The position numbers were made by a program, and so were the translations under genes. The notes beneath the pieces are model-generated. The model made no database searches and had not been told where the DNA came from. It saw nothing but the letters and a program-made list of their open reading frames with translations. Positions 1 to 64,000 of a stretch of 64,000 nt of DNA are shown here, piece after piece. This stretch comes from Bacteroidota bacterium. GTDB taxonomy: Bacteria; Bacteroidota; Bacteroidia; Chitinophagales; Saprospiraceae. The stretch lies in assembly GCA_009908745.1 (NCBI GenBank), contig JAAAOU010000364.1, forward strand, positions 309 to 64,308, read 5' to 3'. How positions within the stretch are numbered: the stretch's first letter is position 1; every line of letters starts with the position of its first letter.

Positions 1-482
1 AAGTTGCGGCGGGCGGGCACGTTGAAAAAGAGGTTTTTCACCGAAAAGGTAGTGCCCCGGGCACATTGGCAGGCTTCTTGGTTTTTGACCTCCGAGCCTT
101 CCAGTACCAGGCGGCTACCCAGTTCGTCGGAGTGGCGGCGGGTACGCAGCTCTACGTGCGCTATGGCCGCTATGGAGGCTAGTGCCTCTCCACGGAACCC
201 CATGGTGCGTATGGAGAATAGATCGTTGGCCTGGCGGATTTTGGAGGTGGCGTGGCGCTCGAAAGCCATGCGGGCGTCCGTTTCGGACATGCCGCAGCCG
301 TCGTCGATAACTTGGATGAGGGCTTTGCCAGCGTCTTTGACGACCAGCCGGATGTTGCTCGCGCCAGCGTCAATGGCATTTTCCATCAATTCCTTAACGA
401 CAGATGCCGGCCGCTGAATGACCTCTCCGGCAGCAATTTGATTGGCAATAGCGTCGGGCAGCAGCTGAATGATATCAGCCAT
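1..482 (-). CDS. mutL: DNA mismatch repair protein MutL, N-terminal part (runs off the window edge)
   Basis: Manual minus-strand translation from the ATG at 482: [41 protein letters not shown]...DDGCGM...FERHATSKI...[12 protein letters not shown]...LFFNVPARR. These are the GHKL ATPase motifs of MutL. Not in the ORF track. Confidence 0.97.
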
Positions 483-530
483 ATTGGAGACTTTCGGGTG
501 TTGGTTAAATAATCGGCTTCATCAATGGCA

Positions 531-854
531 TTATCCGCCCAGCGAAGCAGCTATGCCGGGCAAATATACCGTCAAAAACATGTAAGACAAAAGCAGCAAC
601 ACCACGATCACGCCCAGCAGCACCAAGTTGGAACGCATGGCTTGCTGTTTGCGGAAGCGCGTGTTGCGCCCCTGCTCGTAACCCCGGCGGAAACCACCCG
701 ACAAGCGGGCTTTGATGGCTTCCGGGTCGCCTTTTTTCATGTTCTCTACCCGTTCTAGCCGTTCTTTCAGCTCTTCTTCCTTCGGGTCCCAGAAGCGCGG
801 CTTGTACTCGTACTGCTGGTGCTTGGGGATTCTAGTAAATCTCAGGAATGCCAT
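531..854 (-). CDS. Conserved Bacteroidota hypothetical membrane protein upstream of mutL
   Basis: 107-aa ORF with N-terminal PKHQQYEYKPRFWDP and a C-terminal hydrophobic helix; co-oriented with mutL. Confidence 0.75.
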   Translation of the reverse strand: MAFLRFTRIPKHQQYEYKPRFWDPKEEELKERLERVENMKKGDPEAIKARLSGGFRRGYEQGRNTRFRKQQAMRSNLVLLGVIVVLLLLSYMFLTVYLPGIAASLGG

Positions 855-1162
855 GATACGTCAAATTGTGTGATGATGCAAAATACGATTTTGCCTGCTG
901 TTTGCCTAGTTTTTAAAGAACAAGCTTTGCGGCAAAAAAGTTAGTATGCCGGTGCCGAGACAGATGCGCAATCGTCGGCTCTTGGCGTGCTAGCCCGGAG
1001 TTATCTAGAAAACGACAGCGTTCGGCTAAAATATTTGCAAAAGTGGCACTTTGACTGGTTTATTGTGGGGGGCTGGCCAAATTGGGCGAAAAGCAAGCTT
1101 TAAGAAGCCCTCTGCCCAACTTTGTCAATCTTTATCCGACTAACTAACTGAAAAAACGTGTC

Positions 1163-3793
1163 ATGAAGACAGGAATCACCCTTTTACTCGCTCTTTGCTT
1201 AACCACTGGCCTCTTGGCGCAAGCCGGCGTTTCCGGCACGGTGTACAGCGCCTCGGGGGAGCCACTGCCCTTTGCCTCCATATTCGTAAAGGAAACAGGC
1301 AGCGGCACCACCACCAACGCGCAGGGCAAGTACGAAATCCGGCTCGGCAAAGGCGATTACACCCTGGTTTTCCAGTACCTGGGCTACGAAACCCAGTCTA
1401 AGCAGGTCACCGTAGGCCGGCAATTCGAGCAGCTCAACGTCACACTGAGCGAGCAAGCCTTGGAATTACAGGAGGTGGACGTGCTTTCGGGCCGGGAAGA
1501 CCCCGCCTACACCGTTATGCGCAAAGCCATTGCCAAAGCCAGCTACCACCGCGAGCAAGTCGAAACCTACACCGCGGAAGTGTACATCAAGGGCACCGGC
1601 CGGGTCAAGGAAGTATCCTGGCTGTTTGAGGATGCCCTAGAGGAGGCTGGCGTGGACTCTTCTACTGTATTCACCACCGAGTCTGTAAGCGAAGTCAGCT
1701 ACCAACGCCCCAATACCTTCAAAGAGCGCGTCATTTCGGTTTACACCACCGGGTCTGACCAAGGCAGTGTTTCCCCCAACGCTTACATCAACGGCAGTTT
1801 TTACCAGCCGAAGATTGGCGAAGCGATCTCGCCGCTGTCCCCCCGGGCGTTTGCCTACTACCGGTTTGAGTTTGAAGGTTTTTTCATGGACCGCGGCTAC
1901 GGCGTCAACAAAATCAAGGTCATCCCACGTAGCAAAGGCGACGGCGTATTCGAGGGGACCCTCTATATTGTGGAAGACCTTTGGAGCATCTACAGCCTGG
2001 ATTTGACGAGCTTCAACCAAGGTTTTTCTATCAACGTGGGGCAAACCTTCGCCCCGGTGCAGGAAGAAGTGTGGATGCCGGTCACCCAAACGTACGATAT
2101 TGCAGGGAGCATCATGGGCTTCACCATCGAATTCCGCTATTTGGCTACCGCCAGCGACTACCAGATCACGCTTAACCCTGATTTGAAAGCGGAATTCACC
2201 GTCATAGATGAAAAAATAGAAACGGAGCGGGCGGCCGAAGTGGAGGCCCGCGAAAAACCCGAAGGGGATACGCCGGAGGAGCGCCTGGCCCGTGGGGAAG
2301 AAATCACCCGCAAAGACCTAAGGAAGCTGATGCGAAAGTACCGCAAGGCAGAACGCAAAGAACAAGCAGAACCCGAAGTGGTCGAAAACCGCGAGTACAC
2401 CGTTGACTCTTCCGCCTACAAGCGCGACTCCCTGTACTGGGAAAAAATCCGCCCCGTGCCCCTCACGCCGCTGGAAGTGAAAAGCTACGAAAGGCGGGAT
2501 AGCATCGCCGCTGCTGAGGCAGAGGAAGAGGATGGGGAGGAATCGGATGAGGTTGATTTGAGTGGTATGGGCATGATGATCGGGAGCAAGTACGACGTTA
2601 GCGAAAGCGTCACCTTTTCCCATTCTTCCCCATTCACCATGATCTTGTTCAATCCGGTGGAAGGCTTCAGTCTGCATAGTGACTTATCGCTGGCGGTGCA
2701 GCCCAATGACAACCGCTTCGCATTTACCGCCACGCCCCGCTATGCCTTTGCCCGGAAAAAATTTACCGGCAAAGGCGAGCTGTCTTATACCTACGGTGCC
2801 CAAAGAAATCAGCACCAAACCCGGCTGGAGGGCGGCCGCTACATCTACCAGTACAATGCCGAAAACCCTATCAGTTTTGGGTTTAGCAGCTACGTCAACC
2901 TCTTCCGCGACCTCAACTACATCCGGCTGTACGAAAAAGACTACTTGCAGCTGCAGCACAAGCAAGTCTTGGCCCCCAACTGGTCGGTTACCTTGGGCGG
3001 CGAATGGGCCAACCGCTACCGGCTGGACAATAACACCACCCAAGTGTGGTTCAACGAGGAAGGCCAGCAGTACGCCTCTAACTACCCGGTGAGCCGGGAG
3101 CTGGGCCTGTCAGGTTTGCCGGATGAAGAACGCGCCTTCGTGCTGTCGGCGGAAATTGAGGCCAAACCCTGGCAGAAGTACCGTATCTACAACGGGGAGC
3201 GCATAGAAGTCGACCAGACCTCCCCCACCTTGCATCTTGCCTACCGACAGGGCCTCAGCGGTGTAGAGGGCAGCGTGACGGACTACAGCTATCTCGAGGC
3301 AGGCATTACCCACCGCTTCGATGTGGGGGCGGGAAGCAGGCTGGATATGCGCGTGGAAGGCGGCTTGTTCCTGCAGGATGACTACGTAGGCTTTGCCGAC
3401 TACCGGCATTTCCAAGGCAATGAGCTGACTTTGGTCACGGCGGACCCAGTGGCGAGCTACCGCCTTTTGCCTTACTACGGCTACAGCACACGGGACCGCT
3501 TTGCGTCTGCTTTCTTGCACTACCAGTTCCGGCAGTTGCTCGTGACTCAAATCCCCACCGTGTGGATGCTGGGGATAAAGGAAAATGTATTCGCCAATGC
3601 ATTGACTACGCCGGAAAGCGGCACTTACTACGAGCTGGGCTATTCCATCGATAATATCCTGCGCTTCCTGCGGGTAGAGGTGGCTTTTTCCTTTGACGAT
3701 AATGGCTACCGGGAGTGGGGGATTTTGGTAGGTATTGCGTCGAGCTTTTCAGGGGCGTTGGATGGATCGGGCGGCTCAATTAGTATCGAATGA
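1163..3793 (+). CDS. Carboxypeptidase-regulatory-like domain + DUF5686 outer-membrane protein
   Basis: Signal peptide, then VSGTV...GEPLPFASIFVK...GTTTNAQGKY (CarboxypepD_reg-like), then a long beta-barrel-like region; 876 aa. Confidence 0.85.
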   Translation: MKTGITLLLALCLTTGLLAQAGVSGTVYSASGEPLPFASIFVKETGSGTTTNAQGKYEIRLGKGDYTLVFQYLGYETQSKQVTVGRQFEQLNVTLSEQALELQEVDVLSGREDPAYTVMRKAIAKASYHREQVETYTAEVYIKGTGRVKEVSWLFEDALEEAGVDSSTVFTTESVSEVSYQRPNTFKERVISVYTTGSDQGSVSPNAYINGSFYQPKIGEAISPLSPRAFAYYRFEFEGFFMDRGYGVNKIKVIPRSKGDGVFEGTLYIVEDLWSIYSLDLTSFNQGFSINVGQTFAPVQEEVWMPVTQTYDIAGSIMGFTIEFRYLATASDYQITLNPDLKAEFTVIDEKIETERAAEVEAREKPEGDTPEERLARGEEITRKDLRKLMRKYRKAERKEQAEPEVVENREYTVDSSAYKRDSLYWEKIRPVPLTPLEVKSYERRDSIAAAEAEEEDGEESDEVDLSGMGMMIGSKYDVSESVTFSHSSPFTMILFNPVEGFSLHSDLSLAVQPNDNRFAFTATPRYAFARKKFTGKGELSYTYGAQRNQHQTRLEGGRYIYQYNAENPISFGFSSYVNLFRDLNYIRLYEKDYLQLQHKQVLAPNWSVTLGGEWANRYRLDNNTTQVWFNEEGQQYASNYPVSRELGLSGLPDEERAFVLSAEIEAKPWQKYRIYNGERIEVDQTSPTLHLAYRQGLSGVEGSVTDYSYLEAGITHRFDVGAGSRLDMRVEGGLFLQDDYVGFADYRHFQGNELTLVTADPVASYRLLPYYGYSTRDRFASAFLHYQFRQLLVTQIPTVWMLGIKENVFANALTTPESGTYYELGYSIDNILRFLRVEVAFSFDDNGYREWGILVGIASSFSGALDGSGGSISIE

Positions 3794-4037
3794 CAAAAGG
3801 CGACCAATTTGCCGATGCACGACGGCGAATCAGCTGCTTTGGCCTCTTAGGTCGAAAGGGTTTTATGGTGTGATTGTCGACCGGAGGTGGAGCAGCTGAA
3901 TCTAGCTTCGGTGGTGGGCGGCTCCACGCAGCGCATTTTAGGCGGCACATTCCCTTTGCCGGCTAAATTATATGTCAACGCCAGTCCGATCTGGTCGCAG
4001 TGAATAAGCGCAACGCTACAGGGTAAACATCAACGCT

Positions 4038-4078
4038 TTGTAGTTCCACGCAACGCCCCACTTTTGACCACGAAGGAC
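4038..4078 (+). repeat. Imperfect ~40-bp direct repeat, copy 1 (copy 2 at 4434-4475)
   Basis: ccccacttttgaccacgaaggac is identical at 4056-4078 and 4453-4475, with similar ttgtagt..cc.ac.ca.cg upstream in both copies. Confidence 0.8.
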
Positions 4079-4122
4079 CCCGCTACAGACGCTTACGGTC
4101 TGCACAGGTGCGCGGTGGACGC
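4079..4122 (+). repeat. 44-bp dispersed element, copy 1 of 3
   Basis: cccgctacagacgcttacggtctgcacaggtgcgcggtggacgc; contains the small hairpins cagac/gtctg and gcac/gtgc. Confidence 0.9.
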
Positions 4123-4243
4123 TAAACATTCGTGACTATAAGCTCTGCTTCATCCCACGCTGCAAGACGGCTGTGCCGTCGCGCAGTTATTATAGAAAAC
4201 ACAACTAAAGCAGTTTGCAACTGCGGCAACCTAAAATTCAACA

Positions 4244-4318
4244 CCCGCTACAGACGCTTACGGTCTGCACAGGTGCGCGGTGGACGCCAAGCATTCATGT
4301 ACTTTCGTGTAATTGGTG
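4244..4318 (+). repeat. 44-bp dispersed element, copy 2, with degenerate decamer tail
   Basis: 4244-4287 is identical to 4079-4122, followed by gcattcatgt-actttcgtgt-aattggtg. Confidence 0.9.
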
Positions 4319-4582
4319 CCTGAGGCGCTGCATCGTCTCCGTAGGGTCCTGATAGGTTTTACTTCGTCAGGGAGGGGCTAAAAACACCGAGCAAGAAAGA
4401 GGCACGCTTAGCAATCAGGAAGATACTTTCCTGTTGTAGTCCTACACAGCGCCCCCACTTTTGACCACGAAGGACTCCGTGCCACTCCGCCTTCATGCAA
4501 GGCATTTTGCATTACGCATTCTACATGCCTTCGCCCATGCGGGCTACAGCGTACGAGGCATTTTTCAGTTACAGGAGGGTTC

Positions 4583-4646
4583 ACGCTACTCCGATAGTGA
4601 CCGGAGCCAAGCAGCGAAGGCACGCCACTCCGATAGTGATCGGAGC
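4583..4646. repeat. Two tandem REP-like hairpins (39-bp period)
   Basis: actccgatagtgaccggagc (4588-4607) and actccgatagtgatcggagc (4627-4646); stem ctccgat/atcggag with loop agtg. Confidence 0.75.
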
Positions 4647-4759
4647 AAAGGCACGCGTAGTACAGTGCGCAACTTGGTGCAACGCCCCATTGAGTAAACG
4701 CCAACACCGTAGTACGCAACCCCGTAGCGGGAATCCCGCTTGTTGTTAAACAGGCTGAA

Positions 4760-7315
4760 TTACTCCTCAACAATCAGAAGCTTCCCCCTTTGTAGCAAAC
4801 GGCCTTCGTACTGCAGTTTCCAAAAGTAGCTGCCCCTGCCTAGAGGAGGCAACTGTAGCCGGGCCTCTATAGCGCCCCCGGTCGTCTGTATGGGGCTATT
4901 GTATACCATCTGCCCCAGTGTGTTGTACAGGGAGAAGCGCAACGGTTGGTTGGTTTCGGGTAACCCGCTCGCTCGTAATTGCAACCAAGAGGAAGCAGGG
5001 TTAGGGAAAACGGCGATTTCCACTGGGCTGTCGAAAGGATGTAGCCCATTAGACAAGTCAATCGTGAAATCGAAAACGGTTTGACAGCCGGTAATGTCTG
5101 TGAGAGTCAAGCTGTATGAGCCCGGTGACAAATCACCAATAAGCGAGGCCGTATCCCCATTGCTCCATTCGTATTGGAATGGGGGTGTGCCATTTTGAAT
5201 GTCTGTGATTTCAATAGACCCACCTTCGTCAGGTGTAGCTTGGGTGATGGAGGACATAATCAAGATAGAATCAGCTTCAGGTACGCTTATCAGTAAAGTA
5301 TCCTTACACAAACTACTATCGGTAACGACTAATTGATAGTCCCCTGCTATGAGGCTATTAAAATCAGCATTGATGACAAAGCCTATGTCTAGTGCCGTAA
5401 GCTCGTATTCATAAGGGGGGATGCCAGCTGTAGTCACAGCGAAGCCCCCATCAAACCGGCCCGGGCAGGTAGGGGCAAAAAGGCTGTCTAAGTTCATTGC
5501 AATTCCCATCGCCTCATACGCACCCATATCTACGGCTGCGCCAAGTTTGCGCGGGCCTCCGGCTAGGTCAGTAGTGAGATTTAATGCCTGGACGACGGAG
5601 TCTAGACCGATATCCCTGGCCAATGCACAGGAAGACAGGCGGTAGTCCCCGTCTTCAGGATTTACCAAGCCTGCCTGAGCATCGTACAGCATACCCTGCC
5701 CACAAGCGTCTTCCCCACCCGGCATATCGCAATTTGGCGCACTTACTACGCTGTGGCTGATGATGTATTCATAAAGGTTGTCTTCCACGCCTTCCAGTAT
5801 ACCATTGAGCAGGTGCTCCCGCATGGAAGAGGTGCCTTGCTGCTGGAAAATACAGTTATGAACGTAAGTACGGTTGAAGAAGCCTTCTGCTTCATTGAAG
5901 TCGGGGGACCAGTTTTTGCCAATATCAAAGCCGCCATTTTCGTAAAATGTACAGTTGATAAAGCTGGAAATGGTGTAACCTTGCCCGCTCGTTATAGAAG
6001 CAGCTCCCCCATTACGAGCAAAAACACAATTGGTGAAGGTGTTATAGTTTTCATTGAATACAAAAGACCAGCCCCTTATACCGATGGCTCCACCCAAATC
6101 TGCAGAGCCGAAGTTTCTAGTAAAGATACAGTTGTTAAAGCGGCAGTTGGATTTCTGGTTCTCTCCTTTTTCTATGGAAATACCAGCCCCTCTTTGGGTG
6201 CGCTCATTGCCCGTAAAAACGCAATTATTCACATTCAGGTTCGTCCAAGAGTCTCCATTGAACTCAATAGATACCCCACCTCCCGTATTTTCTTCAAATA
6301 AGCTATTCGTTATGGATAAGGTAACGGTGTCTTCTCCGTAAGGGGTAGAATGGAAAAGCAATCCCCCTCCTTCAAAGGAGTAGTTTTGGTCAAACCAGCT
6401 GTCCTCTATAATCAGTTCACCCTTGTTTGTCGTGAACAAAAAAGCTAACGCCCCCCCTCCTGGGTTGCATTCATTCAGTAGGAAGTAGCCGTCTTGAATG
6501 ATCATGACTTGACTGAGATTAGACCATTCAACGGCACCGCCAGACAGGGGGGCTGTATTATAAGCAAAACCAGTATTGATGATGCGAACCGTATCGTTTG
6601 CGCCGTTGTCATCAGACCGGTAGATAGCCCCACCGCTGCTGCTGGCTTCATTGTAGGAGAAATAGGAGCGTGTAATGTGGGGCGTGATCCCAAAGCCTGT
6701 AGGGCTATTAAAAGCCAGTGCCCCCCCAAAGACCGCTTTACAATCGCTGAATAGGCAATCGTTCAAAATGATTTTCTTGTCGGAAGAAGCAGTATCGCTA
6801 GTCGTGACAAAAAGGCCACCGCCGAAGCGACGGTCAAAATCACTTCCATCTGCATTACCATTTTGAATGTACACGCCATCCAGGATGGTGTGCTCATCAG
6901 GGTCGATTGCTTTAAGTACATGATAAGAATTGTCGCTGTCGTCTTCCGGTATGCCAATATCACCGTTGAGAAAAGTGGGGTTGAATAGAAAGTTGCGCTG
7001 CGAAAAGAGTATTTCCCAGCCCAAAAAACCGCCGTAAATCTGCACGCCGGGTTGTAGCTCAAAGCTTGCGTCGCGGTCCGTGCCGGCTGTTGGGTAGTAG
7101 GTCCCTTCTGCCAGCCAAATGCTGTCGCCGTACTCGGCAATGGCAAGGGCTTGCGTCAATTTTGGAAAGGCGGTCGACCAGCTCTGGCCATCGTAGGGCG
7201 GTGTGGTATTGCTTTGCGAAACGTAAATACGGCCGGCGTACACAAGCGTGAACTGGAAGGAGAGTAGTAAGAATAGAAAGAGTTTGTAGTGTTTGCTTTT
7301 CATGGGATTATGCAT
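4760..7315 (-). CDS. T9SS-secreted protein: right-handed beta-helix (Pmp-like GGA/FxxN repeats), choice-of-anchor-Q-like segment, SprB repeats, C-terminal T9SS type A sorting domain
   Basis: Signal peptide; DGQSWSTAF...GDSIWLAEGTYYP; repeated GGAL/GGAI/GGGL + F..N; DLAGGPRKLGAAVDMGAYE; YEWSNG...LSPGSYSLTLTD; C-terminal VFPNPAS...GSYF...KLLI. Confidence 0.85.
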   Translation of the reverse strand: MHNPMKSKHYKLFLFLLLSFQFTLVYAGRIYVSQSNTTPPYDGQSWSTAFPKLTQALAIAEYGDSIWLAEGTYYPTAGTDRDASFELQPGVQIYGGFLGWEILFSQRNFLFNPTFLNGDIGIPEDDSDNSYHVLKAIDPDEHTILDGVYIQNGNADGSDFDRRFGGGLFVTTSDTASSDKKIILNDCLFSDCKAVFGGALAFNSPTGFGITPHITRSYFSYNEASSSGGAIYRSDDNGANDTVRIINTGFAYNTAPLSGGAVEWSNLSQVMIIQDGYFLLNECNPGGGALAFLFTTNKGELIIEDSWFDQNYSFEGGGLLFHSTPYGEDTVTLSITNSLFEENTGGGVSIEFNGDSWTNLNVNNCVFTGNERTQRGAGISIEKGENQKSNCRFNNCIFTRNFGSADLGGAIGIRGWSFVFNENYNTFTNCVFARNGGAASITSGQGYTISSFINCTFYENGGFDIGKNWSPDFNEAEGFFNRTYVHNCIFQQQGTSSMREHLLNGILEGVEDNLYEYIISHSVVSAPNCDMPGGEDACGQGMLYDAQAGLVNPEDGDYRLSSCALARDIGLDSVVQALNLTTDLAGGPRKLGAAVDMGAYEAMGIAMNLDSLFAPTCPGRFDGGFAVTTAGIPPYEYELTALDIGFVINADFNSLIAGDYQLVVTDSSLCKDTLLISVPEADSILIMSSITQATPDEGGSIEITDIQNGTPPFQYEWSNGDTASLIGDLSPGSYSLTLTDITGCQTVFDFTIDLSNGLHPFDSPVEIAVFPNPASSWLQLRASGLPETNQPLRFSLYNTLGQMVYNSPIQTTGGAIEARLQLPPLGRGSYFWKLQYEGRLLQRGKLLIVEE

Positions 7316-7370
7316 TTTTAAAAGCTAATCTGTACTGAGAGATGCCTGATTGAAATCGGTGCTCTTCAAG

Positions 7371-7553
7371 TTACACTATAATGTACTGCAATTGTTCTCG
7401 AGCTTCCTCACCAGATAATGCTTGCCCCTTGTCAGCTTGGTCCAGCCCTTTTTCAATTTTATGCAGTACCACCAGCCGCTCGACCAGGTCATCTATGCTG
7501 AATTCATCCGGCAGGGTGTCGATAACTTCTAATACTTTCGTTTTCGCTAGCAT
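7371..7553 (-). CDS. Putative type II antitoxin of the family usually paired with RelE/ParE toxins; no toxin gene follows, and the C-terminus may be truncated
   Basis: 60 aa from the ATG at 7553: MLAKTKVLEVIDTLPDEFSIDDLVERLVVLHKIEKGLDQADKGQALSGEEAREQL. This matches my recollection of the LPxxFSxDELxExLxxxxKIExGL antitoxin pattern. Confidence 0.65.
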   Translation of the reverse strand: MLAKTKVLEVIDTLPDEFSIDDLVERLVVLHKIEKGLDQADKGQALSGEEAREQLQYIIV

Positions 7554-7673
7554 CTCAAAAGGATTTCTATAAAGATAACAAGTTCTGGGCAAAAATGCAC
7601 GGGTACCTGTTGGTGTAATTTAGTGGCTAAGCAATGCGCAATATTACGCTTGGTGATAATGAAAGTCATATTG

Positions 7674-7919
7674 ATCAGCCCAATCCGTGTTTCTATCCTT
7701 GATGCGGTATGCGGCATGCACGTGGCAGTATGGTACACTGATGCAACTGATCGGACTGATAAAACTGATCTGTCCCCGCTAGAGACGCTTACGGTCTGCA
7801 CAGGTGCGCGGTGGACGGCAAGCATTCGTGTGCATTCGTGTGCATTCGTGTAATTCGTGGCAAAAAAACGTCGAGCGATCAGGAAAATAATAAAAATCAG
7901 TGCAATCCGTGTTCCTATC
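7674..7919 (+). repeat. Mosaic of short repeats including copy 3 of the 44-bp element
   Basis: atcag..caatccgtgtt.ctatc near 7674-7697 and 7896-7919; actgat 9-mers near 7746-7770; 44-bp element at 7775-7817 (one c>g change); (gcattcgtgt)x3 at 7822-7851. Confidence 0.85.
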
Positions 7920-8130
7920 TACAGCCCGTCAGGTCAAGGCTGAGCAAGGCACAGGTGTTCGGCTAGGACGGAACAGTAAGCTATTCTTGGCAAATTTTTC
8001 AATCGGGAATATGCCTTTCAATTGCAGGCCGAGACGGCTCAAAAGCCAGCTTGCTGGCGCACCAGGCGAACACGCCCTACATGCCTCGACATAGCCTAGG
8101 CCTTATACAGCAAACTAAAGAACCAAAACT

Positions 8131-9339
8131 CTACCCTTCGCGCTCACTAACTTCCATCACCGGTAAATCATAAACCACCCCATCCACCTGCAGGCGCAGC
8201 CGTTCCCCGGTAAAAGCCGCCTCGTACTGCTCGCTTTCTTCAAACAGCAAGCTGCCGATTTTCAAAAAACGCTCCCGGCTGGGCACGGCCTCGTGTTCCT
8301 GCATACGCTCGTAGCACCAGGCGAAGTAATTGGGCAGCGGCAAAGCTTGCTCTAGGGCTTGCTGGTAGTATCGGCGGTTGAAGTACACCTGCTGACTGTC
8401 CACCGCTTCGGTTTCTTCCTCGTGCAGGACAATGTCCTCGGGGCGGTGCTCAAATTGCTGCAAGAAGAGCTCCAGGCCCACGCCGATATTGCTGCCCGTA
8501 AGGCTGAATAGCCGGCGGGCGGGCATATCCGGCACCTCGTGCAGGAAGGGGCGCTCCAGAAAGTACAGCCAGCCGCTGAGGATTTCCGACTCGGTCTGCA
8601 AGCGCTCGATGAGGGGGAGCAACTCGCGGGTCACCACATGCGATTGGCGGAGGATTTTGCGCTCCGCATCCCGCAGCAGCTCGTGCAGGCGCTCTAGCCG
8701 CAGCCGGATGCCGCTGTGAGGGTGGGCGAAACGTTCTACATTGATGTAGGCAGAGATGGTGTTCAGCAGGTTAGCGATAGAGTCCTCCCGCTTGACATCG
8801 AGGATGCGGTTGAGCGGCTCGATGTAGTGTTCGATCAGGTGGCGGGCCCGGCGGACCCGCTCGCTGTAGGCCATCTCGCCCTTGTTGGCCTTGAGGTGTT
8901 GGCTGTTTTTGAGCAGCTGGCTGGTGTTGCTCTCTACATTTTCCAGAAATTGCTGCAGCTCTTGGTAGAAAGCGTCGAGCCGCTCGGCCAGGATGAGGAT
9001 GTCGCCGTCCCGGTACTCTTGGATGCGCTCGAACAGCGACTGGAACGCCAATCGGTACTTGGCCAGCTCCTCCGGCAGCAGGGGTTTAAACTCGTTGAGC
9101 AGCAAAGCCAAGAAGGCCCGCACCGGCTCGTTAAGGCGAAAGCCGCCGGACTGGGTAAGCAGCAGCTTGTAGTCCAGCGTCCGCTTGACAATAACATCTG
9201 CTTTATCCTGCGTAATCCGCTCGAAGGCGGTTTTGCTGATCAAATTGTGCTCCAACTGCACACGGTAGAACTGCTGGAAGAGCTCAAAATTATCTTCCAG
9301 AAAGCGAAGAACCCGGTCCGGTGCAGCTTTAAGTATCAT
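8131..9339 (-). CDS. mksF: MksF-like kleisin subunit of a MukBEF-like condensin
   Basis: PDRVLRFLEDNFEL, FRLNEPVRAFLALL..E, YSERVRRARHLIEHYIEPL and QALPLPNYFAW resemble Pseudomonas MksF (from memory). The start overlaps the mksB stop (ATGA at 9336-9339). Confidence 0.75.
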   Translation of the reverse strand: MILKAAPDRVLRFLEDNFELFQQFYRVQLEHNLISKTAFERITQDKADVIVKRTLDYKLLLTQSGGFRLNEPVRAFLALLLNEFKPLLPEELAKYRLAFQSLFERIQEYRDGDILILAERLDAFYQELQQFLENVESNTSQLLKNSQHLKANKGEMAYSERVRRARHLIEHYIEPLNRILDVKREDSIANLLNTISAYINVERFAHPHSGIRLRLERLHELLRDAERKILRQSHVVTRELLPLIERLQTESEILSGWLYFLERPFLHEVPDMPARRLFSLTGSNIGVGLELFLQQFEHRPEDIVLHEEETEAVDSQQVYFNRRYYQQALEQALPLPNYFAWCYERMQEHEAVPSRERFLKIGSLLFEESEQYEAAFTGERLRLQVDGVVYDLPVMEVSEREG

Positions 9340-12008
9340 GCGGAAGCGACTTGAATGACGTGTTTGGCCTCATCCACCACCAATTGCCCGTTGGCCTGCC
9401 GCTGAATGAGCAGGTACTGGTCAAAGCCATCTACAATATCCGGCGCCGCAAAGATGGGATAGAAGTGGTGCTCGCGGCAAAAGTCCACCAACTGCGGCCG
9501 GTTCTTCCCGTCAATAGTGGCAATCTCGTCGATGAAAAGCACCACGCGGTTCTCCGGGCTGCGGTCGGACAGCCGGCTGATGACCGCCATGACGATGATG
9601 AGGCGCAGCATACGGTCCGTACCATCTGACTCCACCTGCTTGCCGAGGTTGACGGAGCGTACTTTACCGTTGATGGACAGCCGTAGCTGGAGGTTGAAGA
9701 GGTCGCTAAAGGCGATGGCCTGCCCCTTTTCCAAGTACTCCTTCAGGATGTCGAGCCGTTGGGCAGTGTGCTGCGGCATACGGAAGAGGCCATCGGTGGT
9801 CAGGGATAGCTCGGCGATAGCGCGCAGATCGCCCTGCAGGCGTTCGTTGGGCTCGAGTAGCACATTGAGGGCCTCTAGATTGGAAATCTGGATTTCGCCC
9901 AGGGTGCGGTTGAATTCATTGTGCACAAACGCCTTGAACTCCTCGTAGGCATCAAGGAAGCGCTGGGCGGGGTTGGCAAACTGCACGGCGATGCTTTCCA
10001 GCAGGCTCTCTATACTGCGCTGCTTGTCCTTAATCGACAGCATTTCCTGCTCTAGTTGCCGGGCAAACTGCTGTTCGTCGGCCAGGTCGTAGTGGGTTTT
10101 GTCGCGCAGTTGCTGGAACAGACGCTGCCGGGCTTCCCGTTTTTGCCCCAGCTCTTTGCGCAGTTGTTTGAGCTGTTGGAACAACTGCCGCAGCGGCTCG
10201 GCCCCACGCACCATTTCCTGGGCATCGGGGGCCATGCTGGGCAGCTGCATGTCCTCCACTTCTGCTTGATCCCGTTCGAGTTCGCGCTGGGCTCGTTCGC
10301 TTTCCTGTACTTCCTCCTGCAACTGGGCGATAGCGGACTGCCGGCGGCGCAGCTCTTCCTGCACCACACGGTAGGCTTTTTCTTGGGCTTCCAGCTGCTG
10401 GCTGAGTTTGCGTTTTTGGCGCTCCTGCTGTTGTATGCGCTGGCGCAGCTCGGGCAGCGTGCGCACCTGTTGCAGTTGTTGCTCTAGGCGTTGTCGTTCC
10501 GCTTTGGCCTCCTCCAAGGCGGCTTTCTGCTCTTCGTAATGCTGCGCCGTGTCCATCAATTGCTCGTAGCGCTGTCGTTCTTGCTGCAGCTCGGCGATTT
10601 CCTCGGCCAGCTGCTTCGGGTCGCTGAGGTCTTGCAGGGGGAAGTCGGCGGGTAGCTCAATCTGGCCATCAAACAGCTTTATGCTTGTGCTTGCCTGGGT
10701 GACTATTTTTTTGATCTGGCCTTTCGGCAAACGGGCGATCTCGGGGTGCAAAATGCTATTGAGCAAGCGGCGTTGCTCGTCGTCCTTGGCCAGGTGGGCG
10801 ATCAGCCAGTCGCCAACATCGGCTTCTTGGGCTTTTTTGCGTTTTATCTGCTGCTCGATCCGGTCAATGCGGCGCTGCAGCTGCTCCGCGGACTGGCTGG
10901 CGGTAGTGGTATACTGCTGCAAGCGGAACCACAGCTGCTCGATGGTTTCCTGCTGGTTTTGCAACTGCTGCTCCAGCAGATTTTCCGCCGGCAGGTCTAA
11001 GATTTGGCCCTGCTCTTCCTGTAGCTGTAGCAAGGCGGAGGCGGCTTGTTGACGCTCGTAGTCCAGCCGGCCTCGTTGCTGATTGACGCGGTCGTTTTCG
11101 GCGCTTTTTTCCTGCAGTTCTTCCTGCAGCTGGGCAATTTCCTTTTCTTTCTTTTGCTGCTGTTCCATCAGCTGGGCGCGGCGCAGATTGGCACTGGCGG
11201 AGAAGGTAGCCGTCCGCTGACAAAGCTGCTCGTACAGGTTTTCCACTTCTTCCACCAGCAGCTTGAACTGCTCGAATTCCGTTTCAATGTTTTTGAGTAC
11301 TGCCAATTGCTGGCTCTGGTAGCGCAGGCGGTCGATCTGCTGAATATTCTGCCGGCTGTAGCTCAGCTCGTCCTGGTCGCGGCTGTCGGCAATCAGCAGG
11401 ATATCTTTCAAAGCGCGATTGTCGATCAGCTTGGAGTTGATGAGGTAGCGGTAGACCTTGTTGAAGCTGTTGTAGGTGCCGCTCATCTTGCACTTGTCGG
11501 TGAGCCAGACCACGGCGTCGTTGCGTTGGCCAACCTGGTAGATGTGTTTCAGCACCTCCTGTACTTGGTCGATTTTTTTGACCTTTACCCCTTCCTCTAC
11601 CAAGTGCCGTAGCAGCTCTCTGTACGATCGCAGGTGCTGCCCGTCTGCCTGTTCATCGAAGAAGAAGTCGCGGCGGTACGCTTGTTGGAGCTGGGTGTAG
11701 TGCAGGTCGTTTTCTGCGTCCCGGTGCACCAGCATGCAGTACCGTTTTTGCCGTTTCAGTACCTCGAAAACGATGAAGCTGCGCTCCGGATTGGGGAAGT
11801 AGTGCGCCAGTGTCTCCTTGTCGGCCGTGCGCTGCCCGCTGAAGTTCATCAGCCGCTTATTGACGAGGAAGAGGAAGTTGAGGGCGTAAATCAACGAGCT
11901 CTTTCCCACGTTATTAGGGCCTACCAATTGCAGGGAGTGGCCGTGTTCAAAGCCCACTTCCGCCATTTTGTAGGCGCAGGAGTTGATAAGTACGAGTTTG
12001 GTCAGCAT
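9336..12008 (-). CDS. mksB: MksB-like SMC ATPase (condensin core subunit)
   Basis: Walker A GPNNVGKS, long Q/E-rich coiled coils, signature ESDGT, Walker B/D-loop VLFIDEIATID; no CxxC zinc hook. ATG at 12008 preferred over the TTG at 12017. Confidence 0.85.
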   Translation of the reverse strand: MLTKLVLINSCAYKMAEVGFEHGHSLQLVGPNNVGKSSLIYALNFLFLVNKRLMNFSGQRTADKETLAHYFPNPERSFIVFEVLKRQKRYCMLVHRDAENDLHYTQLQQAYRRDFFFDEQADGQHLRSYRELLRHLVEEGVKVKKIDQVQEVLKHIYQVGQRNDAVVWLTDKCKMSGTYNSFNKVYRYLINSKLIDNRALKDILLIADSRDQDELSYSRQNIQQIDRLRYQSQQLAVLKNIETEFEQFKLLVEEVENLYEQLCQRTATFSASANLRRAQLMEQQQKKEKEIAQLQEELQEKSAENDRVNQQRGRLDYERQQAASALLQLQEEQGQILDLPAENLLEQQLQNQQETIEQLWFRLQQYTTTASQSAEQLQRRIDRIEQQIKRKKAQEADVGDWLIAHLAKDDEQRRLLNSILHPEIARLPKGQIKKIVTQASTSIKLFDGQIELPADFPLQDLSDPKQLAEEIAELQQERQRYEQLMDTAQHYEEQKAALEEAKAERQRLEQQLQQVRTLPELRQRIQQQERQKRKLSQQLEAQEKAYRVVQEELRRRQSAIAQLQEEVQESERAQRELERDQAEVEDMQLPSMAPDAQEMVRGAEPLRQLFQQLKQLRKELGQKREARQRLFQQLRDKTHYDLADEQQFARQLEQEMLSIKDKQRSIESLLESIAVQFANPAQRFLDAYEEFKAFVHNEFNRTLGEIQISNLEALNVLLEPNERLQGDLRAIAELSLTTDGLFRMPQHTAQRLDILKEYLEKGQAIAFSDLFNLQLRLSINGKVRSVNLGKQVESDGTDRMLRLIIVMAVISRLSDRSPENRVVLFIDEIATIDGKNRPQLVDFCREHHFYPIFAAPDIVDGFDQYLLIQRQANGQLVVDEAKHVIQVASA

Positions 12009-12035
12009 AGCGGGCAAAGATAAATAATCTCCCCG

Positions 12036-13106
12036 CTACTCCATACGCCAAGTCGTTTTAAGCTGCTGCCGCGCCTGATGCCGTTCGACGGCGAAGCGGA
12101 GCAGCTCTTCAATGAGGTCGGGATAGGCCAGGCCAGCCGCTTCCCACAGCTGCGGGTACATACTGATGTTGGTAAAGCCGGGCAAGGTGTTGACTTCATT
12201 GACGTACACCCGGCCGTCCGGGCAGAGGAACATGTCGACACGTGCCAGCACCTCGCCGTCTAGCGCGCGGAAGGCCCGTAGCGCTACCTCCTGCAGTTGC
12301 TTGAGCTCCACCTTGGTAACTTCGGTGGGGATGAGGAGCTCGGCGGGGTTATCGTCTTCGTACTTGGCGTCGAAAGAATATTCCTCGGGGGTGATGATTT
12401 CGCCTACCGCGGTAGCCTTAGGGTGTTCGTTGCCGAGGATGGCGCACTCAAGTTCCCGACCCTCAATCATTTCTTCGATAATCAGCTTTTGGTCATACTG
12501 AAAGGCATCCTCAATGGCGGCCACAAAATCAGTTTCATTTTTGATTTTATGTACGCCTACGGAAGAGCCCATATTGGCCGGTTTTACGAAAAAGGGGCTA
12601 CCTAATTGCGCGCGGATATGCTGGTAGTCTAGCTCCGCTCTTTCGTGGGCGTGTACGACTATGCCCCGCGCTACATTCAAGCCCGCGTGTTGCAGCAGCC
12701 GTTTGGCTACATCCTTATCCATCGCTATAGCAGAGCCAAGCACATCCGGCCCGACAAAGGGCAAGTTGAGGGTGCGGAGTAAACCTTGCGTAATACCATC
12801 TTCCCCCTGCGGCCCGTGCAGGATGAGGAATACGGCGTCTATCGGCCCTATCGCTTGCTGATTGTCCAGCCGAATAATTTGCTGGCCGTTGCCGCCCGGG
12901 ACCAGAGCAAGCTGAGGGCCGGTTTCGGGCACATACTTACCGAGCTGCGCTTCCTGCAGCAGACGCCATTTGCCTTTAAAATCGACACCAATCAGCAGGA
13001 CTTCGTACTTGTCGCGGCGGATAGCGGCGAGGATGTTCTTGGCAGAACGGACGGAGATTTCATGTTCAGGGGACTTCCCCCCGCAGAGTACGGCTATAGT
13101 TTTCAA
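12036..13106 (-). CDS. ddl: D-alanine--D-alanine ligase
   Basis: GGKSPEHEISVRS, LHGPQGEDG, GSAIAMDK, KPANMGSSVG, RVDMF, NEVNTLPGFT..SMYP. Confidence 0.97.
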   Translation of the reverse strand: MKTIAVLCGGKSPEHEISVRSAKNILAAIRRDKYEVLLIGVDFKGKWRLLQEAQLGKYVPETGPQLALVPGGNGQQIIRLDNQQAIGPIDAVFLILHGPQGEDGITQGLLRTLNLPFVGPDVLGSAIAMDKDVAKRLLQHAGLNVARGIVVHAHERAELDYQHIRAQLGSPFFVKPANMGSSVGVHKIKNETDFVAAIEDAFQYDQKLIIEEMIEGRELECAILGNEHPKATAVGEIITPEEYSFDAKYEDDNPAELLIPTEVTKVELKQLQEVALRAFRALDGEVLARVDMFLCPDGRVYVNEVNTLPGFTNISMYPQLWEAAGLAYPDLIEELLRFAVERHQARQQLKTTWRME

Positions 13107-13132
13107 TGGGCGATGGTTTTACGCGCAAGTTC

Positions 13133-13173
13133 AAAAAAAATCCCCACTTGATTGAGGTATCAAGCGGGGATTT
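13133..13173 (-). terminator. Intrinsic terminator downstream of rho
   Basis: 15-bp stem (13138-13152 / 13159-13173). The single mismatch is a G-U pair on the minus-strand RNA. The A8 tract at 13133-13140 gives the U-tail. Confidence 0.8.
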
Positions 13174-13194
13174 GTGTTTCGCTATTGCTCGTTC

Positions 13195-14847
13195 TTATCC
13201 ATTCATAGAAGTCAGGAACTCTTCGTTGCTCTGCGTGCTGACCATGTGTTTGCGCAGGAATTCGAACGCTTCGTCCGGCTTCATGTCGGCCAGGTGGTTG
13301 CGTAGGATGAACATACGCTGCAAGGCATCCTTGTCCAACAGCAGATCCTCGCGGCGGGTGCTCGACTTGGTGAGGTCGATGGCCGGGTAGAGGCGCTTGT
13401 TGGCCAGGGAGCGGTCGAGTTGCAGCTCCATGTTGCCGGTACCTTTGAATTCCTCAAAGATCACACCGTCCATCTTGGAGCCGGTATCGATCAAGGCGGT
13501 AGCCAGAATCGTCAGCGAGCCGCCGTCTTCGATATTACGGGCCGCACCAAAGAACTTCTTCGGCTTGTGCAGGGCGTTGGCTTCTACACCACCGGAGAGG
13601 ACTTTGCCGCTAGCCGGAGCCACGGTGTTGTAAGCCCGTGCCAGGCGGGTGATGGAGTCAAGCAGGATCACTACATCGTGGCCGCTTTCCACCAAGCGCT
13701 TTGCTTTTTCGAGTACGATGCCCGCCACGCGCACGTGGTTTTCGGCCGGCTCGTCGAAGGTGGAAGATACTACTTCGGCGTTCACGCTGCGCTTCATGTC
13801 GGTGACTTCTTCCGGGCGCTCGTCGATGAGCAGCACGATCATGTAGCATTCGGGGTGGTTTTTCGCCACCGCGTTAGCCACGTCTTTTAGCAAGAAGGTC
13901 TTACCCGTTTTGGGTTGCGCGACAATCAGCCCACGCTGGCCTTTGCCGATAGGCGTGAACAGGTCGATCATGCGGTTGCCGATGTCTTTGCCCGTTGGAG
14001 AGGAGGTCAGGGAGAACTTCTCTGTGGGGAACAAGGGCGTGAGGTAGTCAAAGGGTACGCGGTCACGGACGTCCTGCGGAGCGAGGCCGTTGATTTTGGA
14101 AACCCGGAGCAGGGCGAAGTACTTTTCCCCTTCTTTGGGAGGGCGGATAGCGCCGCGGACCGTATCGCCAGTCCGCAAGCCAAAGAGTTTGATCTGCGAA
14201 GGAGACACATATATATCGTCTGGTGAGGTCAGGTAGTTGTAGTCCGAAGAGCGGAGAAAGCCGTAGCCATCGGGCATCATTTCCAGGATACCTTCGCCTT
14301 CGACAATACCATCGAGTTCGATATCGAACTTTTCCTCTTTTGATTTGGGCGGGTCCTGCTTTTTGGATTTACCGTGGTCTTTGTCGTTATCGGGGCGACG
14401 GCGGCTATCCGGCTGCTTTTCGGGCGGGTTGGGCTTATCGGCGGGTTTAGGGTCGGCGGCAGGTTTGGGGTCCGGTTTGGAAGACTTGCTCTCGTCCTTA
14501 GCTTTGCCGCGGACCGTGCGGCGGCGGGGAGGCTCTTTGTCCTCGTCCTTGGACTTGGGTTTGGATTTGCCGCGTCCGCCTTCATCCGACGATTTGGAAG
14601 AGCGGCCGCTGTCTTTTTTGCTACCGCGGGTGCGGCGCGTACGGCTAGGTTTGTCATCGCTTTGTTCCTCCCCTTTGCTGCTTTTGGGTTCCTGGCCGTT
14701 GGAGTCGCCGGAAGCAGCTTGGTGGTCGAGGATTTTATAGATGAGTTCTTGTTTGTTGAGCCGCTTATACCCTTTCAACCCTAGCTTTTCAGCGAGCTCT
14801 CTCAGCTCGGGCACAAGCATGTAGTTCAACTGTGAAATATCCAACAT
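13195..14847 (-). CDS. rho: Transcription termination factor Rho with a long low-complexity N-terminal insertion
   Basis: Rho_N ([10 protein letters not shown]...KQELIYKIL), [10 protein letters not shown]...[49 protein letters not shown]. Confidence 0.98.
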
Positions 14848-15128
14848 AATATTGATCGTGTGTTACTTTGTGTTAGAATTGATAAAAAGAAGACGTTTTG
14901 TTCTGTTATTACATCTAAAAAGCTGTGGAAAAAAGAACAGTGGAGAATAATCTGTTTTACCAGAGGTACGCCAAGACTAAAAGCTATTGCCACCCATCAA
15001 CCCTTATCTAACAAGTAATGTAAATTGGAGTGAAATGTAGCACCTAAATTGGTACAGGGGGTAGCTTGCTTGATGTGCATTCGCGCTTTGGTGCTACAAA
15101 AATACGTTTATTTTCTCAATTCAAATAG

Positions 15129-15136
15129 TATCTTTG
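15129..15136 (+). promoter_or_regulatory. Bacteroidota housekeeping -7 promoter element (TAnnTTTG) for serS
   Basis: TAtcTTTG about 80 bp upstream of the ATG at 15217. Confidence 0.6.
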
Positions 15137-15216
15137 CAAAAAAAAGAACCAATACTTGCTTCCAAAGTTCATTGCGCCTTGAATTTTTCGGCACAGAAGC
15201 AAATCAAAATTATCTT

Positions 15217-16503
15217 ATGCTTGAACTTAACTACCTGAGGGCCAATACACAACGTGTTAAAGCCGGGCTAAGAGTCAGGAGCTTGCCCGAGGAGGAACAA
15301 CGCATTGTCGATGACATCATAGCATTAGACGACCGCCGGAAGGCACTGCAGACGGAACTGGATCAACTGCTGGCAGAACGCAACGCTTTGTCGAAGGAGA
15401 TCGGCGGTTTGTTCAAATCCGGGAAACGCGAAGAAGCGGAAGCCAAGCGCGCCCGGGTAAACGAGATTAAAGAGGAGGCCTCAGCTACCGAGGAGCAGCT
15501 CAAGGCTGCTAAGGTGCAACTGGAAGACTTATTGTATAAGGTGCCTAACGTGCCCCATGAATCGGTGCCGGCCGGCGACAGCGACGAAGACAATGAGGTT
15601 TACCAAGACTGGTCAGGGGGCCTGCCCCAACTGCCGGAAGGGTCACTACCGCACTGGGAGCTGGCGCAGTACTATCCGCTGTTCGACCTGGAGCTGGGCA
15701 CCAAACTCACCGGTTCGGGCTTTCCAGTCTATCGCGGCAAAGGTGCACGGCTACAGCGGTCCCTAATTCAGTTTTTCTTGGACGAAGCCGCCAAAGCAGG
15801 CTATGAGGAAATCCTGCCGCCCTTGATCGTCAATGATGCGACGGCCCGGGCTACCGGTCAGTTGCCAGACAAAGAGGGGCAAATGTATCATATCGAACGG
15901 GAGGATTTCTACCTCATCCCTACGGCGGAGGTGCCGATTACCAACATCTACCGGGACGTGATTTTGGAGGAAAAAGACTTTCCGATCAAAATGACGGGGC
16001 ACACCCCTTGTTTTCGCCGGGAGGCGGGCTCTTACGGCGCAGATGTGCGCGGCCTGAACCGGGTCCACCAATTTGAAAAAGTGGAGATCGTGCAGATTCA
16101 GCACCCGGATAAATCCTACGAGACGCTGGAGGAGATGCTGCAGCACGTGGGGGGATTGCTCGACAAGCTGGAGCTCCCTTACCGCATTCTGCGGCTGTGC
16201 GGCGGCGACCTGGGCTTCACGGCCGCTCTGACGTTTGACTTTGAGGTCTACTCAGCGGCGCAGAAACGCTGGCTGGAGGTCAGCTCCGTGTCCAATTTCG
16301 AGACCTATCAGTCCAACCGGATGAAGCTGCGTTTCAAGGATGGCAAGCAGTCTCGCCTAGCGCACACCCTCAACGGTTCGGCACTGGCATTGGCCCGTAT
16401 CGTAGCGGCTTTGATCGAAAACAATCAGACGCCAGACGGCATTATGATTCCTAAAGTGTTACAGGATTATACGGGCTTTGACCGCATCGAGAAAAAGGCG
16501 TGA
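15217..16503 (+). CDS. serS: Serine--tRNA ligase
   Basis: MLELNYLR, PNVPHESVP.G, LIPTAEVP, FRREAGSYG...GLNRVHQFEKVE, EVSSVSNF..YQ..R, HTLNGS.LA. Start placed at ATG 15217. Confidence 0.97.
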   Translation: MLELNYLRANTQRVKAGLRVRSLPEEEQRIVDDIIALDDRRKALQTELDQLLAERNALSKEIGGLFKSGKREEAEAKRARVNEIKEEASATEEQLKAAKVQLEDLLYKVPNVPHESVPAGDSDEDNEVYQDWSGGLPQLPEGSLPHWELAQYYPLFDLELGTKLTGSGFPVYRGKGARLQRSLIQFFLDEAAKAGYEEILPPLIVNDATARATGQLPDKEGQMYHIEREDFYLIPTAEVPITNIYRDVILEEKDFPIKMTGHTPCFRREAGSYGADVRGLNRVHQFEKVEIVQIQHPDKSYETLEEMLQHVGGLLDKLELPYRILRLCGGDLGFTAALTFDFEVYSAAQKRWLEVSSVSNFETYQSNRMKLRFKDGKQSRLAHTLNGSALALARIVAALIENNQTPDGIMIPKVLQDYTGFDRIEKKA

Positions 16504-16551
16504 GCATGGTGGCCAAAGCTCATGTTTGCCGTTTAAAATAATAAAACGACT

Positions 16552-17244
16552 ATGGGAGCATACTATGGTTATATGATTGTAGCCGGCATCCTGTCGCTAG
16601 TCGGTGCTTTTGTGAGCCGGCGGTTGAAAAGTAAATTTCAGCACTACAGCCAAGTCCGGCTCAACGCAGGGCTGTCGGGCCGGGAAGTGGCAGAGCAGAT
16701 GCTTCGGCACTATGGTATCACAGATGTCAAAATTGTAGAAGGGCAAGGTTTTTTGACCGACCACTACAATCCGGTCAGCAAAAAGGTAAGCCTCAGCCCG
16801 GGCGTGTACCGGGGCGAGAGTGTGGCTTCGGCAGCGGTAGCGGCGCATGAATGCGGGCATGCCGTGCAGCACGCGCAAGCTTACAGCATGTTGCAAGTGC
16901 GTTCTGCCCTGGTGCCGGTGGTAAATGTCTCCGCCCGCGCCCAACAGTTCTTGCTCATTATCGCTTTTTTGACGCTGTCTACGATGCCGTCGATCATGCT
17001 GGTTACCATTATCGCTTTTGCGGTGACGACCTTGTTCAGTTTCGTGACTTTACCCGTAGAGTTTGACGCTAGCAAGCGGGCACTGGCTTGGCTGGACCGC
17101 AGCGGGGTAGCCCAGGGGCAGAATTATGAAGGGGCAAAAGACGCCCTCTGGTGGGCGGCTATGACCTATGTGGCTTCTGCGCTTTCCGCCCTTGTCATGC
17201 TGCTTTATTTGGTCCTCCGCTATTCTGCCGCGTCACGCAACTAG
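16552..17244 (+). CDS. Putative neutral zinc metallopeptidase (YugP/Zn_peptidase_2 family)
   Basis: LTDHYNP, VAAHECGHAVQH (HExxH), TLPVEFDASKRA, AAMTYV. Confidence 0.9.
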   Translation: MGAYYGYMIVAGILSLVGAFVSRRLKSKFQHYSQVRLNAGLSGREVAEQMLRHYGITDVKIVEGQGFLTDHYNPVSKKVSLSPGVYRGESVASAAVAAHECGHAVQHAQAYSMLQVRSALVPVVNVSARAQQFLLIIAFLTLSTMPSIMLVTIIAFAVTTLFSFVTLPVEFDASKRALAWLDRSGVAQGQNYEGAKDALWWAAMTYVASALSALVMLLYLVLRYSAASRN

Positions 17245-17367
17245 GGGTAAAGAGGTATACGCTGTGGCGGAAGGGGTCAAAACGCGTGTCTTTTTGCCTT
17301 GGTCAATACAGAGCCGTTTGGTTTAGTGCGAAAACAGCCAACCAATCTGTTTCTAGTATAAATTCCT

Positions 17368-17375
17368 TATTTTTG
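17368..17375 (+). promoter_or_regulatory. TAnnTTTG -7 element for frr
   Basis: TAttTTTG 25 bp upstream of the ATG at 17401. Confidence 0.55.
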
Positions 17376-17400
17376 CCCTATAATCTAAAATTGAAGAATT

Positions 17401-17964
17401 ATGCAGGAAGATGCTGAACAGTATGTGAGCGAAGCCAAAGGCTCCATGCAAAAATCACTCGACCACCTCAAGCAAGAGCTAAGTAAAATCCGGGCGGGTA
17501 AAGCTTCTCCGGATATGCTGTCTGGTATATCGGTACCTTACTACGGCAATCAGACGCCGCTGAATCAAGTGGCGAATGTTACCTCTTCTGACTCGCGCAC
17601 CTTGGTGATTCAACCTTGGGAGAAGTCGATGATTGCGCCGATCGAAAAGGCCATTTTCGAAGCCAACTTGGGTTTGACACCTCAAAACGACGGCGACTTG
17701 GTGCGTATCAACATTCCGGCACTGACCGAAGAGCGCCGCAAGCAGTTGGTCAAGCAGGCCAAAAACTTCGGGGAAGAAACCAAGGTGAGCCTGCGCAGCG
17801 CCCGACGCGATGCTATGGAGCACCTCAAGAAGGCCATCAAAGAGGGGTACCCGGAAGATGCGGGCAAGCGCCTAGAGGATGAAGTGGAACAGCTCACCAA
17901 GTCCTACACCAATAAGGTGGATGAGACCGTGGAAGCCAAGGAAAATGACATCATGACGCTGTAA
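17401..17964 (+). CDS. frr: Ribosome recycling factor
   Basis: IRAGKASP, YYGNQTPLNQVANV, IQPWEKS..IEKAI, PQNDG..RI.IPALTEERRKQLVK. Confidence 0.98.
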   Translation: MQEDAEQYVSEAKGSMQKSLDHLKQELSKIRAGKASPDMLSGISVPYYGNQTPLNQVANVTSSDSRTLVIQPWEKSMIAPIEKAIFEANLGLTPQNDGDLVRINIPALTEERRKQLVKQAKNFGEETKVSLRSARRDAMEHLKKAIKEGYPEDAGKRLEDEVEQLTKSYTNKVDETVEAKENDIMTL

Positions 17965-18012
17965 CGCCCTGAAAATTACGGCTTATCGCTTGCTTGTTCC
18001 GGGGGATAAGCT

Positions 18013-18020
18013 TACCTTTG
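18013..18020 (+). promoter_or_regulatory. TAnnTTTG -7 element for rpmH
   Basis: TAccTTTG 43 bp upstream of the ATG at 18064. Confidence 0.6.
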
Positions 18021-18063
18021 TCGGACTTTTTGAAAAAGGGTCTAAAATAGAAACTGCAAGATA

Positions 18064-18219
18064 ATGAAGCGTACATATCAACCATCACGAAGAAAACGGA
18101 AGAACAAGCACGGCTACCGCTCCCGTATGAGCAGCAAAAATGGCCGCAAAGTACTGGCACGCCGCCGTGCGAAAGGGCGCAAGAAACTCACGGTGTCTAA
18201 CGAGAAGCGCCTGAAGTAA
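18064..18219 (+). CDS. rpmH: 50S ribosomal protein L34 (too short for the ORF track)
   Basis: Manual translation: [51 protein letters not shown]. Confidence 0.97.
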
Positions 18220-18305
18220 GCCCTCCGGCCCTCATAAAAGTCTGAAGAACTAGGCAAAGCCGAGTGTGGTCTATGTACCGCTCGGCTTTGCCTTTTCTGT
18301 GGGGG

Positions 18306-18971
18306 CTAAAGGCCGTTGCGTTGCTTTTGCAGCTTTTTGATCAATTTTTCCTGCTCCGCAATTTTAGCCTGCATATCCGCCTGCTCCTGCAGGTTCTGCT
18401 CAATGTCTGCCTCGGCCTGGCGGATTGTTTCCTTGGCGCGTTCTATCTCGCGCTCAGCGCGTTCTTTCTTGGAAGCGAGTCTTTCCAGATCCCGGTTCAT
18501 ATCCTTGAGGAGGTCTTCCTGCGCCTCAATATCAAGCCGCATTTTTTCCCGGGCCACTTCCAGGGCAAAGCGTAGCAGCAGTTTTTCCGCTTCGGTATAG
18601 CGGGCGGGGTGCTCTCGCGAATTGAGGAACGCGCCGCCCAAGTCGACCCACAGTTGAATCTCCACATTCTCTCCTTGCTCTTCGGTTTTTGCGTAAACAT
18701 CCACCGTATTGCCAGCACCCAAAGCGGATAGGTCCGCATCGTCCGACAGCCACTCGTCGTCGCGGCGTTGCCATTTGGGCTTTTCGCGGTAGAAGTCTTT
18801 CATGTACTGCTTCCAGAAGTCGGAGACGAGGTCTTGGCTGACGCTTGGGATTTCTAGTACCAGCGCGGGTTGCTGACCAGCGCTCATGTCCAGCATTTTC
18901 TCCTGAACCTGTGGCAGGGCGAGGGTAGGAAGAAGTAATAGGGCTGCAATAGTGAAGAATCTGTTTTCCAT
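18306..18971 (-). CDS. Exported hypothetical protein with a C-terminal coiled coil
   Basis: Signal peptide, alpha/beta N-domain and an E/K/Q-rich heptad tail; 221 aa. Confidence 0.75.
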   Translation of the reverse strand: MENRFFTIAALLLLPTLALPQVQEKMLDMSAGQQPALVLEIPSVSQDLVSDFWKQYMKDFYREKPKWQRRDDEWLSDDADLSALGAGNTVDVYAKTEEQGENVEIQLWVDLGGAFLNSREHPARYTEAEKLLLRFALEVAREKMRLDIEAQEDLLKDMNRDLERLASKKERAEREIERAKETIRQAEADIEQNLQEQADMQAKIAEQEKLIKKLQKQRNGL

Positions 18972-19031
18972 GGTATGAAAAGATTTAGTCTGTTTTTTAT
19001 GACGCCTGTTCCTGCAGAAGTAACCTGTTGA

Positions 19032-19958
19032 TTAGGGTACGATTATTCGCCACGCTTGGGGGGCTAGCTCGAAAGAGGCAGGTGTTTGCCCCAAAAATTC
19101 GCCATCTGCCTCGACTAGGGTGGGCAAAGCGCCCGGTGCTGCTCGCACGCTAGCCCTTTTGGCAAATAAGGTCTTGACACGCGGGTGGTCGCCGATCGTC
19201 GCATTATAAAACCGGTAGGTATTGAGCATGACGCCCAACCGGCTGATGTTCCCCGCCAGCGTCACTGCAAACTCGCCGGCGGTAGGGTCGGCGTGGGGCA
19301 CAAGCTGCATGCCGCCGCCCGAGTAGCGGCCCAAGCCAAAGTTGATGGTGTAAAAAAAGTCTTGGTACTGCTGCCCGTTGATTTGCACGATAGCCTCCCG
19401 GAGGTCGTACTCAAAGAGGCATTGGGTGACTAGGCTCAGGTACCCGAGCTTCCCGCTTACGCCCCCGCGTTCTGCCGCGCGTTTGACGAGGTAGCCGTCG
19501 TAGGCTAAGCCCGCCACGTTGACGAAGAACCTTTCTCGTTCTTTTCCGGCCTGCGAATAAGTAATTTTCCCTACGTCCTGCAAGATGGTTTTGCCCGCGG
19601 CAATGTGCTGTAGGGCGGTAGGCACGTCCTTGGGCCAGCCGTAGGTTTTTATCCAGTCATTGCCTGTCCCCCAGGGCAAAAGCGCCTGTGTGACCGCCGT
19701 GCTAGGGACATGTTGCTGTCGCAAAATGCCATTCGCCACCTCGTGGTTGGTGCCGTCGCCGCCCACGGCCAGAATATGCCGGAACCCTTGCAACACCGCC
19801 TGCTGGACCGCCTCGGTGGCGTGCCCCTTTTGCCGGGTGAGTACAAATTCGCCCACTGGCAATTGCTGTGCGATCTGCCGCTGCAGCGCCGGCCAGCGCC
19901 GGGTAAATTGCCCGTTGCCAGCGGCAGGGTTGGCGATGACGTACCAGGATCGGTTCAT
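19032..19958 (-). CDS. Diacylglycerol/lipid kinase family protein (YegS/BmrU-like)
   Basis: IANPAAGNG, AVGGDGTNHEVANG, LPWGTGND, FVNVAG, EADGE. Confidence 0.93.
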   Translation of the reverse strand: MNRSWYVIANPAAGNGQFTRRWPALQRQIAQQLPVGEFVLTRQKGHATEAVQQAVLQGFRHILAVGGDGTNHEVANGILRQQHVPSTAVTQALLPWGTGNDWIKTYGWPKDVPTALQHIAAGKTILQDVGKITYSQAGKERERFFVNVAGLAYDGYLVKRAAERGGVSGKLGYLSLVTQCLFEYDLREAIVQINGQQYQDFFYTINFGLGRYSGGGMQLVPHADPTAGEFAVTLAGNISRLGVMLNTYRFYNATIGDHPRVKTLFAKRASVRAAPGALPTLVEADGEFLGQTPASFELAPQAWRIIVP

Positions 19959-20072
19959 GCTGTGGTAGTTTGGCAGGTGGTTTTGATCTAAGTTCTGTGC
20001 CTTCCGGTCTTAAAAGTTATTCAATGTAAAGAATTGGCTTTAATTTTAGCCTAAAATAACAAAATTACACGC

Positions 20073-20972
20073 GTGGCAACACCCATTCTAGACCTCCGTA
20101 ATATCGTAAAAGCCTACGAGAAGCAAATCGCTGTCAACCGTGTCAGTTTTGAGGTGCCACGGGGCAGCATCTTCGGCCTGCTGGGGCCAAATGGTGCCGG
20201 CAAGACCTCGCTGATTCGCATTATCACCACCATCACCAGAGCGGACGAAGGGGAGGTTTTCCTCGACGGCGAAAAGCTCAACAGCCGCCACCCGGAACAG
20301 ATCGGCTATATGCCGGAAGAAAGAGGGCTCTACCGCAAGATGAAAGTAGGGGCGCACCTCACTTACCTAGCCCGCCTCAAAGGCCTGTCCGCCCGTGAGG
20401 CTAAAGACAAAATCAGTGCTTGGTTTGAGAAATTCGGCATAGAAGACTGGTGGGAAAAAAAGGTGGAAGAGCTTTCTAAAGGGATGCAGCAGAAAATCCA
20501 ATTTATTGCTACTGTCGTCCACGAACCCAAGTTGTTGATCCTCGACGAGCCTTTCTCCGGCCTTGACCCGGTCAATACCAACCTCATCAAATCTGAGATA
20601 CACGAACTCCGCGACAAAGGGGTAAGTATCATCTTTTCTACCCACCGCATGGAGCAGGTGGAGGAAATTTGCGAGCATATTGTGCTGATCAACCAAGGGG
20701 AGAATGTGTTGGAAGGGCGGATGGCTGCCGTGAAGGACAAGTTCAAGGAAAACTTGTTCCAAGTTGACTACAAGGGGGCGTTGCCGACGGACTTGCTGGC
20801 GCCGGTCAGCGTGATTGAGCAGCAACCCGAGCGCGTCGTCATTCAAGTACAGGACGAAAGCGACTCCAACGCTTTCCTGCAACAGCTGCTCAACCGGGGC
20901 GTGCAAGTGACCGCTTTCAACGAAATACTGCCTACGCTGAACGACATCTTCATCCGTCAGGTCAGCAACTAA
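20073..20972 (+). CDS. ABC-2 exporter ATP-binding protein (NatA-like)
   Basis: GPNGAGKT, GYMPEERGLY, LSKGMQQK, LILDEPFSGLDP, STH. Confidence 0.95.
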   Translation: MATPILDLRNIVKAYEKQIAVNRVSFEVPRGSIFGLLGPNGAGKTSLIRIITTITRADEGEVFLDGEKLNSRHPEQIGYMPEERGLYRKMKVGAHLTYLARLKGLSAREAKDKISAWFEKFGIEDWWEKKVEELSKGMQQKIQFIATVVHEPKLLILDEPFSGLDPVNTNLIKSEIHELRDKGVSIIFSTHRMEQVEEICEHIVLINQGENVLEGRMAAVKDKFKENLFQVDYKGALPTDLLAPVSVIEQQPERVVIQVQDESDSNAFLQQLLNRGVQVTAFNEILPTLNDIFIRQVSN

Positions 20973-20997
20973 TCACCGAAAAAGACAATGCCGCATC

Positions 20998-22317
20998 ATG
21001 GATAAACTTTGGCTCATCATCAAACGCGAATACCTCACCCGGGTGACCCGCCGCTCCTTTATTTTGGCGACCTTGCTCACCCCGCTTGGTTTTGCTGTTT
21101 TCTTTGTGGTTGTCGGCCTTATTTTCCAATACGAAAGTGACGAAGCCAGGAAAATAGCCATCATCGACGAGGGCGGTATCTTCGGCAATACGATAAAGGA
21201 CGAAGAAAACCTGTATTTCAAATTTGAGGACCGCAGCTTGGAAAGCTTACGCCAGCAATTTGACGAACTAGAGTATGATGGCGTGCTTGTCGTACCAGCA
21301 ATTAAAGACCTACTGTCACAAGAGCATACCATATACTACTATGCGAAAAAGCAACCTACGCTCGATATCGAGTCGCTGATCCGCTCCCGGGTGAGTGAAC
21401 AGCTGCGGGATTACAAAATAGAAGCCTTGGAGCTCGACCCCAAGCAATTGCAGGCGCTGGATACCGACATAGAGCTGGAGCCCGAGCCTATAGACGACGA
21501 GAGTGAAGATGCTACCAAACTGACCGGCGCTATTGCGGCAGGCATTGGGGGGATCATGGGCGTAGTGATGTACATCGTGGTGTTCATTTACGGTATGATG
21601 GTCATGCGTTCGGTGATGGAAGAAAAAACCAACCGCATAGTGGAAGTCATGATTTCCTCGGTACGCCCTTTCCAGCTGATGCTGGGCAAGATCGTGGGCG
21701 TAGGGGCGGTAGGCCTGACGCAAGTTGCCATCTGGGCGATACTCATTCCATTGGTTGTCTTTATTTCTACTTTGGTCTTTGGCATCGACTCCAATACCCA
21801 AATGGAGATGGCACAGGAGCAACCGGGCGGTATGAACCCGGAAGATACGCAGGCGATGGTAGCGATGGCGCTGGAGGAGTTCAAGAACCAAAACTGGTGG
21901 CTGATTTTGCCGCTGTTCATCTTCTACTTCTTGGGGGGTTACTTTTTGTACGCTTCCCTTTTCGCTGCGGTGGGCTCCGCTATGGGCGACGACTTGGGAG
22001 AGGGGCAGTCGTTGACTATTCCCATCACCATACCCGTCATCATCGCTTTTTACATCATGATCGTGGCTATTGAGGCGCCCAACTCTAGCTTGGCGGTTTG
22101 GTCGTCGATTTTCCCTCTTTTTGCCCCCATTGTGATGCCCGCCCGGCTGGCTTTTTCCCCGCCCGTTTGGGAAGTCTTGCTGTCGGTGGTGCTGGTGGCT
22201 GCTACCTCCGTCTTTTTCGTCTGGCTGTCCGGGCGCATCTACCGGGTAGGCATACTGCTGTACGGCAAAAAGATCACGCTTAAGGAACTGGGGAAATGGA
22301 TGTTTTACAGCGATTGA
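20998..22317 (+). CDS. ABC-2 exporter permease (NatB-like)
   Basis: IIKREYLTRV, VMEEKTNRIVEVMISSV, GKIVG, Y..YASLFAAVGS; multiple transmembrane helices. Confidence 0.92.
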   Translation: MDKLWLIIKREYLTRVTRRSFILATLLTPLGFAVFFVVVGLIFQYESDEARKIAIIDEGGIFGNTIKDEENLYFKFEDRSLESLRQQFDELEYDGVLVVPAIKDLLSQEHTIYYYAKKQPTLDIESLIRSRVSEQLRDYKIEALELDPKQLQALDTDIELEPEPIDDESEDATKLTGAIAAGIGGIMGVVMYIVVFIYGMMVMRSVMEEKTNRIVEVMISSVRPFQLMLGKIVGVGAVGLTQVAIWAILIPLVVFISTLVFGIDSNTQMEMAQEQPGGMNPEDTQAMVAMALEEFKNQNWWLILPLFIFYFLGGYFLYASLFAAVGSAMGDDLGEGQSLTIPITIPVIIAFYIMIVAIEAPNSSLAVWSSIFPLFAPIVMPARLAFSPPVWEVLLSVVLVAATSVFFVWLSGRIYRVGILLYGKKITLKELGKWMFYSD

Positions 22318-22444
22318 TCCTAAGGTGGATGCAGAAGTAGCGGGTATATTCGCCTGCCCGACAAGATATAGTCCCCGATTTTTAAAAAACGATGGCTAGG
22401 CAATATTAACTTAGCGCCTCTGTTGTTTTTTATAAATATCCACG

Positions 22445-24787
22445 GTGATGCGAAAAACGATACTCTCTTGCTTGTTCTTCCTCGTTGCTCTGGGCGGCAG
22501 TTTTGCTCAAAACCCTTTACCCATTGGCCAATGGCGGGGGCATTTGCCCTATCGACTCGGGCAATATGTCACCCAAAGCGCAGATAAAGTCTTTTTTTCC
22601 ACGGAATCCGCCATTTTAGAAGTTGACAAGGAAGACTTTTCGGCACAGCGGCTTTCCAAAGTAGACGGGCTTAGCAATATCGGCATTGAGCTCATCCGCT
22701 ACAATCCGTTCAGCGATATCCTCGTCATCATTTATCAGAATGGCGTGATAGATTTGGTGGGGGAAGACGGCGGGATCACCACCATGAATCAAATCCGCAA
22801 CTTCGACAATTTTGCGGGGGAGAAACGGATCAACGACATCCATATTGCCAATGACTCTATGATTTACTTGGGCGCTACCTACGGCGTTTCCAAGATCAAC
22901 CTCTTCGCTCGGGAGTTCGTCTTCACCACCTTTACGGGCATATCCGTCAATACCGTTTACGAATACGACGAGCAACTCTACGCCGCTACAGCGGAAGGCA
23001 TCTATCAGATTGATGTCGATAATGTCAACCCTGACGACTTTGGGAACTGGAAGCTGCTCGGGCCAGAGGAGGGGCTGCCGGCGGATTACAGCGCGCGCGG
23101 CATCGCGGCTTTCGACGGGGCGCTGTACTTGGGCATAGACGAGGTTGCCTACCGGTATGAGGATGAGAATTTGACACTCTTCTACGAAGAACCCGGCTCT
23201 ACGCTGCGCTTCATTTACAGCAACGAAGGGACGCTGCTCGCGGGCTTCCGGCCCGGCCGCATTACTTACCTGACAGCGGACGGGCAGACAGGAGACTTGC
23301 CTTTCAATTGCATCTTCACGCCCAACAACGCTATCGTGGACGAGCGGGGCCGGCTGTGGTACGGCAACGAAGCGGTACGTACGGATTTCCGTTACCAGAA
23401 TGGCCTGGGGCAAGGATTCTGCGAGAGCCTGGCATTCAACTCCCCCTGGTCGACCGCCGTGTGGGATATGTCCGTAGCCAACGGGGAGTTGTGGATGGCG
23501 TCCGGTGGCTTGAGCCAGACGTTCAATCCGCAGTTCTTGTCCGATGGGTTTGCTTCCCTCATTGATGGGCAGTGGGCCATTTACAATTTGGAAACTACCC
23601 CGGCGCTCACCAACGACCCGGATAGTCAGATTGACGATGTGCAGGTGTTTGTTTCCTCAGCGATCCACCCCGGTAATGGGAAAGTGTACATGGGCAGCTA
23701 CCTGGAAGGCTTGATTGAGCTGGACCCCGCTACGGATGAGATTACGCAGTACCATTTGGATAATTCTACTTTGCAGATTGCTACAGGCGACTCCCGGGTG
23801 CGGGTAGGCGGTTTGGCTTTCGACGAGGAATTCAATCTTTGGGTAGCCAACAATTCCGCACCCCGGCCGCTGTCCGTCCTGCAGCCCGGCGGGGAGTGGA
23901 AGAGCTTTGCGCTGGCCGGTTGCGGCGACAATGCGATTCAAGATATCGCTGTAGACGGCAACGGTTTTAAGTGGATGCGTTCCTTGAGTGCCAGCAACGG
24001 CCTACTCGTTTTTGACGAAGGCGACATCGCGGATGATACCGACAACCGCTGCCGGGCGTTCAACAGCAACAATAGCGAGCTGCCCACTAACGACGTGAAT
24101 TGTGTCACGGCCGATTTGGACGGCGATATTTGGGTAGGCACTAATGCTGGTGTAGTGATCTTTGAGTGTGGAGGCAGCGCCTTTGAGCCGGTTTGCCAAG
24201 GTACCCGCCGCATTGTGGAGCAGGATGGCTTTGGCGCTTTTTTGCTGGAAACCGAGAATGTTACCACCATTGCCGTAGATGGTGCTAACCGCAAATGGGT
24301 GGGTACGCAGAATGGCGTGTTCCTGCTGTCGCCGAGTGGGGAAGAGCAAATTGACCGCTTCACGGTGGACAACAGCCCGTTGTTTGACAATAACATCATC
24401 GATATTGCGGTAGACCAGCAGACTGGGGAAGTGTTTATCGGTACTGCGGAAGGGTTGATTTCTTATCAGGGAGACGCGGTTGCCGGCGGCCGTACACATC
24501 AATCTGATATTCAGGTATACCCCAATCCGGTGCGCGAAAATTACGAAGGGCCGATCGCAATAAAAGGGCTTGCGCGGGATGCGATTGTAAAGATCACCGA
24601 CTTGAGTGGAAAGCTGGTCTTTGAAACCCAAGCGCTAGGCGGGCAAGCCATCTGGAACGCCCGCGATTACAATGGCAGGCGGGTTCAAACGGGCGTGTAC
24701 CTTGTATTCTCCAGTACCAATTCCAGCTTTACGAGCTTCAATGCGCAGCCGGATGCGGCGGTGACCAAAATAATGGTGATTAATTAA
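22445..24787 (+). CDS. porZ: Type IX secretion system component PorZ (beta-propellers + CTD)
   Basis: PIGQWRGHLPY N-terminus, WVGT..G / IAVDGANRKW propeller repeats, VYPNPVR...IKGL...VKITD..GKLVFET...WN.RD..GRRV.TGVYLV. Confidence 0.88.
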   Translation: MMRKTILSCLFFLVALGGSFAQNPLPIGQWRGHLPYRLGQYVTQSADKVFFSTESAILEVDKEDFSAQRLSKVDGLSNIGIELIRYNPFSDILVIIYQNGVIDLVGEDGGITTMNQIRNFDNFAGEKRINDIHIANDSMIYLGATYGVSKINLFAREFVFTTFTGISVNTVYEYDEQLYAATAEGIYQIDVDNVNPDDFGNWKLLGPEEGLPADYSARGIAAFDGALYLGIDEVAYRYEDENLTLFYEEPGSTLRFIYSNEGTLLAGFRPGRITYLTADGQTGDLPFNCIFTPNNAIVDERGRLWYGNEAVRTDFRYQNGLGQGFCESLAFNSPWSTAVWDMSVANGELWMASGGLSQTFNPQFLSDGFASLIDGQWAIYNLETTPALTNDPDSQIDDVQVFVSSAIHPGNGKVYMGSYLEGLIELDPATDEITQYHLDNSTLQIATGDSRVRVGGLAFDEEFNLWVANNSAPRPLSVLQPGGEWKSFALAGCGDNAIQDIAVDGNGFKWMRSLSASNGLLVFDEGDIADDTDNRCRAFNSNNSELPTNDVNCVTADLDGDIWVGTNAGVVIFECGGSAFEPVCQGTRRIVEQDGFGAFLLETENVTTIAVDGANRKWVGTQNGVFLLSPSGEEQIDRFTVDNSPLFDNNIIDIAVDQQTGEVFIGTAEGLISYQGDAVAGGRTHQSDIQVYPNPVRENYEGPIAIKGLARDAIVKITDLSGKLVFETQALGGQAIWNARDYNGRRVQTGVYLVFSSTNSSFTSFNAQPDAAVTKIMVIN

Positions 24788-25920
24788 GAGTATACGGCAG
24801 TTTTGACAACCTCCTCGTAGTACTGCTCATACTGCGGCAGTATCTTGTCGATGTCGAAGCGGCGGGCTTGCTCCAGGGCGTTTTTCCGAAATTGTTTCAG
24901 CTTGCCCTCGTCTTTTAGTATGCTGATAGCGTTAGCAGCCATATCCTCTACGTCGCCAACTTCGCTGAGGTAGCCGGTCTCGCCGTGAATATTGACTTCG
25001 GGTAGCCCGCCTATGTTGGAGGAAATGACAGGCACCTCGCAGGCCATAGCTTCTAGGGCAGCCAAGCCAAAGCTCTCGCTTCCGGACGGCATGATGAACA
25101 AATCAGAAATAGCTAGGAGTTCTTCCACAGCATCTTGTTTGCCGAGGAAACGGGTCTCGTGGCAAAGCTTCATTTCGCGGCAGCGTTCTTCCAAGTTGTG
25201 GCGCTCGGGACCGTCGCCTATGAGCAGGAGTTTGGAAGGCATTTCATCGTACACCCTTTTGAAGACTTGCAGTACATCCTCTACCCGCTTGACTTTACGA
25301 AAGTTGGAAACATGAACGAGTATGCGCTCGCCTTCGGGGGCGATTGCTTTTTTGAAATGGTCTTTGTTGCTGCGGCGAAAGCGGTCGAAATCAATGAAAT
25401 TGTTGATGACCCGGATGTCGTTGTGGACATCAAAGTACTCGTAGGTTTGCTGCTTGAGGCTTTCCGAGACGGCGGTCACACCATCTGACTTATTGATGGA
25501 GAAAGCGACGACCGGCGCAAAGGAATTGTCATTACCTACAAGCGTGATATCAGTGCCGTGCAGGGTGGTGACAACGGGGATGTACTTGCCTTGCGTAAGC
25601 AGTATCTTCTTCGCCATGTAAGCGACAGCAGCGTGCGGGATAGCGTAGTGGACGTGCAGTAAGTCTAGGTCTTCAAACTTGACCACGTCTACCAGCTTGC
25701 TGGCCAGGGAGGTGTCGTAGGGCGTGTACTCGAAGAGCGGGTAATCTTGCGTAGAGACCTCGTGGAAGACGACATTTTCATGAAAAGCGGACAGCCGGGC
25801 TGGTCTTTTGTAGGTGATAAAATGTACTTCGTGCCCACGCTTGGCCAGCCCAAGCCCGAGTTCTGTGGCGACAACTCCGCTGCCGCCGTATGTCGGGTAA
25901 CAAACAATACCTATTTTCAT
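24784..25920 (-). CDS. bshA: N-acetyl-alpha-D-glucosaminyl L-malate synthase BshA (GT4)
   Basis: MKIGIVCYPTYGGSGVVATELG, HVHYAIPHA, TTLHGTDITLVG, SNFRKVKR, ESFGLAALEAMAC. Confidence 0.95.
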   Translation of the reverse strand: MKIGIVCYPTYGGSGVVATELGLGLAKRGHEVHFITYKRPARLSAFHENVVFHEVSTQDYPLFEYTPYDTSLASKLVDVVKFEDLDLLHVHYAIPHAAVAYMAKKILLTQGKYIPVVTTLHGTDITLVGNDNSFAPVVAFSINKSDGVTAVSESLKQQTYEYFDVHNDIRVINNFIDFDRFRRSNKDHFKKAIAPEGERILVHVSNFRKVKRVEDVLQVFKRVYDEMPSKLLLIGDGPERHNLEERCREMKLCHETRFLGKQDAVEELLAISDLFIMPSGSESFGLAALEAMACEVPVISSNIGGLPEVNIHGETGYLSEVGDVEDMAANAISILKDEGKLKQFRKNALEQARRFDIDKILPQYEQYYEEVVKTAVYS

Positions 25921-26045
25921 GTCGTATTACGGATTAGCCCCTTTCTGCGGGCAGCGTACTGCTGTTTTTGGATTCACGGAAAGGGGTAAACTTGATACGT
26001 TTAGCAGGGCAAATAGTTTACTAAGGGAAGATGGAGGCTAGCGCC

Positions 26046-26086
26046 AAAAAAAACGGAGCGGCTTCCAGTCGCAGGAAGCCGCTCCG
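26046..26086 (-). terminator. Intrinsic terminator of the T9SS cargo gene
   Basis: Perfect 13-bp stem cggagcggcttcc/ggaagccgctccg with a 7-nt loop; A8 tract at 26046-26053. Confidence 0.88.
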
Positions 26087-26109
26087 CCAGAGGACAGGCG
26101 CAACCGCCA

Positions 26110-28953
26110 TTACTGCCCGGCTTTGATCAATTTTACGGTACGGGCTTGCCCGCCGGCAATGACCCGGACGAAATACAGGCCGCTGTCATACCGGCTCAGG
26201 TCCAGTGTGTAGTTGCTGTTTCGTACCTGTCGATCGCGGATCTCGTACAGCAGTTGGCCTACGGTATTGAGTACCTGTATGCGGGCATCCATAGGTTGCA
26301 GGAAGTTTACTTCGAGTTGTGTCTGATCGGAAGTCGGGTTAGGCGCCAGGGTGATGGTGCCAATTTGGGGGATGGCTTCGGCAGTGTTGGTCACGCCTAC
26401 GCCTACATCCAAGATATCTACGCAGCCCAGGGCATCGGTTACCGTTACTTCGTAGTTGCCGGCTGAGAGGCTATCTAGCACAGCACCGGTGGCACCCGTG
26501 CTCCAGCTGTACTCGAAGGGCCCTACGCCGCCCGTGGGTACTACAGCGATGCGGCCGTCCATAACGTCTTGGCCGCTTGCGTCTACTACTTCGGCCAAGA
26601 GGTCTAGGCTGCTGCAACGGCGAATGTTGATGTTGTCGATATCTAAGAAGTAATCTCCAGCAGCCCACAAGGCGCGCATGCGTAGCCGCAGGAAGTTGCC
26701 GGCGTACTCATCAAGTGGAATGGCAACCTCCGTAAGCGTAGCGCTGGGCAAGTGGTTTTCGCCGGTAATCACCCGTACGGCCTCGTAGTTAGCCCCACAA
26801 TCTGTAGATAGCTCCACGATCAAGGAGTCCTCGGGAGTCAAGATGGTCGGGACGGTGCCTTCGGAAAAATCCACGTAGCGGTAATCGAAGCGCAGGGTGT
26901 CCCCCTCCATGATGGGGCCGAACTGAGCAGTTTCTACAGATACAGCGCTGTTAGCCGACCACAGGTTGGCGAAGAGCACGAAACTGGCATTATTGTGCCC
27001 GTTGCCTACCGTTACGCTGCCCGTGGTAGTCCAGTCTTCCGGGATTTGCGTGGACTCAAAGTTCTCTAAAAACGGCAACTCGCCTACTGTGTTGTTCAGC
27101 GTGACGGTAACGGTGTCATTGCCGCCATACACATCGGTGGCCCAGTTGGTCCAGGCTTCCACAACATATACGCCGGGTGTGAAGCTGTCGAAGGTCTGTT
27201 CAAAAGTATACGTTTCCACATCTCCCGCCAGTAATAGGGTGCTTTCCAGCATTTCGGTGACCACCGGCCCGTTGTTGACGCTGTAATTGACTTCGGGGCT
27301 TACGATCAGGTTGTTGCCGGTATTGGCCACTTCGAGGGTGACTTCCTGTGTGCTGTCGCCGCAGATGCCGAGCGTAACGCCGGGCAGAGCAACGGCCGCC
27401 AGATCGTCTTCTGGCTCTGTGCCGATGTAAATGTTGTCGATGGCGGCACCTTCCTCTTCGGTAACGATGTCGGCATTCAAGACAAAGCGCAGGCGTACAT
27501 TAGGTTCGCCGGCCAGGCCGCTCAATTCATTAGAGACAAAGTGCCAGCCTGCTACACCGCCGTTGCCGTCCCACCAATCGTTGAAGGAGTCGTTGTACCA
27601 ATTCAAACCGTCTCCCTGTTCGCCCACTTTGGCCCAAGTCTCGCCATCATCGGTGGATGCTTCCAGCCACAGCTCATCACAGCACGCTTCGGTGTTGAGG
27701 TTGAGGTAAAAGCTGATGATGGGGTCTTCGGTAAAGCTGCTGAAGTCAAAGCAGGGGGAAGCCAAGAAAGAGCGTTCATTCGTAGCGTACGGCCCGTCTG
27801 CGTTGGTCACCCAAGCGTTGTTGCCGCTGATGGTACCGCTCACGACATCACCCTGCGGCCGGCCGTATTCCCAGCTACTGCCGGCATCGCCTTCCGCTTC
27901 TGTATACCAGATACCGTCATCGGCTTCAAAATCTTGCGTGTAGGGGTAATCGGTAATAACCGGCAGATTGACAAGCAGCAGCTCGGTGGTGTCATTGGAG
28001 CGGTCGCTGTCTTCCTCTAGGTCCGTCCACACTTCGAACAAATACTTGCCAGGCTCTGAGGTGTCGAAAGAGGCATCAAAAGTGGCGATATCCGTACTGT
28101 CGGTGCCCAGCACGCCGGTATAGACGCCATCGGTAGGCATGCTTACGCCGCCGGGTAAGCTATTCACACTAAAGTTGAACGGGATCAGCGTCTGCGGTGT
28201 ACCGCCAAAGTTGGTAATGTTTAGGACAATACTGTCGGATACGCCAAGCTCGCAGCCGGTGATAGGCGAAGTGACGGCACTGACGCCCACATCGTTAGCA
28301 AACAGCGTCATGAAAGGGAAAGGGCCGATGAACGCGCTAGTGTCTCCTTCTTCGCAGATGGCGGCCAGATAGAGGTCATAAGCGGTATTTTCCATCAGGC
28401 CCGTAAGGGTGGTGGCCGCTCCGTTTGCCGTCCTGAAATCACCATCGCCGGGCATAAAGCCGCTTTCTCCGTATTGCAGCAGGGTGCTTCCTTCCAAGTC
28501 AGCAGGTATCCAAGAGACATCCACCTGAAAAGCCCGGATGTCGGTAATGTCCACCGAAGCATCATCAATGATCGCGCAATCGGGGCAAACAGCGGTAGTA
28601 CTGTAGACTTCGCCCAATTCGGGGGCCCCGATGATCCCATCCTCAAAAAGGAGGAAGCCGTTGGGGTCTAACAGGGCATAGCTCACCTCAGCGGCGAAAA
28701 CCCCGGCATTGAACGTTACCGTGATTTCGTCGCCTTCTACTACCGGTATATCGAAGGTCGCGTTTATCTCAGAACCGGCGAGGGTGTAGTCAGTAGCAGC
28801 ACCATCTACGCTGACGGTCACGCTGCTTCCCGTCCAGCTTCCAATGAAAGCGCCATTCAAGTTGAGGGTGTAGGCGCAAGTATCCTGAGCGCTCGCAGCG
28901 GTGGCGAAGAGCAGGGTGAACAGTAGGGTGAAAAGGGTAAAACTCCGCTTCAT
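26110..28953 (-). CDS. Large acidic T9SS-secreted multidomain protein (FN3, CARDB-like, MAM/jelly-roll-like, SprB repeat, T9SS CTD); probable adhesin
   Basis: Signal peptide; TGLMENTAYDLYLAAIC (FN3); YTQDFE...WEYG...LASPCFDFS; YSWSTG...LSAGNYEVTVTD; LAPNPTS...GLYFVRV. Confidence 0.85.
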   Translation of the reverse strand: MKRSFTLFTLLFTLLFATAASAQDTCAYTLNLNGAFIGSWTGSSVTVSVDGAATDYTLAGSEINATFDIPVVEGDEITVTFNAGVFAAEVSYALLDPNGFLLFEDGIIGAPELGEVYSTTAVCPDCAIIDDASVDITDIRAFQVDVSWIPADLEGSTLLQYGESGFMPGDGDFRTANGAATTLTGLMENTAYDLYLAAICEEGDTSAFIGPFPFMTLFANDVGVSAVTSPITGCELGVSDSIVLNITNFGGTPQTLIPFNFSVNSLPGGVSMPTDGVYTGVLGTDSTDIATFDASFDTSEPGKYLFEVWTDLEEDSDRSNDTTELLLVNLPVITDYPYTQDFEADDGIWYTEAEGDAGSSWEYGRPQGDVVSGTISGNNAWVTNADGPYATNERSFLASPCFDFSSFTEDPIISFYLNLNTEACCDELWLEASTDDGETWAKVGEQGDGLNWYNDSFNDWWDGNGGVAGWHFVSNELSGLAGEPNVRLRFVLNADIVTEEEGAAIDNIYIGTEPEDDLAAVALPGVTLGICGDSTQEVTLEVANTGNNLIVSPEVNYSVNNGPVVTEMLESTLLLAGDVETYTFEQTFDSFTPGVYVVEAWTNWATDVYGGNDTVTVTLNNTVGELPFLENFESTQIPEDWTTTGSVTVGNGHNNASFVLFANLWSANSAVSVETAQFGPIMEGDTLRFDYRYVDFSEGTVPTILTPEDSLIVELSTDCGANYEAVRVITGENHLPSATLTEVAIPLDEYAGNFLRLRMRALWAAGDYFLDIDNINIRRCSSLDLLAEVVDASGQDVMDGRIAVVPTGGVGPFEYSWSTGATGAVLDSLSAGNYEVTVTDALGCVDILDVGVGVTNTAEAIPQIGTITLAPNPTSDQTQLEVNFLQPMDARIQVLNTVGQLLYEIRDRQVRNSNYTLDLSRYDSGLYFVRVIAGGQARTVKLIKAGQ

Positions 28954-29223
28954 AGTTGCATTTTTTGTATAAGTAGGACGGCTGTTTTGTGATAGAGCTA
29001 AAATTAAAGAAAAAATTGAGAACCCAAGGAGCTTTATATTTGTGCATGCATTTTAGGTAGCATGGCTGACTATTTTTAATCACACGCTCTGTAAATATAG
29101 GGCCGGCAACAATTATATTTAAACATTTTCACGCTTTCTCTGTTAGCTCAATGTTCATATCAACAATTGACCAACCTATTTTGCTGATACGCCCTAAGTG
29201 ATTGATTTAAAACGCATTGCAAA

Positions 29224-30147
29224 GTGGCCGTTTACTCCATAAAAGACTTGGAAAAGCTTTCGGGCATTAAAGCTCACACATTACGCGTGTGGGAGCAGCG
29301 GTACGATATTATCCATCCCCACCGGACCAAGACCAATATACGTTACTACCTGGATGATGACCTGAAGTTTATCCTCAACATCGCCCTGCTCAACAAAAAC
29401 GGCATCAAAATTTCCAAAATTGCCCAAATGAGCCGGGAGGAAATCGCCGAGAAAGTGGCCGCTATTTCCGAAATCAATTTCGAATACGGTACGCAGCTTG
29501 ATGCGCTGACCATCTCCATGATCGAGATGGACGAGTACAAATTCGACCGCATCATCCGGACCAATATACAGCAGCTGGGCTTCGAGCGTACTATGCTTGA
29601 GATTATCTACCCTTTCCTAGACAAGCTCAGTGTGCTATGGCTCACGGGGTCTATCAATCCCGTTCAGGAAAACTTTATGAGCTACCTCATCCGCCAAAAA
29701 ATCGTGGTGGCGATCGACAACGAGCCGTTGGTGAATGGGAAAGACGGTAACCGTTTCTTGATTTACCTTCCGGAAGGCGAGAAACAGGAGTTGTCCATGC
29801 TTTTCATGCACTACCTGCTCAAATCACGCGGTAATCACGTCATCTATGTAGGGCAAGACATCACACTGACTGACCTGAAGGATGCTAGCAACATCTACAA
29901 GCCGGATTATATTTTCACTATGATCACGGAGACTTTCAGCAAGGAGCCGTTGCAGCAGTATATTGACCGTTTGGCGGAAAACCTTCCCGATAGCCAGTTG
30001 CTGCTCTCCGGTTATCAGGTGGTCACGCAGGCAGTCAAGCTCCCCCAAAAGGTTAAAGTGCTAGGCAGCTTGGACCAAACGATGCAGTTTTTGGACGGGC
30101 TCACGCCCAACGTTCCTTCTAAAAAGGAAAAATCAACAGCAAAGTAA
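29224..30147 (+). CDS. MerR-family regulator with B12-binding-like domains (CarH/LitR-like), cobalamin motifs degenerate
   Basis: YSIKDLEKLSGIKAHTLRVWEQRY (MerR HTH); W-x9-EN in place of W-x9-EH; EKQELS in place of ExHxxG. GTG start. Confidence 0.88.
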   Translation: MAVYSIKDLEKLSGIKAHTLRVWEQRYDIIHPHRTKTNIRYYLDDDLKFILNIALLNKNGIKISKIAQMSREEIAEKVAAISEINFEYGTQLDALTISMIEMDEYKFDRIIRTNIQQLGFERTMLEIIYPFLDKLSVLWLTGSINPVQENFMSYLIRQKIVVAIDNEPLVNGKDGNRFLIYLPEGEKQELSMLFMHYLLKSRGNHVIYVGQDITLTDLKDASNIYKPDYIFTMITETFSKEPLQQYIDRLAENLPDSQLLLSGYQVVTQAVKLPQKVKVLGSLDQTMQFLDGLTPNVPSKKEKSTAK

Positions 30148-30210
30148 CATACACTATGCGGACAGCGTTCTTACCGCATTGATCATTCATTCTTTAAACA
30201 AGTTATCCAT

Positions 30211-30918
30211 ATGAAAACCACACTAAACATTCTCGTACTCGCATTATTGGCGGTCGGATTTCTCGCTTGCAACGGCGCGCCCGAAGGTGAGCAGGTAGAA
30301 GCTGGCGAAAAAGCTGAAAAATCGGAAGCCACTGAAGCTGCTGCCCAAGAAGGTATGACCTACACGGTGAATACCGATGCGAGCAAAGTCAACTGGGTAG
30401 GCAGTAAGCTACTGGGCGACCAACACACTGGGTACATCAACCTCAAGAGCGGCACACTCACGGTGAATGACGGTAACATCGTAGACGGTACTTTCACCCT
30501 CGATATGACGTCTATTACGGATACCGACCTCGCCCCGGACGACGGTAAAGCGAAGCTCGAAGGCCACCTCAAGAGCGATGACTTTTTCAACGTCAGCGAA
30601 TACGAGGAGGGCACCTTCGAGATCGTGGAAGTCAAGCAGGCCGGCGACAACCCCGATGCGACCCACCAAATCGTAGGTAATTTGACGCTAAAGGGGATTA
30701 CCAAGAGCGTCACTATTCCCGCTACGATCAATATGATGGAAAACAAGCTCACGGCAAGCACGCCACAGTTCACCATCGACCGCACCGAATGGAAGGTGAT
30801 GTACGGCTCTTCCGCGCTAGGCTTGGCCAAAGACAAAATCATCAACGACCGCGTCGGCTTGTCCATTGAGCTGCAAGCTGCGCCTAAGGAGGAAATGACG
30901 GAAAAGATGGACTCTTAA
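30211..30918 (+). CDS. YceI-family (polyisoprenoid-binding) lipoprotein
   Basis: Lipobox FLAC; SKVNWVGSK...HTG.I, HLKSDDFF, GNLTLKGITK.V, IDRTEW...YGS. Confidence 0.93.
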   Translation: MKTTLNILVLALLAVGFLACNGAPEGEQVEAGEKAEKSEATEAAAQEGMTYTVNTDASKVNWVGSKLLGDQHTGYINLKSGTLTVNDGNIVDGTFTLDMTSITDTDLAPDDGKAKLEGHLKSDDFFNVSEYEEGTFEIVEVKQAGDNPDATHQIVGNLTLKGITKSVTIPATINMMENKLTASTPQFTIDRTEWKVMYGSSALGLAKDKIINDRVGLSIELQAAPKEEMTEKMDS

Positions 30919-31010
30919 AGGGTTGAAAAGTTAGAACGTCGATTGAGTTGAAGGGTTATCTTAACTCCTGAGTGGGTAGATAGCCCTTCTGCTTTTTGGG
31001 GTAGTTGGAA

Positions 31011-31255
31011 AGTTGAAAAGTTGGCAGGTTGAAAATTTGAAGTGTTGCCCACCGTGCCCAGTTGAAAAGTTGGCAGGTTGAAAATTTGAAGTGTTGCCCG
31101 CCGTGCTCAGTTGAAAAGTTGACAGGTTGAAAAGTTGAAGGGTTGCCCACCGTGCCCAGTTGAAAAGTTGACAGGTTGAAAAGTTAAAGTGTTGCCCACC
31201 GTGCTCAGTTGAAAAGTTGACAGGTTGAAAAGTTGAAGCGTTGCCCGCCGCGCGA
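31011..31255 (+). repeat. Tandem array, 5 x 49 bp (array 1, part A)
   Basis: Unit agttgaaaagttg(g/a)caggttgaaaa(t/g)ttgaagtgttgccc(a/g)ccgtgc(c/t)c starting at 31011, 31060, 31109, 31158 and 31207. Confidence 0.95.
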
Positions 31256-31520
31256 ACCTTGAAAGACTCCTTCCCTTTGGTCATCCGCCTTCAGGGTAAA
31301 CCTTTCAACCCTTCAACTCTCCGAGCTTACCGTCCCGCCCAACCTTTCAACCTTAGAACCCTCCGAGCCTACCACCGCGCCAACCTTGAAGGACTCCTTC
31401 CCTTTGGTCATCCGCCTTCAGGGTAAACCTTTCAACCCTTCAACCCTCCAAGCTTACCGCCGCGCCAACCTTTCAACCCGCAAGCTGAACACCCCGCCCA
31501 ACCTTTCACCCCGCCCAACC
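31255..31520 (+). repeat. Two copies of the ~125-bp module B (array 1, part B)
   Basis: aaccttgaa(a/g)gactccttccctttggtcatccgccttcagggtaaacctttcaacccttcaac... at ~31255 and ~31382. Rich in aacctttcaacc, which is the near reverse complement of part A's ggttgaaaagtt. Confidence 0.9.
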
Positions 31521-31542
31521 CTCTTATCCAGTACAAGTATCG

Positions 31543-31878
31543 TCAGACGATTTCCAAGAGACCATACTGAGTACTTTCGTGCAGGGCTGTGATTTGTTCA
31601 TGATGGCGGATCAATAGGCTTTTGATATTCTCAGTTGATTGGTTCCCCGTTCTGAGTAGTATAACCTTAGGGGGGAAGCCTTTTTGGACAGAAAAGTGGT
31701 AATAATCTTCATCATTCGTTACGATCATGGCATTGTTGTCTTCCGCCCAATTCCATATCGCAATATCGCTAGCAGGAACCGGTAAGCCACAGCGATCTAC
31801 ATGCTCCACGTGTCCAAATTTTGGCGACAGTAAACTGATCAATCGCCAAGAAAGATTGGCATCCAGCAGTAATTTCAT
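31543..31878 (-). CDS. DUF5615 family PIN-like protein (VapC45-type toxin)
   Basis: MKLLLDANLS, ASDIAIWNWA, IVTNDEDY, PPKVILLRTGN. Confidence 0.9.
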   Translation of the reverse strand: MKLLLDANLSWRLISLLSPKFGHVEHVDRCGLPVPASDIAIWNWAEDNNAMIVTNDEDYYHFSVQKGFPPKVILLRTGNQSTENIKSLLIRHHEQITALHESTQYGLLEIV

Positions 31879-31879
31879 T

Positions 31880-32113
31880 TTACGCGGCGATAATTTGAGT
31901 TATTTGCTCCCGGTAAGCTGCAAAGGCCAGCGCGGCGAAGAGGTGCTCCTGCTTAAGAGTCGGAAAGTCTATGAGTATCTCTTCATAGCTCATACCAGAG
32001 GCAAGCCATTGCAGTATATCTGAAACAGCGATACGGGTACCTTTTATACAGGGCTTGCCGAAACGGATATTGGGGTCAATGCTGATGTATTCTTGATATT
32101 TATTCATTTTCAT
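31880..32113 (-). CDS. DUF433 family antitoxin
   Basis: ISIDPNIRFGKPCIKGTRIAVSDIL..LASGMSYEEIL.DFPTL...AAL.FAA. ATG at 32113 or 32107; stop is 1 nt from the DUF5615 start. Confidence 0.92.
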   Translation of the reverse strand: MKMNKYQEYISIDPNIRFGKPCIKGTRIAVSDILQWLASGMSYEEILIDFPTLKQEHLFAALAFAAYREQITQIIAA

Positions 32114-32261
32114 TTCTATTGCCGTTGTAGAAAAACCCGCTCTCATGTAAGATAGTTCTTTGCCCTGAACTCTTTTGCTTTTAGAGCCTCATTTTTTCAC
32201 CTTTTAAGGTGGCAGCCTTGCCCACCGTGCGCGTGAGCTAACCGTCCCGCCCACTGTGCCC

Positions 32262-32457
32262 GGTTGAAAAGTTGCCAGGTTGAAAAGTTGAAGTGTTGCC
32301 CGCCGTGCCCAGTTGAAAAGTTGCCAGGTTGAAAAGTTGAAGCGTTGCCCACCGTGCCCAGTTGAAAAGTTGCCAGGTTGAAAAGTTGAAGTGTTGCCCA
32401 CCGTGCCAGGTTGAAAAGTTGCCAGGTTGAAAAGTTGAAGTGTTGCCCGCCGCGCCA
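32262..32457 (+). repeat. Tandem array, 4 x 49 bp (array 2, part A)
   Basis: Units start at 32262, 32311, 32360 and 32409; same unit as array 1 but with ttgccagg in place of ttggcagg/ttgacagg. Confidence 0.95.
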
Positions 32458-32675
32458 ACCTTGAAGGACTCCTTCCCTTTGGTCATCCGCCTTCAGGGTA
32501 AACCTTTCAACCCTTCAACTCTCCGAGCTTACCGTCCCGCCCAACCTTTCAACCTTAGAACCCTCCGAGCCTACCACCCCGCCAACCTTTCAACCCTTCA
32601 ACCCGCGAGCTGAACACCGTGCCAACCTTTCAACCCTTCAACCCTCCAAGCTTACCACCCCGCCACCCCTTCAAC
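32457..32675 (+). repeat. Module B plus decaying aacctttcaacccttcaac subunits (array 2, part B)
   Basis: 32457-32580 is nearly identical to 31255-31380. Confidence 0.9.
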
Positions 32676-32702
32676 TTTCCGTATCTTCCCCCCAAAACAA
32701 CC

Positions 32703-33812
32703 TTGCCCCTTTATCTAGACCAAGCCATACTGTTGCTCTTCCTCGCCGCCACCGCAGTGCAGCTGCTCTATTGGTTAGGGCCCTTCCTGCGCTTTGCCCT
32801 TCACCGGCCTGCCCCGCCCCCTTCGGTGCCGGCAGAACCAGTTTCCATTATTATTTGCGCCCGTAACGAAGCCAAGCAGCTCAGGCGGTATTTGCCGTAT
32901 TTTCTTGCGCAAGACCACCCGGACTACGAGTTAATCGTGGTAAATGACCACTCTTCCGATAAAAGTTTGGATGTTCTTTTGGAGATTCAGCGAAAAAACC
33001 CCATATTGCGCATCGTAAGCATCACTACCAAAGATGCACGTGGGAAAAAAGCAGCCTTGAGTGAGGGCATCAACGCTGCTAAAAACAAAATTGTCCTCTT
33101 ATCCGATGCCGACTGCCAACCTGCAAGTACCCAATGGGTCACGCAAATGCAGGCTGCTGTAGAAGGATCTACAACAATCGGACTGGGCTACAGCCCATAC
33201 TTTAAAGACGAAGGCATTTTAAATGCTTTCATCCGCTTTGAGACCGTCTATTCTGCTATCCAATATCTTTCCTTTGCATTCGTCGGATGCCCCTACATGG
33301 GAGTGGGGCGCAATTTAGCGTATCGCAAATCCCTGTTCGAGCAAGCAGGAGGTTTTGCGTCGCACCAGGCAGTTACTTCCGGTGACGACGATTTGTTCGT
33401 CAATCAAGTAGCGGCCGCTAACAATACTCGGGTGGTACTATCACCCCTTGCATTCGTATATTCTCAACCAAAGAGTAGTTCGAGAGGCTACTATCGCCAA
33501 AAAAAGAGGCACTTAAGCACGGGCAGCCGTTACCGTTGGCAGCATCAGCTCTTACTAGGCCTGCTTTCCGCCAGCCATTTCGGCCATTACGTCTTGGGGC
33601 TCGCCTCTATCCTGTTTCACAATTTGGCAATAATCGTAATTATTAACTATCTGGCACGGATAGTGGTAGTCTCTGCGGTGTACTATTTTACTTTGAGAAA
33701 ACTACGAGACCCCTCACTCATTTACTGGGTCCCCATTTTTGATGCACTGTATATTTTCTACTACCTGCTTTTCGCGCCAGCCCTTTTTAAAACAAAGGAA
33801 CCATGGACATAG
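32703..33812 (+). CDS. Glycosyltransferase family 2 (membrane-bound, poly-GlcNAc/cellulose synthase-like)
   Basis: SIIICARNE, VVNDHS, GKKAAL, LSDADC, GVGRNLAY, SGDDDL, RQKKRH. Start set at TTG 32703 because the ORF-track extension reads through the repeat. Confidence 0.9.
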   Translation: MPLYLDQAILLLFLAATAVQLLYWLGPFLRFALHRPAPPPSVPAEPVSIIICARNEAKQLRRYLPYFLAQDHPDYELIVVNDHSSDKSLDVLLEIQRKNPILRIVSITTKDARGKKAALSEGINAAKNKIVLLSDADCQPASTQWVTQMQAAVEGSTTIGLGYSPYFKDEGILNAFIRFETVYSAIQYLSFAFVGCPYMGVGRNLAYRKSLFEQAGGFASHQAVTSGDDDLFVNQVAAANNTRVVLSPLAFVYSQPKSSSRGYYRQKKRHLSTGSRYRWQHQLLLGLLSASHFGHYVLGLASILFHNLAIIVIINYLARIVVVSAVYYFTLRKLRDPSLIYWVPIFDALYIFYYLLFAPALFKTKEPWT

Positions 33813-34459
33813 CAGTACAACAGACCCAGCCCAAAAGCTACAGCGCCCTGAACAGCGCTACCGAAGACTACACCCTCGTCAAAGCCGCGATTAAGGGGAG
33901 TCAAAAAGCGTACCAACTTTTGATGGACCGCTACCGCAACCCGATCTTCCACATGATGCTGAAGATGGTCAACAACCGGGAAGATGCCGACGACCTCACC
34001 ATCGAGGCCTTCGGCAAGGCCTTCTCCAAATTGGCGAGCTATACGCCGCGCTATGCGTTCAGCACTTGGCTGTACCGTATCGCCATCAACAACGGCATCG
34101 ACCACATCCGCAAAAAGCGCCTGCACATGCTGTCCATAGACGAGCCTATGGACGGAGACTACAGCAGCGACTACTCCCACAATATACCCGGTTACACTCT
34201 TGACCCCGAGCAAAGCTACATCCGCGAGCAGCGGCTGGAGCTGATGCGTGAGTTGCTCGGCCGGCTGACGCCCAAATACCGCCTTATGATAGAACTGCGC
34301 TACTTCGAGGAGTTGAGCTACGAAGAGATTGCTACCGATCTGGATATTCCGCTCGGCACGGTGAAGGCACAGTTGTTCCGCGCTAAGGAGGTACTGGGCA
34401 ACTTGCTCAGCCAGCCGGGCGCTGGGGATTATATTGAGCAGGTGCGCCGCCGGGCGTGA
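33803..34459 (+). CDS. ECF-type sigma-70 factor
   Basis: DADDLTIEAFGKAF, FSTWLYRIAINNGIDHIRKK, SYEEIA..L.IPLGTVKAQLFRA; overlaps the GT2 stop. Confidence 0.93.
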   Translation: MDIAVQQTQPKSYSALNSATEDYTLVKAAIKGSQKAYQLLMDRYRNPIFHMMLKMVNNREDADDLTIEAFGKAFSKLASYTPRYAFSTWLYRIAINNGIDHIRKKRLHMLSIDEPMDGDYSSDYSHNIPGYTLDPEQSYIREQRLELMRELLGRLTPKYRLMIELRYFEELSYEEIATDLDIPLGTVKAQLFRAKEVLGNLLSQPGAGDYIEQVRRRA

Positions 34460-34507
34460 AAGTACGGGCCTGACTCCGACATCATACTGCCCGGGGTCGG
34501 GTCTCAG

Positions 34508-36052
34508 CTACTTCACCAACGGAGCTGCCACCGCCTCCACCGCCCGCCAACTATAAGCGCGGGCACCTTCCCGTACACCTTTCTCTCGGTTGATGTGCTT
34601 GAGGTAAAATGCACCTCTAGGCGGCTGCACGCTTTCCATTTGCGTGCTCCGGTGTAGGCGCTCGTAGGTATCGTAGTCCAGCTCGTGCCGCTTCTCGAGG
34701 GATGCCATAAATTGGAATTGCTCGGTGCTGGCCCGCCAGCCTGGCTCTACCGTAGCGGTGAATACTTTGGATTTGGAGCCGCTGCCGTAGGCAAAAAAAC
34801 CGAAGGTGGAATGGGTGAGGTCGCGCTCCGATTGCAATGCTGCTTCCAGCGTGCTCATCAGCGCCAAGAAGATAGAAGCGGTGTAGAGGTTGCCGACTTT
34901 AGAGGAGGCGCGCTCGCCCTTTTCGATCTTTTCGGCAACGAAACGCCGGTAGCGCTCCGTCTTGGTAACCGCCCGCAGGTATTTTGCTTTGGCCTTTTCG
35001 TAGTCGGCTTCCGCTTCGTACTGTGCTGGCTGGGGCTCCTCTTGTTCTATCAGTGCCGCCGTACGCTCCCAATCACCTCTTTTTTTGCTTTCTTCCATAT
35101 ACAGCTCGGCAAACATACGCCGCGCTTGGTAGGCATAGGGCAAATGAAAAACCATGCGGTGCCAGTCGTCGGTTACCGGCTGTCGGGCATCAAGGCCAGC
35201 TTTCCGGGTGTAGTGCTGTAGCGCCTCGCCGATGCGTTTTTGGTAGCAGGCATTGGAGTAGGGACCGTCAAATACCGGGGTGTCCCGGTGTACGTCCACG
35301 AATGCATCCGGGTGGGAAAGTAGGCCATTGGCAGCTTCGCTATCGTCCATCTTTTGGAGAGTGGCTTGTACCTGCGCTTCGTCTTGTCCGCTTTCGCGCA
35401 ATGCCTCCGCTACAATCTGCTGTTTAGAATATTGCCGGAGCGGTTTGAAAAAATCATGCACGCTGCGGCTAGCGACGCCCCAGCTGTCGTGTATGCTCAG
35501 CAAGCTTGGGTCTTGTTTGACCAGCATGGCCACTGCGCCTGCTCCTTGCGTGTATTCCCCGCCGGAAGCCATATCGTAGCGGGCGATGTCAGAGGCGACC
35601 ACTATGCCGATGCGGTCTTTTCCTCCCCGGACCCAATCCAGCGTATTTTGCAGCGCATCCACCGCGCCGATGCAGGCGAAAGTGAGGTCGACTACATCGC
35701 AATTTAGAAAGGCGTCTTTGCCCTCCTCTTCTGCGTAGTACTGCGTCAGCATATCCAGCACATAAGAGGCCATAGGCTTAGAGCCGTCCACGGTACTTTC
35801 TGTGCCCATGTAGATACGGCCCACCTGCTCAGGTTTGAGGCCGTTGCGTTGCATGAGCTGCAGTACGGCATTGGCAGCCATCGTAGCGACGTCTTCGTGG
35901 GCGTCCGCCACAGCCATTGCTTCCAAACCGAGTCCTTTGTTGAGCTTGGCGTACTCCAAATCCCGGGCTTGCGCCAAGGTTTTGATAGGCAGATAGAGGG
36001 AGGGTAGGTAGACGGCAAGGTCGTCTATTCCCACTTTGGGCGTTGTATGCAT
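34508..36052 (-). CDS. mvaS: Hydroxymethylglutaryl-CoA synthase (mevalonate pathway, Bacteroidota type)
   Basis: KLNKGLG...EDVATMAANA, GTES..DGSKP, FACIGAVDAL (catalytic Cys), GEYTQGAGAVA, FDGPYSN, FHLPY, GNLYTAS, YGSGS. Confidence 0.93.
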   Translation of the reverse strand: MHTTPKVGIDDLAVYLPSLYLPIKTLAQARDLEYAKLNKGLGLEAMAVADAHEDVATMAANAVLQLMQRNGLKPEQVGRIYMGTESTVDGSKPMASYVLDMLTQYYAEEEGKDAFLNCDVVDLTFACIGAVDALQNTLDWVRGGKDRIGIVVASDIARYDMASGGEYTQGAGAVAMLVKQDPSLLSIHDSWGVASRSVHDFFKPLRQYSKQQIVAEALRESGQDEAQVQATLQKMDDSEAANGLLSHPDAFVDVHRDTPVFDGPYSNACYQKRIGEALQHYTRKAGLDARQPVTDDWHRMVFHLPYAYQARRMFAELYMEESKKRGDWERTAALIEQEEPQPAQYEAEADYEKAKAKYLRAVTKTERYRRFVAEKIEKGERASSKVGNLYTASIFLALMSTLEAALQSERDLTHSTFGFFAYGSGSKSKVFTATVEPGWRASTEQFQFMASLEKRHELDYDTYERLHRSTQMESVQPPRGAFYLKHINREKGVREGARAYSWRAVEAVAAPLVK

Positions 36053-36097
36053 AATCCTTTGGTTTTAAAAAATGGCTGGTTATTTGGCAAGGGATTG

Positions 36098-36105
36098 CAA
36101 ATGTA
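36098..36105 (-). promoter_or_regulatory. TAnnTTTG -7 element for HMG-CoA synthase
   Basis: Minus-strand TAcaTTTG 45 bp upstream of the ATG at 36052. Confidence 0.55.
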
Positions 36106-36322
36106 CGCCCTTCAACAAACAGGAGGTACTAATAGTTCTCCAAGGCAGAATTTGTGAATCTTGACTTGCTCTTTTTCCGGCTAGCTGCCTCAAAAAGCCT
36201 CGACGTCCGTACGGATGCCTACGTTTTTTGACTTGCCAGCCAAAAAAATAGCGGCGTCAATTTTTCACATATCCTATCGTGGAAAACTATAGGTTTAAAA
36301 AAACGGCGGTTACTAAGGCCTG

Positions 36323-36565
36323 CTACTCGTAGCGCTTGAAGATTTTGTCAATCTCATGGGCGAGCTCCCGGTCTTTGTCGGTCACCACATCGCCAGCGTC
36401 GTGGGTGCTGAGGGCAAAGTCCACGGTGTTGTATACGTTGTGCCAGTCGGGGTGGTGCTGCAGTTTTTCTGCCTTGAAGGCCACTTCAGTCATAAAGCTG
36501 AAGGCCTGGGTAAAGTCTTCGAACTTGAAGGTTGCTTTGAGTTTATTGTCTGACTCTTTCCACAT
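36323..36565 (-). CDS. phhB: Pterin-4-alpha-carbinolamine dehydratase
   Basis: FKFEDFTQAFSFMTEVA..AEKLQHHPDW.NVYNTV...LSTHD.G..VT.KD..LA. Confidence 0.95.
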   Translation of the reverse strand: MWKESDNKLKATFKFEDFTQAFSFMTEVAFKAEKLQHHPDWHNVYNTVDFALSTHDAGDVVTDKDRELAHEIDKIFKRYE

Positions 36566-36667
36566 AATCGTTCTTTTAAGGTAATTGTGTAAATTAGGCT
36601 TTCCTTTTCAAGCCCGCAGCCGGGAAAATGTTCACCTGCTACGCCATCATTTCAATAACGAGCACCT

Positions 36668-37576
36668 ATGCGATTAGTACAACACAAGAGAGAAGCCTAC
36701 TGGTTTTACCGCTTTTTGTCTATTTTTTACGACAAGTTGGTCAACCCACTGTTCTGGACCGCCCCGATGCGGGATAAAGCCCTAAAGTTGGCCCAGCTGG
36801 ACGAAGCAGGCATCACGGTGATAGACGTGGGCTCGGGTACTGGCTTTACCACGGAGGGGATCGTACGCTACGTTTCGCCGCAGCAGGTGACTTGCGTGGA
36901 CCAAAGCCCGCACCAAATGGAGCAAGCGAAAGCCAAGCCGGTGCTGCAGGGGTGTACTTTCCAACAGGGCGATGCAGAAAATATCCCTTTTCCCAGCCAG
37001 CAATTCGACCGGTATGTGTCAGCGGGCAGTATTGAATATTGGCCCGACCCCGCCAAGGGCATACGGGAAGCCTTCCGGGTGGTCAAGCCGGGGGGGATTG
37101 CCTTGATGATTGGCCCGCTTGAGCCAGCCAACCCTATCGGCCGTTTTATGGCAGAGTTGTGGATGTTGTTCCCGGAAGAAGAAGCCTACTGGCAGTGGTT
37201 CCGGGAGGCCGGCTTCGAAGAGCTGGAGGTGTGCTACGTCAAGCCGCAGTGGGTGGAAGGCAAAGGGAAGTACGGCATTGCATTAGCAGGCCGCCGCCCG
37301 CTGCACGCGGCAGACCCGCCCGAGGCAGCATCCTCAGCGGAAGAGCAAGAACGCATGGGGCTAGGGCGGCAGATTTTGCTTATCTTCCGGGTCATCATTG
37401 GGTCATTGGCCGGTTTTATTTTTATTCCGGCAGCTCTGGTCGGCCATCTGCGCCTGGCTTTCAAAAAGCGGGACCCTATTCCCGAAGCACAACGGGAGCG
37501 GCTCAACCGGCAGCAGATTACGGCGCTGGTCGTGCTTGCCGCCATTATTGTACTGCTGTTATTCATCATCTTTTAA
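36668..37576 (+). CDS. Plant-type 2-methyl-6-phytyl/solanesyl-1,4-benzoquinol methyltransferase (VTE3/APG1-like) with C-terminal membrane anchor
   Basis: QHKREAYWFYRFLSIFYD, DVGSGTGFT, DQSPHQ, GDAENIPFP, DRYVSAGSIEYWPDP.KGIREAFRV, WMLFPEEE.Y..WF and FRVIIGSLAG track Arabidopsis VTE3 motif by motif (from memory). Confidence 0.88.
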   Translation: MRLVQHKREAYWFYRFLSIFYDKLVNPLFWTAPMRDKALKLAQLDEAGITVIDVGSGTGFTTEGIVRYVSPQQVTCVDQSPHQMEQAKAKPVLQGCTFQQGDAENIPFPSQQFDRYVSAGSIEYWPDPAKGIREAFRVVKPGGIALMIGPLEPANPIGRFMAELWMLFPEEEAYWQWFREAGFEELEVCYVKPQWVEGKGKYGIALAGRRPLHAADPPEAASSAEEQERMGLGRQILLIFRVIIGSLAGFIFIPAALVGHLRLAFKKRDPIPEAQRERLNRQQITALVVLAAIIVLLLFIIF

Positions 37577-37588
37577 ACGATTTGGCTT

Positions 37589-38425
37589 ATGGACGCGCTC
37601 AACCAACAGATCAAAAAATTCTATGATGCTTCCACGCCCATCTGGCTGGATACCTGGGGGGAGCATATGCACCACGGGTACTACGGCGACCGCTTGGACA
37701 AAGACCACCAACAGGCGCAGCTCGATTTGGTAGAAGAGCTGCTGCAGTGGGGCGGGGTAGAACAGGCACAGTCGGTGTTGGATGCCGGCTGTGGTGTAGG
37801 GGGCAGTGCCCGGCTGCTGGCTCAAAAACTCGGTGCCAATCGTGTGTTTGGGTGTACCCTAAGCAGCGTACAGGCGGAACGCGCCGCCCGGTACAACGAA
37901 CTGGCGGGGCTGAGGGAGCGCGTCACTATACAAGCCCGCGACATGATGACCCTAGGCAAAGAAGACGGCCCTTTCGACCTGATCTGGTCGCTGGAAAGCG
38001 CCGAGCACATCGCTGATAAAGCGGCTTTGCTAACGATGTTCTACGAATTGCTGGAGCCTGGCGGCCGCTTGCTGCTGGCTACCTGGTGCCACCGCGAAAC
38101 CCCGCCGCCACTGGCGTATGCGGATCATCGGGTACTGGAAAAACTGCAGCGGCTCTACCACCTGCCGCCGTTCGTCCCCCTGTCGCAACTGCGGCAGCAC
38201 GCTTTGCAAGCCGGCTTTCAGGCGGTAAAAACCGAGGACTGGAGCGAGGCTGTGGCCCCCTTCTGGAAAGCCGTCATTCAATCTGCCCTGCGCCTACAAA
38301 GCATCAAAGGCTTGATGCAAGCCGGCTGGCCGACTATCAAAGGCGCCTGGGCGATGCGGCAGATGACGAAAGGGTACAAGCGGGGGCTCATTAAATTTGG
38401 AGTGCTGCAAGCCATGAAAGTATGA
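37589..38425 (+). CDS. Gamma-tocopherol methyltransferase-like protein (VTE4/Slr0089)
   Basis: FYD.S..W...WGEHMHHGYY, AQLDLVEELL, LDAGCGVGGS, FDLIWSLESAEH, LATWCHR, DWSEAVAPFW..VI.SA, KGYKRGLIKFG. Confidence 0.88.
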   Translation: MDALNQQIKKFYDASTPIWLDTWGEHMHHGYYGDRLDKDHQQAQLDLVEELLQWGGVEQAQSVLDAGCGVGGSARLLAQKLGANRVFGCTLSSVQAERAARYNELAGLRERVTIQARDMMTLGKEDGPFDLIWSLESAEHIADKAALLTMFYELLEPGGRLLLATWCHRETPPPLAYADHRVLEKLQRLYHLPPFVPLSQLRQHALQAGFQAVKTEDWSEAVAPFWKAVIQSALRLQSIKGLMQAGWPTIKGAWAMRQMTKGYKRGLIKFGVLQAMKV

Positions 38426-39324
38426 AGTCATTTTTTATCTCGTTCGCCCGTTTTTCCCGCCCACATACTATTGTGGGGACCACTTTGAGCTTGCTGGCGC
38501 TGTATTTGCTGGCGCTTTCTTACGCAGAAGGCACTTCATGGCATACCGGCTTGTTTGTGGGCTCTTTGCTAAGCTGCCTGGGGGCCAATATCTACATCGT
38601 GGGGCTGAATCAGCTCACAGACATTGACATAGACCGCATCAACAAGCCTTACCTGCCGCTGGCGTCCGGGGATTTTTCCATACGCACCGGCAAGATTATT
38701 ATCGGCGTAGGCTTGGCAATTTCGCTCGTGCTGGCGGTTTGGCTGGGGCGTTACCTGTTGCTAACCGTTGTGCTCAGCCTGTTGCTGGGTACGGCCTATT
38801 CCCTGCCCCCATTCCGGCTCAAGCGCTTCTACTTTTGGGCGGCGTTCTGCATTATCGCCGTGCGGGGCCTGATTGTCAACTTGCTATTGTTCCTGCATTT
38901 TCACTGGCAGATCAACGGCGGTACCCGGATCACGCCGACCGTAGCCTGGCTGACCTTTTCCATTTTCGTCTTTGGCTTGATCATCGCCTGGTTCAAGGAC
39001 ATGCCGGATACGGAAGGTGATCAGGCCTTTGCGATAGAGACCCTTTCCATAAAGTTAGGCGTGCGGCGGGTGTTTCTGATTGGCAATGGGCTGCTCAGCT
39101 TCTTGTTTTTGCTGTTAGCCCTGCTGCCGCTTGCGGTAGAGATGCAGGCACACCCGTGGGTATTCAGCTTGGGCCATTTGGGGATGCTGGGGTTCTTGTG
39201 GTGGTCTATTGGCCGGGTAGACTTAGGGCAACAAGCTTCTATTGCGCGGTATTACCAGTCGATTTGGCTGCTTTTCTTTGTGGAATACGGCTTGTTTGCG
39301 CTGGCGGGCTTGCTACACAGCTAA
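38422..39324 (+). CDS. Homogentisate phytyltransferase-like UbiA-family prenyltransferase (VTE2/Slr1736)
   Basis: FSRPHTIVGT, NIYIVGLNQLTDIDIDRINKPYLPLASG, AYSLPPFRLKR, VRGLIVN, FKDMPDTEGD...IETL; about 9 transmembrane helices; ATGA overlap with the upstream gene. Confidence 0.92.
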   Translation: MKSFFISFARFSRPHTIVGTTLSLLALYLLALSYAEGTSWHTGLFVGSLLSCLGANIYIVGLNQLTDIDIDRINKPYLPLASGDFSIRTGKIIIGVGLAISLVLAVWLGRYLLLTVVLSLLLGTAYSLPPFRLKRFYFWAAFCIIAVRGLIVNLLLFLHFHWQINGGTRITPTVAWLTFSIFVFGLIIAWFKDMPDTEGDQAFAIETLSIKLGVRRVFLIGNGLLSFLFLLLALLPLAVEMQAHPWVFSLGHLGMLGFLWWSIGRVDLGQQASIARYYQSIWLLFFVEYGLFALAGLLHS

Positions 39325-39494
39325 AACAGCTGGGCATAAGCGCACAGAATTTCCTATTTTTGGGCTATAATTGTAAGCATGTACTCCTCCGGTGCCCTTG
39401 GCTTGGCTACAAATTTGTTCAGCTTCCCCTAAGATAGCACAATAAAAAGGAGCAATTGGGAGATTACTATTATTGGACTAAAACAGAATATACC

Positions 39495-40130
39495 ATGAGA
39501 ATGCTATTGCTAATAGCCGGTTTGCTATGCTTTACCGCTGGCGTGAGCCCGCTTCAAGCCCAAGAGCTTTCCCGGGATGAGAAGAGAGAATGGAAGCGTA
39601 AAGCCAAAGACTTCAAGCGCAACCCGGCGGCCCTAAAAGACTTGGTGGAAGAAAAAGACCGTTACAAGCGCGAGGCGCAGGAGCTGTCTAGCCAAATCAA
39701 TGAACTGGAGGTGGAGAAGACCAACCGCCGTTCGCGCATTGCTCAACTGGAGCGCGAGCTGACGCGCCTGCAAAACAGCTTGGCGGAAACCCAATCCGCG
39801 CTTGACCGGGCGGAAAGCAGCGAGGGGCCACAATCGCCGCCGCGGCCTGTTACCTCCGACGACATGTCCGGTATTGTGTTCCGGGTACAGATCGGTGCCT
39901 TCAGCGAACTGGGCATGCCCGCTGACCTTGATGGAGAAGGGGATAATATGGATATAGAGGAAGAGGGCGGCATGCAGAAGATCATTATCGGCAAATTCCG
40001 GGATATTGACCGCGCCGATATGGTGCGCAGCTACATGCAGAAAATCGGTATACCCGATGCATGGGTAGTCGCCTATCAGGATGGTGCGCGGGTGCCTGTG
40101 GAAAGTGTCGTTCCCGGATACGGGCAGTAG
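39495..40130 (+). CDS. Exported coiled-coil protein with a C-terminal SPOR-like domain
   Basis: Signal peptide from ATG 39495, long coiled coil, GIVFRVQIGAF...GIPDAWVVAYQDG.R. Confidence 0.8.
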   Translation: MRMLLLIAGLLCFTAGVSPLQAQELSRDEKREWKRKAKDFKRNPAALKDLVEEKDRYKREAQELSSQINELEVEKTNRRSRIAQLERELTRLQNSLAETQSALDRAESSEGPQSPPRPVTSDDMSGIVFRVQIGAFSELGMPADLDGEGDNMDIEEEGGMQKIIIGKFRDIDRADMVRSYMQKIGIPDAWVVAYQDGARVPVESVVPGYGQ

Positions 40131-40158
40131 CCCCTTCAATGGATTTGGAAGGATATAG

Positions 40159-40192
40159 GCAGGAGCAAGCGATGAGTTGAGTTTGCTCCTGC
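40159..40192. terminator. Hairpin between convergent genes (possible bidirectional terminator)
   Basis: gcaggagcaagc/gtttgctcctgc, 12-bp stem; weak U-tracts. Confidence 0.5.
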
Positions 40193-40283
40193 TTGCTACG
40201 TTTTGAGAAGCAATGACATAGCTTTGGCAATCAAATTTCTATGAACTGCGAATTGGCAGGCTTTGCTTCCTGTTAGGCTACTC

Positions 40284-41525
40284 CTACCGTTTTCCCTTTC
40301 TTCTGCCTTTTCCGGAACGTTTTTTCCCACCCTTACCTCGTCCCCGGTAGCCACCACCGCCTCTGCGGCCTTTCGGCTTCGGCGTAGCGTCTTTCAGCTC
40401 CTCGGGCAAAGGCAGGCGCTGTACTTTGCGCTCAATCAAGTCTTCAATTTTTCGAAAGCGGTAGGCATCCTCGGCGTTGACGTATGTGAATGCCATGCCG
40501 GAAGCCTCGGCGCGTGCGGTACGGCCAATGCGGTGCACATAATCTTCCGCATCCCCCGGTACGTCAAAATTGATTACCGCATCGATGCCTTTGACGTCAA
40601 TACCCCGTGAGATAACATCTGTAGCGACAATGACCGGGGTTTTACCAGACTTAAAGGCATGCAATTGCTCCTCGCGCTCGTCCTGCGAGAGATCAGAGTG
40701 TATGGCCCCTACGCTCATACCCTTTTGTTTCAGGGATTGGGCCAATTCTTTGACTGTTCTTTTCCGCCCGGCGAAAATGATGACGCGCTCTAGTCGCTGA
40801 TTGGCCTCCAGCACCTTTTGCGTCAAGCGTATTTTGGCGCTGTCGTCCACTTCGTAGGCCAGCTGCAGTATATTTTCGGCCGGCTTGGAAATGGCGATGT
40901 TGATCTCCGCAATCGGCTCGTTGAGAATCTGCTTGGCAAATTTCCGGATTTGCGACGGCATGGTTGCGGAAAATAATAGCGTTTGCCGTTCGCGCGGCAG
41001 TTTGTGGACGATATTCATGATGGCCGGCGCAAAGCCCATGTCGAGCATGCGGTCCGCTTCGTCGAGGATGAGGAATCGCAGGGCGTCAAAGTTGACATAC
41101 CCCATATCCAGGTGGGAAGTCAAGCGCCCCGGTGTGGCCACGATGATGCTTGCGCCCCGCTTCAGTGCCCGTCTTTCCTGCTCCATAGCGTGGCCGTCCC
41201 GGCCGCCGTAGATAGCGATGGAGCTGACGTTGGTGAAATAGGAAAGCGCTTCAAGTTCTCTATCCACTTGCTGGGCGAGCTCTCGGGTAGGCTCTATGAT
41301 GAGCACTTGCACCGCCTCTTCGTTGGGGTTTTTAGACAGGTCATTGAGCATGGGCAGCAGAAAGGCAGCGGTTTTGCCGGTCCCGGTCTGCGCACAAGCG
41401 AGTACGTCTTTGCCCTCCATGATGGGTGGAATGGCTTGCTCCTGTACGGGGGTGGCTTTCTCAAAACCCATAGCGTCTAGCCCTTCTTGCAAGGCTTCTT
41501 CGAATCCAAATTCTGTAAATTTCAA
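40284..41525 (-). CDS. DEAD-box RNA helicase (RhlE-like)
   Basis: ATPVQ, AQTGTGKT, PTRELA, TPGRL, LDEADRM, SAT, RGID, YVHRIGRTAR; G/R/K-rich tail. Probable TTG start at 41525. Confidence 0.95.
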   Translation of the reverse strand: MKFTEFGFEEALQEGLDAMGFEKATPVQEQAIPPIMEGKDVLACAQTGTGKTAAFLLPMLNDLSKNPNEEAVQVLIIEPTRELAQQVDRELEALSYFTNVSSIAIYGGRDGHAMEQERRALKRGASIIVATPGRLTSHLDMGYVNFDALRFLILDEADRMLDMGFAPAIMNIVHKLPRERQTLLFSATMPSQIRKFAKQILNEPIAEINIAISKPAENILQLAYEVDDSAKIRLTQKVLEANQRLERVIIFAGRKRTVKELAQSLKQKGMSVGAIHSDLSQDEREEQLHAFKSGKTPVIVATDVISRGIDVKGIDAVINFDVPGDAEDYVHRIGRTARAEASGMAFTYVNAEDAYRFRKIEDLIERKVQRLPLPEELKDATPKPKGRRGGGGYRGRGKGGKKRSGKGRRKGKR

Positions 41526-41668
41526 GGTCTTTCTGTTTTCAATCTTTTCAAATCTTGAGGGCGCGCCTGCGAAGATAAGCCTTTTTTCGTAAGTGGCCTG
41601 TAAATAAAGGTATTGCATGCCCATTATTCCGCCATGAACACCTTGGCCCCTTTCTCCATTTTCTTACC

Positions 41669-42178
41669 ATGAAGCATACGATGACCGTTTCCGACCGACT
41701 TGAAGCGCTGCTGCGGCAGGGCGCTATTTTGCATACACCAGCCGGGCACTACCCCTTGGCGTACGCCTGGCACGCGCCGGACTGGTCCGCTTTGTTGCTG
41801 CTCTACATCGACGAGGGCCAGCTGGTGGAATGGCGGCTGTCCCCTACGGTTTATGATTACGATGCAGCTACGCGTAAGCTTTACGTGGCTTACTCGCCAA
41901 CGGATTATGTGCAGATTCGGCCGGGCGATGCTGCTGAGCAGCGTACTGTCCGGATCCATTGCTTCAAAAATCAGGTAGAGGCGATGCGCGTGGACGCAGC
42001 GGATGTTGCCCTTGTTCTTAGTACAGTAGACCCAGGCAGTGCTGCCGACCAGCATGTGGAAGAGTGGTTGCAACAAATGGACTTGCGTCAGTTAGGGGCT
42101 GGCTTGTTATTGCTCAAGCGCTGGTCAAGCTCTGGTGCGCAGTGGAAAGCTTGGCTGAGAAGCACAAACCCGGAGTAA
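41669..42178 (+). CDS. Hypothetical protein
   Basis: 169-aa ATG-initiated ORF filling the gap between the divergent helicase and AIM24; no family recognised. Confidence 0.6.
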   Translation: MKHTMTVSDRLEALLRQGAILHTPAGHYPLAYAWHAPDWSALLLLYIDEGQLVEWRLSPTVYDYDAATRKLYVAYSPTDYVQIRPGDAAEQRTVRIHCFKNQVEAMRVDAADVALVLSTVDPGSAADQHVEEWLQQMDLRQLGAGLLLLKRWSSSGAQWKAWLRSTNPE

Positions 42179-42267
42179 CTCTAAGTTCATCGAGCTTTCA
42201 TCCAAAAAAAGCGGCGTTTAGCCCGACAAAGACGTATCTTATAGCCTCAAAATAAATCATACTACCA

Positions 42268-43071
42268 ATGAACGCACATGAAATCGACTATCAGATCTAC
42301 GGCGAGGAAATGCAGTTTGTAGAAATTGAGCTTGACCCTTTTGAGACCGTCATCGCCGAGGCGGGCAGTTTTATGATGATGGATGATGATATTGAGCTGG
42401 CTACGATCTTCGGGGACGGCAGCCACCGGGAGCAGAATGCGGGGCTGTGGGGCAAGGTGTTTTCGGCTGGCAAACGCTTGCTGACCGGCGAAAGCTTGTT
42501 CATGACGGCCTTCACGCACGGCGGTAGCGGGAAAAGGAAGGTCTCATTTGCTTCTCCCTATCCGGGCCGTATTATCCCGTTGGACTTGCAGGAGTACGAA
42601 GGCAAGATCATCTGCCAAAAAGACGCGTTTCTCTGCGCGGCCAAGGGCGTTGCTGTAGGTATAGAGTTTTCTAAGCGGCTGGGCCGTGGCTTTTTCGGCG
42701 GCGAAGGCTTTATCATGCAAAAGCTAGAAGGAGACGGCCTGACTTTCCTGCACGCCGGCGGGACGGTAATGCGCAAAGAACTCGCTATAGGAGAGACTAT
42801 GCGGGTAGATACCGGCTGCTTGGTCGGCTTCACCCAAGACGTGGACTACGACATCGAGATGATCAAAGGCGTACGCAATATGCTGTTTGGAGGCGAGGGG
42901 TTATTCTATGCATTGCTGCAAGGGCCGGGTACCGTGTGGGTACAATCACTTCCATTCAGCCGCTTGGCGGACCGCGTGATGGCCGCTTCGAGGCAGTACG
43001 GCGGCAAGAACAAAGGAGAAGGCAGCGTACTCGGCGGCTTGGGGGATATGCTCGACGGCGATAACTGGTAA
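42268..43071 (+). CDS. TIGR00266/AIM24 family protein
   Basis: [24 protein letters not shown]...[42 protein letters not shown]. Confidence 0.93.
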
Positions 43072-43502
43072 ATTCCCATACTTTGCCGGGAACAAAAATA
43101 GCGTCACGATGTTAAATGATAGTTTTACTTCTAATCAGGGTGGTTTTTCTTTGACCCTCCTGTAAAATTATCAGTAAGGGCTTGGTACCAACCAAGTGTG
43201 TATCCTTGCCCTCGCATGGTGACTGAGGCTTTTCGGGAGAGGCTCCGTGCCTCTCCGTTTCAGCACTTTGTGGAGTGGTATTCAACTTATGAAGCGATGC
43301 AGATGTTGCTACAGAGACTTCAAAGTCATACTATAGCACCATCAATCTACTGCATGCAAATTCTTATCTACGCTGACTTTTCCAACTTGAAGGTTGACCC
43401 TTTGCACATGAAGGCTACGGCATTACTAGCGTCTAGTAGGCTTAGGTTTACTATACGCCGTGGGGGTACGCCGTTTTTTGCACCATTAAAAGTCGCAGTT
43501 AC

Positions 43503-45134
43503 ATGAAAAAATACTTTCAACACTTAAAAAGTGACCTGCCTGCAAGTATTGTGGTCTTCTTTGTCGCTATTCCGCTATGTCTGGGTATTGCACTAGCTAG
43601 TGGAGCACCGCTGTTTTCAGGTTTAATAGCTGGGATAGTCGGTGGTATCGTGGTCGGTGCCATCAGTGGCTCGGAAGTAGGCGTGAGTGGCCCTGCAGCC
43701 GGACTTACGGCAGTTGTATTAGCAGCTATTGCGAGCTTGGGGGGCTATCAGAATTTCCTTTTGGCCGTTGTATTAGGCGGGGTGATTCAAATCCTTTTCG
43801 GAGTCCTCAGAGCCGGTATAATTGGATACTACTTCCCTTCTTCGGTCATTAAAGGTATGCTTACCGGCATAGGCATTATTATCATCCTCAAGCAAATTCC
43901 GCATTTCTTTGGCTACGATGCCGATCCCGAGGGGGACTTTGCTTTTTTCCAAGTGGACGGGGAAAACACTTTTTCGGAAATATTGGCTTCTGTTAATCAC
44001 ATCAGCCTCGGGCCGACGCTTATCGCGTTGATTGCGCTGGGCATCCTGGTTTTATGGAGTACGGTGCTAGTTAAAAGGGCAAAGATTTTTCAATTGATAC
44101 AAGGGCCTTTGGTTGCCGTAGTCATTGGTGTTGTTTTTTATAACATCGTCAAGGGCACCGAGTTCTTAGGGTTTAATGCGGACCAAATGGTGAGCGTGCC
44201 GGTGCCAGATGACGCTGCATCTTTCTTAGCCCAATTTAGCTTCCCCAATTTCGGTGCCATTACCAATCCAGAAATCTGGGTCGTGGCTTTTACGATTGCG
44301 CTAGTCGCCAGTTTGGAAACGCTCCTGTGCGTGGAGGCCACCGACAAGTTGGATCCAGAAAAAAGAGTGACACCGACGAATAGGGAGCTCTTGGCCCAAG
44401 GCATAGGGAATATGGTTTCGGGCTTGATTGGGGGCCTGCCGATCACTCAAGTTATCGTGCGAAGTTCTGCTAATATACAGTCTGGTGTAAAGACCAAGAT
44501 GTCCGCTATTTTCCACGGCTTTTTATTATTGATCTCCGTCGTTCTCATTCCGCGGCTATTGAATATGATACCACTATCGGTACTGGCAGCCATTCTTTTC
44601 ATTGTAGGTTTTAAATTGGCCAAGCCTTCTCTTTTTAAAACGATGTACGAGTTGGGCTGGAAGCAGTTTGTGCCCTTTATCGTTACCGTTGTAGGCATTG
44701 TATTCACCGATTTGCTCACTGGGCTTGCAATGGGGTTAATGGTTGGTATCGTCGTAGTATTGATCAAGAGTTACCAGAACTCTCACTTCCTTCACATCGA
44801 AGGGGAAGGTATCAATGACAACACCATAAAAATGACCCTTGCGGAGCAGGTAACCTTTTTCAACAAAGGGGCCATCTTAAAGGAATTGGATAACCTGCCG
44901 GAAAACTCCTATTTGGAGCTTGACGTCCGGAACACTCGATATTTGGACAATGATATTATTGAGATATTGGACGACTTCTCCCACAAAGCCGAGCTGAGAA
45001 ACATCACCATTAAACTCATCTCAGAAAGGGGGGTTGTCGAAAACCCGCCAAGTTATTTGGAGTTTTTCAAGCTCACGCCAAAGAAAGAATTGTACAAGAC
45101 AGTAGAGGATACTCAAGATACGACGGGGGAGTAG
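43503..45134 (+). CDS. SulP/SLC26 family anion (sulfate/bicarbonate) transporter with STAS-like tail
   Basis: DLPASIVVFFVAIPLCLGIALASGAP..SG, GPAAGL, ASLETLL...A.DKLDP, NRELLAQG.GN..SG..GG.P.T.VIVRSSAN. Confidence 0.95.
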   Translation: MKKYFQHLKSDLPASIVVFFVAIPLCLGIALASGAPLFSGLIAGIVGGIVVGAISGSEVGVSGPAAGLTAVVLAAIASLGGYQNFLLAVVLGGVIQILFGVLRAGIIGYYFPSSVIKGMLTGIGIIIILKQIPHFFGYDADPEGDFAFFQVDGENTFSEILASVNHISLGPTLIALIALGILVLWSTVLVKRAKIFQLIQGPLVAVVIGVVFYNIVKGTEFLGFNADQMVSVPVPDDAASFLAQFSFPNFGAITNPEIWVVAFTIALVASLETLLCVEATDKLDPEKRVTPTNRELLAQGIGNMVSGLIGGLPITQVIVRSSANIQSGVKTKMSAIFHGFLLLISVVLIPRLLNMIPLSVLAAILFIVGFKLAKPSLFKTMYELGWKQFVPFIVTVVGIVFTDLLTGLAMGLMVGIVVVLIKSYQNSHFLHIEGEGINDNTIKMTLAEQVTFFNKGAILKELDNLPENSYLELDVRNTRYLDNDIIEILDDFSHKAELRNITIKLISERGVVENPPSYLEFFKLTPKKELYKTVEDTQDTTGE

Positions 45135-45199
45135 GAGTAGGCTTATGTTACATACCCTCTTTTCATGGTTGCTTCGCCACAAAGCGCTGCAAGCCGCTA

Positions 45200-45469
45200 T
45201 CAGGGCCGGTTTTTCTTGGCGTCTTGGGATAGGAAAGCAATAGATGCCACCATCGTCAATATACCCGTCACTTTTAGCAACGACCAGAAATGCGGGCTTC
45301 CCGAAACGTAGGTGCGCATCAGAATAGCTCCTAAGGCTACAAAAAACAGCACGGCCATGACACTTCTGACCGCAGGGATGAGCCGTACCTTATTGAGGGG
45401 TAACAGCGCTGACGAATCTTCATTGCTGATTCGAATGTTTCTGGAAGTGGTTTTCGCATCTGCTTGCAT
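45200..45469 (-). CDS. Small hypothetical protein with two transmembrane helices, divergent from LysR
   Basis: 89-aa ORF with two hydrophobic segments. Confidence 0.5.
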   Translation of the reverse strand: MQADAKTTSRNIRISNEDSSALLPLNKVRLIPAVRSVMAVLFFVALGAILMRTYVSGSPHFWSLLKVTGILTMVASIAFLSQDAKKNRP

Positions 45470-45567
45470 GATAAGGCTTTTAAGTTCCGTTAAGTACGAC
45501 GCAAATATGCAGCGTCTAGTTTATATATTTTCATTTATGTTTTTTATGTTTAACATAAACTATATTT

Positions 45568-46482
45568 ATGAAGTATACCTTGCACCAACTGAAGGTGTTT
45601 TTGGAAATCGTGGATGAGGGCAGTATCACCAAGGCTGCTGAATCCCTATTTCTTACCCAACCGGCCGTTTCCATTCAGCTCAAGAAACTCCAAGATCAGT
45701 TTCCGATACCACTAATCGAAATCATTGGAAGGCGGGTTTATGTCACTACTTTTGGAAGAGAGATTGCCGAGGCGGCCCGCAAGATTTTAGAAGAAATCTC
45801 GGCCATCGACCACAAAATCAACCAATACCAAGGAAAGCTTGCGGGCGACCTCACCATTTCTGTCGTGTCCACCGGCAAGTATCTGATGCCTTACTACCTC
45901 TCACATTTTGTCAACACACATCCGGGTATTGACTTTTCCATGGATGTAACCAACAAACTGAAAGTGGTAGAGGACCTAGAAGAAAACCGGGTAGATTTTG
46001 CGCTCGTCTCTGTGCTGCCGGATCATCTGTCGTTGGAGCGGCTTCCCTTGATAAAAAACAGCTTGTATCTAGTAGCTGGCACGGAGCGCGAAAAAAGCCG
46101 GAAAGGCAACAAAGCCCTCATCTTCCAAGAGCAGCCCTTGCTGTTTAGAGAGCGCGGCTCGGCTACGCGAAATGCTATGGAAACGTTTATGCAAAATATA
46201 CACGCTCCCACCCGGAAAAAGATCGTACTGACCTCTAATGAAGCGTTGAAGCAAGCCGTTATTGCCGGCTTGGGCTATTCCATCATGCCGATGATCGGCA
46301 TTCGCAACGCCGTTGATCAAGAGGACATCACAGTCATACCCTACAAGGGCTTGCCCATTCATACCCAATGGAACCTGGTTTGGCTGAAACGAAAAAAGCT
46401 ATCCCCTGTAGCGCTTGCCTTTATCGATTATTTGAACCAAGAGAAGGAAGCCATTAAGGCCAAGTATTTTGACTGGGTATAA
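45568..46482 (+). CDS. LysR-family regulator (CbbR/CmpR-like)
   Basis: YTLHQLKVF...SITKAAE.L.LTQPAVSIQLKKL, ISVVSTGKY..PY, REKGS-like RERGSATR, SNEALKQAVIAGLG.S. Confidence 0.93.
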   Translation: MKYTLHQLKVFLEIVDEGSITKAAESLFLTQPAVSIQLKKLQDQFPIPLIEIIGRRVYVTTFGREIAEAARKILEEISAIDHKINQYQGKLAGDLTISVVSTGKYLMPYYLSHFVNTHPGIDFSMDVTNKLKVVEDLEENRVDFALVSVLPDHLSLERLPLIKNSLYLVAGTEREKSRKGNKALIFQEQPLLFRERGSATRNAMETFMQNIHAPTRKKIVLTSNEALKQAVIAGLGYSIMPMIGIRNAVDQEDITVIPYKGLPIHTQWNLVWLKRKKLSPVALAFIDYLNQEKEAIKAKYFDWV

Positions 46483-46885
46483 ATTCCGGGCGGTTTCCCC
46501 GTTTGTGCAACTTGGGCAGTTTGGCGCCCTTAGATAATTGCTTGGAATTTGTTCTTCTGATTTTCCTTACAGCCTGGCTGATGATAAACAGAAAGTAATT
46601 CGTTATGAATCCTTGTACTTACTGGAAATTTCATTTATCCTTGTTACATGACTGTGCGAGGATGCATAAGGTGACCGCATGACATTAGGGGGGGTAAAAC
46701 GAAGCTACTGGGGGGCGCTGCTGCTAGCTGTGTTCCCGGATTACAGTCTGATCTCCCACGATTTCGCTTCACATCTACTGCATGGTGTGAATGCTGACTT
46801 GGCAGACTATAGCTTTTTCATACTCGATGCCATACTGTTCACCAAAGTTGTTAAATACATACCACACCAACCGAAATAGCACCTT

Positions 46886-47575
46886 ATGTCCATTACGATA
46901 CAAATGCAGCTGAACGAAAACTTGTACCTGCGCGACCCGCAGAACACCAACTTGGGCAAGCGTATCATTCAGTACAGTATCATCCTGATCGACGAAATTG
47001 GCTTTGAGGCTTTTACCTTCAAGAAGCTCGCCAAGCGCATCAAATCCACAGAAGCTAGCGTCTACCGCTACTTTGAAAACAAGCACAAGCTGCTGGTATA
47101 CCTGCTGTGCTGGTACTGGGAGTGGATGAAGTTCCGTATTGATTTCAACACGATGAACATTGATGACCCCAAACGCAAAATGAAGATCGCAATTTCCTCC
47201 ATCGTGGATACGTCCCGCCGTAATACCTCAATCGAGTTCGTGGACGAAGATGTGCTGCACCGTATTGTGGTAGCCGAAGCGACTAAAGCCTACCATACCA
47301 AAGAAGTGGACGAGGAGAACAAAAAAGGCTTTTTTCTGACCTACAAGAGCTTGGCCAAGCGCATTGCCCAGATTGCCCAGGAAGTCAATCCGGATTACCC
47401 CTACCCCCGGGCGCTAGCCAGCACGCTGCTGGAAATGGCGAACAACCACATCTACTTTGCCCTGCACCTCCCTTCTTTGACGGATGTAGAAGTGCGAGAG
47501 GGAGACCTCAGCCAAGTGGAGCGATTGCTAGAAGGCTTTGCTTTCGGTTTGCTCGGGGTCAATCAAACATCTTAG
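46886..47575 (+). CDS. TetR/AcrR-family regulator
   Basis: LGKRIIQYSI.LIDEIGFEAFTFKKLA..I.STEASVYRYFENKHKLL; 3' end overlaps parC by 17 bp. Confidence 0.92.
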   Translation: MSITIQMQLNENLYLRDPQNTNLGKRIIQYSIILIDEIGFEAFTFKKLAKRIKSTEASVYRYFENKHKLLVYLLCWYWEWMKFRIDFNTMNIDDPKRKMKIAISSIVDTSRRNTSIEFVDEDVLHRIVVAEATKAYHTKEVDEENKKGFFLTYKSLAKRIAQIAQEVNPDYPYPRALASTLLEMANNHIYFALHLPSLTDVEVREGDLSQVERLLEGFAFGLLGVNQTS

Positions 47576-50177
47576 TCTGTCCGTTGCCCTCTACATCGAA
47601 GTCAATGCTGTCGCCCGCTTTTAGCTTGTCAGCATTGCCCCCTTTTCCCGCCGGTTGCTCTTTGCCTTCGATTTCCTTGACACTCGTCAGGCGTTGGTCA
47701 CTGACTTTGTTGCCGACTGCCCGCCAGCCTTTGACGTCTATGAACTCGGCTATCTGCAGTTCTTGGTCCACTTTCTTGCTGCCATCCTTAATTTTGTAAG
47801 CAATAGCCGGCGAGGGCTTCACCGAAGCAAACAGCAGCTTGCTCTTTTTGTGCTCTGTGATGAAAGGGAAGCGCTGTTCGGTACTGCTCGTTTCGATTTG
47901 GAAGCGCTTGACGACACTCCAGCCCCGTTCCCCTTCGTAGTAGACCGCGCTGATGACTTGGTCAGGGTCGAATTTGCCAATATGCACCAGTTCCTTAGGT
48001 GCAAACTTTTTGTTCGGGTCAAAGTCGGCGATTTCGTAGCTGCCCTCTTTGTAGATCGCCAAGATTTGGTCGCCGGTGTCGAAGTCGCCCAAGAACAAGC
48101 CCCGCTCATCCGTATTCAGGCGGCCGCTCACCTCGTCCATCCACACCTTTATGGCACCTAGGGTAGATTTGCCGGCTTCTTTCAGGCTCACCTTTCGTAC
48201 GGGGTACTTAGTGACGGTATTGCCCTTGGAGCCGCGCCCTTTGATGTCGAGCTCGGCAAAGTCGAAGTCAAACACTTTTTTCCGGGCCCGGCTGCCGGGG
48301 GTTAATTGTACGGTCACTACCTCAGCTTCGCCGTTGGGGTTAGCGGTGAAATAGAGCAGTTTAGAATTCTTCTCGCCGGTCGTCATGTCGTACTCCCGGT
48401 CTCGGGTAATGGACTTGACGTTGAAGCGTTTGGCGTAGGTACGCCCCGTTTTGCCGTCTATGTACATCATATTGTACGTCGTACGGTCGTCGCCCTTTTT
48501 CCAGACATCGACATGGACGATATCCTTACCGACGAACACCTTATCATCGATACGGGAGACCTGAAATTTGCCATCCTTACGGAAAACGATGATATCGTCA
48601 ATATCGGAGCAGTCGCAGACGAATTCTTCCTTTTTCAAGCTGGTACCGATGAAGCCGGCTTTGCGGTTGACGTACAGTTTGGCGTTGGCAGCAACCACAT
48701 CGGAGGCGTCGATAGATTCAAACGTGGTGATCTTAGTACGGCGTTCGCGGCCTTTGCCGTGTTTTTTGAGGAGTTCTTCAAAGTAGGCGACCGCGTAGTC
48801 CGTCAGGTGGTCTAGATTATGCTGTACCTGCTTCAGCTCTTCCTCTAGTTTGGCCATGAGCTCCTCGGCCTTGAAGGAATTGTACTTGGAGATGCGCTTG
48901 ATCTTGATTTCTGTAAGGCGGACCAGGTCCTCCTCGGAAATGTCGCGCATCAACAGCAGCCGATCGTCCCCTTTTTTAGCTTTTTCGCCGGGCACCCGGA
49001 CGTATTTGCGCAGGCCGCCCTCCACCGCTTCTAGGACTTCTTCCCAAGTCTCGCACTCTTCGATATCGCGGTAGATGCGCTGTTCGATGAATATTTTTTC
49101 TAGGCTGGCGAAGTGCAGCTTTTCCTGTAGTTCTCCTTTGCGGATTTCGAGTTCCTGCCGCAGCAATTCTTTGGTTTGCTCCGTGCACTGCTCCAGGATA
49201 TCCTGTACGCTGATGAAGTGCGGTTTATCCTCGATAATGACGCAGGCGTTCGGAGAGATGGAGATTTCGCAGTGGGTAAAGGCGTAGAGCGCGTCCATCG
49301 TCAGATCCGGCGACACCCCGTTGCCCAGTTCTACTAGTATTTCCACCTCTTCGGCGGTGTTGTCGACGACGCGCTTGATTTTGATTTTGCCCTTGTCGTT
49401 GGCCTTGAGGATGCTGTCGATCAGCCCCTGCGTGGTCACGCCGTAGGGCAATTCGCGTACGGCGAGCGTATTTTTGTCGACAATCTCAATAGGTGCCCGC
49501 ACTTTCACGCGGCCGCCCCGCTTGCCGTCGTTGTAGTCGGAGACGTCGATCAAGCCTCCGGTCTGAAAATCCGGGTATATCTTCACCCGTTTGCCCTGTA
49601 GCATCTTGATAGAGGCTTTGATGAGCTCTACAAAGTTGTGAGGCAATACTTTGGTAGACAAGCCCACCGCGATGCCGTCGGCCCCTTGTGCCAGTAGCAT
49701 AGGGAACTTCATGGGCAGGTCGATGGGCTCTTTTTTGCGGCCGTCGTAGCTGAGCTGCCACTCCGTAGTTTGCGGGTTGAAGGCCACGTCGAGGGCAAAT
49801 TTCGTCAGCCGGGCTTCGATGTAGCGGGAAGCGGCGGCGCTGTCCCCTGTGCGTACGTCTCCCCAGTTGCCCTGCGGGTCGATGAGGAGGTCTTTTTGCC
49901 CCATGTTCACCAGGGCGTCGCCGATAGCCGCATCGCCGTGCGGGTGGTACTGCATGGTTTGCCCGATGATGTTGGCTACTTTGTGGTAGCGGCCGTCGTG
50001 CATCTCCCGCATAGCGTGCAGTATGCGCCGTTGTACCGGCTTCAGCCCATCTCCGATACTCGGGACCGCGCGTTCAAGGATAACGTAGGAGGCGTAGTCG
50101 AGGAAGTAGTCCTCGTACATGCCCTGTAGGTTGATCACATTGTCTTGGCCGTTCTGTTCTGCCGCTTGTTTGCTCAT
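47559..50177 (-). CDS. parC: DNA topoisomerase IV subunit A (Bacteroidota ParC)
   Basis: FLDYASYVILERAVP..DGLKPVQRRIL, YHPHGD, AAASRYIEARL, GIAVG; start placed at ATG 50177. Confidence 0.93.
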   Translation of the reverse strand: MSKQAAEQNGQDNVINLQGMYEDYFLDYASYVILERAVPSIGDGLKPVQRRILHAMREMHDGRYHKVANIIGQTMQYHPHGDAAIGDALVNMGQKDLLIDPQGNWGDVRTGDSAAASRYIEARLTKFALDVAFNPQTTEWQLSYDGRKKEPIDLPMKFPMLLAQGADGIAVGLSTKVLPHNFVELIKASIKMLQGKRVKIYPDFQTGGLIDVSDYNDGKRGGRVKVRAPIEIVDKNTLAVRELPYGVTTQGLIDSILKANDKGKIKIKRVVDNTAEEVEILVELGNGVSPDLTMDALYAFTHCEISISPNACVIIEDKPHFISVQDILEQCTEQTKELLRQELEIRKGELQEKLHFASLEKIFIEQRIYRDIEECETWEEVLEAVEGGLRKYVRVPGEKAKKGDDRLLLMRDISEEDLVRLTEIKIKRISKYNSFKAEELMAKLEEELKQVQHNLDHLTDYAVAYFEELLKKHGKGRERRTKITTFESIDASDVVAANAKLYVNRKAGFIGTSLKKEEFVCDCSDIDDIIVFRKDGKFQVSRIDDKVFVGKDIVHVDVWKKGDDRTTYNMMYIDGKTGRTYAKRFNVKSITRDREYDMTTGEKNSKLLYFTANPNGEAEVVTVQLTPGSRARKKVFDFDFAELDIKGRGSKGNTVTKYPVRKVSLKEAGKSTLGAIKVWMDEVSGRLNTDERGLFLGDFDTGDQILAIYKEGSYEIADFDPNKKFAPKELVHIGKFDPDQVISAVYYEGERGWSVVKRFQIETSSTEQRFPFITEHKKSKLLFASVKPSPAIAYKIKDGSKKVDQELQIAEFIDVKGWRAVGNKVSDQRLTSVKEIEGKEQPAGKGGNADKLKAGDSIDFDVEGNGQTKMFD

Positions 50178-50206
50178 GCTCTGTAAAGGTAAATCGACAT
50201 TTTGCT

Positions 50207-50214
50207 CAAAAGTA
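50207..50214 (-). promoter_or_regulatory. TAnnTTTG -7 element for parC
   Basis: Minus-strand TActTTTG 29 bp upstream of ATG 50177; supports this start. Confidence 0.55.
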
Positions 50215-50393
50215 CAAAAATACCGTGAATTTTTAAAACAAATAGTTTTTAAAGCAAAGGCACAAAACAAGTGCTTTGAAGCGTGGTTGGGCAGCGGATT
50301 ATCGGTTTACGCCGTTCATTATAGGTACAGCTTTTACCTACACCGGTTGTAAATATTGTCAAATTGGGCTAATTTGCACGAATTGAATCGTAC

Positions 50394-50936
50394 ATGAATA
50401 TCGCTTTGCCCTTAGAAAACGAAGAAGAAGGACTAATACAAGCCTGCGTCCGCCGGGAACGTTGGGCACAACAGGCGTTGTATGAAACCTACTACAGCCA
50501 AATGATGGGGGTATGCCTGCGCTATGCCAACGACGAAGAGGAGGCACTCGATATTCTGCACGAAGGATTCATCAAAGTATTCCGGCACATCAAAAAATAC
50601 CAGCCGGGGACATCGCTGACTGCGTGGGTGCGGCGCATCATGGTCAATACATCTATTGACTACTACCGCAAAAATATGCGGCGCCGGACGGAGGATATCG
50701 AGCAGGCCTATGACTTGAGCGCCACGGATGCGGATGCGATCAGTCAGTGCTCCGAACGCGAGATACTGGCCGCTATACAGGAACTCACCCCGGCCTACCG
50801 GGCGGTTTTCAACCTGTATGTCATTGAGGGGTACTCCCACCGGGAAATTGCCGAAATGATGGATATCACGGAGAGTACCTCCCGCTCCAATTTGGTAAAA
50901 GCTCGACTGAAACTGAAAGAAATGCTAAGTGCCTAG
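50394..50936 (+). CDS. ECF sigma factor
   Basis: AQQALYE.YY..MMGVCLRYA...EA.DILHEGFIKVF, WVRRIMVNT.ID.YRK, VFNLYVIEGYSHREIA. Confidence 0.93.
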   Translation: MNIALPLENEEEGLIQACVRRERWAQQALYETYYSQMMGVCLRYANDEEEALDILHEGFIKVFRHIKKYQPGTSLTAWVRRIMVNTSIDYYRKNMRRRTEDIEQAYDLSATDADAISQCSEREILAAIQELTPAYRAVFNLYVIEGYSHREIAEMMDITESTSRSNLVKARLKLKEMLSA

Positions 50937-50945
50937 GAGCAAAAC

Positions 50946-52442
50946 ATGAAGAGACCATTACGACATCGACTGGACCGGATAATCAGGGAACGCCTAGAGG
51001 GCTTGCATCCTCCTTATGACCCTACGCACTGGGAGCAACTGGAAGAGCAATTGGACGGGGGCGCGCTGGAAGACGAAGTGCCTGCCGGCCGGCCAGAGCT
51101 GGGTCATAAAGAATTGGATGCGGCGCTGTTTGAGAAAATGCACCGTTACGAAGCGCCTTATCAAGGCACGCACTGGGCTCAGATGGAGCAAAAATTGCAA
51201 CGGGTTTTCGAATGGCCCGCTCTTGTCTTGCGCTACAAGGCTTTGGAGGTCGCACTGACGCTGCTGTTGTTCTTGGGGTTGTGGCAACACTTGCCTACTA
51301 CACCCGGCCTTACTGATATTCAGGCTTTCCGCATTCCGATGTTGCCCGCTCAGCAGCAGGCAGAAGGGGCAGCCAATGATGATAATAGGGCAGGGCAAGC
51401 AGCCGGGCAACCCTCTGCCGACCGTACGGCCCCTGAAACTGAAACCGCCACAACTTCTTCCTCTACAGCCATAGCGGGACGGCCGGCTTCCAAGCTGTCA
51501 ACCGGCGATGGAAGCCCTGTAACTTTGCCCTTCCTGCCGGCACGCACGCCAAATTTGAAGGCTAGCCGAGGCAGGCTATCGAGCCTACCGGACGGGCTTT
51601 CGCTCGCCGGCTTACCCGAGCAAGCTACAACTCAGGCCGCTATGGTAGCCCCTATTGACCGATTGGAGCCGTCAGCCCTCTCGTATGACCGCAAATGGCT
51701 AAACGGCGTGCAAGCCGCACGGGCAAAGCGAGCTACGGTACTCCGTTTGGGGATGTTTGGCAACGGGGAGTACAACCATATACTGGTACCCGCAAGTGAA
51801 GACCAGCGCCTGAGCGAAAGCTTTGAACGGGCAGCTTGGGGGTATGGCGGCGGCTTGTCACTGAGTGTGGATTTTGGCCGTGTAGAACTAGGAACGGGGC
51901 TGGTATACGCAGCGCGCCGTTACCCAGTCGGTATTGTGTACTTAGAAGGAAGCGTGGCCGAAGGGTTTGAAGGCGATGAACTGCGTACTACCGAGCTGAA
52001 TATAGTGAACCTGCCCATACACTTGCGGTACGATATGGTACAGCGGGGCAAATGGCGGGGCTACATCTTGGGTGGAGCTGCCGTGCAGGTGGCTTTCCAG
52101 ACCAGTTACTTCACCGCCGATGCGCCGCCACAGTACAACTTTCGCCCCGCTATGCCTATCCCTACGGATGGCGGAAGCGATGGGGCGGAAAAAGCGATTG
52201 ACCGGATTCGTCAAAACGGTGTGGGCTGGTTTGAAGGCGGCAGCTTCAAGGACAATGCTTACCTGACCGCGAATTTCGGTTTTGGCGTAGAGCGCTTTAT
52301 ATCCGATCGGTGGAGCCTGTTTGCGCAGCCGGTATACCAGCACTCTTTCCATTACTTCAAAAATATAGACGGCTTAGGGCCGAATAAGGACCGCATTAAC
52401 TCTCTGTCTGTGCTATTCGGTACCCGGGTGCGTTTGAAGTAG
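50946..52442 (+). CDS. Putative anti-sigma factor: cytoplasmic N-domain, one TM helix, low-complexity linker, C-terminal outer-membrane beta-barrel (Dma-like)
   Basis: Lies 9 bp after the ECF gene; two HW.Q.E..L modules; TM segment ALTLLLFLGLW; P/A/T/S-rich linker; alternating beta-strands ending SLSVLFGTRVRLK. Confidence 0.75.
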   Translation: MKRPLRHRLDRIIRERLEGLHPPYDPTHWEQLEEQLDGGALEDEVPAGRPELGHKELDAALFEKMHRYEAPYQGTHWAQMEQKLQRVFEWPALVLRYKALEVALTLLLFLGLWQHLPTTPGLTDIQAFRIPMLPAQQQAEGAANDDNRAGQAAGQPSADRTAPETETATTSSSTAIAGRPASKLSTGDGSPVTLPFLPARTPNLKASRGRLSSLPDGLSLAGLPEQATTQAAMVAPIDRLEPSALSYDRKWLNGVQAARAKRATVLRLGMFGNGEYNHILVPASEDQRLSESFERAAWGYGGGLSLSVDFGRVELGTGLVYAARRYPVGIVYLEGSVAEGFEGDELRTTELNIVNLPIHLRYDMVQRGKWRGYILGGAAVQVAFQTSYFTADAPPQYNFRPAMPIPTDGGSDGAEKAIDRIRQNGVGWFEGGSFKDNAYLTANFGFGVERFISDRWSLFAQPVYQHSFHYFKNIDGLGPNKDRINSLSVLFGTRVRLK

Positions 52443-52445
52443 GCC

Positions 52446-53162
52446 TCAATATGGTGCCTGCGTTTCCTCTACCCGCAAGCGGAAACCGACGCCGTGGATA
52501 TTCTCAATCTGTAGCCGTTTGTCTGCTTTTAGGTATTTGCGTAAGCGCGAAATGAACACATCAAGGCTGCGCCCAAGGAAGTAGTCGTCTTCTCCCCATA
52601 GTTGCTCCAAAATATCGGAACGCCGGATGACTTGATTTTGCTGTTGGGCGAACACGTTCAGCAAGTCGGCTTCTTTCTGCGTCAGGCGGCGGCTTCCCTC
52701 TTCGTCTTTTAACGCCAAGTTAGGATAGTCAAACCAGAAGCGGCCCAGCCGGTACTGGCCAGAAGAAGGCGGGACGTTTACGCTGCTGCGGCGCAGGAAA
52801 ACCTCCACTTTCAAAATCAACTCCTCGATGCTGAAGGGCTTGGTGATGTAGTCGTCGGCTCCCAATCGCAAGCCATGCAGGCGGTCTTCTTTCAGCGATT
52901 TGGCGGTAAGGAACAGTATCGGCGTCTGTTCGTCATGGGCCCGGATGGCTCTAGCGATGGCAAACCCATCTGTGTCGGGTAACATCACATCCAGTATGTA
53001 GAGGTCGAAGGCCTCCTCTTTGCCGCCCTCGATCATTTCGAGTGCCTCGCCGCCGCTGATGCAGTGGGTGACTTGGTAGCCTTGCAGCTCCAAGTTGTCT
53101 TTGGTGACGTAACTGAGGCTTTCATCGTCTTCGACGTATAGAATGTGTGCTTTTTGGGCCAT
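52446..53162 (-). CDS. OmpR-family response regulator (RprY-like)
   Basis: ILYVEDD, LDVMLP..DGF, FLTAK, GADDYITKPF, RSLDVFISRLRK, IENIHGVGF. Confidence 0.95.
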   Translation of the reverse strand: MAQKAHILYVEDDESLSYVTKDNLELQGYQVTHCISGGEALEMIEGGKEEAFDLYILDVMLPDTDGFAIARAIRAHDEQTPILFLTAKSLKEDRLHGLRLGADDYITKPFSIEELILKVEVFLRRSSVNVPPSSGQYRLGRFWFDYPNLALKDEEGSRRLTQKEADLLNVFAQQQNQVIRRSDILEQLWGEDDYFLGRSLDVFISRLRKYLKADKRLQIENIHGVGFRLRVEETQAPY

Positions 53163-53178
53163 AGTGTGCGGTTATCAA

Positions 53179-54531
53179 TTAAGCAGGGTCTGCGATTCGG
53201 GTTGAGAAATACTTGATTTTACGGCGCGACCAGCGTTGGAACCGCTGCCAGGGTGAGGCTTGCGCCAGCGGGATGAGCAGGTCAACGGTTGTCCCTTGCC
53301 CCTTTTGGCTATTCAACAGCAGGGACCAGCCATGGGCGTCGCAAATGCTCTTGACGTAGTAAAGCCCCAGGCCGAAGCCTTTCACGTTGTGAATGTTACC
53401 TGTAGGTATACGGTAGAACTTGTTGAAAATACGATTGAGGTATTCTTTGGAAATACCAATCCCCTCATCGGTAATCTGTATGTGTACCTGCCGCTCGTCT
53501 ACCGTAGCGCGAAAGTTGATACGGGGCTGGTCTTTGCAGTATTTGATGGCGTTGTCCAACAGGTTATGCAGTATATTCGTAAAGTGCAAACGATCGGCTT
53601 GCAAGACTACGCCGGCGGTGTCGACCTGGCTTATCAGGGTGCCGCCCTGCTTCTCCACCCGGACGGCTGTGCTGTCCACGATGCGATTGAGTAGGCTATC
53701 CAGCTCAAAGGGTTCTTTTTTCAACTCAAAGCTCCCTTGGTCGATGTGGGCCAATTGCAAGACTTTTTCCACCTGATGGTTGAGCCGCTGGTTTTGCTCT
53801 TTAAGGATGCCAGCGTAGCGGTTGAGGCGCTTGTCCGACTGCACCTCATCGGCGCTGGCGAAAACGTCGGCGGCGATGCGGATAGTGGAAATTGGGGTTT
53901 TGAACTCGTGCGTCATATTGTTGATAAAGTCCTTTTGCAGCTCTGAAAGCCGTTTTTGCCGGAGTATGACATACATAGAGTAAGAAAAAAACAAAATAAC
54001 GACGAGCAGCAAAACAGAAAAGACGATAGACAACTGCATACGCCCAAACAGATAGCCGGAACGGTTGGGGAATTTGACGCTGAAGTAGTACGTGAATTTG
54101 TCGTCTTTGGGCAGGTCGCCGAGCTTTGCTTCGTTGATCGGTTCGTGGGGTTTAAAACTGCAGTAGTTACCGTAGACCATCTCATTGGTGGTGCAGTCGT
54201 ACACCGCGTACTCAAAATCAACGTACAGTGCTAGGCGCTCGAGTTCCTTTTGGAGGAAATACTCCAAGTGCTCTTCGTCGATCTCGCTTTCGATATTGAC
54301 CACATAGGAGTTGGAGGTACGCTGGTTGACAATATTGCGGGCGGGAAGCTCGCCGCCGCTGAGCTCCACCAAGTCGCAAGCTACCCGGTAGAGGGCCAAG
54401 CTAGCTTTTTTGTTAAACTCCTCTTCGTTGATGTTCCACGTGCTGAGTACCCAATAGGCCTGCATGCCGATGATGCCGACTATGGCTACTGCGCCGAGTA
54501 TAATCACCCTGAAGATGGTACTGTTTTTCAT
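53179..54531 (-). CDS. Sensor histidine kinase
   Basis: Two TM helices; NMTHEFKTPIS (H-box), NLLDNAIKY, DEGIGI, FYR..GFGLGL. Confidence 0.95.
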   Translation of the reverse strand: MKNSTIFRVIILGAVAIVGIIGMQAYWVLSTWNINEEEFNKKASLALYRVACDLVELSGGELPARNIVNQRTSNSYVVNIESEIDEEHLEYFLQKELERLALYVDFEYAVYDCTTNEMVYGNYCSFKPHEPINEAKLGDLPKDDKFTYYFSVKFPNRSGYLFGRMQLSIVFSVLLLVVILFFSYSMYVILRQKRLSELQKDFINNMTHEFKTPISTIRIAADVFASADEVQSDKRLNRYAGILKEQNQRLNHQVEKVLQLAHIDQGSFELKKEPFELDSLLNRIVDSTAVRVEKQGGTLISQVDTAGVVLQADRLHFTNILHNLLDNAIKYCKDQPRINFRATVDERQVHIQITDEGIGISKEYLNRIFNKFYRIPTGNIHNVKGFGLGLYYVKSICDAHGWSLLLNSQKGQGTTVDLLIPLAQASPWQRFQRWSRRKIKYFSTRIADPA

Positions 54532-54660
54532 AGATACGCAGTGGGTTTCACTAAAAATATCTTCTCGTTCTGAGATATAGAAATCATTAACAGCAAATTA
54601 ACAAAGCCGGCCGACTGTATTTTAATGGAGGCAGAGTAGGCAAGTTTACCGGCTACGGTG

Positions 54661-54668
54661 TACATTTG
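54661..54668 (+). promoter_or_regulatory. TAnnTTTG -7 element for the DUF4271 gene
   Basis: TAcaTTTG just upstream of the CDS. Confidence 0.5.
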
Positions 54669-54676
54669 TAGATACT

Positions 54677-55603
54677 GTGCGGACAATAATGCAGAACATA
54701 TCAGTATCCAAAGGGTTTTTGCTACTCGTGTTTTGGCTGTCTTGTGGGGGCCTGCAGCTGATCTATGCCCAGAACAATCCTTTCGACTTAGTCCCCCGGC
54801 TGGGAGCAGTAGCGCCCAAGGACACCAACAAACTGGCGCCTACTGGCAACCCTTTCGATATTGTGCCGCCTAGTACAAGCAGCGAAGCCGCAAGGCCAGC
54901 GACATCCCGTTCGGTGGAGCCAGCGTTCAAGCTGGACCGCGAGCCCGTCGTGACCGTTGACAGTCAGTATCGCCGTTTACTGCTGATAGCCACTATGGCC
55001 AGCCTGCTTTTGCTCACCATTTTGGTCACTCTTTTCCGGGGGCAGCTCAGCCGCGCCTACCGGGCTTTTATCAGCGACAACATGCTCAATCAGCTACAGC
55101 GCGAGTTTGAGGGCGGTGGCGGTTTTCCCTACTACTTGTTTTACCTGTTATTTGTTTTTACGGCGGGCTTTTACCTATTCCTGCTTTCCCATCAGTTGGG
55201 CTACCACCTAGCGGGCACGCCTTTTTGGTCGCTGATGTACGGCATGGGGTTCGTCGCTGCTTTTTTCATAGCTAAGCACCTTATCTTAAGTTTTATCGGT
55301 TTTGTTTTCCCCGTTCAGAAAGCAATCGCTACCTACAACCTCACCATCATGGTGTTCAACATCGTACTGGGGCTCATTTTGATTGTTGCCAATTTACTGC
55401 TCGCCTATGTTTCGGGAGATGGGTTCGAGGTTTTGGCCTATGGCACCCTCGGCGCTATAGGAGCGGTATATGCTTTCCTGGCCCTGCGCGGTTTGTTGCT
55501 GGGCAGTCGTTTTCTCGCTTTTCACAAGTTCCACTTTTTGTTGTATATTTGCACCGTCGAAATCGCACCTATTGTAATCATTGCAAAGCTGATAATCAGT
55601 TAA
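54677..55603 (+). CDS. DUF4271 family membrane protein
   Basis: Multi-TM C-domain ending HFLLYICTVEIAP; precedes hemD as in many Bacteroidota. Exact start uncertain. Confidence 0.8.
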   Translation: MRTIMQNISVSKGFLLLVFWLSCGGLQLIYAQNNPFDLVPRLGAVAPKDTNKLAPTGNPFDIVPPSTSSEAARPATSRSVEPAFKLDREPVVTVDSQYRRLLLIATMASLLLLTILVTLFRGQLSRAYRAFISDNMLNQLQREFEGGGGFPYYLFYLLFVFTAGFYLFLLSHQLGYHLAGTPFWSLMYGMGFVAAFFIAKHLILSFIGFVFPVQKAIATYNLTIMVFNIVLGLILIVANLLLAYVSGDGFEVLAYGTLGAIGAVYAFLALRGLLLGSRFLAFHKFHFLLYICTVEIAPIVIIAKLIIS

Positions 55604-55753
55604 ATACGGCTGGTGCAGTATCAAAAGGGCCCACGGCGGCTGACGCCCCAACTCGATTTAAAGGCATGGAGCAGCGAATGGCTCTGTCGCCTTTTCCTTT
55701 TTCCGAGCCCTTTGTAATGTAATGGTATCTAGAAGGAACCAAAAACTTGTTGA

Positions 55754-56536
55754 ATGGCCGCTAACGGTAACGCGAAAGAAGAAAATTACAGACCAGTGAA
55801 GACCATCTTGGTCTCCCAACCCAAACCTGAACGTTCTCCTTATTTTGAGCTGGAAAAGAAGTACGGCCTTCAGATTGACTGGCGGCCTTTCATTCATGTA
55901 GAAGGCATACCGGCCAAGGAGTTCAGGAAGACCCGCATTAAGCCCAACGAGTACTCGGCGATCGTTTTCACTAGCAAGAATGCCATTGACCACTTCTTCC
56001 GTATCTGCGAAGACATGCGTATTAAGATGCCGGATGACACGAAGTACTTCTGTACGACGGAAGCGTTTGCCAACTATCTGCAGAAGTTCATCGTGTACCG
56101 CAAGCGCAAGGTGTTTTTCGGCAAACGCACGATTCAGGACCTTGCTCAGGCATTGAAAAAGCACAAGAAAGAAAAGTTTTTGCTGCCTTGCTCTAACCTA
56201 GGGGCCAAGCAAGTTTCTTCTTTTCTCGAAGACAATGGTTTTGACTGGCAAGACGCCATGATGTACAAAACGGTGAGCAGCGATTTGTCCGACCTCAGCG
56301 ACGTGACCTACGATGTGCTGGTGTTCTTCAGCCCGCTCGGTATCAAGTCACTGTTCGAGAACTTCCCCGACTTCAAGCAGAACGATACCCGCTTTGCCAT
56401 CTTTGGCAATTCTACTAGCAAAGAGGTGGAAGACAAAGGCTTGACCATTGACATAAAAGTCCCCAGCCCCGGCGTCACCTCTATGACGATGGCGTTGGAC
56501 CTCTACTTGCAAAAATCGAATAAAACCGATAAATAG
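55754..56536 (+). CDS. hemD: Uroporphyrinogen-III synthase (Bacteroidota type)
   Basis: VKTILVSQPKP..SPY..L.KKY...ID.RPFIHVEG, FTSKNAIDHFF, Y.TV.SDLSDL, FFSP.GI.SL..NFPDF. Confidence 0.9.
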   Translation: MAANGNAKEENYRPVKTILVSQPKPERSPYFELEKKYGLQIDWRPFIHVEGIPAKEFRKTRIKPNEYSAIVFTSKNAIDHFFRICEDMRIKMPDDTKYFCTTEAFANYLQKFIVYRKRKVFFGKRTIQDLAQALKKHKKEKFLLPCSNLGAKQVSSFLEDNGFDWQDAMMYKTVSSDLSDLSDVTYDVLVFFSPLGIKSLFENFPDFKQNDTRFAIFGNSTSKEVEDKGLTIDIKVPSPGVTSMTMALDLYLQKSNKTDK

Positions 56537-56576
56537 AACGGAAAGCGGTAGCTGCTCCAGGTTTTAATGTACAAGA

Positions 56577-56609
56577 CAAGCCCCGTTGTTGAACAAATAG
56601 CGGGGCTTG
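56577..56609. terminator. Hairpin between convergent hemD and methyltransferase genes
   Basis: caagccccgttgtt / aatagcggggcttg, 14-bp stem with two G-U pairs. Confidence 0.65.
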
Positions 56610-56633
56610 CCTTATCATAGTAGACCGCTGTAT

Positions 56634-57188
56634 TTATGCTTTTCGGCTTACCAATACGAAGGCCGGCGGCACGTTGAGTGCCACGAAGTTGACATCCACG
56701 TTGCCGAAAACAGATTGGTAGAGCTGCTTCATGACCAGAGAGTAGTGCACCTGTATGTAGCGCCCTCCTTTTTGGAGGCAGCGGTGGGCTTCACCGACGA
56801 TCTCCTGGCCCACTTCTTTGGGTAGGGCTACAAAGGGGATAGCGGAAATGATGAAATCGATTTGCTCAAACCCCGCCTCTCTCATATACCGCTCAAGATG
56901 CTCTGCGGAGTCCTCGATCACCACGAGGCGGTCGTCGTTGATTTGCCGCATCTGATCGCAGAATTTGGTATTCACTTCAAAGGCGAGGAGCTTAGCATCC
57001 GGCCGCATGCTGTTGAGGATGTACTTGGTGATCACCCCGTCTCCGGCTCCCAACTCTACAATCAGTTTGGCAGAGTCGAAGTCAACGTGCTTGATCAGGC
57101 CTTTGCACAGGTGCTTGGAACTGCGTGTAATCGTACCTACGGTCTGTATGTTGCGCAACCCCTCCCGCAGAAATTCGATATGTCTCAT
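56634..57188 (-). CDS. Phospholipid N-methyltransferase-like SAM methyltransferase (PmtA/COG3963)
   Basis: VGTITRSS..L, VELGAGDGVIT, FEVN..F, IISAIPF, YIQVHYS, N.PPAFV. Confidence 0.85.
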   Translation of the reverse strand: MRHIEFLREGLRNIQTVGTITRSSKHLCKGLIKHVDFDSAKLIVELGAGDGVITKYILNSMRPDAKLLAFEVNTKFCDQMRQINDDRLVVIEDSAEHLERYMREAGFEQIDFIISAIPFVALPKEVGQEIVGEAHRCLQKGGRYIQVHYSLVMKQLYQSVFGNVDVNFVALNVPPAFVLVSRKA

Positions 57189-57290
57189 ATTATTTTATCA
57201 TTAAAATCGCTTAATCTTATTGACAGACAAAAGGCTAAAGTACGAGCTTTTTGGCAGATGCTATAACGCCCGAGCTCTCGGCGGTATTCT

Positions 57291-58088
57291 TTACTCCAAA
57301 AGTGGGGCCTCTGCCGGGAGGCGGTAGCCGTACCGTTGAAAGATGCGCTTGGCCGCAGGGCTGGATAGAAAACGGAAAAATAACTGGCTGGCTTCCGCCG
57401 CGTCCGATTGGCCGAAAGCCGTGACGACAGCCCCCTGCTCTATGGGCAGGTAGCTCTCCTCGGGGAGCTCTACCCACTGCCCTTTTCCTTCCATGGCGGG
57501 GGAAAGCACCACCGACATGGCCGTAATACCAAGATCAGCGGCGCGGGTGGTAATGTACTGGTTCGTCTGCGCGATGCTCTCTCCGTACACTAGCTTATCT
57601 TCCAGTTTTTCGTGTACCCCATAATGCTGCAAATAGCGAATGGCCTGTGCGCCGTAGGGGGCGTTCTTTGGGTTGGCAACCGCTATCTTGGTGATACGGT
57701 CATCTAGCAAGTAATTCGGGTCGGGATATAGGTCGACGGCATTGAGCGTCCAGGCCACAAGCTTGCCTTGGGCGTAGATTTTTACTCTGCCGACTGCTGC
57801 GCCCTTTTCGAGTAAGGTTTTGGGATATTTCGTGTTAGCGGAGAGCAGTAGATGGTACGGGGCTCCTTCAACGATTTGAGCCGTAAGCTTCCCCGAGGAG
57901 CTCACCGTAGGTTCAATCCGTATGTTGTGAAGGTGCTGGAAAGTATCAGCCAGTTCGGACATCGCCATCTGCACATTGGCCGCGGTAGCAACGCGCAGCA
58001 CAGGAGTCTTAGAATCGCTTGCCGACTCGCCAGCGTTAGAGCAGGAAGCGCAGGCCGCCAGCAGCAAGAGGAATATAGGGATACGCAC
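57291..58088 (-). CDS. modA: Molybdate ABC transporter substrate-binding lipoprotein
   Basis: VATAANV, SSSGKL.AQI..GAPY.L.LSAN, IAVANPKNAPYG, VYGESIAQT. Probable GTG start at 58088 with lipobox. Confidence 0.92.
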   Translation of the reverse strand: MRIPIFLLLLAACASCSNAGESASDSKTPVLRVATAANVQMAMSELADTFQHLHNIRIEPTVSSSGKLTAQIVEGAPYHLLLSANTKYPKTLLEKGAAVGRVKIYAQGKLVAWTLNAVDLYPDPNYLLDDRITKIAVANPKNAPYGAQAIRYLQHYGVHEKLEDKLVYGESIAQTNQYITTRAADLGITAMSVVLSPAMEGKGQWVELPEESYLPIEQGAVVTAFGQSDAAEASQLFFRFLSSPAAKRIFQRYGYRLPAEAPLLE

Positions 58089-58445
58089 AAGCTGTGGTTT
58101 TGTTCCTAGCGAAGGTAAGAAAAAGTGCAGCCCCAGACTAAGCCGGGGCTGCCCCAAAAAACCAACTTCAAAAGGGGGGTCTCTTGGCAGCGTGTTTTCT
58201 GCCGGTCTATCGAGTGGATAAACCCGGCCGCTGCCTTATTGGTAAGTGGTATATAGGCCCATGAGGGCGGGAGAATTAACGTTAAAGAATGGGGGGAGCA
58301 ATATGTACATAGCCTTGATCTACTACCGCGTGCAACAGGGTAGGTCATAAGTCAAAGCCGACCTTATAATTAGGGGGTATGTACTATTGAAGTTGGAAAG
58401 GTATGTTCGCCAAATGCCAAATATAAGGAAAAAACTATCAATCTG

Positions 58446-59027
58446 CTAGACTTTACCCAAGTCTTTGGCTGCCGCTTCGAGTTGGTCAAAGAAGGCTTGC
58501 CCATATTTGCGCACTAGCGCTTCTTTGACGAATTGAAACACAGGGAGTTGTTTTTGCTTGCCTAGTGAGCAAGCCGCCGAGCAGATATCCCAGCGGTCAT
58601 AATTGAGCGCCTCCATACCCGTGGCTTCGTGCTTGCTGGCCCGGATGGGGTACAATTCGCAGGAGATCGGCTTTTTGAAGTCAGTAGCCCCGGCGCGGTA
58701 AGCTTTCTCGATGCCGCATTGGGCCACGCCTTTTTCGTCGGTGGTCATGAAAGCGCAAGCACCGTTGGGCAGCAGGCTAGTGCCATACTCTTGGTTTTCT
58801 TCGTAATAGGCGTATGGCCCCTCAGACTCGATGACCGCCTGCCCCTCAAGGGTGAGGAAAGGCCTTACCTCGTCGTAAATGCGGCGGAGCGTCTCCAGCT
58901 CTTCTTCCTCAAGGGGGGCACCGAAGTCACCCTCCCAGCAGCAAGCCCCATGGCAGGCCGACAGGTTGCAGTGGAATTGCTCCTCCAGCACGTCATCGCT
59001 AATCAGTATATGGTCTATCATCAACAT
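58446..59027 (-). CDS. DUF3109 family protein
   Basis: FHCNLSACHGACCWEGDFGAPL, CAF, CGIEKAY, KPISCELYPIR, WDICSAAC. Confidence 0.92.
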   Translation of the reverse strand: MLMIDHILISDDVLEEQFHCNLSACHGACCWEGDFGAPLEEEELETLRRIYDEVRPFLTLEGQAVIESEGPYAYYEENQEYGTSLLPNGACAFMTTDEKGVAQCGIEKAYRAGATDFKKPISCELYPIRASKHEATGMEALNYDRWDICSAACSLGKQKQLPVFQFVKEALVRKYGQAFFDQLEAAAKDLGKV

Positions 59028-59055
59028 AAGTCAGTCAACCCCTTGGTTTTAAATG

Positions 59056-59063
59056 CAAAAGTA
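59056..59063 (-). promoter_or_regulatory. TAnnTTTG -7 element for DUF3109
   Basis: Minus-strand TActTTTG 28 bp upstream of the ATG at 59027. Confidence 0.55.
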
Positions 59064-59173
59064 CGGCTGCCAATCCGAAAAGCCAGCCTTCGCCCCGCTA
59101 ATTTTAGCCAAATCGGCCGCTGGCTGCTGGCAGGTTCCCCAAAAATTGTATTTTAGCCCGAAACCACACAAGC

Positions 59174-59587
59174 ATGAAACCTACACTAGCTTTACTCTTT
59201 ACCATACTCGCCTTCTCTACGCTGCAAGCTCAGGAAAAAGTCGATCCTGCCGCAGTTGAAAAAGCCGTAGACAAGATGGCCCAACAGTATCAGCTGAACG
59301 CGGAGCAGCGGGAGCAAGCAGCCGAGATTCAAACTCGCCGCCTGCGCAACCTGGCCGAAATAGCGCCGCTGCAAAAGACCGCCTACAAGCAGTACCTGCA
59401 AAAGAAACACTTCATCCGCGAAGCTACACAGGCTTCCCTGCGACGAATGCTCACCCCCGAACAGATGCCCATCCTCAAACAACAGCTGCTCGAGCGCCGC
59501 AAACAAGAGTCCAAGCTCATCGAGCGCCTGAAAGCAGAAGGGGCATCACAGGAAGACATTCAAATCGCTATCTGGGAATTAGACTAA
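59174..59587 (+). CDS. Periplasmic helical protein (Spy/CpxP-like)
   Basis: Signal peptide; LNAEQREQ and LTPEQ motifs; 137 aa. Confidence 0.7.
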   Translation: MKPTLALLFTILAFSTLQAQEKVDPAAVEKAVDKMAQQYQLNAEQREQAAEIQTRRLRNLAEIAPLQKTAYKQYLQKKHFIREATQASLRRMLTPEQMPILKQQLLERRKQESKLIERLKAEGASQEDIQIAIWELD

Positions 59588-59592
59588 CCACT

Positions 59593-59617
59593 AGCCTCCG
59601 TCAAGGGGGCTTTTTTG
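59593..59617 (+). terminator. Intrinsic terminator
   Basis: agcctcc/gggggct stem followed by T6. Confidence 0.65.
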
Positions 59618-59818
59618 ATCCCGCTGCCAACTATTTTTTAATCTTTACTGTAGTATTATGGACAAAGCGAAACAAAAGGAATTCTAACAGAGGGCAAAAC
59701 GACAATTCTTTGGCAGACTCGTAAAGCGTTAAACGCCACGAACCCCCGTACATGGGCGCTTGTTCTCTTTGCGAATTCCGCATTTTACTACACCAACATC
59801 ACAATCATAACCAATTAA

Positions 59819-61132
59819 ATGGATCCCTTAAAACAGAAATTCAACGAAAAAGCAAACGAACTACGCAGTGAGATCAAAGCGCTGCTTAAGGAACATGGCG
59901 ACAAAAAATTTGACGAGGTAAAACTCAAGCAGATCTACGGCGGTGCCCGGGGCGTGAAGACAATGGTCTGGGAAACATCCCAGCTTGACCCCATTGACGG
60001 TATCCGTTTCCGGGGCTACTCTATTCCCGAGTTGAGGGAGTTGCTGCCCAAAGGCCCAGACGGCAAAGAACCCCGACCGGAAGGCCTCTTCTGGCTGATG
60101 CTCGTCGGCCCCACCGAAGAAGAAGTGAACTGGCTGACTGAGCAGTGGACCAGCCGCAGCCACGTGCCAGAGCATACCTTCAAAGCACTAGACAGCCTGC
60201 CGGTCAATACCCACCCGATGACGCAGTTCTCCGTGGCTATCGCTTCTATGCAGACCGAGAGCTGCTTTGCCCGCCGCTACGACGAGGGCATTCAAAAAGC
60301 AGACTATTGGGACCCCACCTATGAGGATACCATGAACCTCATTTCCCGCTTGCCACGCGTAGCCGCGCATATCTACCGCCGCACTTACCACAACGGCGAC
60401 CACATCGCACCGGATATCTCGCAGGATTGGTCGGGCAACTTCGCCCACATGCTCGGTATTGAAGGCGATGACTTCAAGAACTTAATGCGTTTGTACTTGA
60501 CCGTTCACGCAGATCACGAGGGGGGGAATGCCTCTGCCCACAGTACGCATCTTGTCGGTTCCACCCTCAGTGACGCCTACCTGTCTTTGGCCGGGGGGAT
60601 GAACGCTTTGGCCGGGCCGCTGCACGGCTTGGCGAATCAAGAGGTGATCCGCTGGATTTTCCGCATGTTGGATGCACTAGGGACGCGTACGCCGAGTGAG
60701 CAGCAGATCAAAGACTATGTACACAGCACCCTTTCGGCCGGGCAAGTGATCCCGGGCTACGGGCACGCGGTGCTTCGCAAGCCCGACCCACGCTTTATGG
60801 CGCAGAAACGTTTCGCAGAGGAATACATCAAGGACGATGAAGTCATCAACGTCGTATGGAAAATCTTCGATGTAGTCCCACCCATCCTTAAGAGCCTGGG
60901 CAAAGTGAAAAACCCTTGGCCAAATGTGGACGCCCACTCCGGCTCCTTGTTGGTACACTACGGCTTGAAGGAATACAGCTTCTACACCGTGCTTTTCGGC
61001 GTTTCCCGTGCATTGGGGGTATTGTCTGCCCTGTGCTGGTCAAGAGCGCTCGGCTTCCCGCTGGAGCGGCCTAAGTCGGTTACCACCGAATGGGTCAAAG
61101 CGCACTTGGCGGAAATGGCAAAAGAGGCGTAA
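59819..61132 (+). CDS. gltA: Citrate (Si)-synthase, eukaryotic/mitochondrial type
   Basis: GGARG...VWETS.LDP.DGIRFRGYSIPE, DHEGGNASAH, LAGPLHGLANQEV, PGYGHAVLRKPDPR, NPWPNVDAHSG. Confidence 0.95.
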   Translation: MDPLKQKFNEKANELRSEIKALLKEHGDKKFDEVKLKQIYGGARGVKTMVWETSQLDPIDGIRFRGYSIPELRELLPKGPDGKEPRPEGLFWLMLVGPTEEEVNWLTEQWTSRSHVPEHTFKALDSLPVNTHPMTQFSVAIASMQTESCFARRYDEGIQKADYWDPTYEDTMNLISRLPRVAAHIYRRTYHNGDHIAPDISQDWSGNFAHMLGIEGDDFKNLMRLYLTVHADHEGGNASAHSTHLVGSTLSDAYLSLAGGMNALAGPLHGLANQEVIRWIFRMLDALGTRTPSEQQIKDYVHSTLSAGQVIPGYGHAVLRKPDPRFMAQKRFAEEYIKDDEVINVVWKIFDVVPPILKSLGKVKNPWPNVDAHSGSLLVHYGLKEYSFYTVLFGVSRALGVLSALCWSRALGFPLERPKSVTTEWVKAHLAEMAKEA

Positions 61133-61154
61133 AAGCCATTCAATATCATACAGG

Positions 61155-61192
61155 AGGGCTGCTGTGGTATTTCGCTACGGCAGCCCTTTCTT
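61155..61192 (+). terminator. Intrinsic terminator after citrate synthase
   Basis: 13-bp stem agggctgctgtgg/ctacggcagccct followed by ttctt. Confidence 0.65.
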
Positions 61193-61207
61193 AGTCAATA
61201 GCTAGTT

Positions 61208-62206
61208 GTGAAAGCACTGAAAATCCTTCTTGGCTTACTACTCTTGCTGGTGGTAGGGTACTTCTTGGGGCCCCGGCCGGAGCCGCCCGTATTGCAGGCA
61301 AAGCGACATAAGATTGATGTCGGCCTTAGCGCTTTAGCCGACAGCATTTCTGCGGCGGAGGCCACTGTGGCTTATCTCAAGCCCGGTAACGAAGCCCGCA
61401 TCATTTGGGCAGATTCCATACCGCAACGGACGCCCTACAGCCTAGTCTACCTGCCGGGGTTTACGGCTACCTATGTGGAAGGCGAGCCGATCCACCGGGA
61501 ATTTGCCGAGCGCTACGGCTGCAACCTCTATGTGCCGCGCTGGCGGGACCATGGGCTGGAGGTGGAAGACAAACTGCTGCACTACCACCCGGATTCGGTA
61601 TTGGAAACCGCTGCGCACGCCTTGGCTGTAGGGCAACGCTTAGGCGAAAAGGTCATTTTGATGAGCACGTCCACCGGCGGTACCTTGTCCCTGCTTCTGG
61701 CGGGGCAGCTCCCGGACCAGGTAGACGGTATCATTGCCTTTTCTCCCAATATTGCGATTGACGACGGCAGCGCGGCGATGCTTACCGGCCCTTGGGGGCT
61801 GCAGATGGCCCGGTGGATGCTGGGTGGGAAGTTCCGCTCTTTCGAGGCGGACGCTGAATTCAAAAAGTATTGGTACAACCGCTACCGCATCGAGGGCCTG
61901 GTGCAGCTGCAGAACCTCGTCGAGCACGGTATGAAGCCAGCGCTTTTCAGCTCGGTTGAAGATCCATTTTTCCTCGGGTATTACTACAAAAACGAGGAGG
62001 AGAAAGACCATGTTGTTTCCATACCGGCTATGCTAGACATGTATAAGCAGCTGGGTACACCGGATTCGCTCAAGCGAAAGGTGGCTTTTCCGGATGTGGC
62101 GAACCACGCCTTGGCTTCCTACGTAGGGTCCGAAGACTTGGAGAGTGTACGCGAGGCCGTTTTCGATTTTGCGGAAAGCGTACTACGGTTGCAACCGTTG
62201 GAATAA
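61208..62206 (+). CDS. Alpha/beta hydrolase (esterase/lipase-like), N-terminally anchored
   Basis: VYLPGF.A...G, MSTSTGG nucleophile elbow, D..V, HALAS. Confidence 0.85.
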   Translation: MKALKILLGLLLLLVVGYFLGPRPEPPVLQAKRHKIDVGLSALADSISAAEATVAYLKPGNEARIIWADSIPQRTPYSLVYLPGFTATYVEGEPIHREFAERYGCNLYVPRWRDHGLEVEDKLLHYHPDSVLETAAHALAVGQRLGEKVILMSTSTGGTLSLLLAGQLPDQVDGIIAFSPNIAIDDGSAAMLTGPWGLQMARWMLGGKFRSFEADAEFKKYWYNRYRIEGLVQLQNLVEHGMKPALFSSVEDPFFLGYYYKNEEEKDHVVSIPAMLDMYKQLGTPDSLKRKVAFPDVANHALASYVGSEDLESVREAVFDFAESVLRLQPLE

Positions 62207-62232
62207 CCCTTTCTTTACCCTATCTTTCGTCT

Positions 62233-63753
62233 ATGATATGGGAAGCCCTTACTAAACTCGCCCTGCTCGGCACGGAGCGGGGGCAACTCCCCGCTGAAGT
62301 CAAATCGGCTTTGGAACAAGTGGGGGTAGATACGAGTGCCGCTCCGGAACAGCAGTTGCTAGATGCAGCCGCGCTCTACCATCAGCTGCGGCGGGCGGGG
62401 TTTCCGTTGCTCGAGGTGCCAGAGCAGGCTTCTAAAAACCTGCTGGATGATCCCCGCCATCCGCTTCCCGCCCGAGCAGCCCGGCAGTTGCAGCACATCG
62501 TGCAGGGGCGCTACCGGGGCGCGCTTACCGAGTTTCTTTCCCTCTTGGAGCAAGGCAACTGGCGAGTGCCGCCGGAACAACTGCCGACGCTGTTCACCTA
62601 CGCCTTGAAGCAACCACAGTTTTGGCAGAGACTCCGCCCTTTGATCGGCCCGAGAGGGCAATGGCTGCTCCAGCAAAATCCAGATTGGCACCCTTTAGCA
62701 GAACAGCCGCCGGCTGAAGACTGGCATGAGCAAGATATCGGGCAGCAGTTGATGATGCTGCGCTACCTCCGCCGGCGGGAGCCCGAACAAGCTTTGCCTC
62801 CCCTTCGTGCCGTATGGCCAGACCAAAACTATGCGGACAAGAAACGGTTGTTGGAAGAGTTGCAGGAAGGCCTGAGCGAAAAAGACCTCCCCTTTCTGGA
62901 AGAAGCCCGAAACGACCGCCGGAAGGAGGTCCGGCAAGCGGCAATGCACCTCTTGCTCCTCATTCCTTCCTCTACTGTACAGCAAGAGCTGTTTGCGAAC
63001 GCGCAGCAACTGCTATCGATGGACAGCAACGGCCAGTTGCAGGTCGATTATCCAGCATCTTTGACCCAAGAACTGAAGCAGTTGGGCATTGGCAAACGCA
63101 ACAAGCCGGCCTACGCTGGCGGCCAGCCGGCTACCTGGGCGTACGAAGTACTTTCTAAGGTACCCCCCAAGCATTGGGAGTCCCATTTCAAGCGGCCGAC
63201 CTTGGACTGCATGCGACTCTTCCTACGGGGCAACCGCCAACGCCTGCTTACGGATGCCGTAGCCAATGCCGCCCTGCTGCATCAGGACCATCGCTGGGTG
63301 GAGGCCATCCTCCGGCATTGGTGGCGTACTGGCCAGGAAAAACAGTGGAGCAACGCGTTGGGCAACATGCTGATAGAAGCTTTGCCCGCAGGAGCTTTTA
63401 ACGATATGCTGGAGGCACAGTTTCGCCAAGACTCGGGTTATGTTGCAGAAAACAGCCTAGCCGCTCAGCTGCTTTGCCTAGGCGTACACGAATGGTCGGT
63501 GAGCGTATCCAAAAAAGTAATTTTAGGCCTGCAAGAGCGTTTGAATGGCAGCAGTGCTTACCACTGGGATTTGTGGCACTACAAGCGCATACTGAAAGTA
63601 GCAGCATTTCGCGTAGCCCCTTCTCTGTTATCCGATCTCCGGCTGGGGTGGGACAAGCGGGCGCCAGTATGGGAACGCTGGGCACCGGACATCGACCGTT
63701 TTCTAAAAACACTGGCTTTCAGAGCGGACATGTACAAAAATCTGAAGCAGTAG
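62233..63753 (+). CDS. DUF5691 domain-containing helical-repeat protein
   Basis: ALLGTER, LLDAAAL..L.RRAG, GPRGQWL..QNP.W, LR.LR..EP, GLSEKD.PFLE.A..DRRKEVRQ.A..LL. Confidence 0.8.
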   Translation: MIWEALTKLALLGTERGQLPAEVKSALEQVGVDTSAAPEQQLLDAAALYHQLRRAGFPLLEVPEQASKNLLDDPRHPLPARAARQLQHIVQGRYRGALTEFLSLLEQGNWRVPPEQLPTLFTYALKQPQFWQRLRPLIGPRGQWLLQQNPDWHPLAEQPPAEDWHEQDIGQQLMMLRYLRRREPEQALPPLRAVWPDQNYADKKRLLEELQEGLSEKDLPFLEEARNDRRKEVRQAAMHLLLLIPSSTVQQELFANAQQLLSMDSNGQLQVDYPASLTQELKQLGIGKRNKPAYAGGQPATWAYEVLSKVPPKHWESHFKRPTLDCMRLFLRGNRQRLLTDAVANAALLHQDHRWVEAILRHWWRTGQEKQWSNALGNMLIEALPAGAFNDMLEAQFRQDSGYVAENSLAAQLLCLGVHEWSVSVSKKVILGLQERLNGSSAYHWDLWHYKRILKVAAFRVAPSLLSDLRLGWDKRAPVWERWAPDIDRFLKTLAFRADMYKNLKQ

Positions 63754-63786
63754 CATCCCAAGGCAAAAAAACTTATCTTGTTGTTC

Positions 63787-64000
63787 ATGCTGATCACCAC
63801 CGCGCTAGATACGCCTTACGGGAAAGTCGCTTACCGCAAATACGGGCAGGGCAAACGCCTGCTGATTGCATGGCACGGCTTTGGGCAGGACAGCCGCGCT
63901 TTTGAGCGGGCCATTTCAGACCGGGACCACAGTTGCACGCTCTACGCCCTTGACCTCCCCTTTCACGGGCAGACGCAGTGGATCAGGCCGGAATACCGTC
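63787..64000 (+). CDS. Alpha/beta hydrolase, N-terminal part (runs off the window edge)
   Basis: Manual translation: MLITTALDTPYGKVAYRKYGQGKRLLIAWHGFGQD...YALDLPFHG. Confidence 0.8.
   Translation, partial: MLITTALDTPYGKVAYRKYGQGKRLLIAWHGFGQDSRAFERAISDRDHSCTLYALDLPFHGQTQWIRPEYR

Follow-up and report, generated by a model that had tools for sequence, protein, structure and literature searches.

Does a locus that carries genes for an SMC ATPase and a kleisin-like protein, and none for a KITE subunit, encode a KITE-less complex, or is the third subunit encoded elsewhere in the genome? The gene pair studied here, mksB and mksF, lies in a 64,000-nucleotide stretch of DNA from a member of the Saprospiraceae (Bacteroidota), and this whole stretch is referred to as the window. 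We report that the same genome carries a conventional mksE gene on another contig. It is probable that the three genes (B, F and E) constitute a compact, ATPase-first variant of the Wadjet/MksBEF group with three subunits, a split KITE gene and no nuclease (G), a reading built on gene content, orthology, folds, the loss of G, the relocation of E and purifying selection.

The mksB-mksF locus

The features of the locus are as follows (positions in the window):
7316-8130, no strand: non-coding stretch of 815 nt 3' of mksF, where relatives have mksE
8131-9339, minus strand: mksF, jetA-like gene for a predicted kleisin of 402 aa (AF2 model, pLDDT 77.9; Foldseek)
9336-9339, minus strand: mksB/mksF overlap, ATGA (mksB stop and mksF start)
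9336-12008, minus strand: mksB, jetC-like gene for a predicted SMC ATPase of 890 aa (Pfam DUF3584, AF2, Foldseek)
12015-12022, minus strand: putative promoter motif TATCTTTG, which fits the Bacteroidota -7 motif TAnnTTTG
12036-13106, minus strand: ddl, D-Ala-D-Ala ligase gene, upstream neighbour (Pfam Dala_Dala_lig_N and _C)
13138-13173, minus strand: hairpin of 15 pairs that resembles a terminator, located between rho and ddl

Both genes are on the minus strand and, as originally predicted, the ATGA overlap couples the ATPase gene to a downstream kleisin-like gene, the predicted folds of the products being those of MukB/JetC and MukF/JetA. The open reading frame of mksB as listed by the program (9336-12017) begins with TTG; the true start is likely the ATG at 12008, because MLTKLVLINS opens every homologue. 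Neither mksE nor mksG was expected beside the pair, and this holds as well: ddl ends (12036) 27 nt upstream of the mksB ATG, the non-coding stretch that follows mksF contains short tandem, direct and dispersed repeats, and tblastn with the MksE and MksG of relatives detected no remnant of either gene in the window (best E-value 0.17, at unrelated places).

The putative promoter motif precedes the mksB ATG by 14 nt, and TAnnTTTG is present at equal distance in four related loci (L012, L016, L019 and L022) irrespective of the upstream gene, which suggests that TATCTTTG may be the mksB promoter element. A functional tie between mksBF and ddl was rejected, since ddl is kept only at L012 (90% identical) and mksB has its own TAnnTTTG motif; judged from this synteny, the adjacency is incidental. 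A chance pair of open reading frames was ruled out by the hundreds of homologues of B, F and E, their fixed synteny and their dN/dS values of 0.05-0.15 (dS being saturated in most comparisons).

MksB, an SMC ATPase

Four sites were mapped on mksB, the motifs from a comparison of 28 homologues:
9525-9545, minus strand: Walker B, VVLFIDE, with D827 and catalytic E828, followed by the D-loop T831-I-D833
9615-9632, minus strand: ABC signature-like motif, E793-S-D-G-T-D798
10620-10811, minus strand: small hinge-like insert, residues 400-463, with a conserved F-D-G motif
11898-11921, minus strand: Walker A, G30-P-N-N-V-G-K-S37

Judged from its model and its sequence, MksB is an SMC ATPase of the MukB/JetC class. 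It matches Pfam DUF3584 with 45.6 bits (cut-off 31), and for the AF2 model (pLDDT 79.7) the best Foldseek matches are MukB (7.7e-19) and then JetC (2e-14), the matches to these two spanning 1e-19 to 1e-12. In the model, two heads (residues 1-215 and 711-890) are joined by an antiparallel coiled coil (residues 219-399 plus 464-704). Invariant among the 28 homologues are G30, N32, N33, G35, K36 and S37 of Walker A, Q791 and E793 to D798 at the signature-like site, and L402, N417, D447 and G448 in the hinge-like region, which has a pLDDT below 50 in the monomer model; F825, D827, E828, T831, I832 and D833 are likewise invariant. The protein is 69% identical to B of one B-F-E operon. Identity as Rad50/SbcC or Lamassu LmuB was rejected, since residues 400-463 are without any cysteine, and hence without a CxxC zinc hook, and the partner is a kleisin rather than an Mre11/SbcD or LmuA effector; Rad50 and LmuB also rank below MukB and JetC in the Foldseek search, and the PADLOC LmuB model matches with an E-value of only 0.15.

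MksF, a kleisin at the level of fold

The AF2 model of MksF is divided into the following parts:
8143-8376, minus strand: C-terminal helices and beta hairpin, residues 322-399
8380-8553, minus strand: disordered linker, residues 263-320
8554-9075, minus strand: helical bundle, residues 89-262
9133-9321, minus strand: N-terminal winged helix, residues 7-69

This layout agrees with the kleisin fold that had been proposed for the 402-aa protein, and the best structural matches are to JetA and MukF: Wadjet-II JetA 9qe0_E (1.8e-4), MukF 3euh_A and 1t98, and JetA 8q72_E, all with low TM-scores of 0.2-0.35. The model thus points to a kleisin of the MukF/JetA kind, an assignment at the level of fold only. 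MksF has no match in Pfam, PADLOC or NCBIfam, and profiles gave no sequence link to DUF3375/JetA. A MksF profile run against 1.84 billion representatives recovered only 195 clusters, all of approximately 400 aa, and the distant members among these showed neither a Pfam match nor a transitive link to DUF3375. In a precomputed table PF28010.1 is assigned to some homologues; this model is absent from the Pfam copy that was scanned. Sequence searches of PDB chains, with single proteins or with profiles of F, B, E and G, returned coiled-coil noise or nothing, and the link to JetABCD/MukBEF is seen only via fold and the Pfam models DUF3584, MksE and JetD_C.

MksE is encoded on another contig

B, F and E each occur in a single copy in the genome. 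The mksE gene is located outside the window (G000:C399:28548-29090, minus strand), between skp and an O-methyltransferase gene, and its product matches Pfam MksE (PF21980) with 75.7 bits (cut-off 27); there is no match to DUF4194 or to any PADLOC or NCBIfam model. The identity of this orphan E to operon-encoded E proteins parallels that of the other subunits, with 76, 67 and 69% for E, F and B at locus L013, 62 and 54% for E and F at L014, and 36 and 33% in Flavobacterium psychrotrophum. Since E identity tracks that of B and F, our data suggest that the C399 gene encodes the cognate subunit, relocated; by sequence it is the ortholog of the mksE found 3' of mksF in relatives. The arrangement recurs in two sister genomes (G061 and G062), where E is missing next to F and instead adjoins this O-methyltransferase gene; in a tree of B, the genomes with a split E group together as a single clade (support 88/90). 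Mis-binning of C399 is unlikely, as its composition matches that of C102 (r = 0.976) and the split is repeated in two independent MAGs.

Hence the original prediction of a KITE-less complex did not survive, and the alternative it had named, an E subunit encoded elsewhere, is borne out at the sequence level.

Gene order and loss of the nuclease

All of approximately 80 related Bacteroidota loci have the order B-(G)-F-E, 52 of them as B-F-E and 26 as B-G-F-E. The ATPase-first order that had been described as reversed is thus real, and it is common to all of these loci rather than special to this one.

In relatives G is a 264-aa JetD-like Toprim protein, encoded by a JetD_C/Toprim gene in which the E and DxD residues are invariant and which is present in 26-28 of approximately 82 loci. 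Its predicted absence here was upheld: no JetD_C, P0106 homologue or family G HMM match was detected in the genome, even at E<=10. The genome is a 95%-complete MAG in 541 contigs, and unassembled sequence could therefore still contain G or another copy of E. Loss of G is recurrent and recent, with at least 6 changes of state and with near-identical F pairs that differ in the presence of G.

Comparison with known systems

The complex resembles Wadjet/JetABCD (also MksBEFG or EptABCD; types I-III) in its MukB-like SMC protein, whose coiled coil has an elbow and whose hinge is small, its MukF-like kleisin and KITE subunit, its patchy, accessory distribution and, in relatives, the Toprim nuclease with conserved E and DxD. 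The SMC ATPase, the kleisin (by fold only) and the KITE subunit of Wadjet were all found in this genome; the nuclease JetD/MksG and a single A-B-C-D operon were not. Whereas Wadjet genes are ordered A-B-C-D (F-E-B-G), the order is C-(D)-A-B throughout this family and B-F with an unlinked E here. JetC chains are approximately 1100-1370 aa compared to the 890 aa of MksB, and family G is approximately 264 aa. The KITE subunit fits Pfam MksE rather than the DUF4194 of the Wadjet comparison, and its gene is unlinked. Among the PADLOC Wadjet models, JetA and JetB miss F and E, and JetC and JetD match weakly.

Pseudomonas aeruginosa MksBEF is likewise composed of B, E and F without G, coexists with Smc-ScpAB and has an E that fits Pfam MksE; its proposed origin is a JetABCD-type system that lost JetD (PMC10586767). 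It differs in being encoded by a single F-E-B operon, while the genes here are not in one operon, the kleisin lacks a detectable DUF3375 sequence match, and the branch is rare and confined to Bacteroidota. As to gamma-proteobacterial MukBEF, MukB is the best structural match for B, and MukF, a kleisin with N-terminal winged-helix domain and helical bundle, is among the best for F; however, B has approximately 60% of the length of MukB, and MukBEF replaces Smc-ScpAB, which is present here. The Pfam families MukB, MukE and MukF were not listed in the Pfam scans at E<=1.

A search for Smc-ScpAB, which the original prediction had called for together with the HMM search for MksE and JetD in this genome and its relatives (E found, G not detected in this genome), recovered the canonical set. 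The complex shares with it the architecture of SMC protein, kleisin and KITE subunit, and the subunit genes are unlinked in both cases; smc, scpA and scpB are on three contigs, and therefore trans-encoded subunits are normal in this genome. Smc-ScpAB is nevertheless a separate canonical copy; SMC_hinge is missing from B, and F is distinct from ScpA. The placement of the unlinked E among housekeeping genes resembles that of scpA and scpB.

Function and alternative explanations

One alternative is that the complex is still directed against plasmids or other mobile genetic elements, B-F-E recognizing small circular DNA as Wadjet does and acting either with an unrecognized trans-encoded nuclease or through a non-cleaving block (silencing or interference with segregation). 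The JetD-like Toprim gene in the family ancestor fits this, as does the rarity of the B-(G)-F-E branch, which is found in 5 of 400 sampled Bacteroidota genomes and in 1 of 60 genera in the family; the F. psychrotrophum copy adjoins AbiEii and HNH genes, and chromosome segregation is already covered by the canonical Smc-ScpAB. Against it, restriction by characterized Wadjet/MksBEFG requires all four subunits (PMC10586767), and this genome has no G homologue. Nor is a substitute effector evident, since the flanks of the 56 G-less loci share no additional conserved gene, these loci being situated in stable contexts of clade-specific housekeeping genes. We therefore regard this explanation as unlikely, although it is the strongest of the alternatives.

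The absence of an adjacent E and the translational coupling of B and F might still be read as a two-subunit SMC-kleisin complex, with the C399 mksE being unrelated or acting elsewhere. This is very improbable given that the sole MksE of the genome is the ortholog of an operon-encoded E, that E is kept in the operon at 78 of 82 related loci and retained in all three split genomes, and that purifying selection acts on it (dN 0.06-0.11, dS being saturated).

A decaying, non-functional B-F pair, on its way to becoming a pseudogene after G loss and operon disruption, would be in line with the recurrent, recent loss of G and with decaying copies elsewhere (L007/L008; one relative with a fragmented B and a G stub), but is hardly credible here because all three subunits (B, F and E) are complete in length and retain every family-invariant residue, dN/dS relative to the closest relative is 0.047 (B) and 0.071 (F) at dS 0.9-1.4, the G-less clade reaches F identities as low as 51%, and the promoter motif upstream of mksB is conserved. 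Purifying selection acts on all three genes.

Returning to the three-subunit complex with a split KITE gene, the ancestral operon would have been B-G-F-E, its G product being a JetD-like Toprim nuclease of small size. This lineage has lost G, and at a later point, in the common ancestor with the two sister genomes, mksE broke away at the F/E junction and moved to a site beside the O-methyltransferase gene, on what is now contig C399. The assembled complex may resemble its better-known relatives: MksB would dimerize via its small hinge, the C-terminal winged helix of MksF would bind the head cap and its N-terminal part the neck, and the trans-encoded MksE dimer would be placed on the middle of MksF, which by analogy with MukF and JetA probably also dimerizes the complex. 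Powered by ATP binding and hydrolysis, whose motifs are all intact, the complex would entrap DNA and extrude loops.

Since a Toprim partner is missing, the complex would be unable to cut DNA, and therefore the most likely role would be that of an accessory DNA-organizing motor beside Smc-ScpAB, comparable to P. aeruginosa MksBEF, or plasmid handling without cutting. Given the rarity and patchiness of the B-(G)-F-E family, in which some copies are decaying, a core chromosome role is doubtful. A chromosome condensin rather than a defence system, as originally suggested, is plausible. Facts that bear on the choice between condensin and defence are the JetD-like Toprim gene of relatives, the patchiness of the family and the presence of canonical Smc-ScpAB.

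We also put forward, tentatively and as a less likely possibility, that this lineage shows, caught in the act, how an SMC system that cuts plasmids is converted into a chromosomal motor of the host. The series would run from B-G-F-E to B-F-E by repeated deletion of the nuclease, and from there to B-F with an unlinked E among housekeeping genes.

Implications

A locus without a KITE gene need not represent a KITE-less SMC complex; the gene may be present elsewhere in the genome, and therefore whole-genome checks are needed. Our data add to the Wadjet/MksBEF group a compact, ATPase-first Bacteroidota branch that is largely missed by the PADLOC HMMs and Pfam, its kleisin having no model in the Pfam copy used. 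There is a precedent for the nuclease-less state in the JetD loss proposed to have given MksBEF (PMC10586767), and the recurrent loss of the Toprim nuclease, with the SMC core still under selection, bears on the proposed origin of MksBEF/MukBEF from Wadjet-like systems. The question of role can be tested with a cultured carrier of B-F-E, Phaeodactylibacter xiamenensis KD52, and four-gene relatives (F. psychrotrophum, Daejeonia sp. YH14 and Lewinella cohaerens). If the G-less complexes do organize the chromosome or silence plasmids without cutting them, nature would have replicated, several times independently in this Bacteroidota branch, the step by which MksBEF/MukBEF are proposed to have arisen.

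Gene organization at the mksBF locus

Two open reading frames (ORFs), both on the minus strand, fill positions 8131-12017 of the window:

mksB: start ATG 12008, minus strand, 890 aa, JetC-like SMC ATPase (the ORF listing starts at TTG 12017)
mksF: 8131-9339, minus strand, 402 aa, JetA-like kleisin

The mksB start was placed at ATG 12008 because all homologues open with MLTKLVLINS. The mksB TGA stop and the mksF ATG overlap as ATGA. Upstream, ddl (Pfam Dala_Dala_lig_N and Dala_Dala_lig_C) ends 27 nt from mksB and is itself preceded by a terminator-like hairpin of 15 pairs and by rho, while 3' of mksF there are 815 nt of non-coding sequence with short tandem and direct repeats, past which come a 73-aa ORF and then the gene for a T9SS-tail protein. 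Using MksE and MksG proteins of relatives as tblastn queries, neither the genes nor remnants of them were detected in the window. The original prediction, i.e. an ATGA-coupled SMC and kleisin-like pair between ddl and repeats with no mksE beside it, is therefore confirmed as written by the ORF coordinates, the overlap, the flanks (ORF, Pfam and repeat analyses) and the blank tblastn.

The ddl linkage is common only to L012, the closest related locus, and other Phaeodactylibacter loci are found in other contexts; ddl is an incidental neighbour of mksB. The sequence TATCTTTG at 12015-12022 (minus strand), 14 nt 5' of the mksB ATG and ending 7 nt before it, matches the Bacteroidota -7 promoter motif TAnnTTTG, and the motif is present at an equal distance from the ATG in four related loci (L012, L016, L019 and L022) regardless of the upstream gene. 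This conserved position implies a leaderless or nearly leaderless transcript, and mksBF is inferred to be transcribed from a promoter of its own, with a very short leader or none.

In the non-coding region 7316-8130, GCATTCGTGT is repeated three times in tandem (7822-7851), an ACTGAT-based unit of 9 nt occurs three times (7737-7770), and 7638-7697 and 7860-7919 form a direct repeat of 60 nt with 70% identity. Since pieces of these repeats recur at approximately 4078-4310 in the window and on contigs C6, C167 and C61, they appear to belong to a family of dispersed intergenic repeats. The 73-aa ORF (MLAKTKVLEVIDTLPDEFSIDDLVERLVVLHKIEKG..., 7371-7592, minus strand), just upstream of the T9SS-tail gene, has no Pfam match and its product looks like a putative small antitoxin-type protein.

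MksB is an SMC ATPase and MksF a predicted kleisin

MksB matches Pfam DUF3584, the JetC/MksB family, with 45.6 bits (cut-off 31) and the PADLOC JetC models weakly. Its AlphaFold2 model (28 homologues, pLDDT 79.7) has an N-terminal (1-215) and a C-terminal (711-890) head half, joined to the apex by a long, interrupted antiparallel coiled coil (219-399 and 464-704); the apex is small (≈60 residues), modelled with low confidence and without cysteine. Foldseek against the PDB ranked MukB at the top (7.7e-19), followed by JetC of type II and type I Wadjet, with Rad50, Smc5/6 and Lamassu LmuB below these. Invariant across the family are Walker A (G30-S37), the signature-like ESDGTD (793-798), Walker B (D827-E828) and the D-loop.

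MksF has no match in Pfam, PADLOC or NCBIfam. The model (41 homologues, pLDDT 77.9) starts with a winged helix, continues with a long helical bundle and, after a disordered linker (263-320), ends in a helix-plus-hairpin domain, and its top structural matches in the PDB are kleisins, JetA (9qe0_E at 1.8e-4; 8q72_E) and MukF (3euh_A, 1t98, 7nyw_C and 9gm7_D), in keeping with the kleisin/winged-helix fold expected beforehand. The low TM-scores are what a flexible multi-domain protein would be expected to give, so the kleisin assignment rests on fold and operon context, and for the protein itself it is a prediction by fold. The MksF homologues, which come almost entirely from Bacteroidota assemblies, are uniformly ≈400 aa long and without exception annotated as hypothetical; searching 1.84 billion representatives with the MksF profile gave only 195 clusters (50% identity). 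A second, more divergent kleisin class was seen in two genomes (G150:C235:3495-4691 and G134:C6:144645-145841; 233-257 bits against the family profile), and since G150 holds both classes paralogous systems may coexist.

The KITE gene mksE is present on another contig

It had been left open whether the complex lacks a KITE subunit or has it encoded elsewhere. This was settled by the gene contexts of MksF homologues.

Gene order at related loci (B, mksB; G, mksG, JetD-like; F, mksF; E, mksE) and identity of F to that of the window

L012: 90%; rho-ddl-B-F, contig end
L013: 67%; B-F-E
L014: 54%; B-G-F-E
Flavobacterium psychrotrophum: 33%; B (885 aa), 264-aa protein, F (403 aa), 179-aa protein

Of the two smaller F. 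psychrotrophum proteins, that of 179 aa was recognized by Pfam MksE (PF21980, 68 bits) and that of 264 aa by JetD_C (22.1 bits, cut-off 22) and PADLOC JetD. With one genome per species, the locus scan returned 333 related loci, 80 of which were kept; the family HMMs recognized 52 B-F-E, 26 B-G-F-E (plus two truncated) and four B-F-only loci. The ATPase gene is always first among those classified, so the reversed order noted earlier holds across the family, and E follows F in both B-F-E and B-G-F-E loci.

The genome of the window is a MAG (95.4% complete, 541 contigs), in which Pfam MksE detected one gene above the cut-off (75.7 bits):

mksE: contig C399, 28548-29090, minus strand, 180 aa, between skp/OmpH and an O-methyltransferase gene

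B, F and E each gave a single match with the family-built HMMs, and neither DUF4194 (JetB) nor DUF3375 (JetA) occurs in the genome. Identity of the orphan E to the operon E is 76% for L013 (F 67%, B 69%), 62% for L014 (F 54%) and 36% for F. psychrotrophum (F 33%). Its divergence parallels that of B and F, which marks it as the cognate partner of both, and by this measure the C399 gene is predicted to be the relocated cognate KITE gene of mksBF. Contigs C102 and C399 match in composition (tetranucleotide r 0.976; median of other contigs 0.947). Of the two possibilities, a KITE-less complex is not borne out and E encoded elsewhere is. Unlinked subunit genes are normal for canonical Smc-ScpAB in this genome.

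Two other species-level genomes, G061 (L019) and G062 (L020), also have B-F without E; their mksE genes, on a different contig from B-F, are 86% and 83% identical to that of the window genome and adjoin the same O-methyltransferase gene in the opposite relative orientation. In the window genome skp, mksE and the O-methyltransferase gene are read in one direction (L011:8896-10672), whereas in G061 and G062 (L095 and L096) mksE and the O-methyltransferase gene are head-to-head and a usp gene comes next; between the genomes, mksE alone is inverted relative to its neighbour. In P. xiamenensis and P. luteus E is still in the operon. The B tree places the split-E genomes (window, L012 and L019) in one clade (support 88/90), and the F tree is compatible with such a grouping. 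F of the window and L012 ends ≈10 residues earlier than in B-F-E relatives, placing the breakpoint at the F/E junction. The comparison with L012 gave dN/dS values of 0.047 (B) and 0.071 (F) at dS 0.9-1.4; other pairs gave 0.05-0.15, with dS saturated for most, and for E dN is 0.06-0.11 with saturated dS. These values indicate that B, F and E have all been under purifying selection since the split.

Probable recurrent loss of the nuclease gene

No G was found in the window genome with JetD_C, with F. psychrotrophum G or, even at E≤10, with the family HMM, in agreement with the nuclease-less pair of the original prediction. Invariant in the G proteins are a CxVEN glutamate, a DxD pair, HxYGR and FLEQ. 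These make up a Toprim active site, which follows a small winged-helix-like domain at the N-terminus. Mapped on the F tree, G changes state at least six times, four of these forced by well-supported branches, and the basal lineages of both main clades carry G; its state differs between near-identical F proteins (L070 vs L062; L049 vs L046). The window belongs to a G-less clade of 15 loci with F identities down to 51%. No other gene is conserved beside G-less loci, the flanks being clade-specific housekeeping genes. The most parsimonious reading of these sequences is an ancestral B-G-F-E operon from which G would have been lost recurrently. The Membranicola marinus copy (L007, L008, 5475-7999) is decaying: mksB is split over at least five frames and mksG reduced to its last 58 residues, with mksF and mksE intact.

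The four-gene F. psychrotrophum operon has a defence-island-like neighbourhood (L006:1-4112 and 10098-16109, CP031557), with HNH_4, DUF6922, AbiEii and a 2003-aa NPHP3_N-type NTPase. Loci of the Bacteroidota family in MAGs labelled Vulcanococcus (a cyanobacterium) and Bifidobacterium (L046 and L052) are probably mis-binned contigs rather than transfer.

Relation to known systems and possible function

Two defining features of Wadjet (JetABCD), the nuclease and the operon order, are missing from the window genome, while the composition is that of MksBEF without its single operon. Characterised systems are very distant by sequence: PDB sequence searches gave no matches, PADLOC none for F or E, and Pfam no model for this kleisin. 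In a limited literature search we found no published description of the ATPase-first Bacteroidota branch; the element specific to the window is the relocated KITE gene.

F was found in one of 60 other genera of the host family and in five of 400 sampled genomes of the phylum, across five families. Smc (1188 aa), ScpA and ScpB are also present in the window genome, on three different contigs, answering the question about Smc-ScpAB raised with the original prediction. Given this rarity and the canonical complex, the MksBEF of this genome is an accessory system and not the main condensin.

An intact SMC, kleisin and KITE protein of one family, under purifying selection, are all present without a Toprim partner in the genome. 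By analogy with the MukBEF and JetABC structures, which are the best structural matches, MksB would dimerise at the hinge, MksF would bridge neck and cap, with its N-terminal winged helix and bundle probably dimerising the complex, and an MksE dimer, made from a separate transcript, would sit on the middle of MksF. ATP turnover would drive DNA loading and loop extrusion, and lacking G the complex would be unable to cleave DNA. Patchy occurrence speaks against a core role, and long retention under selection in housekeeping contexts against mere decay; the complex may have an accessory chromosome function or act on plasmids without cleaving them.

Follow-up and report, generated by a model that had tools for sequence, protein, structure and literature searches.

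A predicted vitamin E-type (tocochromanol) biosynthesis operon in a non-phototrophic Saprospiraceae bacterium

Results and Discussion

The gene cluster and its surroundings

The window, that is, the whole stretch of 64,000 nucleotides that was analysed, carries three genes, MT1, MT2 and HPT, which are preceded by a divergent phhB gene and, beyond it, by a gene for HMG-CoA synthase (Table 1). The preliminary description had given 36668-39324 as the span of three co-oriented genes, the first two 12 bp apart and the last two overlapping in ATGA, and direct reading agrees with this: the TAA stop codon of MT1 is at 37574-37576 and is followed by 12 bases and then by the ATG of MT2 at 37589, and MT2 and HPT overlap in the ATGA at 38422-38425. 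The GC content of the three genes is 0.535-0.544 and matches that of the flanks, as had been claimed. The cluster sits in the middle of a contig of 64.6 kb among neighbours that are typical of Bacteroidota, and the source genome is a metagenome-type assembly of 541 contigs that is 95% complete. The phhB-MT1-MT2-HPT stretch is found in identical arrangement on contigs of three separate studies, and this rules out a chimeric join here, a concern that had been raised at the outset.

Table 1. Features of the MT1-MT2-HPT cluster and its upstream neighbours
Feature	Position	Strand	Remarks
MT1, VTE3-like MPBQ/MSBQ C-methyltransferase	36668..37576	+	302 aa, intact ORF, C-terminal hydrophobic anchor
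MT2, VTE4/slr0089-type gamma-tocopherol methyltransferase	37589..38425	+	278 aa, intact ORF
HPT, homogentisate prenyl(phytyl/geranylgeranyl)transferase, UbiA superfamily	38422..39324	+	300 aa, intact ORF
Spacer phhB/MT1, 102 bp, divergent	36566..36667		GGR gene absent; closest syntenic relatives have GGR here
phhB, pterin-4a-carbinolamine dehydratase, divergent neighbour	36323..36565	-	Pfam PF01329, 91 bits
HMG-CoA synthase (mevalonate route to prenyl diphosphates)	34508..36052	-	Pfam PF01154 and PF08540 matches

Assignment of the three proteins

The three proteins were compared with reference proteins that had been confirmed by an exact look-up or came from the protein database, Synechocystis slr1737 being left out. 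HPT scored 355.6 bits against the NCBIfam equivalog NF009525, which has a cut-off of 226. The runner-up family was ChlG with 67 bits, and membership in that family was dropped because this is far under its cut-off. The identity of HPT is 50% to Synechocystis slr1736 (237 bits), 41% to AtHPT1 (183 bits) and 41% to AtHST (155 bits), and thus both HPT references outscore AtHST. Both Asp-rich motifs of the UbiA superfamily, NQxxDxxxD and KDxxDxxGD, are there as NQLTDIDIDRINKP and KDMPDTEGD and are invariant in an alignment of 12 sequences. The HPT tree does not decide between the HPT and the solanesyltransferase type; in it the FCB clade is on a long branch (1.14) apart from slr1736 and AtHPT1, and within each phylum it is monophyletic. 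These results uphold the assignment of HPT to the VTE2/HPT type, whereas the prenyl donor and the aromatic acceptor of UbiA enzymes cannot be told from sequence.

MT1 is 48% identical to Arabidopsis VTE3 (At3g63410) over 259 aa (236 bits, E 5e-81), and the match takes in the C-terminal membrane segment as well as the N-terminal QHK(R/K)EAYWFYRFLSI block. Its identity to 11 land-plant VTE3s is 44.5-48%, while the match to Synechocystis Sll0418 reached 50 bits and covered the SAM domain only. MT1 and plant VTE3 form one clade both in a careful tree (92/89) and in a quick tree (SH-aLRT 95), and MT1 is far from the source genome's own paralogues in the trees. The proposal that MT1 is of the VTE3 type is thus borne out. 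Two other candidate families for MT1 were rejected, namely, UbiE/MenG (TIGR01934, 61.6 bits, cut-off 158) and MpqE (NF052510, 30 bits, cut-off 335), the latter score showing that MT1 is not an MpqE member.

MT2 matched Synechocystis slr0089 over its full length with 44% identity (225 bits), and end to end it is 39% identical to Arabidopsis VTE4 and 40% identical to Vigna gamma-TMT. With Sll0418 the identity was 32% (135 bits), and MT2 falls outside the clade of Sll0418-type MPBQ methyltransferases (18 rows, SH-aLRT 99). In the backbone of the tree, which joins it to the cyanobacterial and plant gamma-TMTs, no support value reaches 90, and this leaves a polytomy. The nearest named relatives carry the JGI name tocopherol O-methyltransferase. 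These findings agree with the earlier view of MT2 as a VTE4-type enzyme. Sterol and cyclopropane methyltransferases were also considered, and the scores were far under the cut-offs. Overall, none of the three proteins clustered with MenA/UbiA, with UbiE/MenG or with sterol methyltransferases. Comparison with solved structures gave generic methyltransferases only, and gave no match for the cyclase described below.

Genes elsewhere in the source genome

The source genome was searched for VTE1 and HPPD, and both families were found. The gene of the tocopherol cyclase (VTE1) family is on contig C378, unlinked to the operon and with uninformative neighbours. The protein scored 79 bits against Pfam PF14249 (cut-off 26.6), a match to its C-terminal half only, but when its family was compared with plant VTE1 profile to profile by hhalign the match was near full length (columns 18-319 against 86-451) with a probability of 99.2% and an E value of 1.4e-19. 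The identity to plant VTE1 is just 22-26%. The motifs YxEK(N/D)WG and FPxxWxWxQxN are conserved, N in plants being D here at one position, and their residues are invariant across 14 bacterial orthologues of the cyclase; the segment YMEKDWGRSFPSSWIWMQSN aligned with a 20-residue counterpart in plant VTE1. YxEKNWG and FPxxWxWxQxN make up the proposed catalytic region of tocopherol cyclase, and cyclase-like proteins have been mentioned for heterotrophs other than Bacteroidota (PMC4963081).

HPPD is encoded on contig C167 (TIGR01263, 470.5 bits, cut-off 277) next to an HgmA-like (homogentisate-dioxygenase-like) gene. Thus, with the three operon genes, HPPD and the cyclase, all five enzyme families are in the source genome. 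No ChlG/BchG above cut-off and no Photo_RC was found in it, in keeping with the non-photosynthetic host that had been described. By tblastn and hmmsearch there was no geranylgeranyl reductase (GGR) in this genome, and by a motif scan there were no PUFA-synthase KS domains. A gene of the DUF92/VTE6 family exists in the genome and hence phytol salvage may occur.

Gene order and co-occurrence in related genomes

Related loci were gathered by clade-specific peptide patterns in genome contigs and represent FCB relatives only, with no cyanobacteria. About 55 of the 80 loci, which come from two phyla, have the order MT1-MT2-HPT, an arrangement far beyond chance, and cultured isolates (L023, L038) as well as complete chromosomes show the same synteny. 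GGR, which in these relatives scored 231 bits against TIGR02032 (cut-off 158.8), is directly upstream of the cluster in 45 of the 80. The gene order is phhB-GGR-MT1 in L004 and L013 and phhB-MT1 in the source window and L035, and the junction of phhB and MT1 without GGR was seen in contigs of three studies. The phhB gene is kept beside the cluster in about ten Phaeodactylibacter/Lewinellaceae loci and is possibly a link to precursor supply (Phe to Tyr to HPP to homogentisate). HMG-CoA synthase, on the other hand, is syntenic only in L004, L013 and L035 and its link to the operon is therefore weak. The cyclase gene adjoins the cluster in the same orientation in four loci of Calditrichota (L047, L055, L064, L069) and two of Saprospiraceae (L079, L083), the order in L083 being CYC-GGR-MT1-MT2-HPT; in another Saprospiraceae locus, L033, it is at most about 4 kb from the cluster on the opposite strand. 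In L029, HPPD is 3.5 kb away from the cluster. The source bacterium is marine, and carriers come from microbial mats, from algal cultures and from marine sediment. Cultured relatives with the same genes are Phaeodactylibacter xiamenensis KD52, Flavilitoribacter nigricans DSM 23189 and Neolewinella spp.

Co-occurrence was examined in 201 genomes of the family, 32 HPT-positive and 169 HPT-negative. MT1 was present in 29 of the HPT-positive and in none of the HPT-negative genomes, MT2 in 28 and one, GGR in 28 and none, and the cyclase in 30 and 57, respectively (Fisher p for co-occurrence with HPT, 6e-32 to 9e-11). The cyclase is thus not exclusive to carriers of the tocopherol genes in this sample, and since it is found in 57 HPT-negative relatives some other role must be assumed for it, either instead or in addition. 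Its surroundings in ten HPT-negative genomes revealed no conserved functional partner. The long residence that had been suggested for the cluster is supported because the synteny is conserved and the HPT clade is monophyletic at the phylum level.

Proposed pathway and alternatives

Based on these sequence comparisons, we consider it fairly probable that this non-phototrophic, Phaeodactylibacter-like Saprospiraceae bacterium encodes a vitamin E-type pathway, of which the operon would provide the first committed step and two ring methylations. A tocochromanol is the probable product, which, like the substrates and the ring closure, we infer. HPPD would supply homogentisate, which HPT would prenylate and decarboxylate to 2-methyl-6-prenyl-benzoquinol. 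MT1, as an enzyme of the plant VTE3 type, would put on the second ring methyl, the VTE1-family cyclase would close the chromanol ring, and MT2, as a gamma-TMT-type enzyme, would add the final methyl to give the alpha form. The GGR in the operons of most relatives would provide the saturated phytyl chain. GGR has been lost in the source genome, and hence the side chain there is most likely geranylgeranyl, which would give a chromanol of the tocotrienol type, or else comes from phytol that is salvaged. The likely role of the product would be to shield membrane lipids from peroxidation. The preliminary description knew of no demonstration of this pathway in Bacteroidota. That holds for the literature, in which our search found no paper describing tocopherol genes or the pathway in this phylum, but not for the gene names, which the public automated annotation (NCBI, JGI) already gives.

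It is conceivable, though in our judgement unlikely, that the pathway ends before ring closure, with a methylated prenyl-benzoquinol or quinone, like plastoquinone or tocopherolquinone, that serves as a redox lipid or antioxidant, and that the cyclase-family gene is unrelated. The cyclase gene is on a separate contig with uninformative neighbours and is present in many HPT-negative genomes, HPT is as identical to AtHST as to AtHPT1, and in plants HST and VTE3 yield plastoquinol, all of which would be in keeping with such an end product. Against it, the cyclase gene adjoins the cluster co-oriented in six loci of two phyla and is nearby on the opposite strand in one more, it is present in nearly all HPT-positive genomes, the bit scores of HPT favour both HPT references over HST, and for enzymes of the gamma-TMT type, to which MT2 belongs, the known substrates are chromanols. 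Moreover, the dedicated GGR that accompanies the module in relatives, and with it a saturated C20 chain, fits tocopherol and not a long-chain respiratory quinone.

That the prenyltransferase takes an aromatic acceptor other than homogentisate, so that another methylated meroterpenoid is made and the vitamin E names are annotation carry-over, seems improbable to us. Such a reading can draw on the limits of predicting UbiA-family specificity and on the long branch of the FCB clade in the HPT tree, but the best verified matches of four different enzymes are in one and the same pathway, the equivalog score of HPT is well over the cut-off, and HPPD is in the genome and, in L029, close to the cluster. 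An artefact of assembly or binning, or else genes without function that came in very recently from a cyanobacterium or an alga, would be suggested by the fragmented metagenome-type assembly. This explanation is effectively refuted by the mid-contig position of the cluster with its matching GC and typical neighbours, by its recurrence in contigs of three studies, in cultured isolates and in complete chromosomes, by the intact ORFs and by the monophyly of the HPT clade within each phylum. We retain the tocochromanol pathway as the preferred reading.

Comparison with known systems

The tocopherol genes of Synechocystis, namely, slr0090 (HPPD), slr1736 (HPT), sll0418 (MPBQ-MT), slr1737 (cyclase) and slr0089 (gamma-TMT), provide the closest verified matches for HPT and MT2. 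The order of the chemical steps would be the same, and in both cases the proteins are prokaryotic and lack transit peptides. The two systems differ in that the MPBQ methyltransferase is of the plant VTE3 type here and of the Sll0418 type there, in that the genes here are clustered in an operon, to which relatives add a dedicated GGR, whereas those of Synechocystis are dispersed, and in that the host here has no chlorophyll or reaction-centre genes. With the plant plastid pathway (VTE2/HPT1 or HGGT, VTE3, VTE1, VTE4) the same four enzyme families are shared and MT1 matches the whole mature VTE3 including the C-terminal membrane segment, but HPT shares no more than 41% identity with AtHPT1, the cyclase has about 330 aa and is without a stretch of about 75 residues of plant VTE1, and the genes form a bacterial operon with no plastid targeting. 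The tocotrienol branch of plants, in which HGGT uses GGPP, is a natural analogue for the source genome without GGR. The plastoquinone-9 branch (HST and VTE3) is similar in that prenylation of homogentisate is followed by a VTE3-type methylation, but HPT scores lower to AtHST than to the HPT references, and a gamma-TMT-type enzyme, a cyclase and GGR play no part in plastoquinone synthesis. Among bacteria, the Calditrichota operon has four orthologous gene families (41-62% identity) and shares the plant-type VTE3, but its cyclase gene is in the operon and not on another contig, and it is GGR that is missing here. The methyl-plastoquinone pathway of Nitrospirota with MpqE (10.1101/2024.07.27.605408) likewise gives a non-phototroph a prenyl lipid of the benzoquinone type, but MT1 does not belong to the MpqE family.

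To our knowledge, the VTE3 of plants and algae is absent from cyanobacteria and its origin is unexplained. In our tree, plant VTE3 groups with the MT1 of Calditrichota (98/92), and plant VTE3 may be related by gene transfer to the bacterial MT1 genes. The tree gives no direction, because it was rooted on saturated outgroups and had neither algae nor other bacterial phyla, and hence the transfer could have been either way. A farther-reaching proposal, which we put forward only tentatively and hold to be somewhat doubtful, is that genuine alpha-tocopherol or alpha-tocotrienol is a product of non-phototrophic FCB-group bacteria, namely, Saprospiraceae and Calditrichota, which would make it by an old operon, and that plant and algal VTE3 shares a non-cyanobacterial bacterial origin with the MT1 of this operon.

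Conclusions

As far as we know, textbooks confine the synthesis of vitamin E to plants, algae and cyanobacteria, that is, to oxygenic phototrophs, and its function is mostly discussed around photosynthesis. If the pathway proposed here is true, tocochromanols would be general membrane antioxidants that are independent of photosynthesis, and bacterial sources of vitamin E would enter marine food webs. The compact operons would be available for engineering, and plant-type VTE3 would gain a prokaryotic context. Within the family, the contrast between relatives that have GGR and the source genome that does not have it predicts tocopherol producers and tocotrienol producers, respectively.

The operon and its surroundings

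The preliminary description of this DNA had placed in a non-photosynthetic member of the Bacteroidota a vitamin E operon of three co-oriented genes with a 12-bp gap and an ATGA overlap. The open reading frames and direct reading of the bases bear this arrangement out: the gene for the VTE3-like MPBQ/MSBQ methyltransferase (MT1) ends with TAA at 37574-37576, a 12-base spacer follows, the gene for the VTE4/slr0089-type methyltransferase (MT2) begins with the ATG at 37589, and ATGA at 38422-38425 is shared by MT2 and the homogentisate prenyltransferase gene (HPT). The GC content of the operon, 0.535-0.544, is the same as that of its flanks, as had also been stated. The spacer between the HMG-CoA synthase gene and phhB holds a high-copy repeat (36068-36335; assembler word depth 237-1216 vs about 11 in the flanks), and since 159 bp of it (36131-36289) are absent from the contigs of runs X1 and X5 it is a small polymorphic repeat element. 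Upstream of the operon, at 31011-32675 and 29224-30918, are a toxin-antitoxin pair flanked by repeats and, beside a YceI gene, a CarH/LitR-like regulator; no link of the operon to these genes was found.

Operon genes, upstream neighbors and the cyclase gene of the same genome
Gene	Position	Orientation	Features
MT1	36668-37576	co-oriented with MT2 and HPT	intact ORF, 302 aa
MT2	37589-38425	co-oriented with MT1 and HPT	intact ORF, 278 aa
HPT	38422-39324	co-oriented with MT1 and MT2	intact ORF, 300 aa
phhB	36323-36565	opposite strand to operon	upstream
HMG-CoA synthase	34508-36052	opposite strand to operon	upstream
Tocopherol-cyclase-family gene	G000:C378:5850-6830 (L001 1117-2100)		327 aa; PF14249, 79 bits vs 26.6

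Identity of the encoded enzymes

The family proposed for HPT stands, because on the NCBIfam equivalog model for homogentisate phytyltransferase, NF009525, it reached 355.6 bits where the cut-off is 226, and on the second-best family, ChlG, 67 bits. By BLASTP it matched slr1736 at 50% (237 bits), AtHPT1 at 41% (183 bits) and AtHST at 41% (155 bits). Pfam and NCBIfam matched MT1 and MT2 by generic models only, and therefore real reference proteins were needed; membership of the methyltransferases in UbiE/MenG (61.6 bits vs cut-off 158) and in MpqE (30 bits vs cut-off 335) was rejected. Candidate reference sequences served as database probes and only database-confirmed ones were kept: Synechocystis slr1736, slr0089 and sll0418 and Arabidopsis VTE4, HPT1 and HST by exact look-up, and At3g63410 (VTE3) by a 100% identical match. 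Plant tocopherol cyclases were retrieved from the database, and slr1737 was left out since its sequence was not exact. The VTE3 type of MT1 was upheld, with a BLASTP match of 48% over 259 aa to AtVTE3 (236 bits), C-terminal membrane segment included, 50 bits only to Sll0418, and trees in which MT1 and land-plant VTE3 form one clade distant from the UbiE-like paralogues of its own genome. MT2 matched slr0089 at 44% end to end (225 bits), AtVTE4 at 39% and Sll0418 at 32% (135 bits). It was queried against 1.84 billion representatives, and in the resulting trees it lies outside the strongly supported Sll0418-type clade, in a grade with slr0089 and plant gamma-TMT. The VTE4 type described for MT2 is thus favored as against the Sll0418 type, while its placement among the gamma-TMTs is a polytomy, as is the backbone of the tree.

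Other candidate pathway genes in the genome

The two families that had been left to a genome search, HPPD and VTE1, were both found, on contigs C167 and C378 of an assembly that is 95% complete and totals 5.39 Mb in 541 contigs. HPPD (470 bits vs cut-off 277) adjoins a homogentisate-dioxygenase-like gene, so homogentisate would be a normal metabolite here; use of another aromatic substrate by the operon is unlikely. The host is non-photosynthetic as described, with no chlorophyll or bacteriochlorophyll synthase above cut-off in the genome (the best match to the model is HPT itself, 53 bits) and no type-II reaction-centre protein. A DUF92/VTE6-family (phytyl-phosphate-kinase-like) gene is split over two contig ends (C127:22-408, L095; C429:9-248, L096), and near it on C127 is a desaturase-like ORF whose third histidine box, QxxHH, is typical of front-end desaturases.

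BLASTP gave the cyclase just 22% identity to plant VTE1, but a profile of 14 bacterial orthologues matched one of 14 plant VTE1s along almost the entire length, with 99.2% probability (E 1.4e-19). The cyclase keeps the YxEKNWG and FPxxWxWxQxN region proposed as catalytic in tocopherol cyclase (PMC4963081), which is invariant across the bacterial orthologues.

Distribution in relatives

HPT homologues are plentiful in Phaeodactylibacter, Saprospiraceae and Lewinellaceae. The gene names are not new, since automated annotation (NCBI and JGI) already gives homogentisate phytyltransferase. A scan of 140 relatives yielded 80 loci, among them cultured strains (Flavilitoribacter nigricans DSM 23189, Phaeodactylibacter xiamenensis KD52, several Neolewinella and Lewinella) and Calditrichota MAGs. 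The order MT1-MT2-HPT is kept in about 55 of the 80, and in 45 MT1 is immediately preceded by a geranylgeranyl reductase gene (GGR; 391 aa; TIGR02032, 231 bits vs 158.8). A co-oriented cyclase adjoins the cluster in four Calditrichota loci (L047, L055, L064, L069) and two of Saprospiraceae (L079 and L083, the latter ordered cyclase-GGR-MT1-MT2-HPT); in L033, also Saprospiraceae, it is on the opposite strand, no more than about 4 kb away, and in L029 a distance of 3.5 kb separates HPPD from the cluster.

HPT occurs in 4/401 genomes of an even Bacteroidota sample and in 32/201 of the window's family. In the latter set MT1 (29 genomes, all 29 HPT-positive; Fisher p 6e-32), MT2 (29, of which 28; p 7e-29) and GGR (28, all 28; p 3e-30) behave with HPT as one module that is gained or lost together. 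The module splits in G351, where MT2-MT1 and GGR are about 440 kb from HPT, and eight Lewinella/Neolewinella loci (L065, L070, L072, L073, L076, L078, L080, L081) have a lone HPT flanked by RidA and oligopeptidase B genes. The HPT of L053 (942-1814), in a MAG labelled Deltaproteobacteria, hardly differs from its counterpart in Calditrichaceae L047 (branch lengths 0.085 and 0.056), and its contig is probably mis-binned; that of G446 (C898:600-1513) is in two pieces by frameshift or assembly error; and the top-scoring one (386 bits; G128:C1:1663998-1664897, another Bacteroidota family) has two TAA codons reported within the match.

Proposed pathway

We propose that the operon probably belongs to a tocochromanol pathway, which would run from HPPD through HPT, MT1, the cyclase and MT2. 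An artefact or a recent transfer is very improbable: in the HPT tree an FCB clade (support 99) contains Calditrichota and Bacteroidota, each monophyletic, which argues against recent transfer and agrees with the long residence suggested earlier. A methylated prenylquinol left uncyclised is the main rival product, though clearly less probable than a tocochromanol. In favor of this rival, the cyclase is distributed more widely than the module (87/201 family genomes vs about 30/201); against it, the cyclase is linked to the operon in two phyla, it is present in 30/32 HPT-positive genomes as against 57/169 HPT-negative ones (Fisher p 9e-11), and MT2 is a gamma-TMT-type enzyme. Since so many HPT-negative genomes have it, the cyclase must have an additional role beyond the module. 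Its neighborhoods in ten HPT-negative genomes were uninformative, with no conserved neighbors besides DUF1232 and Xaa-Pro aminopeptidase, which occur near it in 4/11 loci.

The tocochromanol pathway proposed here is a mosaic of known ones. HPT and MT2 are nearest to cyanobacterial counterparts, whereas MT1 is of the plant type, which is not known from cyanobacteria; the genes form an operon, in relatives with its own reductase, and the hosts are non-photosynthetic. A search across 8.4 million papers found no account of a tocochromanol pathway in Bacteroidota, though subscription-only literature may hold one. Plant VTE3 groups with Calditrichota MT1 (support 98/92) in a tree rooted on saturated outgroups and without algae, so this grouping may bear on the origin of VTE3 only as a lead.

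In the nearest syntenic relatives, L004 and L013, the order is HMGS-phhB-GGR-MT1-MT2-HPT, and GGR is also present and adjacent in G539, a genome of the same genus. In the window and in L035, phhB is followed directly by MT1 (spacers 102 and 92 bp); contigs of three independent studies of marine sediment and other metagenomes span this junction. Tblastn, a custom HMM and a genome homologue search found no GGR anywhere in the 95% complete assembly. The side chain of the product is therefore predicted, from gene content, to be unsaturated (tocotrienol-like) in this organism or to rely on salvaged phytol.

What the first reader, a model, noticed from the sequence alone, without database searches (positions are those of the whole stretch)
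36668..37576. Plant-type VTE3 beside cyanobacterial-type HPT and gamma-TMT: a mosaic pathway bearing on the origin of plant VTE3
Seen: the protein begins MRLVQHKREAYWFYRFLS, where the plant catalytic region starts after its transit peptide, and keeps the C-terminal membrane anchor. Established: plant VTE3 is not orthologous to the cyanobacterial MPBQ methyltransferase Sll0418, and its closest prokaryotic relatives were originally reported in Archaea. Inference: a bacterial operon physically linking VTE3 to HPT and gamma-TMT could mark the donor lineage of plant/algal VTE3, or a reverse transfer from algae to an alga-associated bacterium.
Basis: partly seen in the sequence, partly recalled or inferred. 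Interest (0 to 1): 0.8.

Follow-up and report, generated by a model that had tools for sequence, protein, structure and literature searches.

The report
Plant-type VTE3 in bacterial vitamin-E operon
A non-photosynthetic marine Bacteroidota bacterium carries a conserved three-gene operon (plant-type VTE3 methyltransferase, gamma-tocopherol methyltransferase, homogentisate phytyltransferase), so bacteria rather than archaea hold the closest known prokaryotic relatives of plant VTE3, although the data cannot say which lineage gave the gene to which.

Summary
ORF 36668-37576 (+, 302 aa) is a VTE3-family methyltransferase: 48% identical to Arabidopsis VTE3 over 259 aa, starting at the QHK(R/K)EAYWFYRFLS motif and keeping the C-terminal membrane anchor. 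It scores 236 bits to VTE3 against 50 to cyanobacterial Sll0418, and falls below cutoff on the UbiE/MenG model. It is the first gene of a tight operon with a gamma-TMT-type methyltransferase and an HPT. That gene order recurs in most of 80 Saprospiraceae/Lewinellaceae genomes, including cultured strains. The same genome also encodes a cyclase-family protein, HPPD and a separate MenG. Across 201 genomes of the order, the VTE3-like, gamma-TMT-like, HPT and cyclase-like genes co-occur in the same ~9 genomes. The evolutionary reading is only partly supported. In the ML tree the Bacteroidota clade is sister to a monophyletic eukaryotic VTE3 clade, but weakly (80/77), and AU tests reject no alternative. 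A second, high-GC bacterial clade that includes a Solirubrobacteraceae protein is equally similar to plant VTE3 and also links VTE3 to HPT (with a cyclase gene in one contig). Haloarchaeal homologs are about half as similar and lack the anchor. So the relatives are bacterial, but Bacteroidota are not shown to be the donor. No metabolite or enzyme data exist.

The parts
36668..37576 (+). VTE3-family (MPBQ/MSBQ-type) prenyl-benzoquinol C-methyltransferase, 302 aa. SAM-binding core plus a C-terminal anchor (about 236-265) and an extra terminal helix (284-302).
37589..38425 (+). gamma-tocopherol methyltransferase-type methyltransferase, 278 aa, no hydrophobic segment.
   Evidence: 225 bits to Slr0089, 217 to At VTE4, 135 to Sll0418; a member of its 90% cluster is named tocopherol O-methyltransferase by JGI. 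Found next to the VTE3-like gene in 70 of 80 loci.
38422..39324 (+). Homogentisate phytyl/geranylgeranyl transferase (UbiA family), 300 aa, about 8 hydrophobic segments. Overlaps the previous gene by 4 nt.
   Evidence: NF009525, 355.6 bits against cutoff 226.
36566..36667 (.). 102-bp divergent intergenic region between the pterin dehydratase gene and the operon. Presumed promoter region; only weak minus-strand sigma-70-like matches.
   Evidence: Bacteroidota promoters are not covered by the scan.
36323..36565 (-). Pterin-4a-carbinolamine dehydratase (PhhB-type), divergent neighbour. Possible link to tyrosine and homogentisate supply.
   Evidence: Found within about 4.5 kb upstream of the VTE3-like gene in 13 of 80 related loci, 1.5-1.8 kb away in most and directly adjacent only in L011.
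34508..36052 (-). HMG-CoA synthase (mevalonate pathway). A neighbour, conserved next to the operon only in the closest relatives.
   Evidence: 4 of 80 loci.

Best explanation
The ORF encodes a membrane-anchored, SAM-dependent C-methyltransferase of the VTE3 (MPBQ/MSBQ methyltransferase) family. It is the first gene of a conserved operon, VTE3-like then gamma-TMT-like then HPT, in a Phaeodactylibacter-related heterotrophic Bacteroidota bacterium. Proposed mechanism (inferred, not shown): HPPD, encoded elsewhere in the genome, makes homogentisate. HPT prenylates it with phytyl-PP or GGPP to give 2-methyl-6-prenyl-benzoquinol. The VTE3-like enzyme adds the 3-methyl group. The cyclase-family protein encoded on contig C378 closes the chromanol ring. 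The gamma-TMT-like enzyme adds the last methyl, giving an alpha-type tocopherol or tocotrienol that serves as a membrane antioxidant. On evolution: bacterial VTE3 lineages (Bacteroidota and a high-GC clade that includes a Solirubrobacteraceae protein) are the closest prokaryotic relatives of eukaryotic VTE3, closer than the haloarchaeal homologs known in 2003. Both bacterial lineages already link VTE3 to HPT, and to a cyclase gene in one high-GC contig and a few Bacteroidota loci. The direction of transfer and the exact donor lineage remain unresolved.
For: Family identity: 48% identity and 236 bits to verified Arabidopsis VTE3 against 50 bits to Sll0418. Conserved QHKxEAxWFYRF, DVGxGTGF and DRYVSAGSIEYWP blocks. 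After its own cluster, the next-best full-length representatives among 1.84 billion proteins are an unnamed 348-aa protein that falls in the eukaryotic clade and land-plant VTE3 (Riccia, Musa, a fern). Operon: 12-nt gap and 4-nt overlap. The gamma-TMT-like gene is in 70 and HPT in 62 of 80 related loci, nearly all in the same order, and several loci are truncated. Rest of the pathway in the same genome: a Tocopherol_cycl ORF (79 bits against 26.6; motifs YMEKDWG and FPSSWIWMQSNHL, as highlighted in PMC4963081) and HPPD (470 bits against 277). Phylogenetic profile in 201 genomes of the order: all 6 VTE3-positive genomes have gamma-TMT, HPT and the cyclase homolog (Fisher p 1e-6 to 1e-10). The cyclase gene is physically near the operon in L039, L040, L063, L077 and G032. 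Independent recurrence: Solirubrobacteraceae VTE3-like overlapping HPT, and a high-GC contig with cyclase, VTE3-like and HPT. Not MenG: a true MenG scores 270 bits at C244, and VTE3-like scores 58 against a 158 cutoff. Evolution: tree and anchor character; plant VTE3 scores 250-272 bits to bacterial homologs against 130-143 to haloarchaeal ones.
Against: There is no biochemical or metabolite evidence, and no RNA reads were found. No geranylgeranyl reductase passes its cutoff, so the source of a phytyl chain is unknown. A DUF92/VTE6-family gene exists but co-occurs with the operon only within the window's own family. The cyclase match covers only the C-terminal ~190 positions of the Pfam model, and the cyclase homolog also occurs in 13 genomes without the operon. 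HPPD sits near an HGO-like ORF and may be mainly catabolic. The co-occurrence statistics count related genomes (4 genera) as independent. Deep tree branches are weak, and AU tests reject no alternative.
Confidence: 0.78

Rival explanations
1. Reverse transfer: an early alga gave VTE3 to an alga-associated Bacteroidota ancestor, which inserted it into a pre-existing HPT/gamma-TMT cluster.
For: Phaeodactylibacter and relatives are alga-associated (own knowledge: the type strain came from a diatom culture). The distribution is patchy, 4 of 97 genera in the order. The Bacteroidota clade is sister to all eukaryotes, which fits transfer from a stem lineage. Nesting inside eukaryotes is not formally rejected (AU p 0.073).
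Against: Eukaryotes are monophyletic at 100/96, and Bacteroidota do not branch inside any algal group; forcing that costs 15.5 lnL. A second bacterial clade in a different phylum has the same VTE3-HPT linkage and branches outside Bacteroidota+eukaryotes. Operon GC (0.535-0.544) is within the range of the rest of the window (0.457-0.575). Bacteroidota sequences diverge to 56-60% identity among themselves, which implies long residence.
Confidence: 0.15
2. The operon makes a non-chromanol prenylquinone, such as a plastoquinone-like or methylated prenyl-benzoquinol electron carrier or antioxidant, rather than a tocochromanol. The cyclase-family protein would be unrelated to it.
For: Plant VTE3 also methylates MSBQ in plastoquinone synthesis (own knowledge; PMC13084219). 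The cyclase gene is unlinked in this genome and occurs in 13 genomes lacking the operon. No GGR was found.
Against: A gamma-TMT-type enzyme acts on the chromanol ring, and it is the most tightly co-occurring partner of HPT (8 of 8 HPT-positive genomes). The prenyltransferase passes the HPT equivalog model. Every operon-positive genome has the cyclase homolog, and it sits beside the operon in several loci and in the high-GC clade.
Confidence: 0.12
3. The protein is a generic UbiE/MenG-type quinone methyltransferase working in menaquinone synthesis.
For: It hits Ubie_methyltran and TIGR01934 weakly. JGI names the related haloarchaeal proteins UbiE/MenG.
Against: 58-62 bits against a 158 cutoff on TIGR01934. 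A genuine MenG (270 bits) is on C244. The gene is present in only 6 of 201 genomes of an order in which menaquinone is the usual respiratory quinone (own knowledge). It is 48% identical to plant VTE3 along its full length.
Confidence: 0.02
4. Artefact: algal contamination or a chimeric contig in a fragmented MAG.
For: The genome has 541 contigs. The same sequence is held in sequencing runs filed under other organisms.
Against: The same operon is in isolate genomes (P. xiamenensis, P. luteus, Flavilitoribacter nigricans, Neolewinella persica and N. aurantiaca) and in complete MAG chromosomes of 6.5-8.9 Mb. The genes have no introns or transit peptide, overlap as bacterial genes do, and match their bacterial flanks in GC.
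Confidence: 0.01

Closest known systems
Plant and algal VTE3 / APG1 / IEP37 (MPBQ/MSBQ methyltransferase, EC 2.1.1.295; Arabidopsis At3g63410)
   Same: 46-50% identity over ~260 aa between Bacteroidota proteins and plant VTE3. Same N-terminal QHKxEAYWFYRF block, SAM motifs and DRYVSAGSIEYWP block. Same C-terminal anchor motif R[FV]xxG[ST]xAG...P. Encoded next to tocopherol-pathway genes.
   Different: No transit peptide. An extra C-terminal hydrophobic helix (284-302). Encoded in an operon in a non-phototroph. Activity untested.
Cyanobacterial Sll0418 MPBQ/MSBQ methyltransferase
   Same: Presumably the same reaction in the same pathway.
   Different: A different family. Only the ~100-aa SAM-binding region aligns (50 bits). 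Sll0418 is a paralog of gamma-TMT, and this genome has none.
Haloarchaeal VTE3-like methyltransferases (Halosegnis, Natronomonas, Halobellus)
   Same: Share the N-terminal motif and catalytic core (43-46% identity to plant VTE3 over ~185 aa).
   Different: 206-230 aa with no membrane anchor, on a long branch, and about half the bit score to plant VTE3. Their gene context was not examined here.
High-GC bacterial VTE3-like clade (includes a Solirubrobacteraceae protein; L092, L095)
   Same: The one intact, named member (P0537) is as similar to plant VTE3 (258 bits) and has the same single anchor. In both contigs examined the gene is directly followed by HPT; in L095 a Tocopherol_cycl gene lies just upstream.
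   Different: No gamma-TMT gene in the clusters seen. No second terminal helix. A different phylum.

Membership tests
VTE3 (MPBQ/MSBQ methyltransferase) family | Full-length similarity to experimentally characterised plant VTE3 that far exceeds similarity to other methyltransferase families | tested here: met
   236 bits and 48% over 259 aa to At3g63410, against 50-56 bits to Sll0418, Slr0089 and VTE4.
VTE3 (MPBQ/MSBQ methyltransferase) family | Conserved N-terminal QHKxEAxWFYRF block and DRYVSAGSIEYWP block flanking the SAM motif | tested here: met
   Invariant or nearly invariant columns in the 13-sequence alignment that includes plants.
VTE3 (MPBQ/MSBQ methyltransferase) family | C-terminal hydrophobic membrane anchor | tested here: met
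   Residues 236-254 align with the plant anchor. The motif is shared with eukaryotes and Solirubrobacteraceae. There is an additional helix at 284-302.
VTE3 (MPBQ/MSBQ methyltransferase) family | Groups with VTE3 in a tree, apart from generic methyltransferases | tested here: met
   The family stands apart from generic methyltransferases: 93 representative clusters at E<=1e-30, 647 at <=1e-10 and 20232 at <=0.001. The Bacteroidota clade is ML sister to eukaryotic VTE3. The nearest paralog in the genome is 27% identical over 134 aa.
VTE3 (MPBQ/MSBQ methyltransferase) family | Methylates MPBQ, MGGBQ or MSBQ at C-3 | not testable with these tools
   Needs an enzyme assay or mutant complementation.
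UbiE/MenG quinone C-methyltransferases | Passes the curated TIGR01934 cutoff | tested here: not met
   58-62 bits against 158. A separate gene on C244 scores 270.
Sll0418-type cyanobacterial MPBQ-MT | Full-length similarity to Sll0418 | tested here: not met
   Only residues 48-147 align, at 50 bits.
gamma-TMT (VTE4/Slr0089), for the second gene | Closer to characterised gamma-TMTs than to the paralogous Sll0418 | tested here: met
   225 and 217 bits against 135 bits. References verified exact.
Homogentisate phytyltransferase, for the third gene | Passes the NCBIfam equivalog NF009525 | tested here: met
   355.6 bits against cutoff 226, over the full model length.
Tocopherol cyclase (VTE1/Slr1737), for the C378 ORF | Pfam Tocopherol_cycl match and the conserved YxEKNWG and FPxxWxWxQxN motifs | tested here: inconclusive
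   79 bits against 26.6, but only model positions 144-335 are matched. The motifs are YMEKDWG and FPSSWIWMQSNHL. Homologs of unknown function are widespread in heterotrophs (PMC4963081).

The most novel reading that the evidence does not exclude
Heterotrophic bacteria (Saprospiraceae-type Bacteroidota and a high-GC lineage that includes Solirubrobacteraceae) natively make tocochromanols using a VTE3-HPT-cyclase gene set. Eukaryotic VTE3 was then acquired from such a non-cyanobacterial bacterium rather than from archaea. Vitamin E synthesis would not be confined to oxygenic phototrophs, and the plant pathway would be a chimera of cyanobacterial genes and genes from heterotrophic bacteria.
Probability: 0.4. 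Interest if true: 0.8.

Novelty: new variant of a known kind. Interest (0 to 1): 0.62.

Why it matters
Reviews state that tocochromanols are made only by photosynthetic organisms (PMC5745509, PMC9515888). From memory of Cheng et al. 2003 (PMID 14508009; the paper was not held), the origin of plant VTE3 has been an open oddity since then: it was absent from cyanobacteria, and the only prokaryotic relatives were archaeal. This locus and its relatives show that bacteria hold closer, anchor-bearing VTE3 homologs that are already wired to HPT, gamma-TMT and a cyclase homolog. That updates the 'archaeal origin' idea and makes two questions directly testable with cultured strains (Phaeodactylibacter xiamenensis, P. 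luteus, Flavilitoribacter nigricans, Neolewinella persica): do heterotrophic bacteria make vitamin E, and what does it do for them? It also offers compact bacterial enzymes for engineering vitamin E production. The limits are that annotation pipelines (JGI/KEGG) already label these genes, no chemistry exists, and the single-gene phylogeny cannot identify a donor.

Tried and rejected
1. Reading Cheng et al. 2003 by DOI and by PMC197300: not held. Its claims are cited from memory.
2. Naming unnamed representative proteins through cluster look-ups: most carry no name. Taxonomy for several tree rows therefore rests on composition, or on one named member per clade.
3. AU tests to settle the origin: none of four alternative groupings was rejected.
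4. Expression evidence: four RNA runs that share a species label with DNA runs holding the sequence gave zero reads on the operon. This is uninformative.
5. Geranylgeranyl reductase search: nothing above cutoff.
6. DUF92/VTE6 as a marker of phytol salvage: it co-occurs with the operon only inside the window's own family, so it is not a general part of the system.
7. Sigma-70 promoter and terminator scan: no convincing plus-strand promoter or terminator for the operon. The scan does not model Bacteroidota promoters.
8. Rejected readings: UbiE/MenG identity, an Sll0418-type enzyme, and contamination (see rival explanations).
9. Not attempted: structure prediction, because a class I methyltransferase fold would not discriminate between families; and trees of HPT, gamma-TMT and the cyclase, because I lacked verified plant and cyanobacterial sequences beyond one species each.

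Full report
1. OBSERVATION. The ORF listing finds the 302-aa ORF at 36668-37576 (+), beginning MRLVQHKREAYWFYRFLS. It is followed after 12 nt by a 278-aa ORF (37589-38425), and that ORF overlaps a 300-aa ORF (38422-39324) by 4 nt (ATGA). Pfam and NCBIfam give only generic methyltransferase hits for the first two genes. On UbiE/MenG model TIGR01934 the first scores 61.6 bits against a cutoff of 158. The third gene passes the homogentisate phytyltransferase equivalog NF009525 (355.6 bits against 226).

One search showed the sequence is 100% identical to the entry 'At3g63410 [Arabidopsis thaliana]' (P0122), so the comparison stands: 48% identity over 259 aa, E 6e-81, window residue 2 aligned to plant residue 65, and the alignment running through the plant's C-terminal hydrophobic anchor. 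Hydropathy shows that anchor at 236-265, plus a second helix at 284-302 that plants lack.

2. THE NEIGHBOURS. Gene 2 scores 225 bits (44%) to Slr0089, 217 (39%) to VTE4 and 135 (32%) to Sll0418, so it is gamma-TMT-type and not a second MPBQ methyltransferase. It is about as far from the cyanobacterial enzyme as the plant enzyme is. 'Cyanobacterial-type' therefore means only that cyanobacteria share the family. Gene 1 scores 236 bits to VTE3 and 50 to Sll0418. The genome has no Sll0418-type gene, but it does have a true MenG on contig C244 (270 bits).

3. THE REST OF THE PATHWAY. The window's genome (541 contigs, 95% complete) encodes a 327-aa Tocopherol_cycl-family protein on C378. It scores 79 bits against a gathering score of 26.6, but only model positions 144-335 are matched. 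It has YMEKDWG and FPSSWIWMQSNHL, the motifs PMC4963081 singles out in plant cyclases and in cyclase-like proteins of heterotrophs. HPPD is on C167 (470 bits against 277), next to a weak HGO-like ORF, so it probably also serves tyrosine catabolism. No geranylgeranyl reductase passes its cutoff. A DUF92/VTE6-family gene is present but split over two contig ends. The prenyl donor, phytyl-PP or GGPP, is therefore undetermined.

4. CONSERVATION AND CO-OCCURRENCE. The large protein database holds more than 2000 homologs. The best are from Phaeodactylibacter, Lewinellaceae, Saprospiraceae and Chitinophagales, and JGI already names many of them 'MPBQ/MSBQ methyltransferase'. A scan of 185,579 species genomes found 344 stretches. 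The best 80 are nearly all Saprospiraceae/Lewinellaceae and include the isolates P. xiamenensis KD52, P. luteus, Flavilitoribacter nigricans, Neolewinella persica and N. aurantiaca, plus complete MAG chromosomes.

In these 80 loci the gamma-TMT-like gene is present in 70 and HPT in 62, nearly always in the same order. Several loci are cut by contig ends. A cyclase homolog lies within a few kb in four of them.

In 201 genomes sampled evenly from the same order, VTE3-like occurs in 6, gamma-TMT-like in 9, strong HPT in 8 and the cyclase homolog in 22. Every VTE3-, gamma-TMT- or HPT-positive genome also has the cyclase homolog. Of the three gamma-TMT-positive genomes without a VTE3 hit, at least two (G054, G178) have that gene running off a contig end. 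One-sided Fisher p values run from 1e-6 to 1e-13. These genomes are related (4 genera), so the values overstate independence. The gene set is patchy: 4 of 97 genera.

5. A SECOND BACTERIAL LINEAGE. Among the 50%-identity representatives are high-GC sequences, one of them from Solirubrobacteraceae. On their contigs the VTE3-like gene is followed directly by a UbiA gene that passes the HPT equivalog (337 and 346 bits). In the 245-kb contig behind L095, a Tocopherol_cycl gene lies just upstream. Linkage of a VTE3-type methyltransferase to homogentisate prenylation, and in that contig to a cyclase gene, is thus not limited to Bacteroidota. This is the strongest independent support for the functional assignment.

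6. PHYLOGENY. The archaeal relatives are haloarchaea (Halosegnis, Natronomonas, Halobellus and others). They are 206-230 aa, acidic and without an anchor, and JGI calls them UbiE/MenG. In a careful ML tree (59 sequences, 251 columns, LG+C20 PMSF):
- Eukaryotic VTE3 is monophyletic (100/96).
- Bacteroidota are monophyletic (91/94).
- The two are sisters (80/77).
- The high-GC clade joins next (90/79).
- A distant clade of unknown origin and the haloarchaea lie outside on long branches.

AU tests do not reject Euk+Halo (p 0.36), Euk+high-GC (0.46), Bacteroidota+high-GC (0.46) or Bacteroidota nested with the green lineage (p 0.073, delta lnL 15.5). The deep order is unresolved.

Two further characters favour a bacterial affinity. 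Plant VTE3 scores 250-272 bits to Bacteroidota and 258 to the Solirubrobacteraceae protein, against 130-143 to haloarchaea. The anchor motif R[FV]xxG[ST]xAG...P is shared by eukaryotes and both bacterial clades and is missing in haloarchaea.

7. VERDICT ON THE INTERPRETATION. The mosaic is real: a VTE3-type enzyme stands in place of the cyanobacterial Sll0418-type, beside HPT and gamma-TMT. The suggestion that the operon marks the donor lineage is not established. Bacteroidota are the ML sister only weakly, and a clade from another phylum is equally close. Recent alga-to-bacterium transfer is disfavoured but not excluded. The safest statement is that the closest known prokaryotic relatives of eukaryotic VTE3 are bacterial, are membrane-anchored, and are already embedded in HPT-containing gene clusters that in several cases also hold a cyclase gene. 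The archaeal-origin inference of 2003 (PMID 14508009, recalled, not read here) reflects the genomes available at that time.

8. NOVELTY. I found no paper describing a native tocochromanol pathway in heterotrophic bacteria. Reviews state that synthesis is confined to phototrophs (PMC5745509, PMC9515888). The 2026 centenary review mentions non-photosynthetic bacteria only as engineered hosts (PMC13084219). PMC4963081 noted cyclase-like proteins in heterotrophs, with function unknown. Annotation pipelines already assign the KEGG-style names. I rate it a new variant of a known kind: known enzyme families, in an unreported host group, operon layout and enzyme combination. All functional steps are inferred from homology, gene linkage and co-occurrence, and none is shown experimentally.

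Noticed in passing
P0250 (680 aa; members P0402, P0403), not in the window: A protein cluster from transcriptome-type assemblies joins a VTE3-like half to a 'tocopherol O-methyltransferase' half in one 680-aa protein. On a JGI contig the two appear as adjacent genes. It falls in the eukaryotic VTE3 clade, so VTE3 and gamma-TMT are also linked or fused outside bacteria.
   Followed up: partly
L095:4456-7765 and L092:5001-6727: High-GC bacterial contigs, one labelled Solirubrobacteraceae, carry VTE3-like directly followed by HPT, and in L095 a Tocopherol_cycl gene just upstream. There is no gamma-TMT gene, which predicts a gamma-type chromanol.
   Followed up: partly
G000 contigs C127:22-408 (-) and C429:9-248 (+): A DUF92/VTE6-family (phytyl-phosphate kinase family) gene is split over two contig ends. 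The family is present in all three operon-positive genomes of the window's family. In genome G069 it lies ~1.5 kb from a weaker HPT-like UbiA gene.
   Followed up: partly
Genomes G002, G021, G080, G092, G104, G137, G148 and others: Thirteen of 201 genomes in the order have the cyclase-family gene but none of VTE3-like, gamma-TMT-like or strong HPT. The cyclase homolog must therefore have another role, or another substrate, in those organisms.
   Followed up: no
L046, L069, L077: MAGs labelled Phycisphaeraceae, Nitrospira and Calditrichaceae carry Saprospiraceae-like operons. L046's VTE3-like groups 100/100 with a Saprospiraceae sequence. These are probably binning errors rather than real occurrences in those phyla.
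   Followed up: partly
window 30961-31284 and 32204-32486 (-): Spurious-looking ORFs with repeated peptide words (…FNFSTWQLFN…) flank a small pair of ORFs at 31543-32146.
   Followed up: no
G000:C167:11254-14511: HPPD lies ~1.4 kb from a 396-aa ORF with weak homogentisate dioxygenase similarity (61 bits against cutoff 511). This may be a divergent tyrosine-catabolism cluster that competes with HPT for homogentisate.
   Followed up: no
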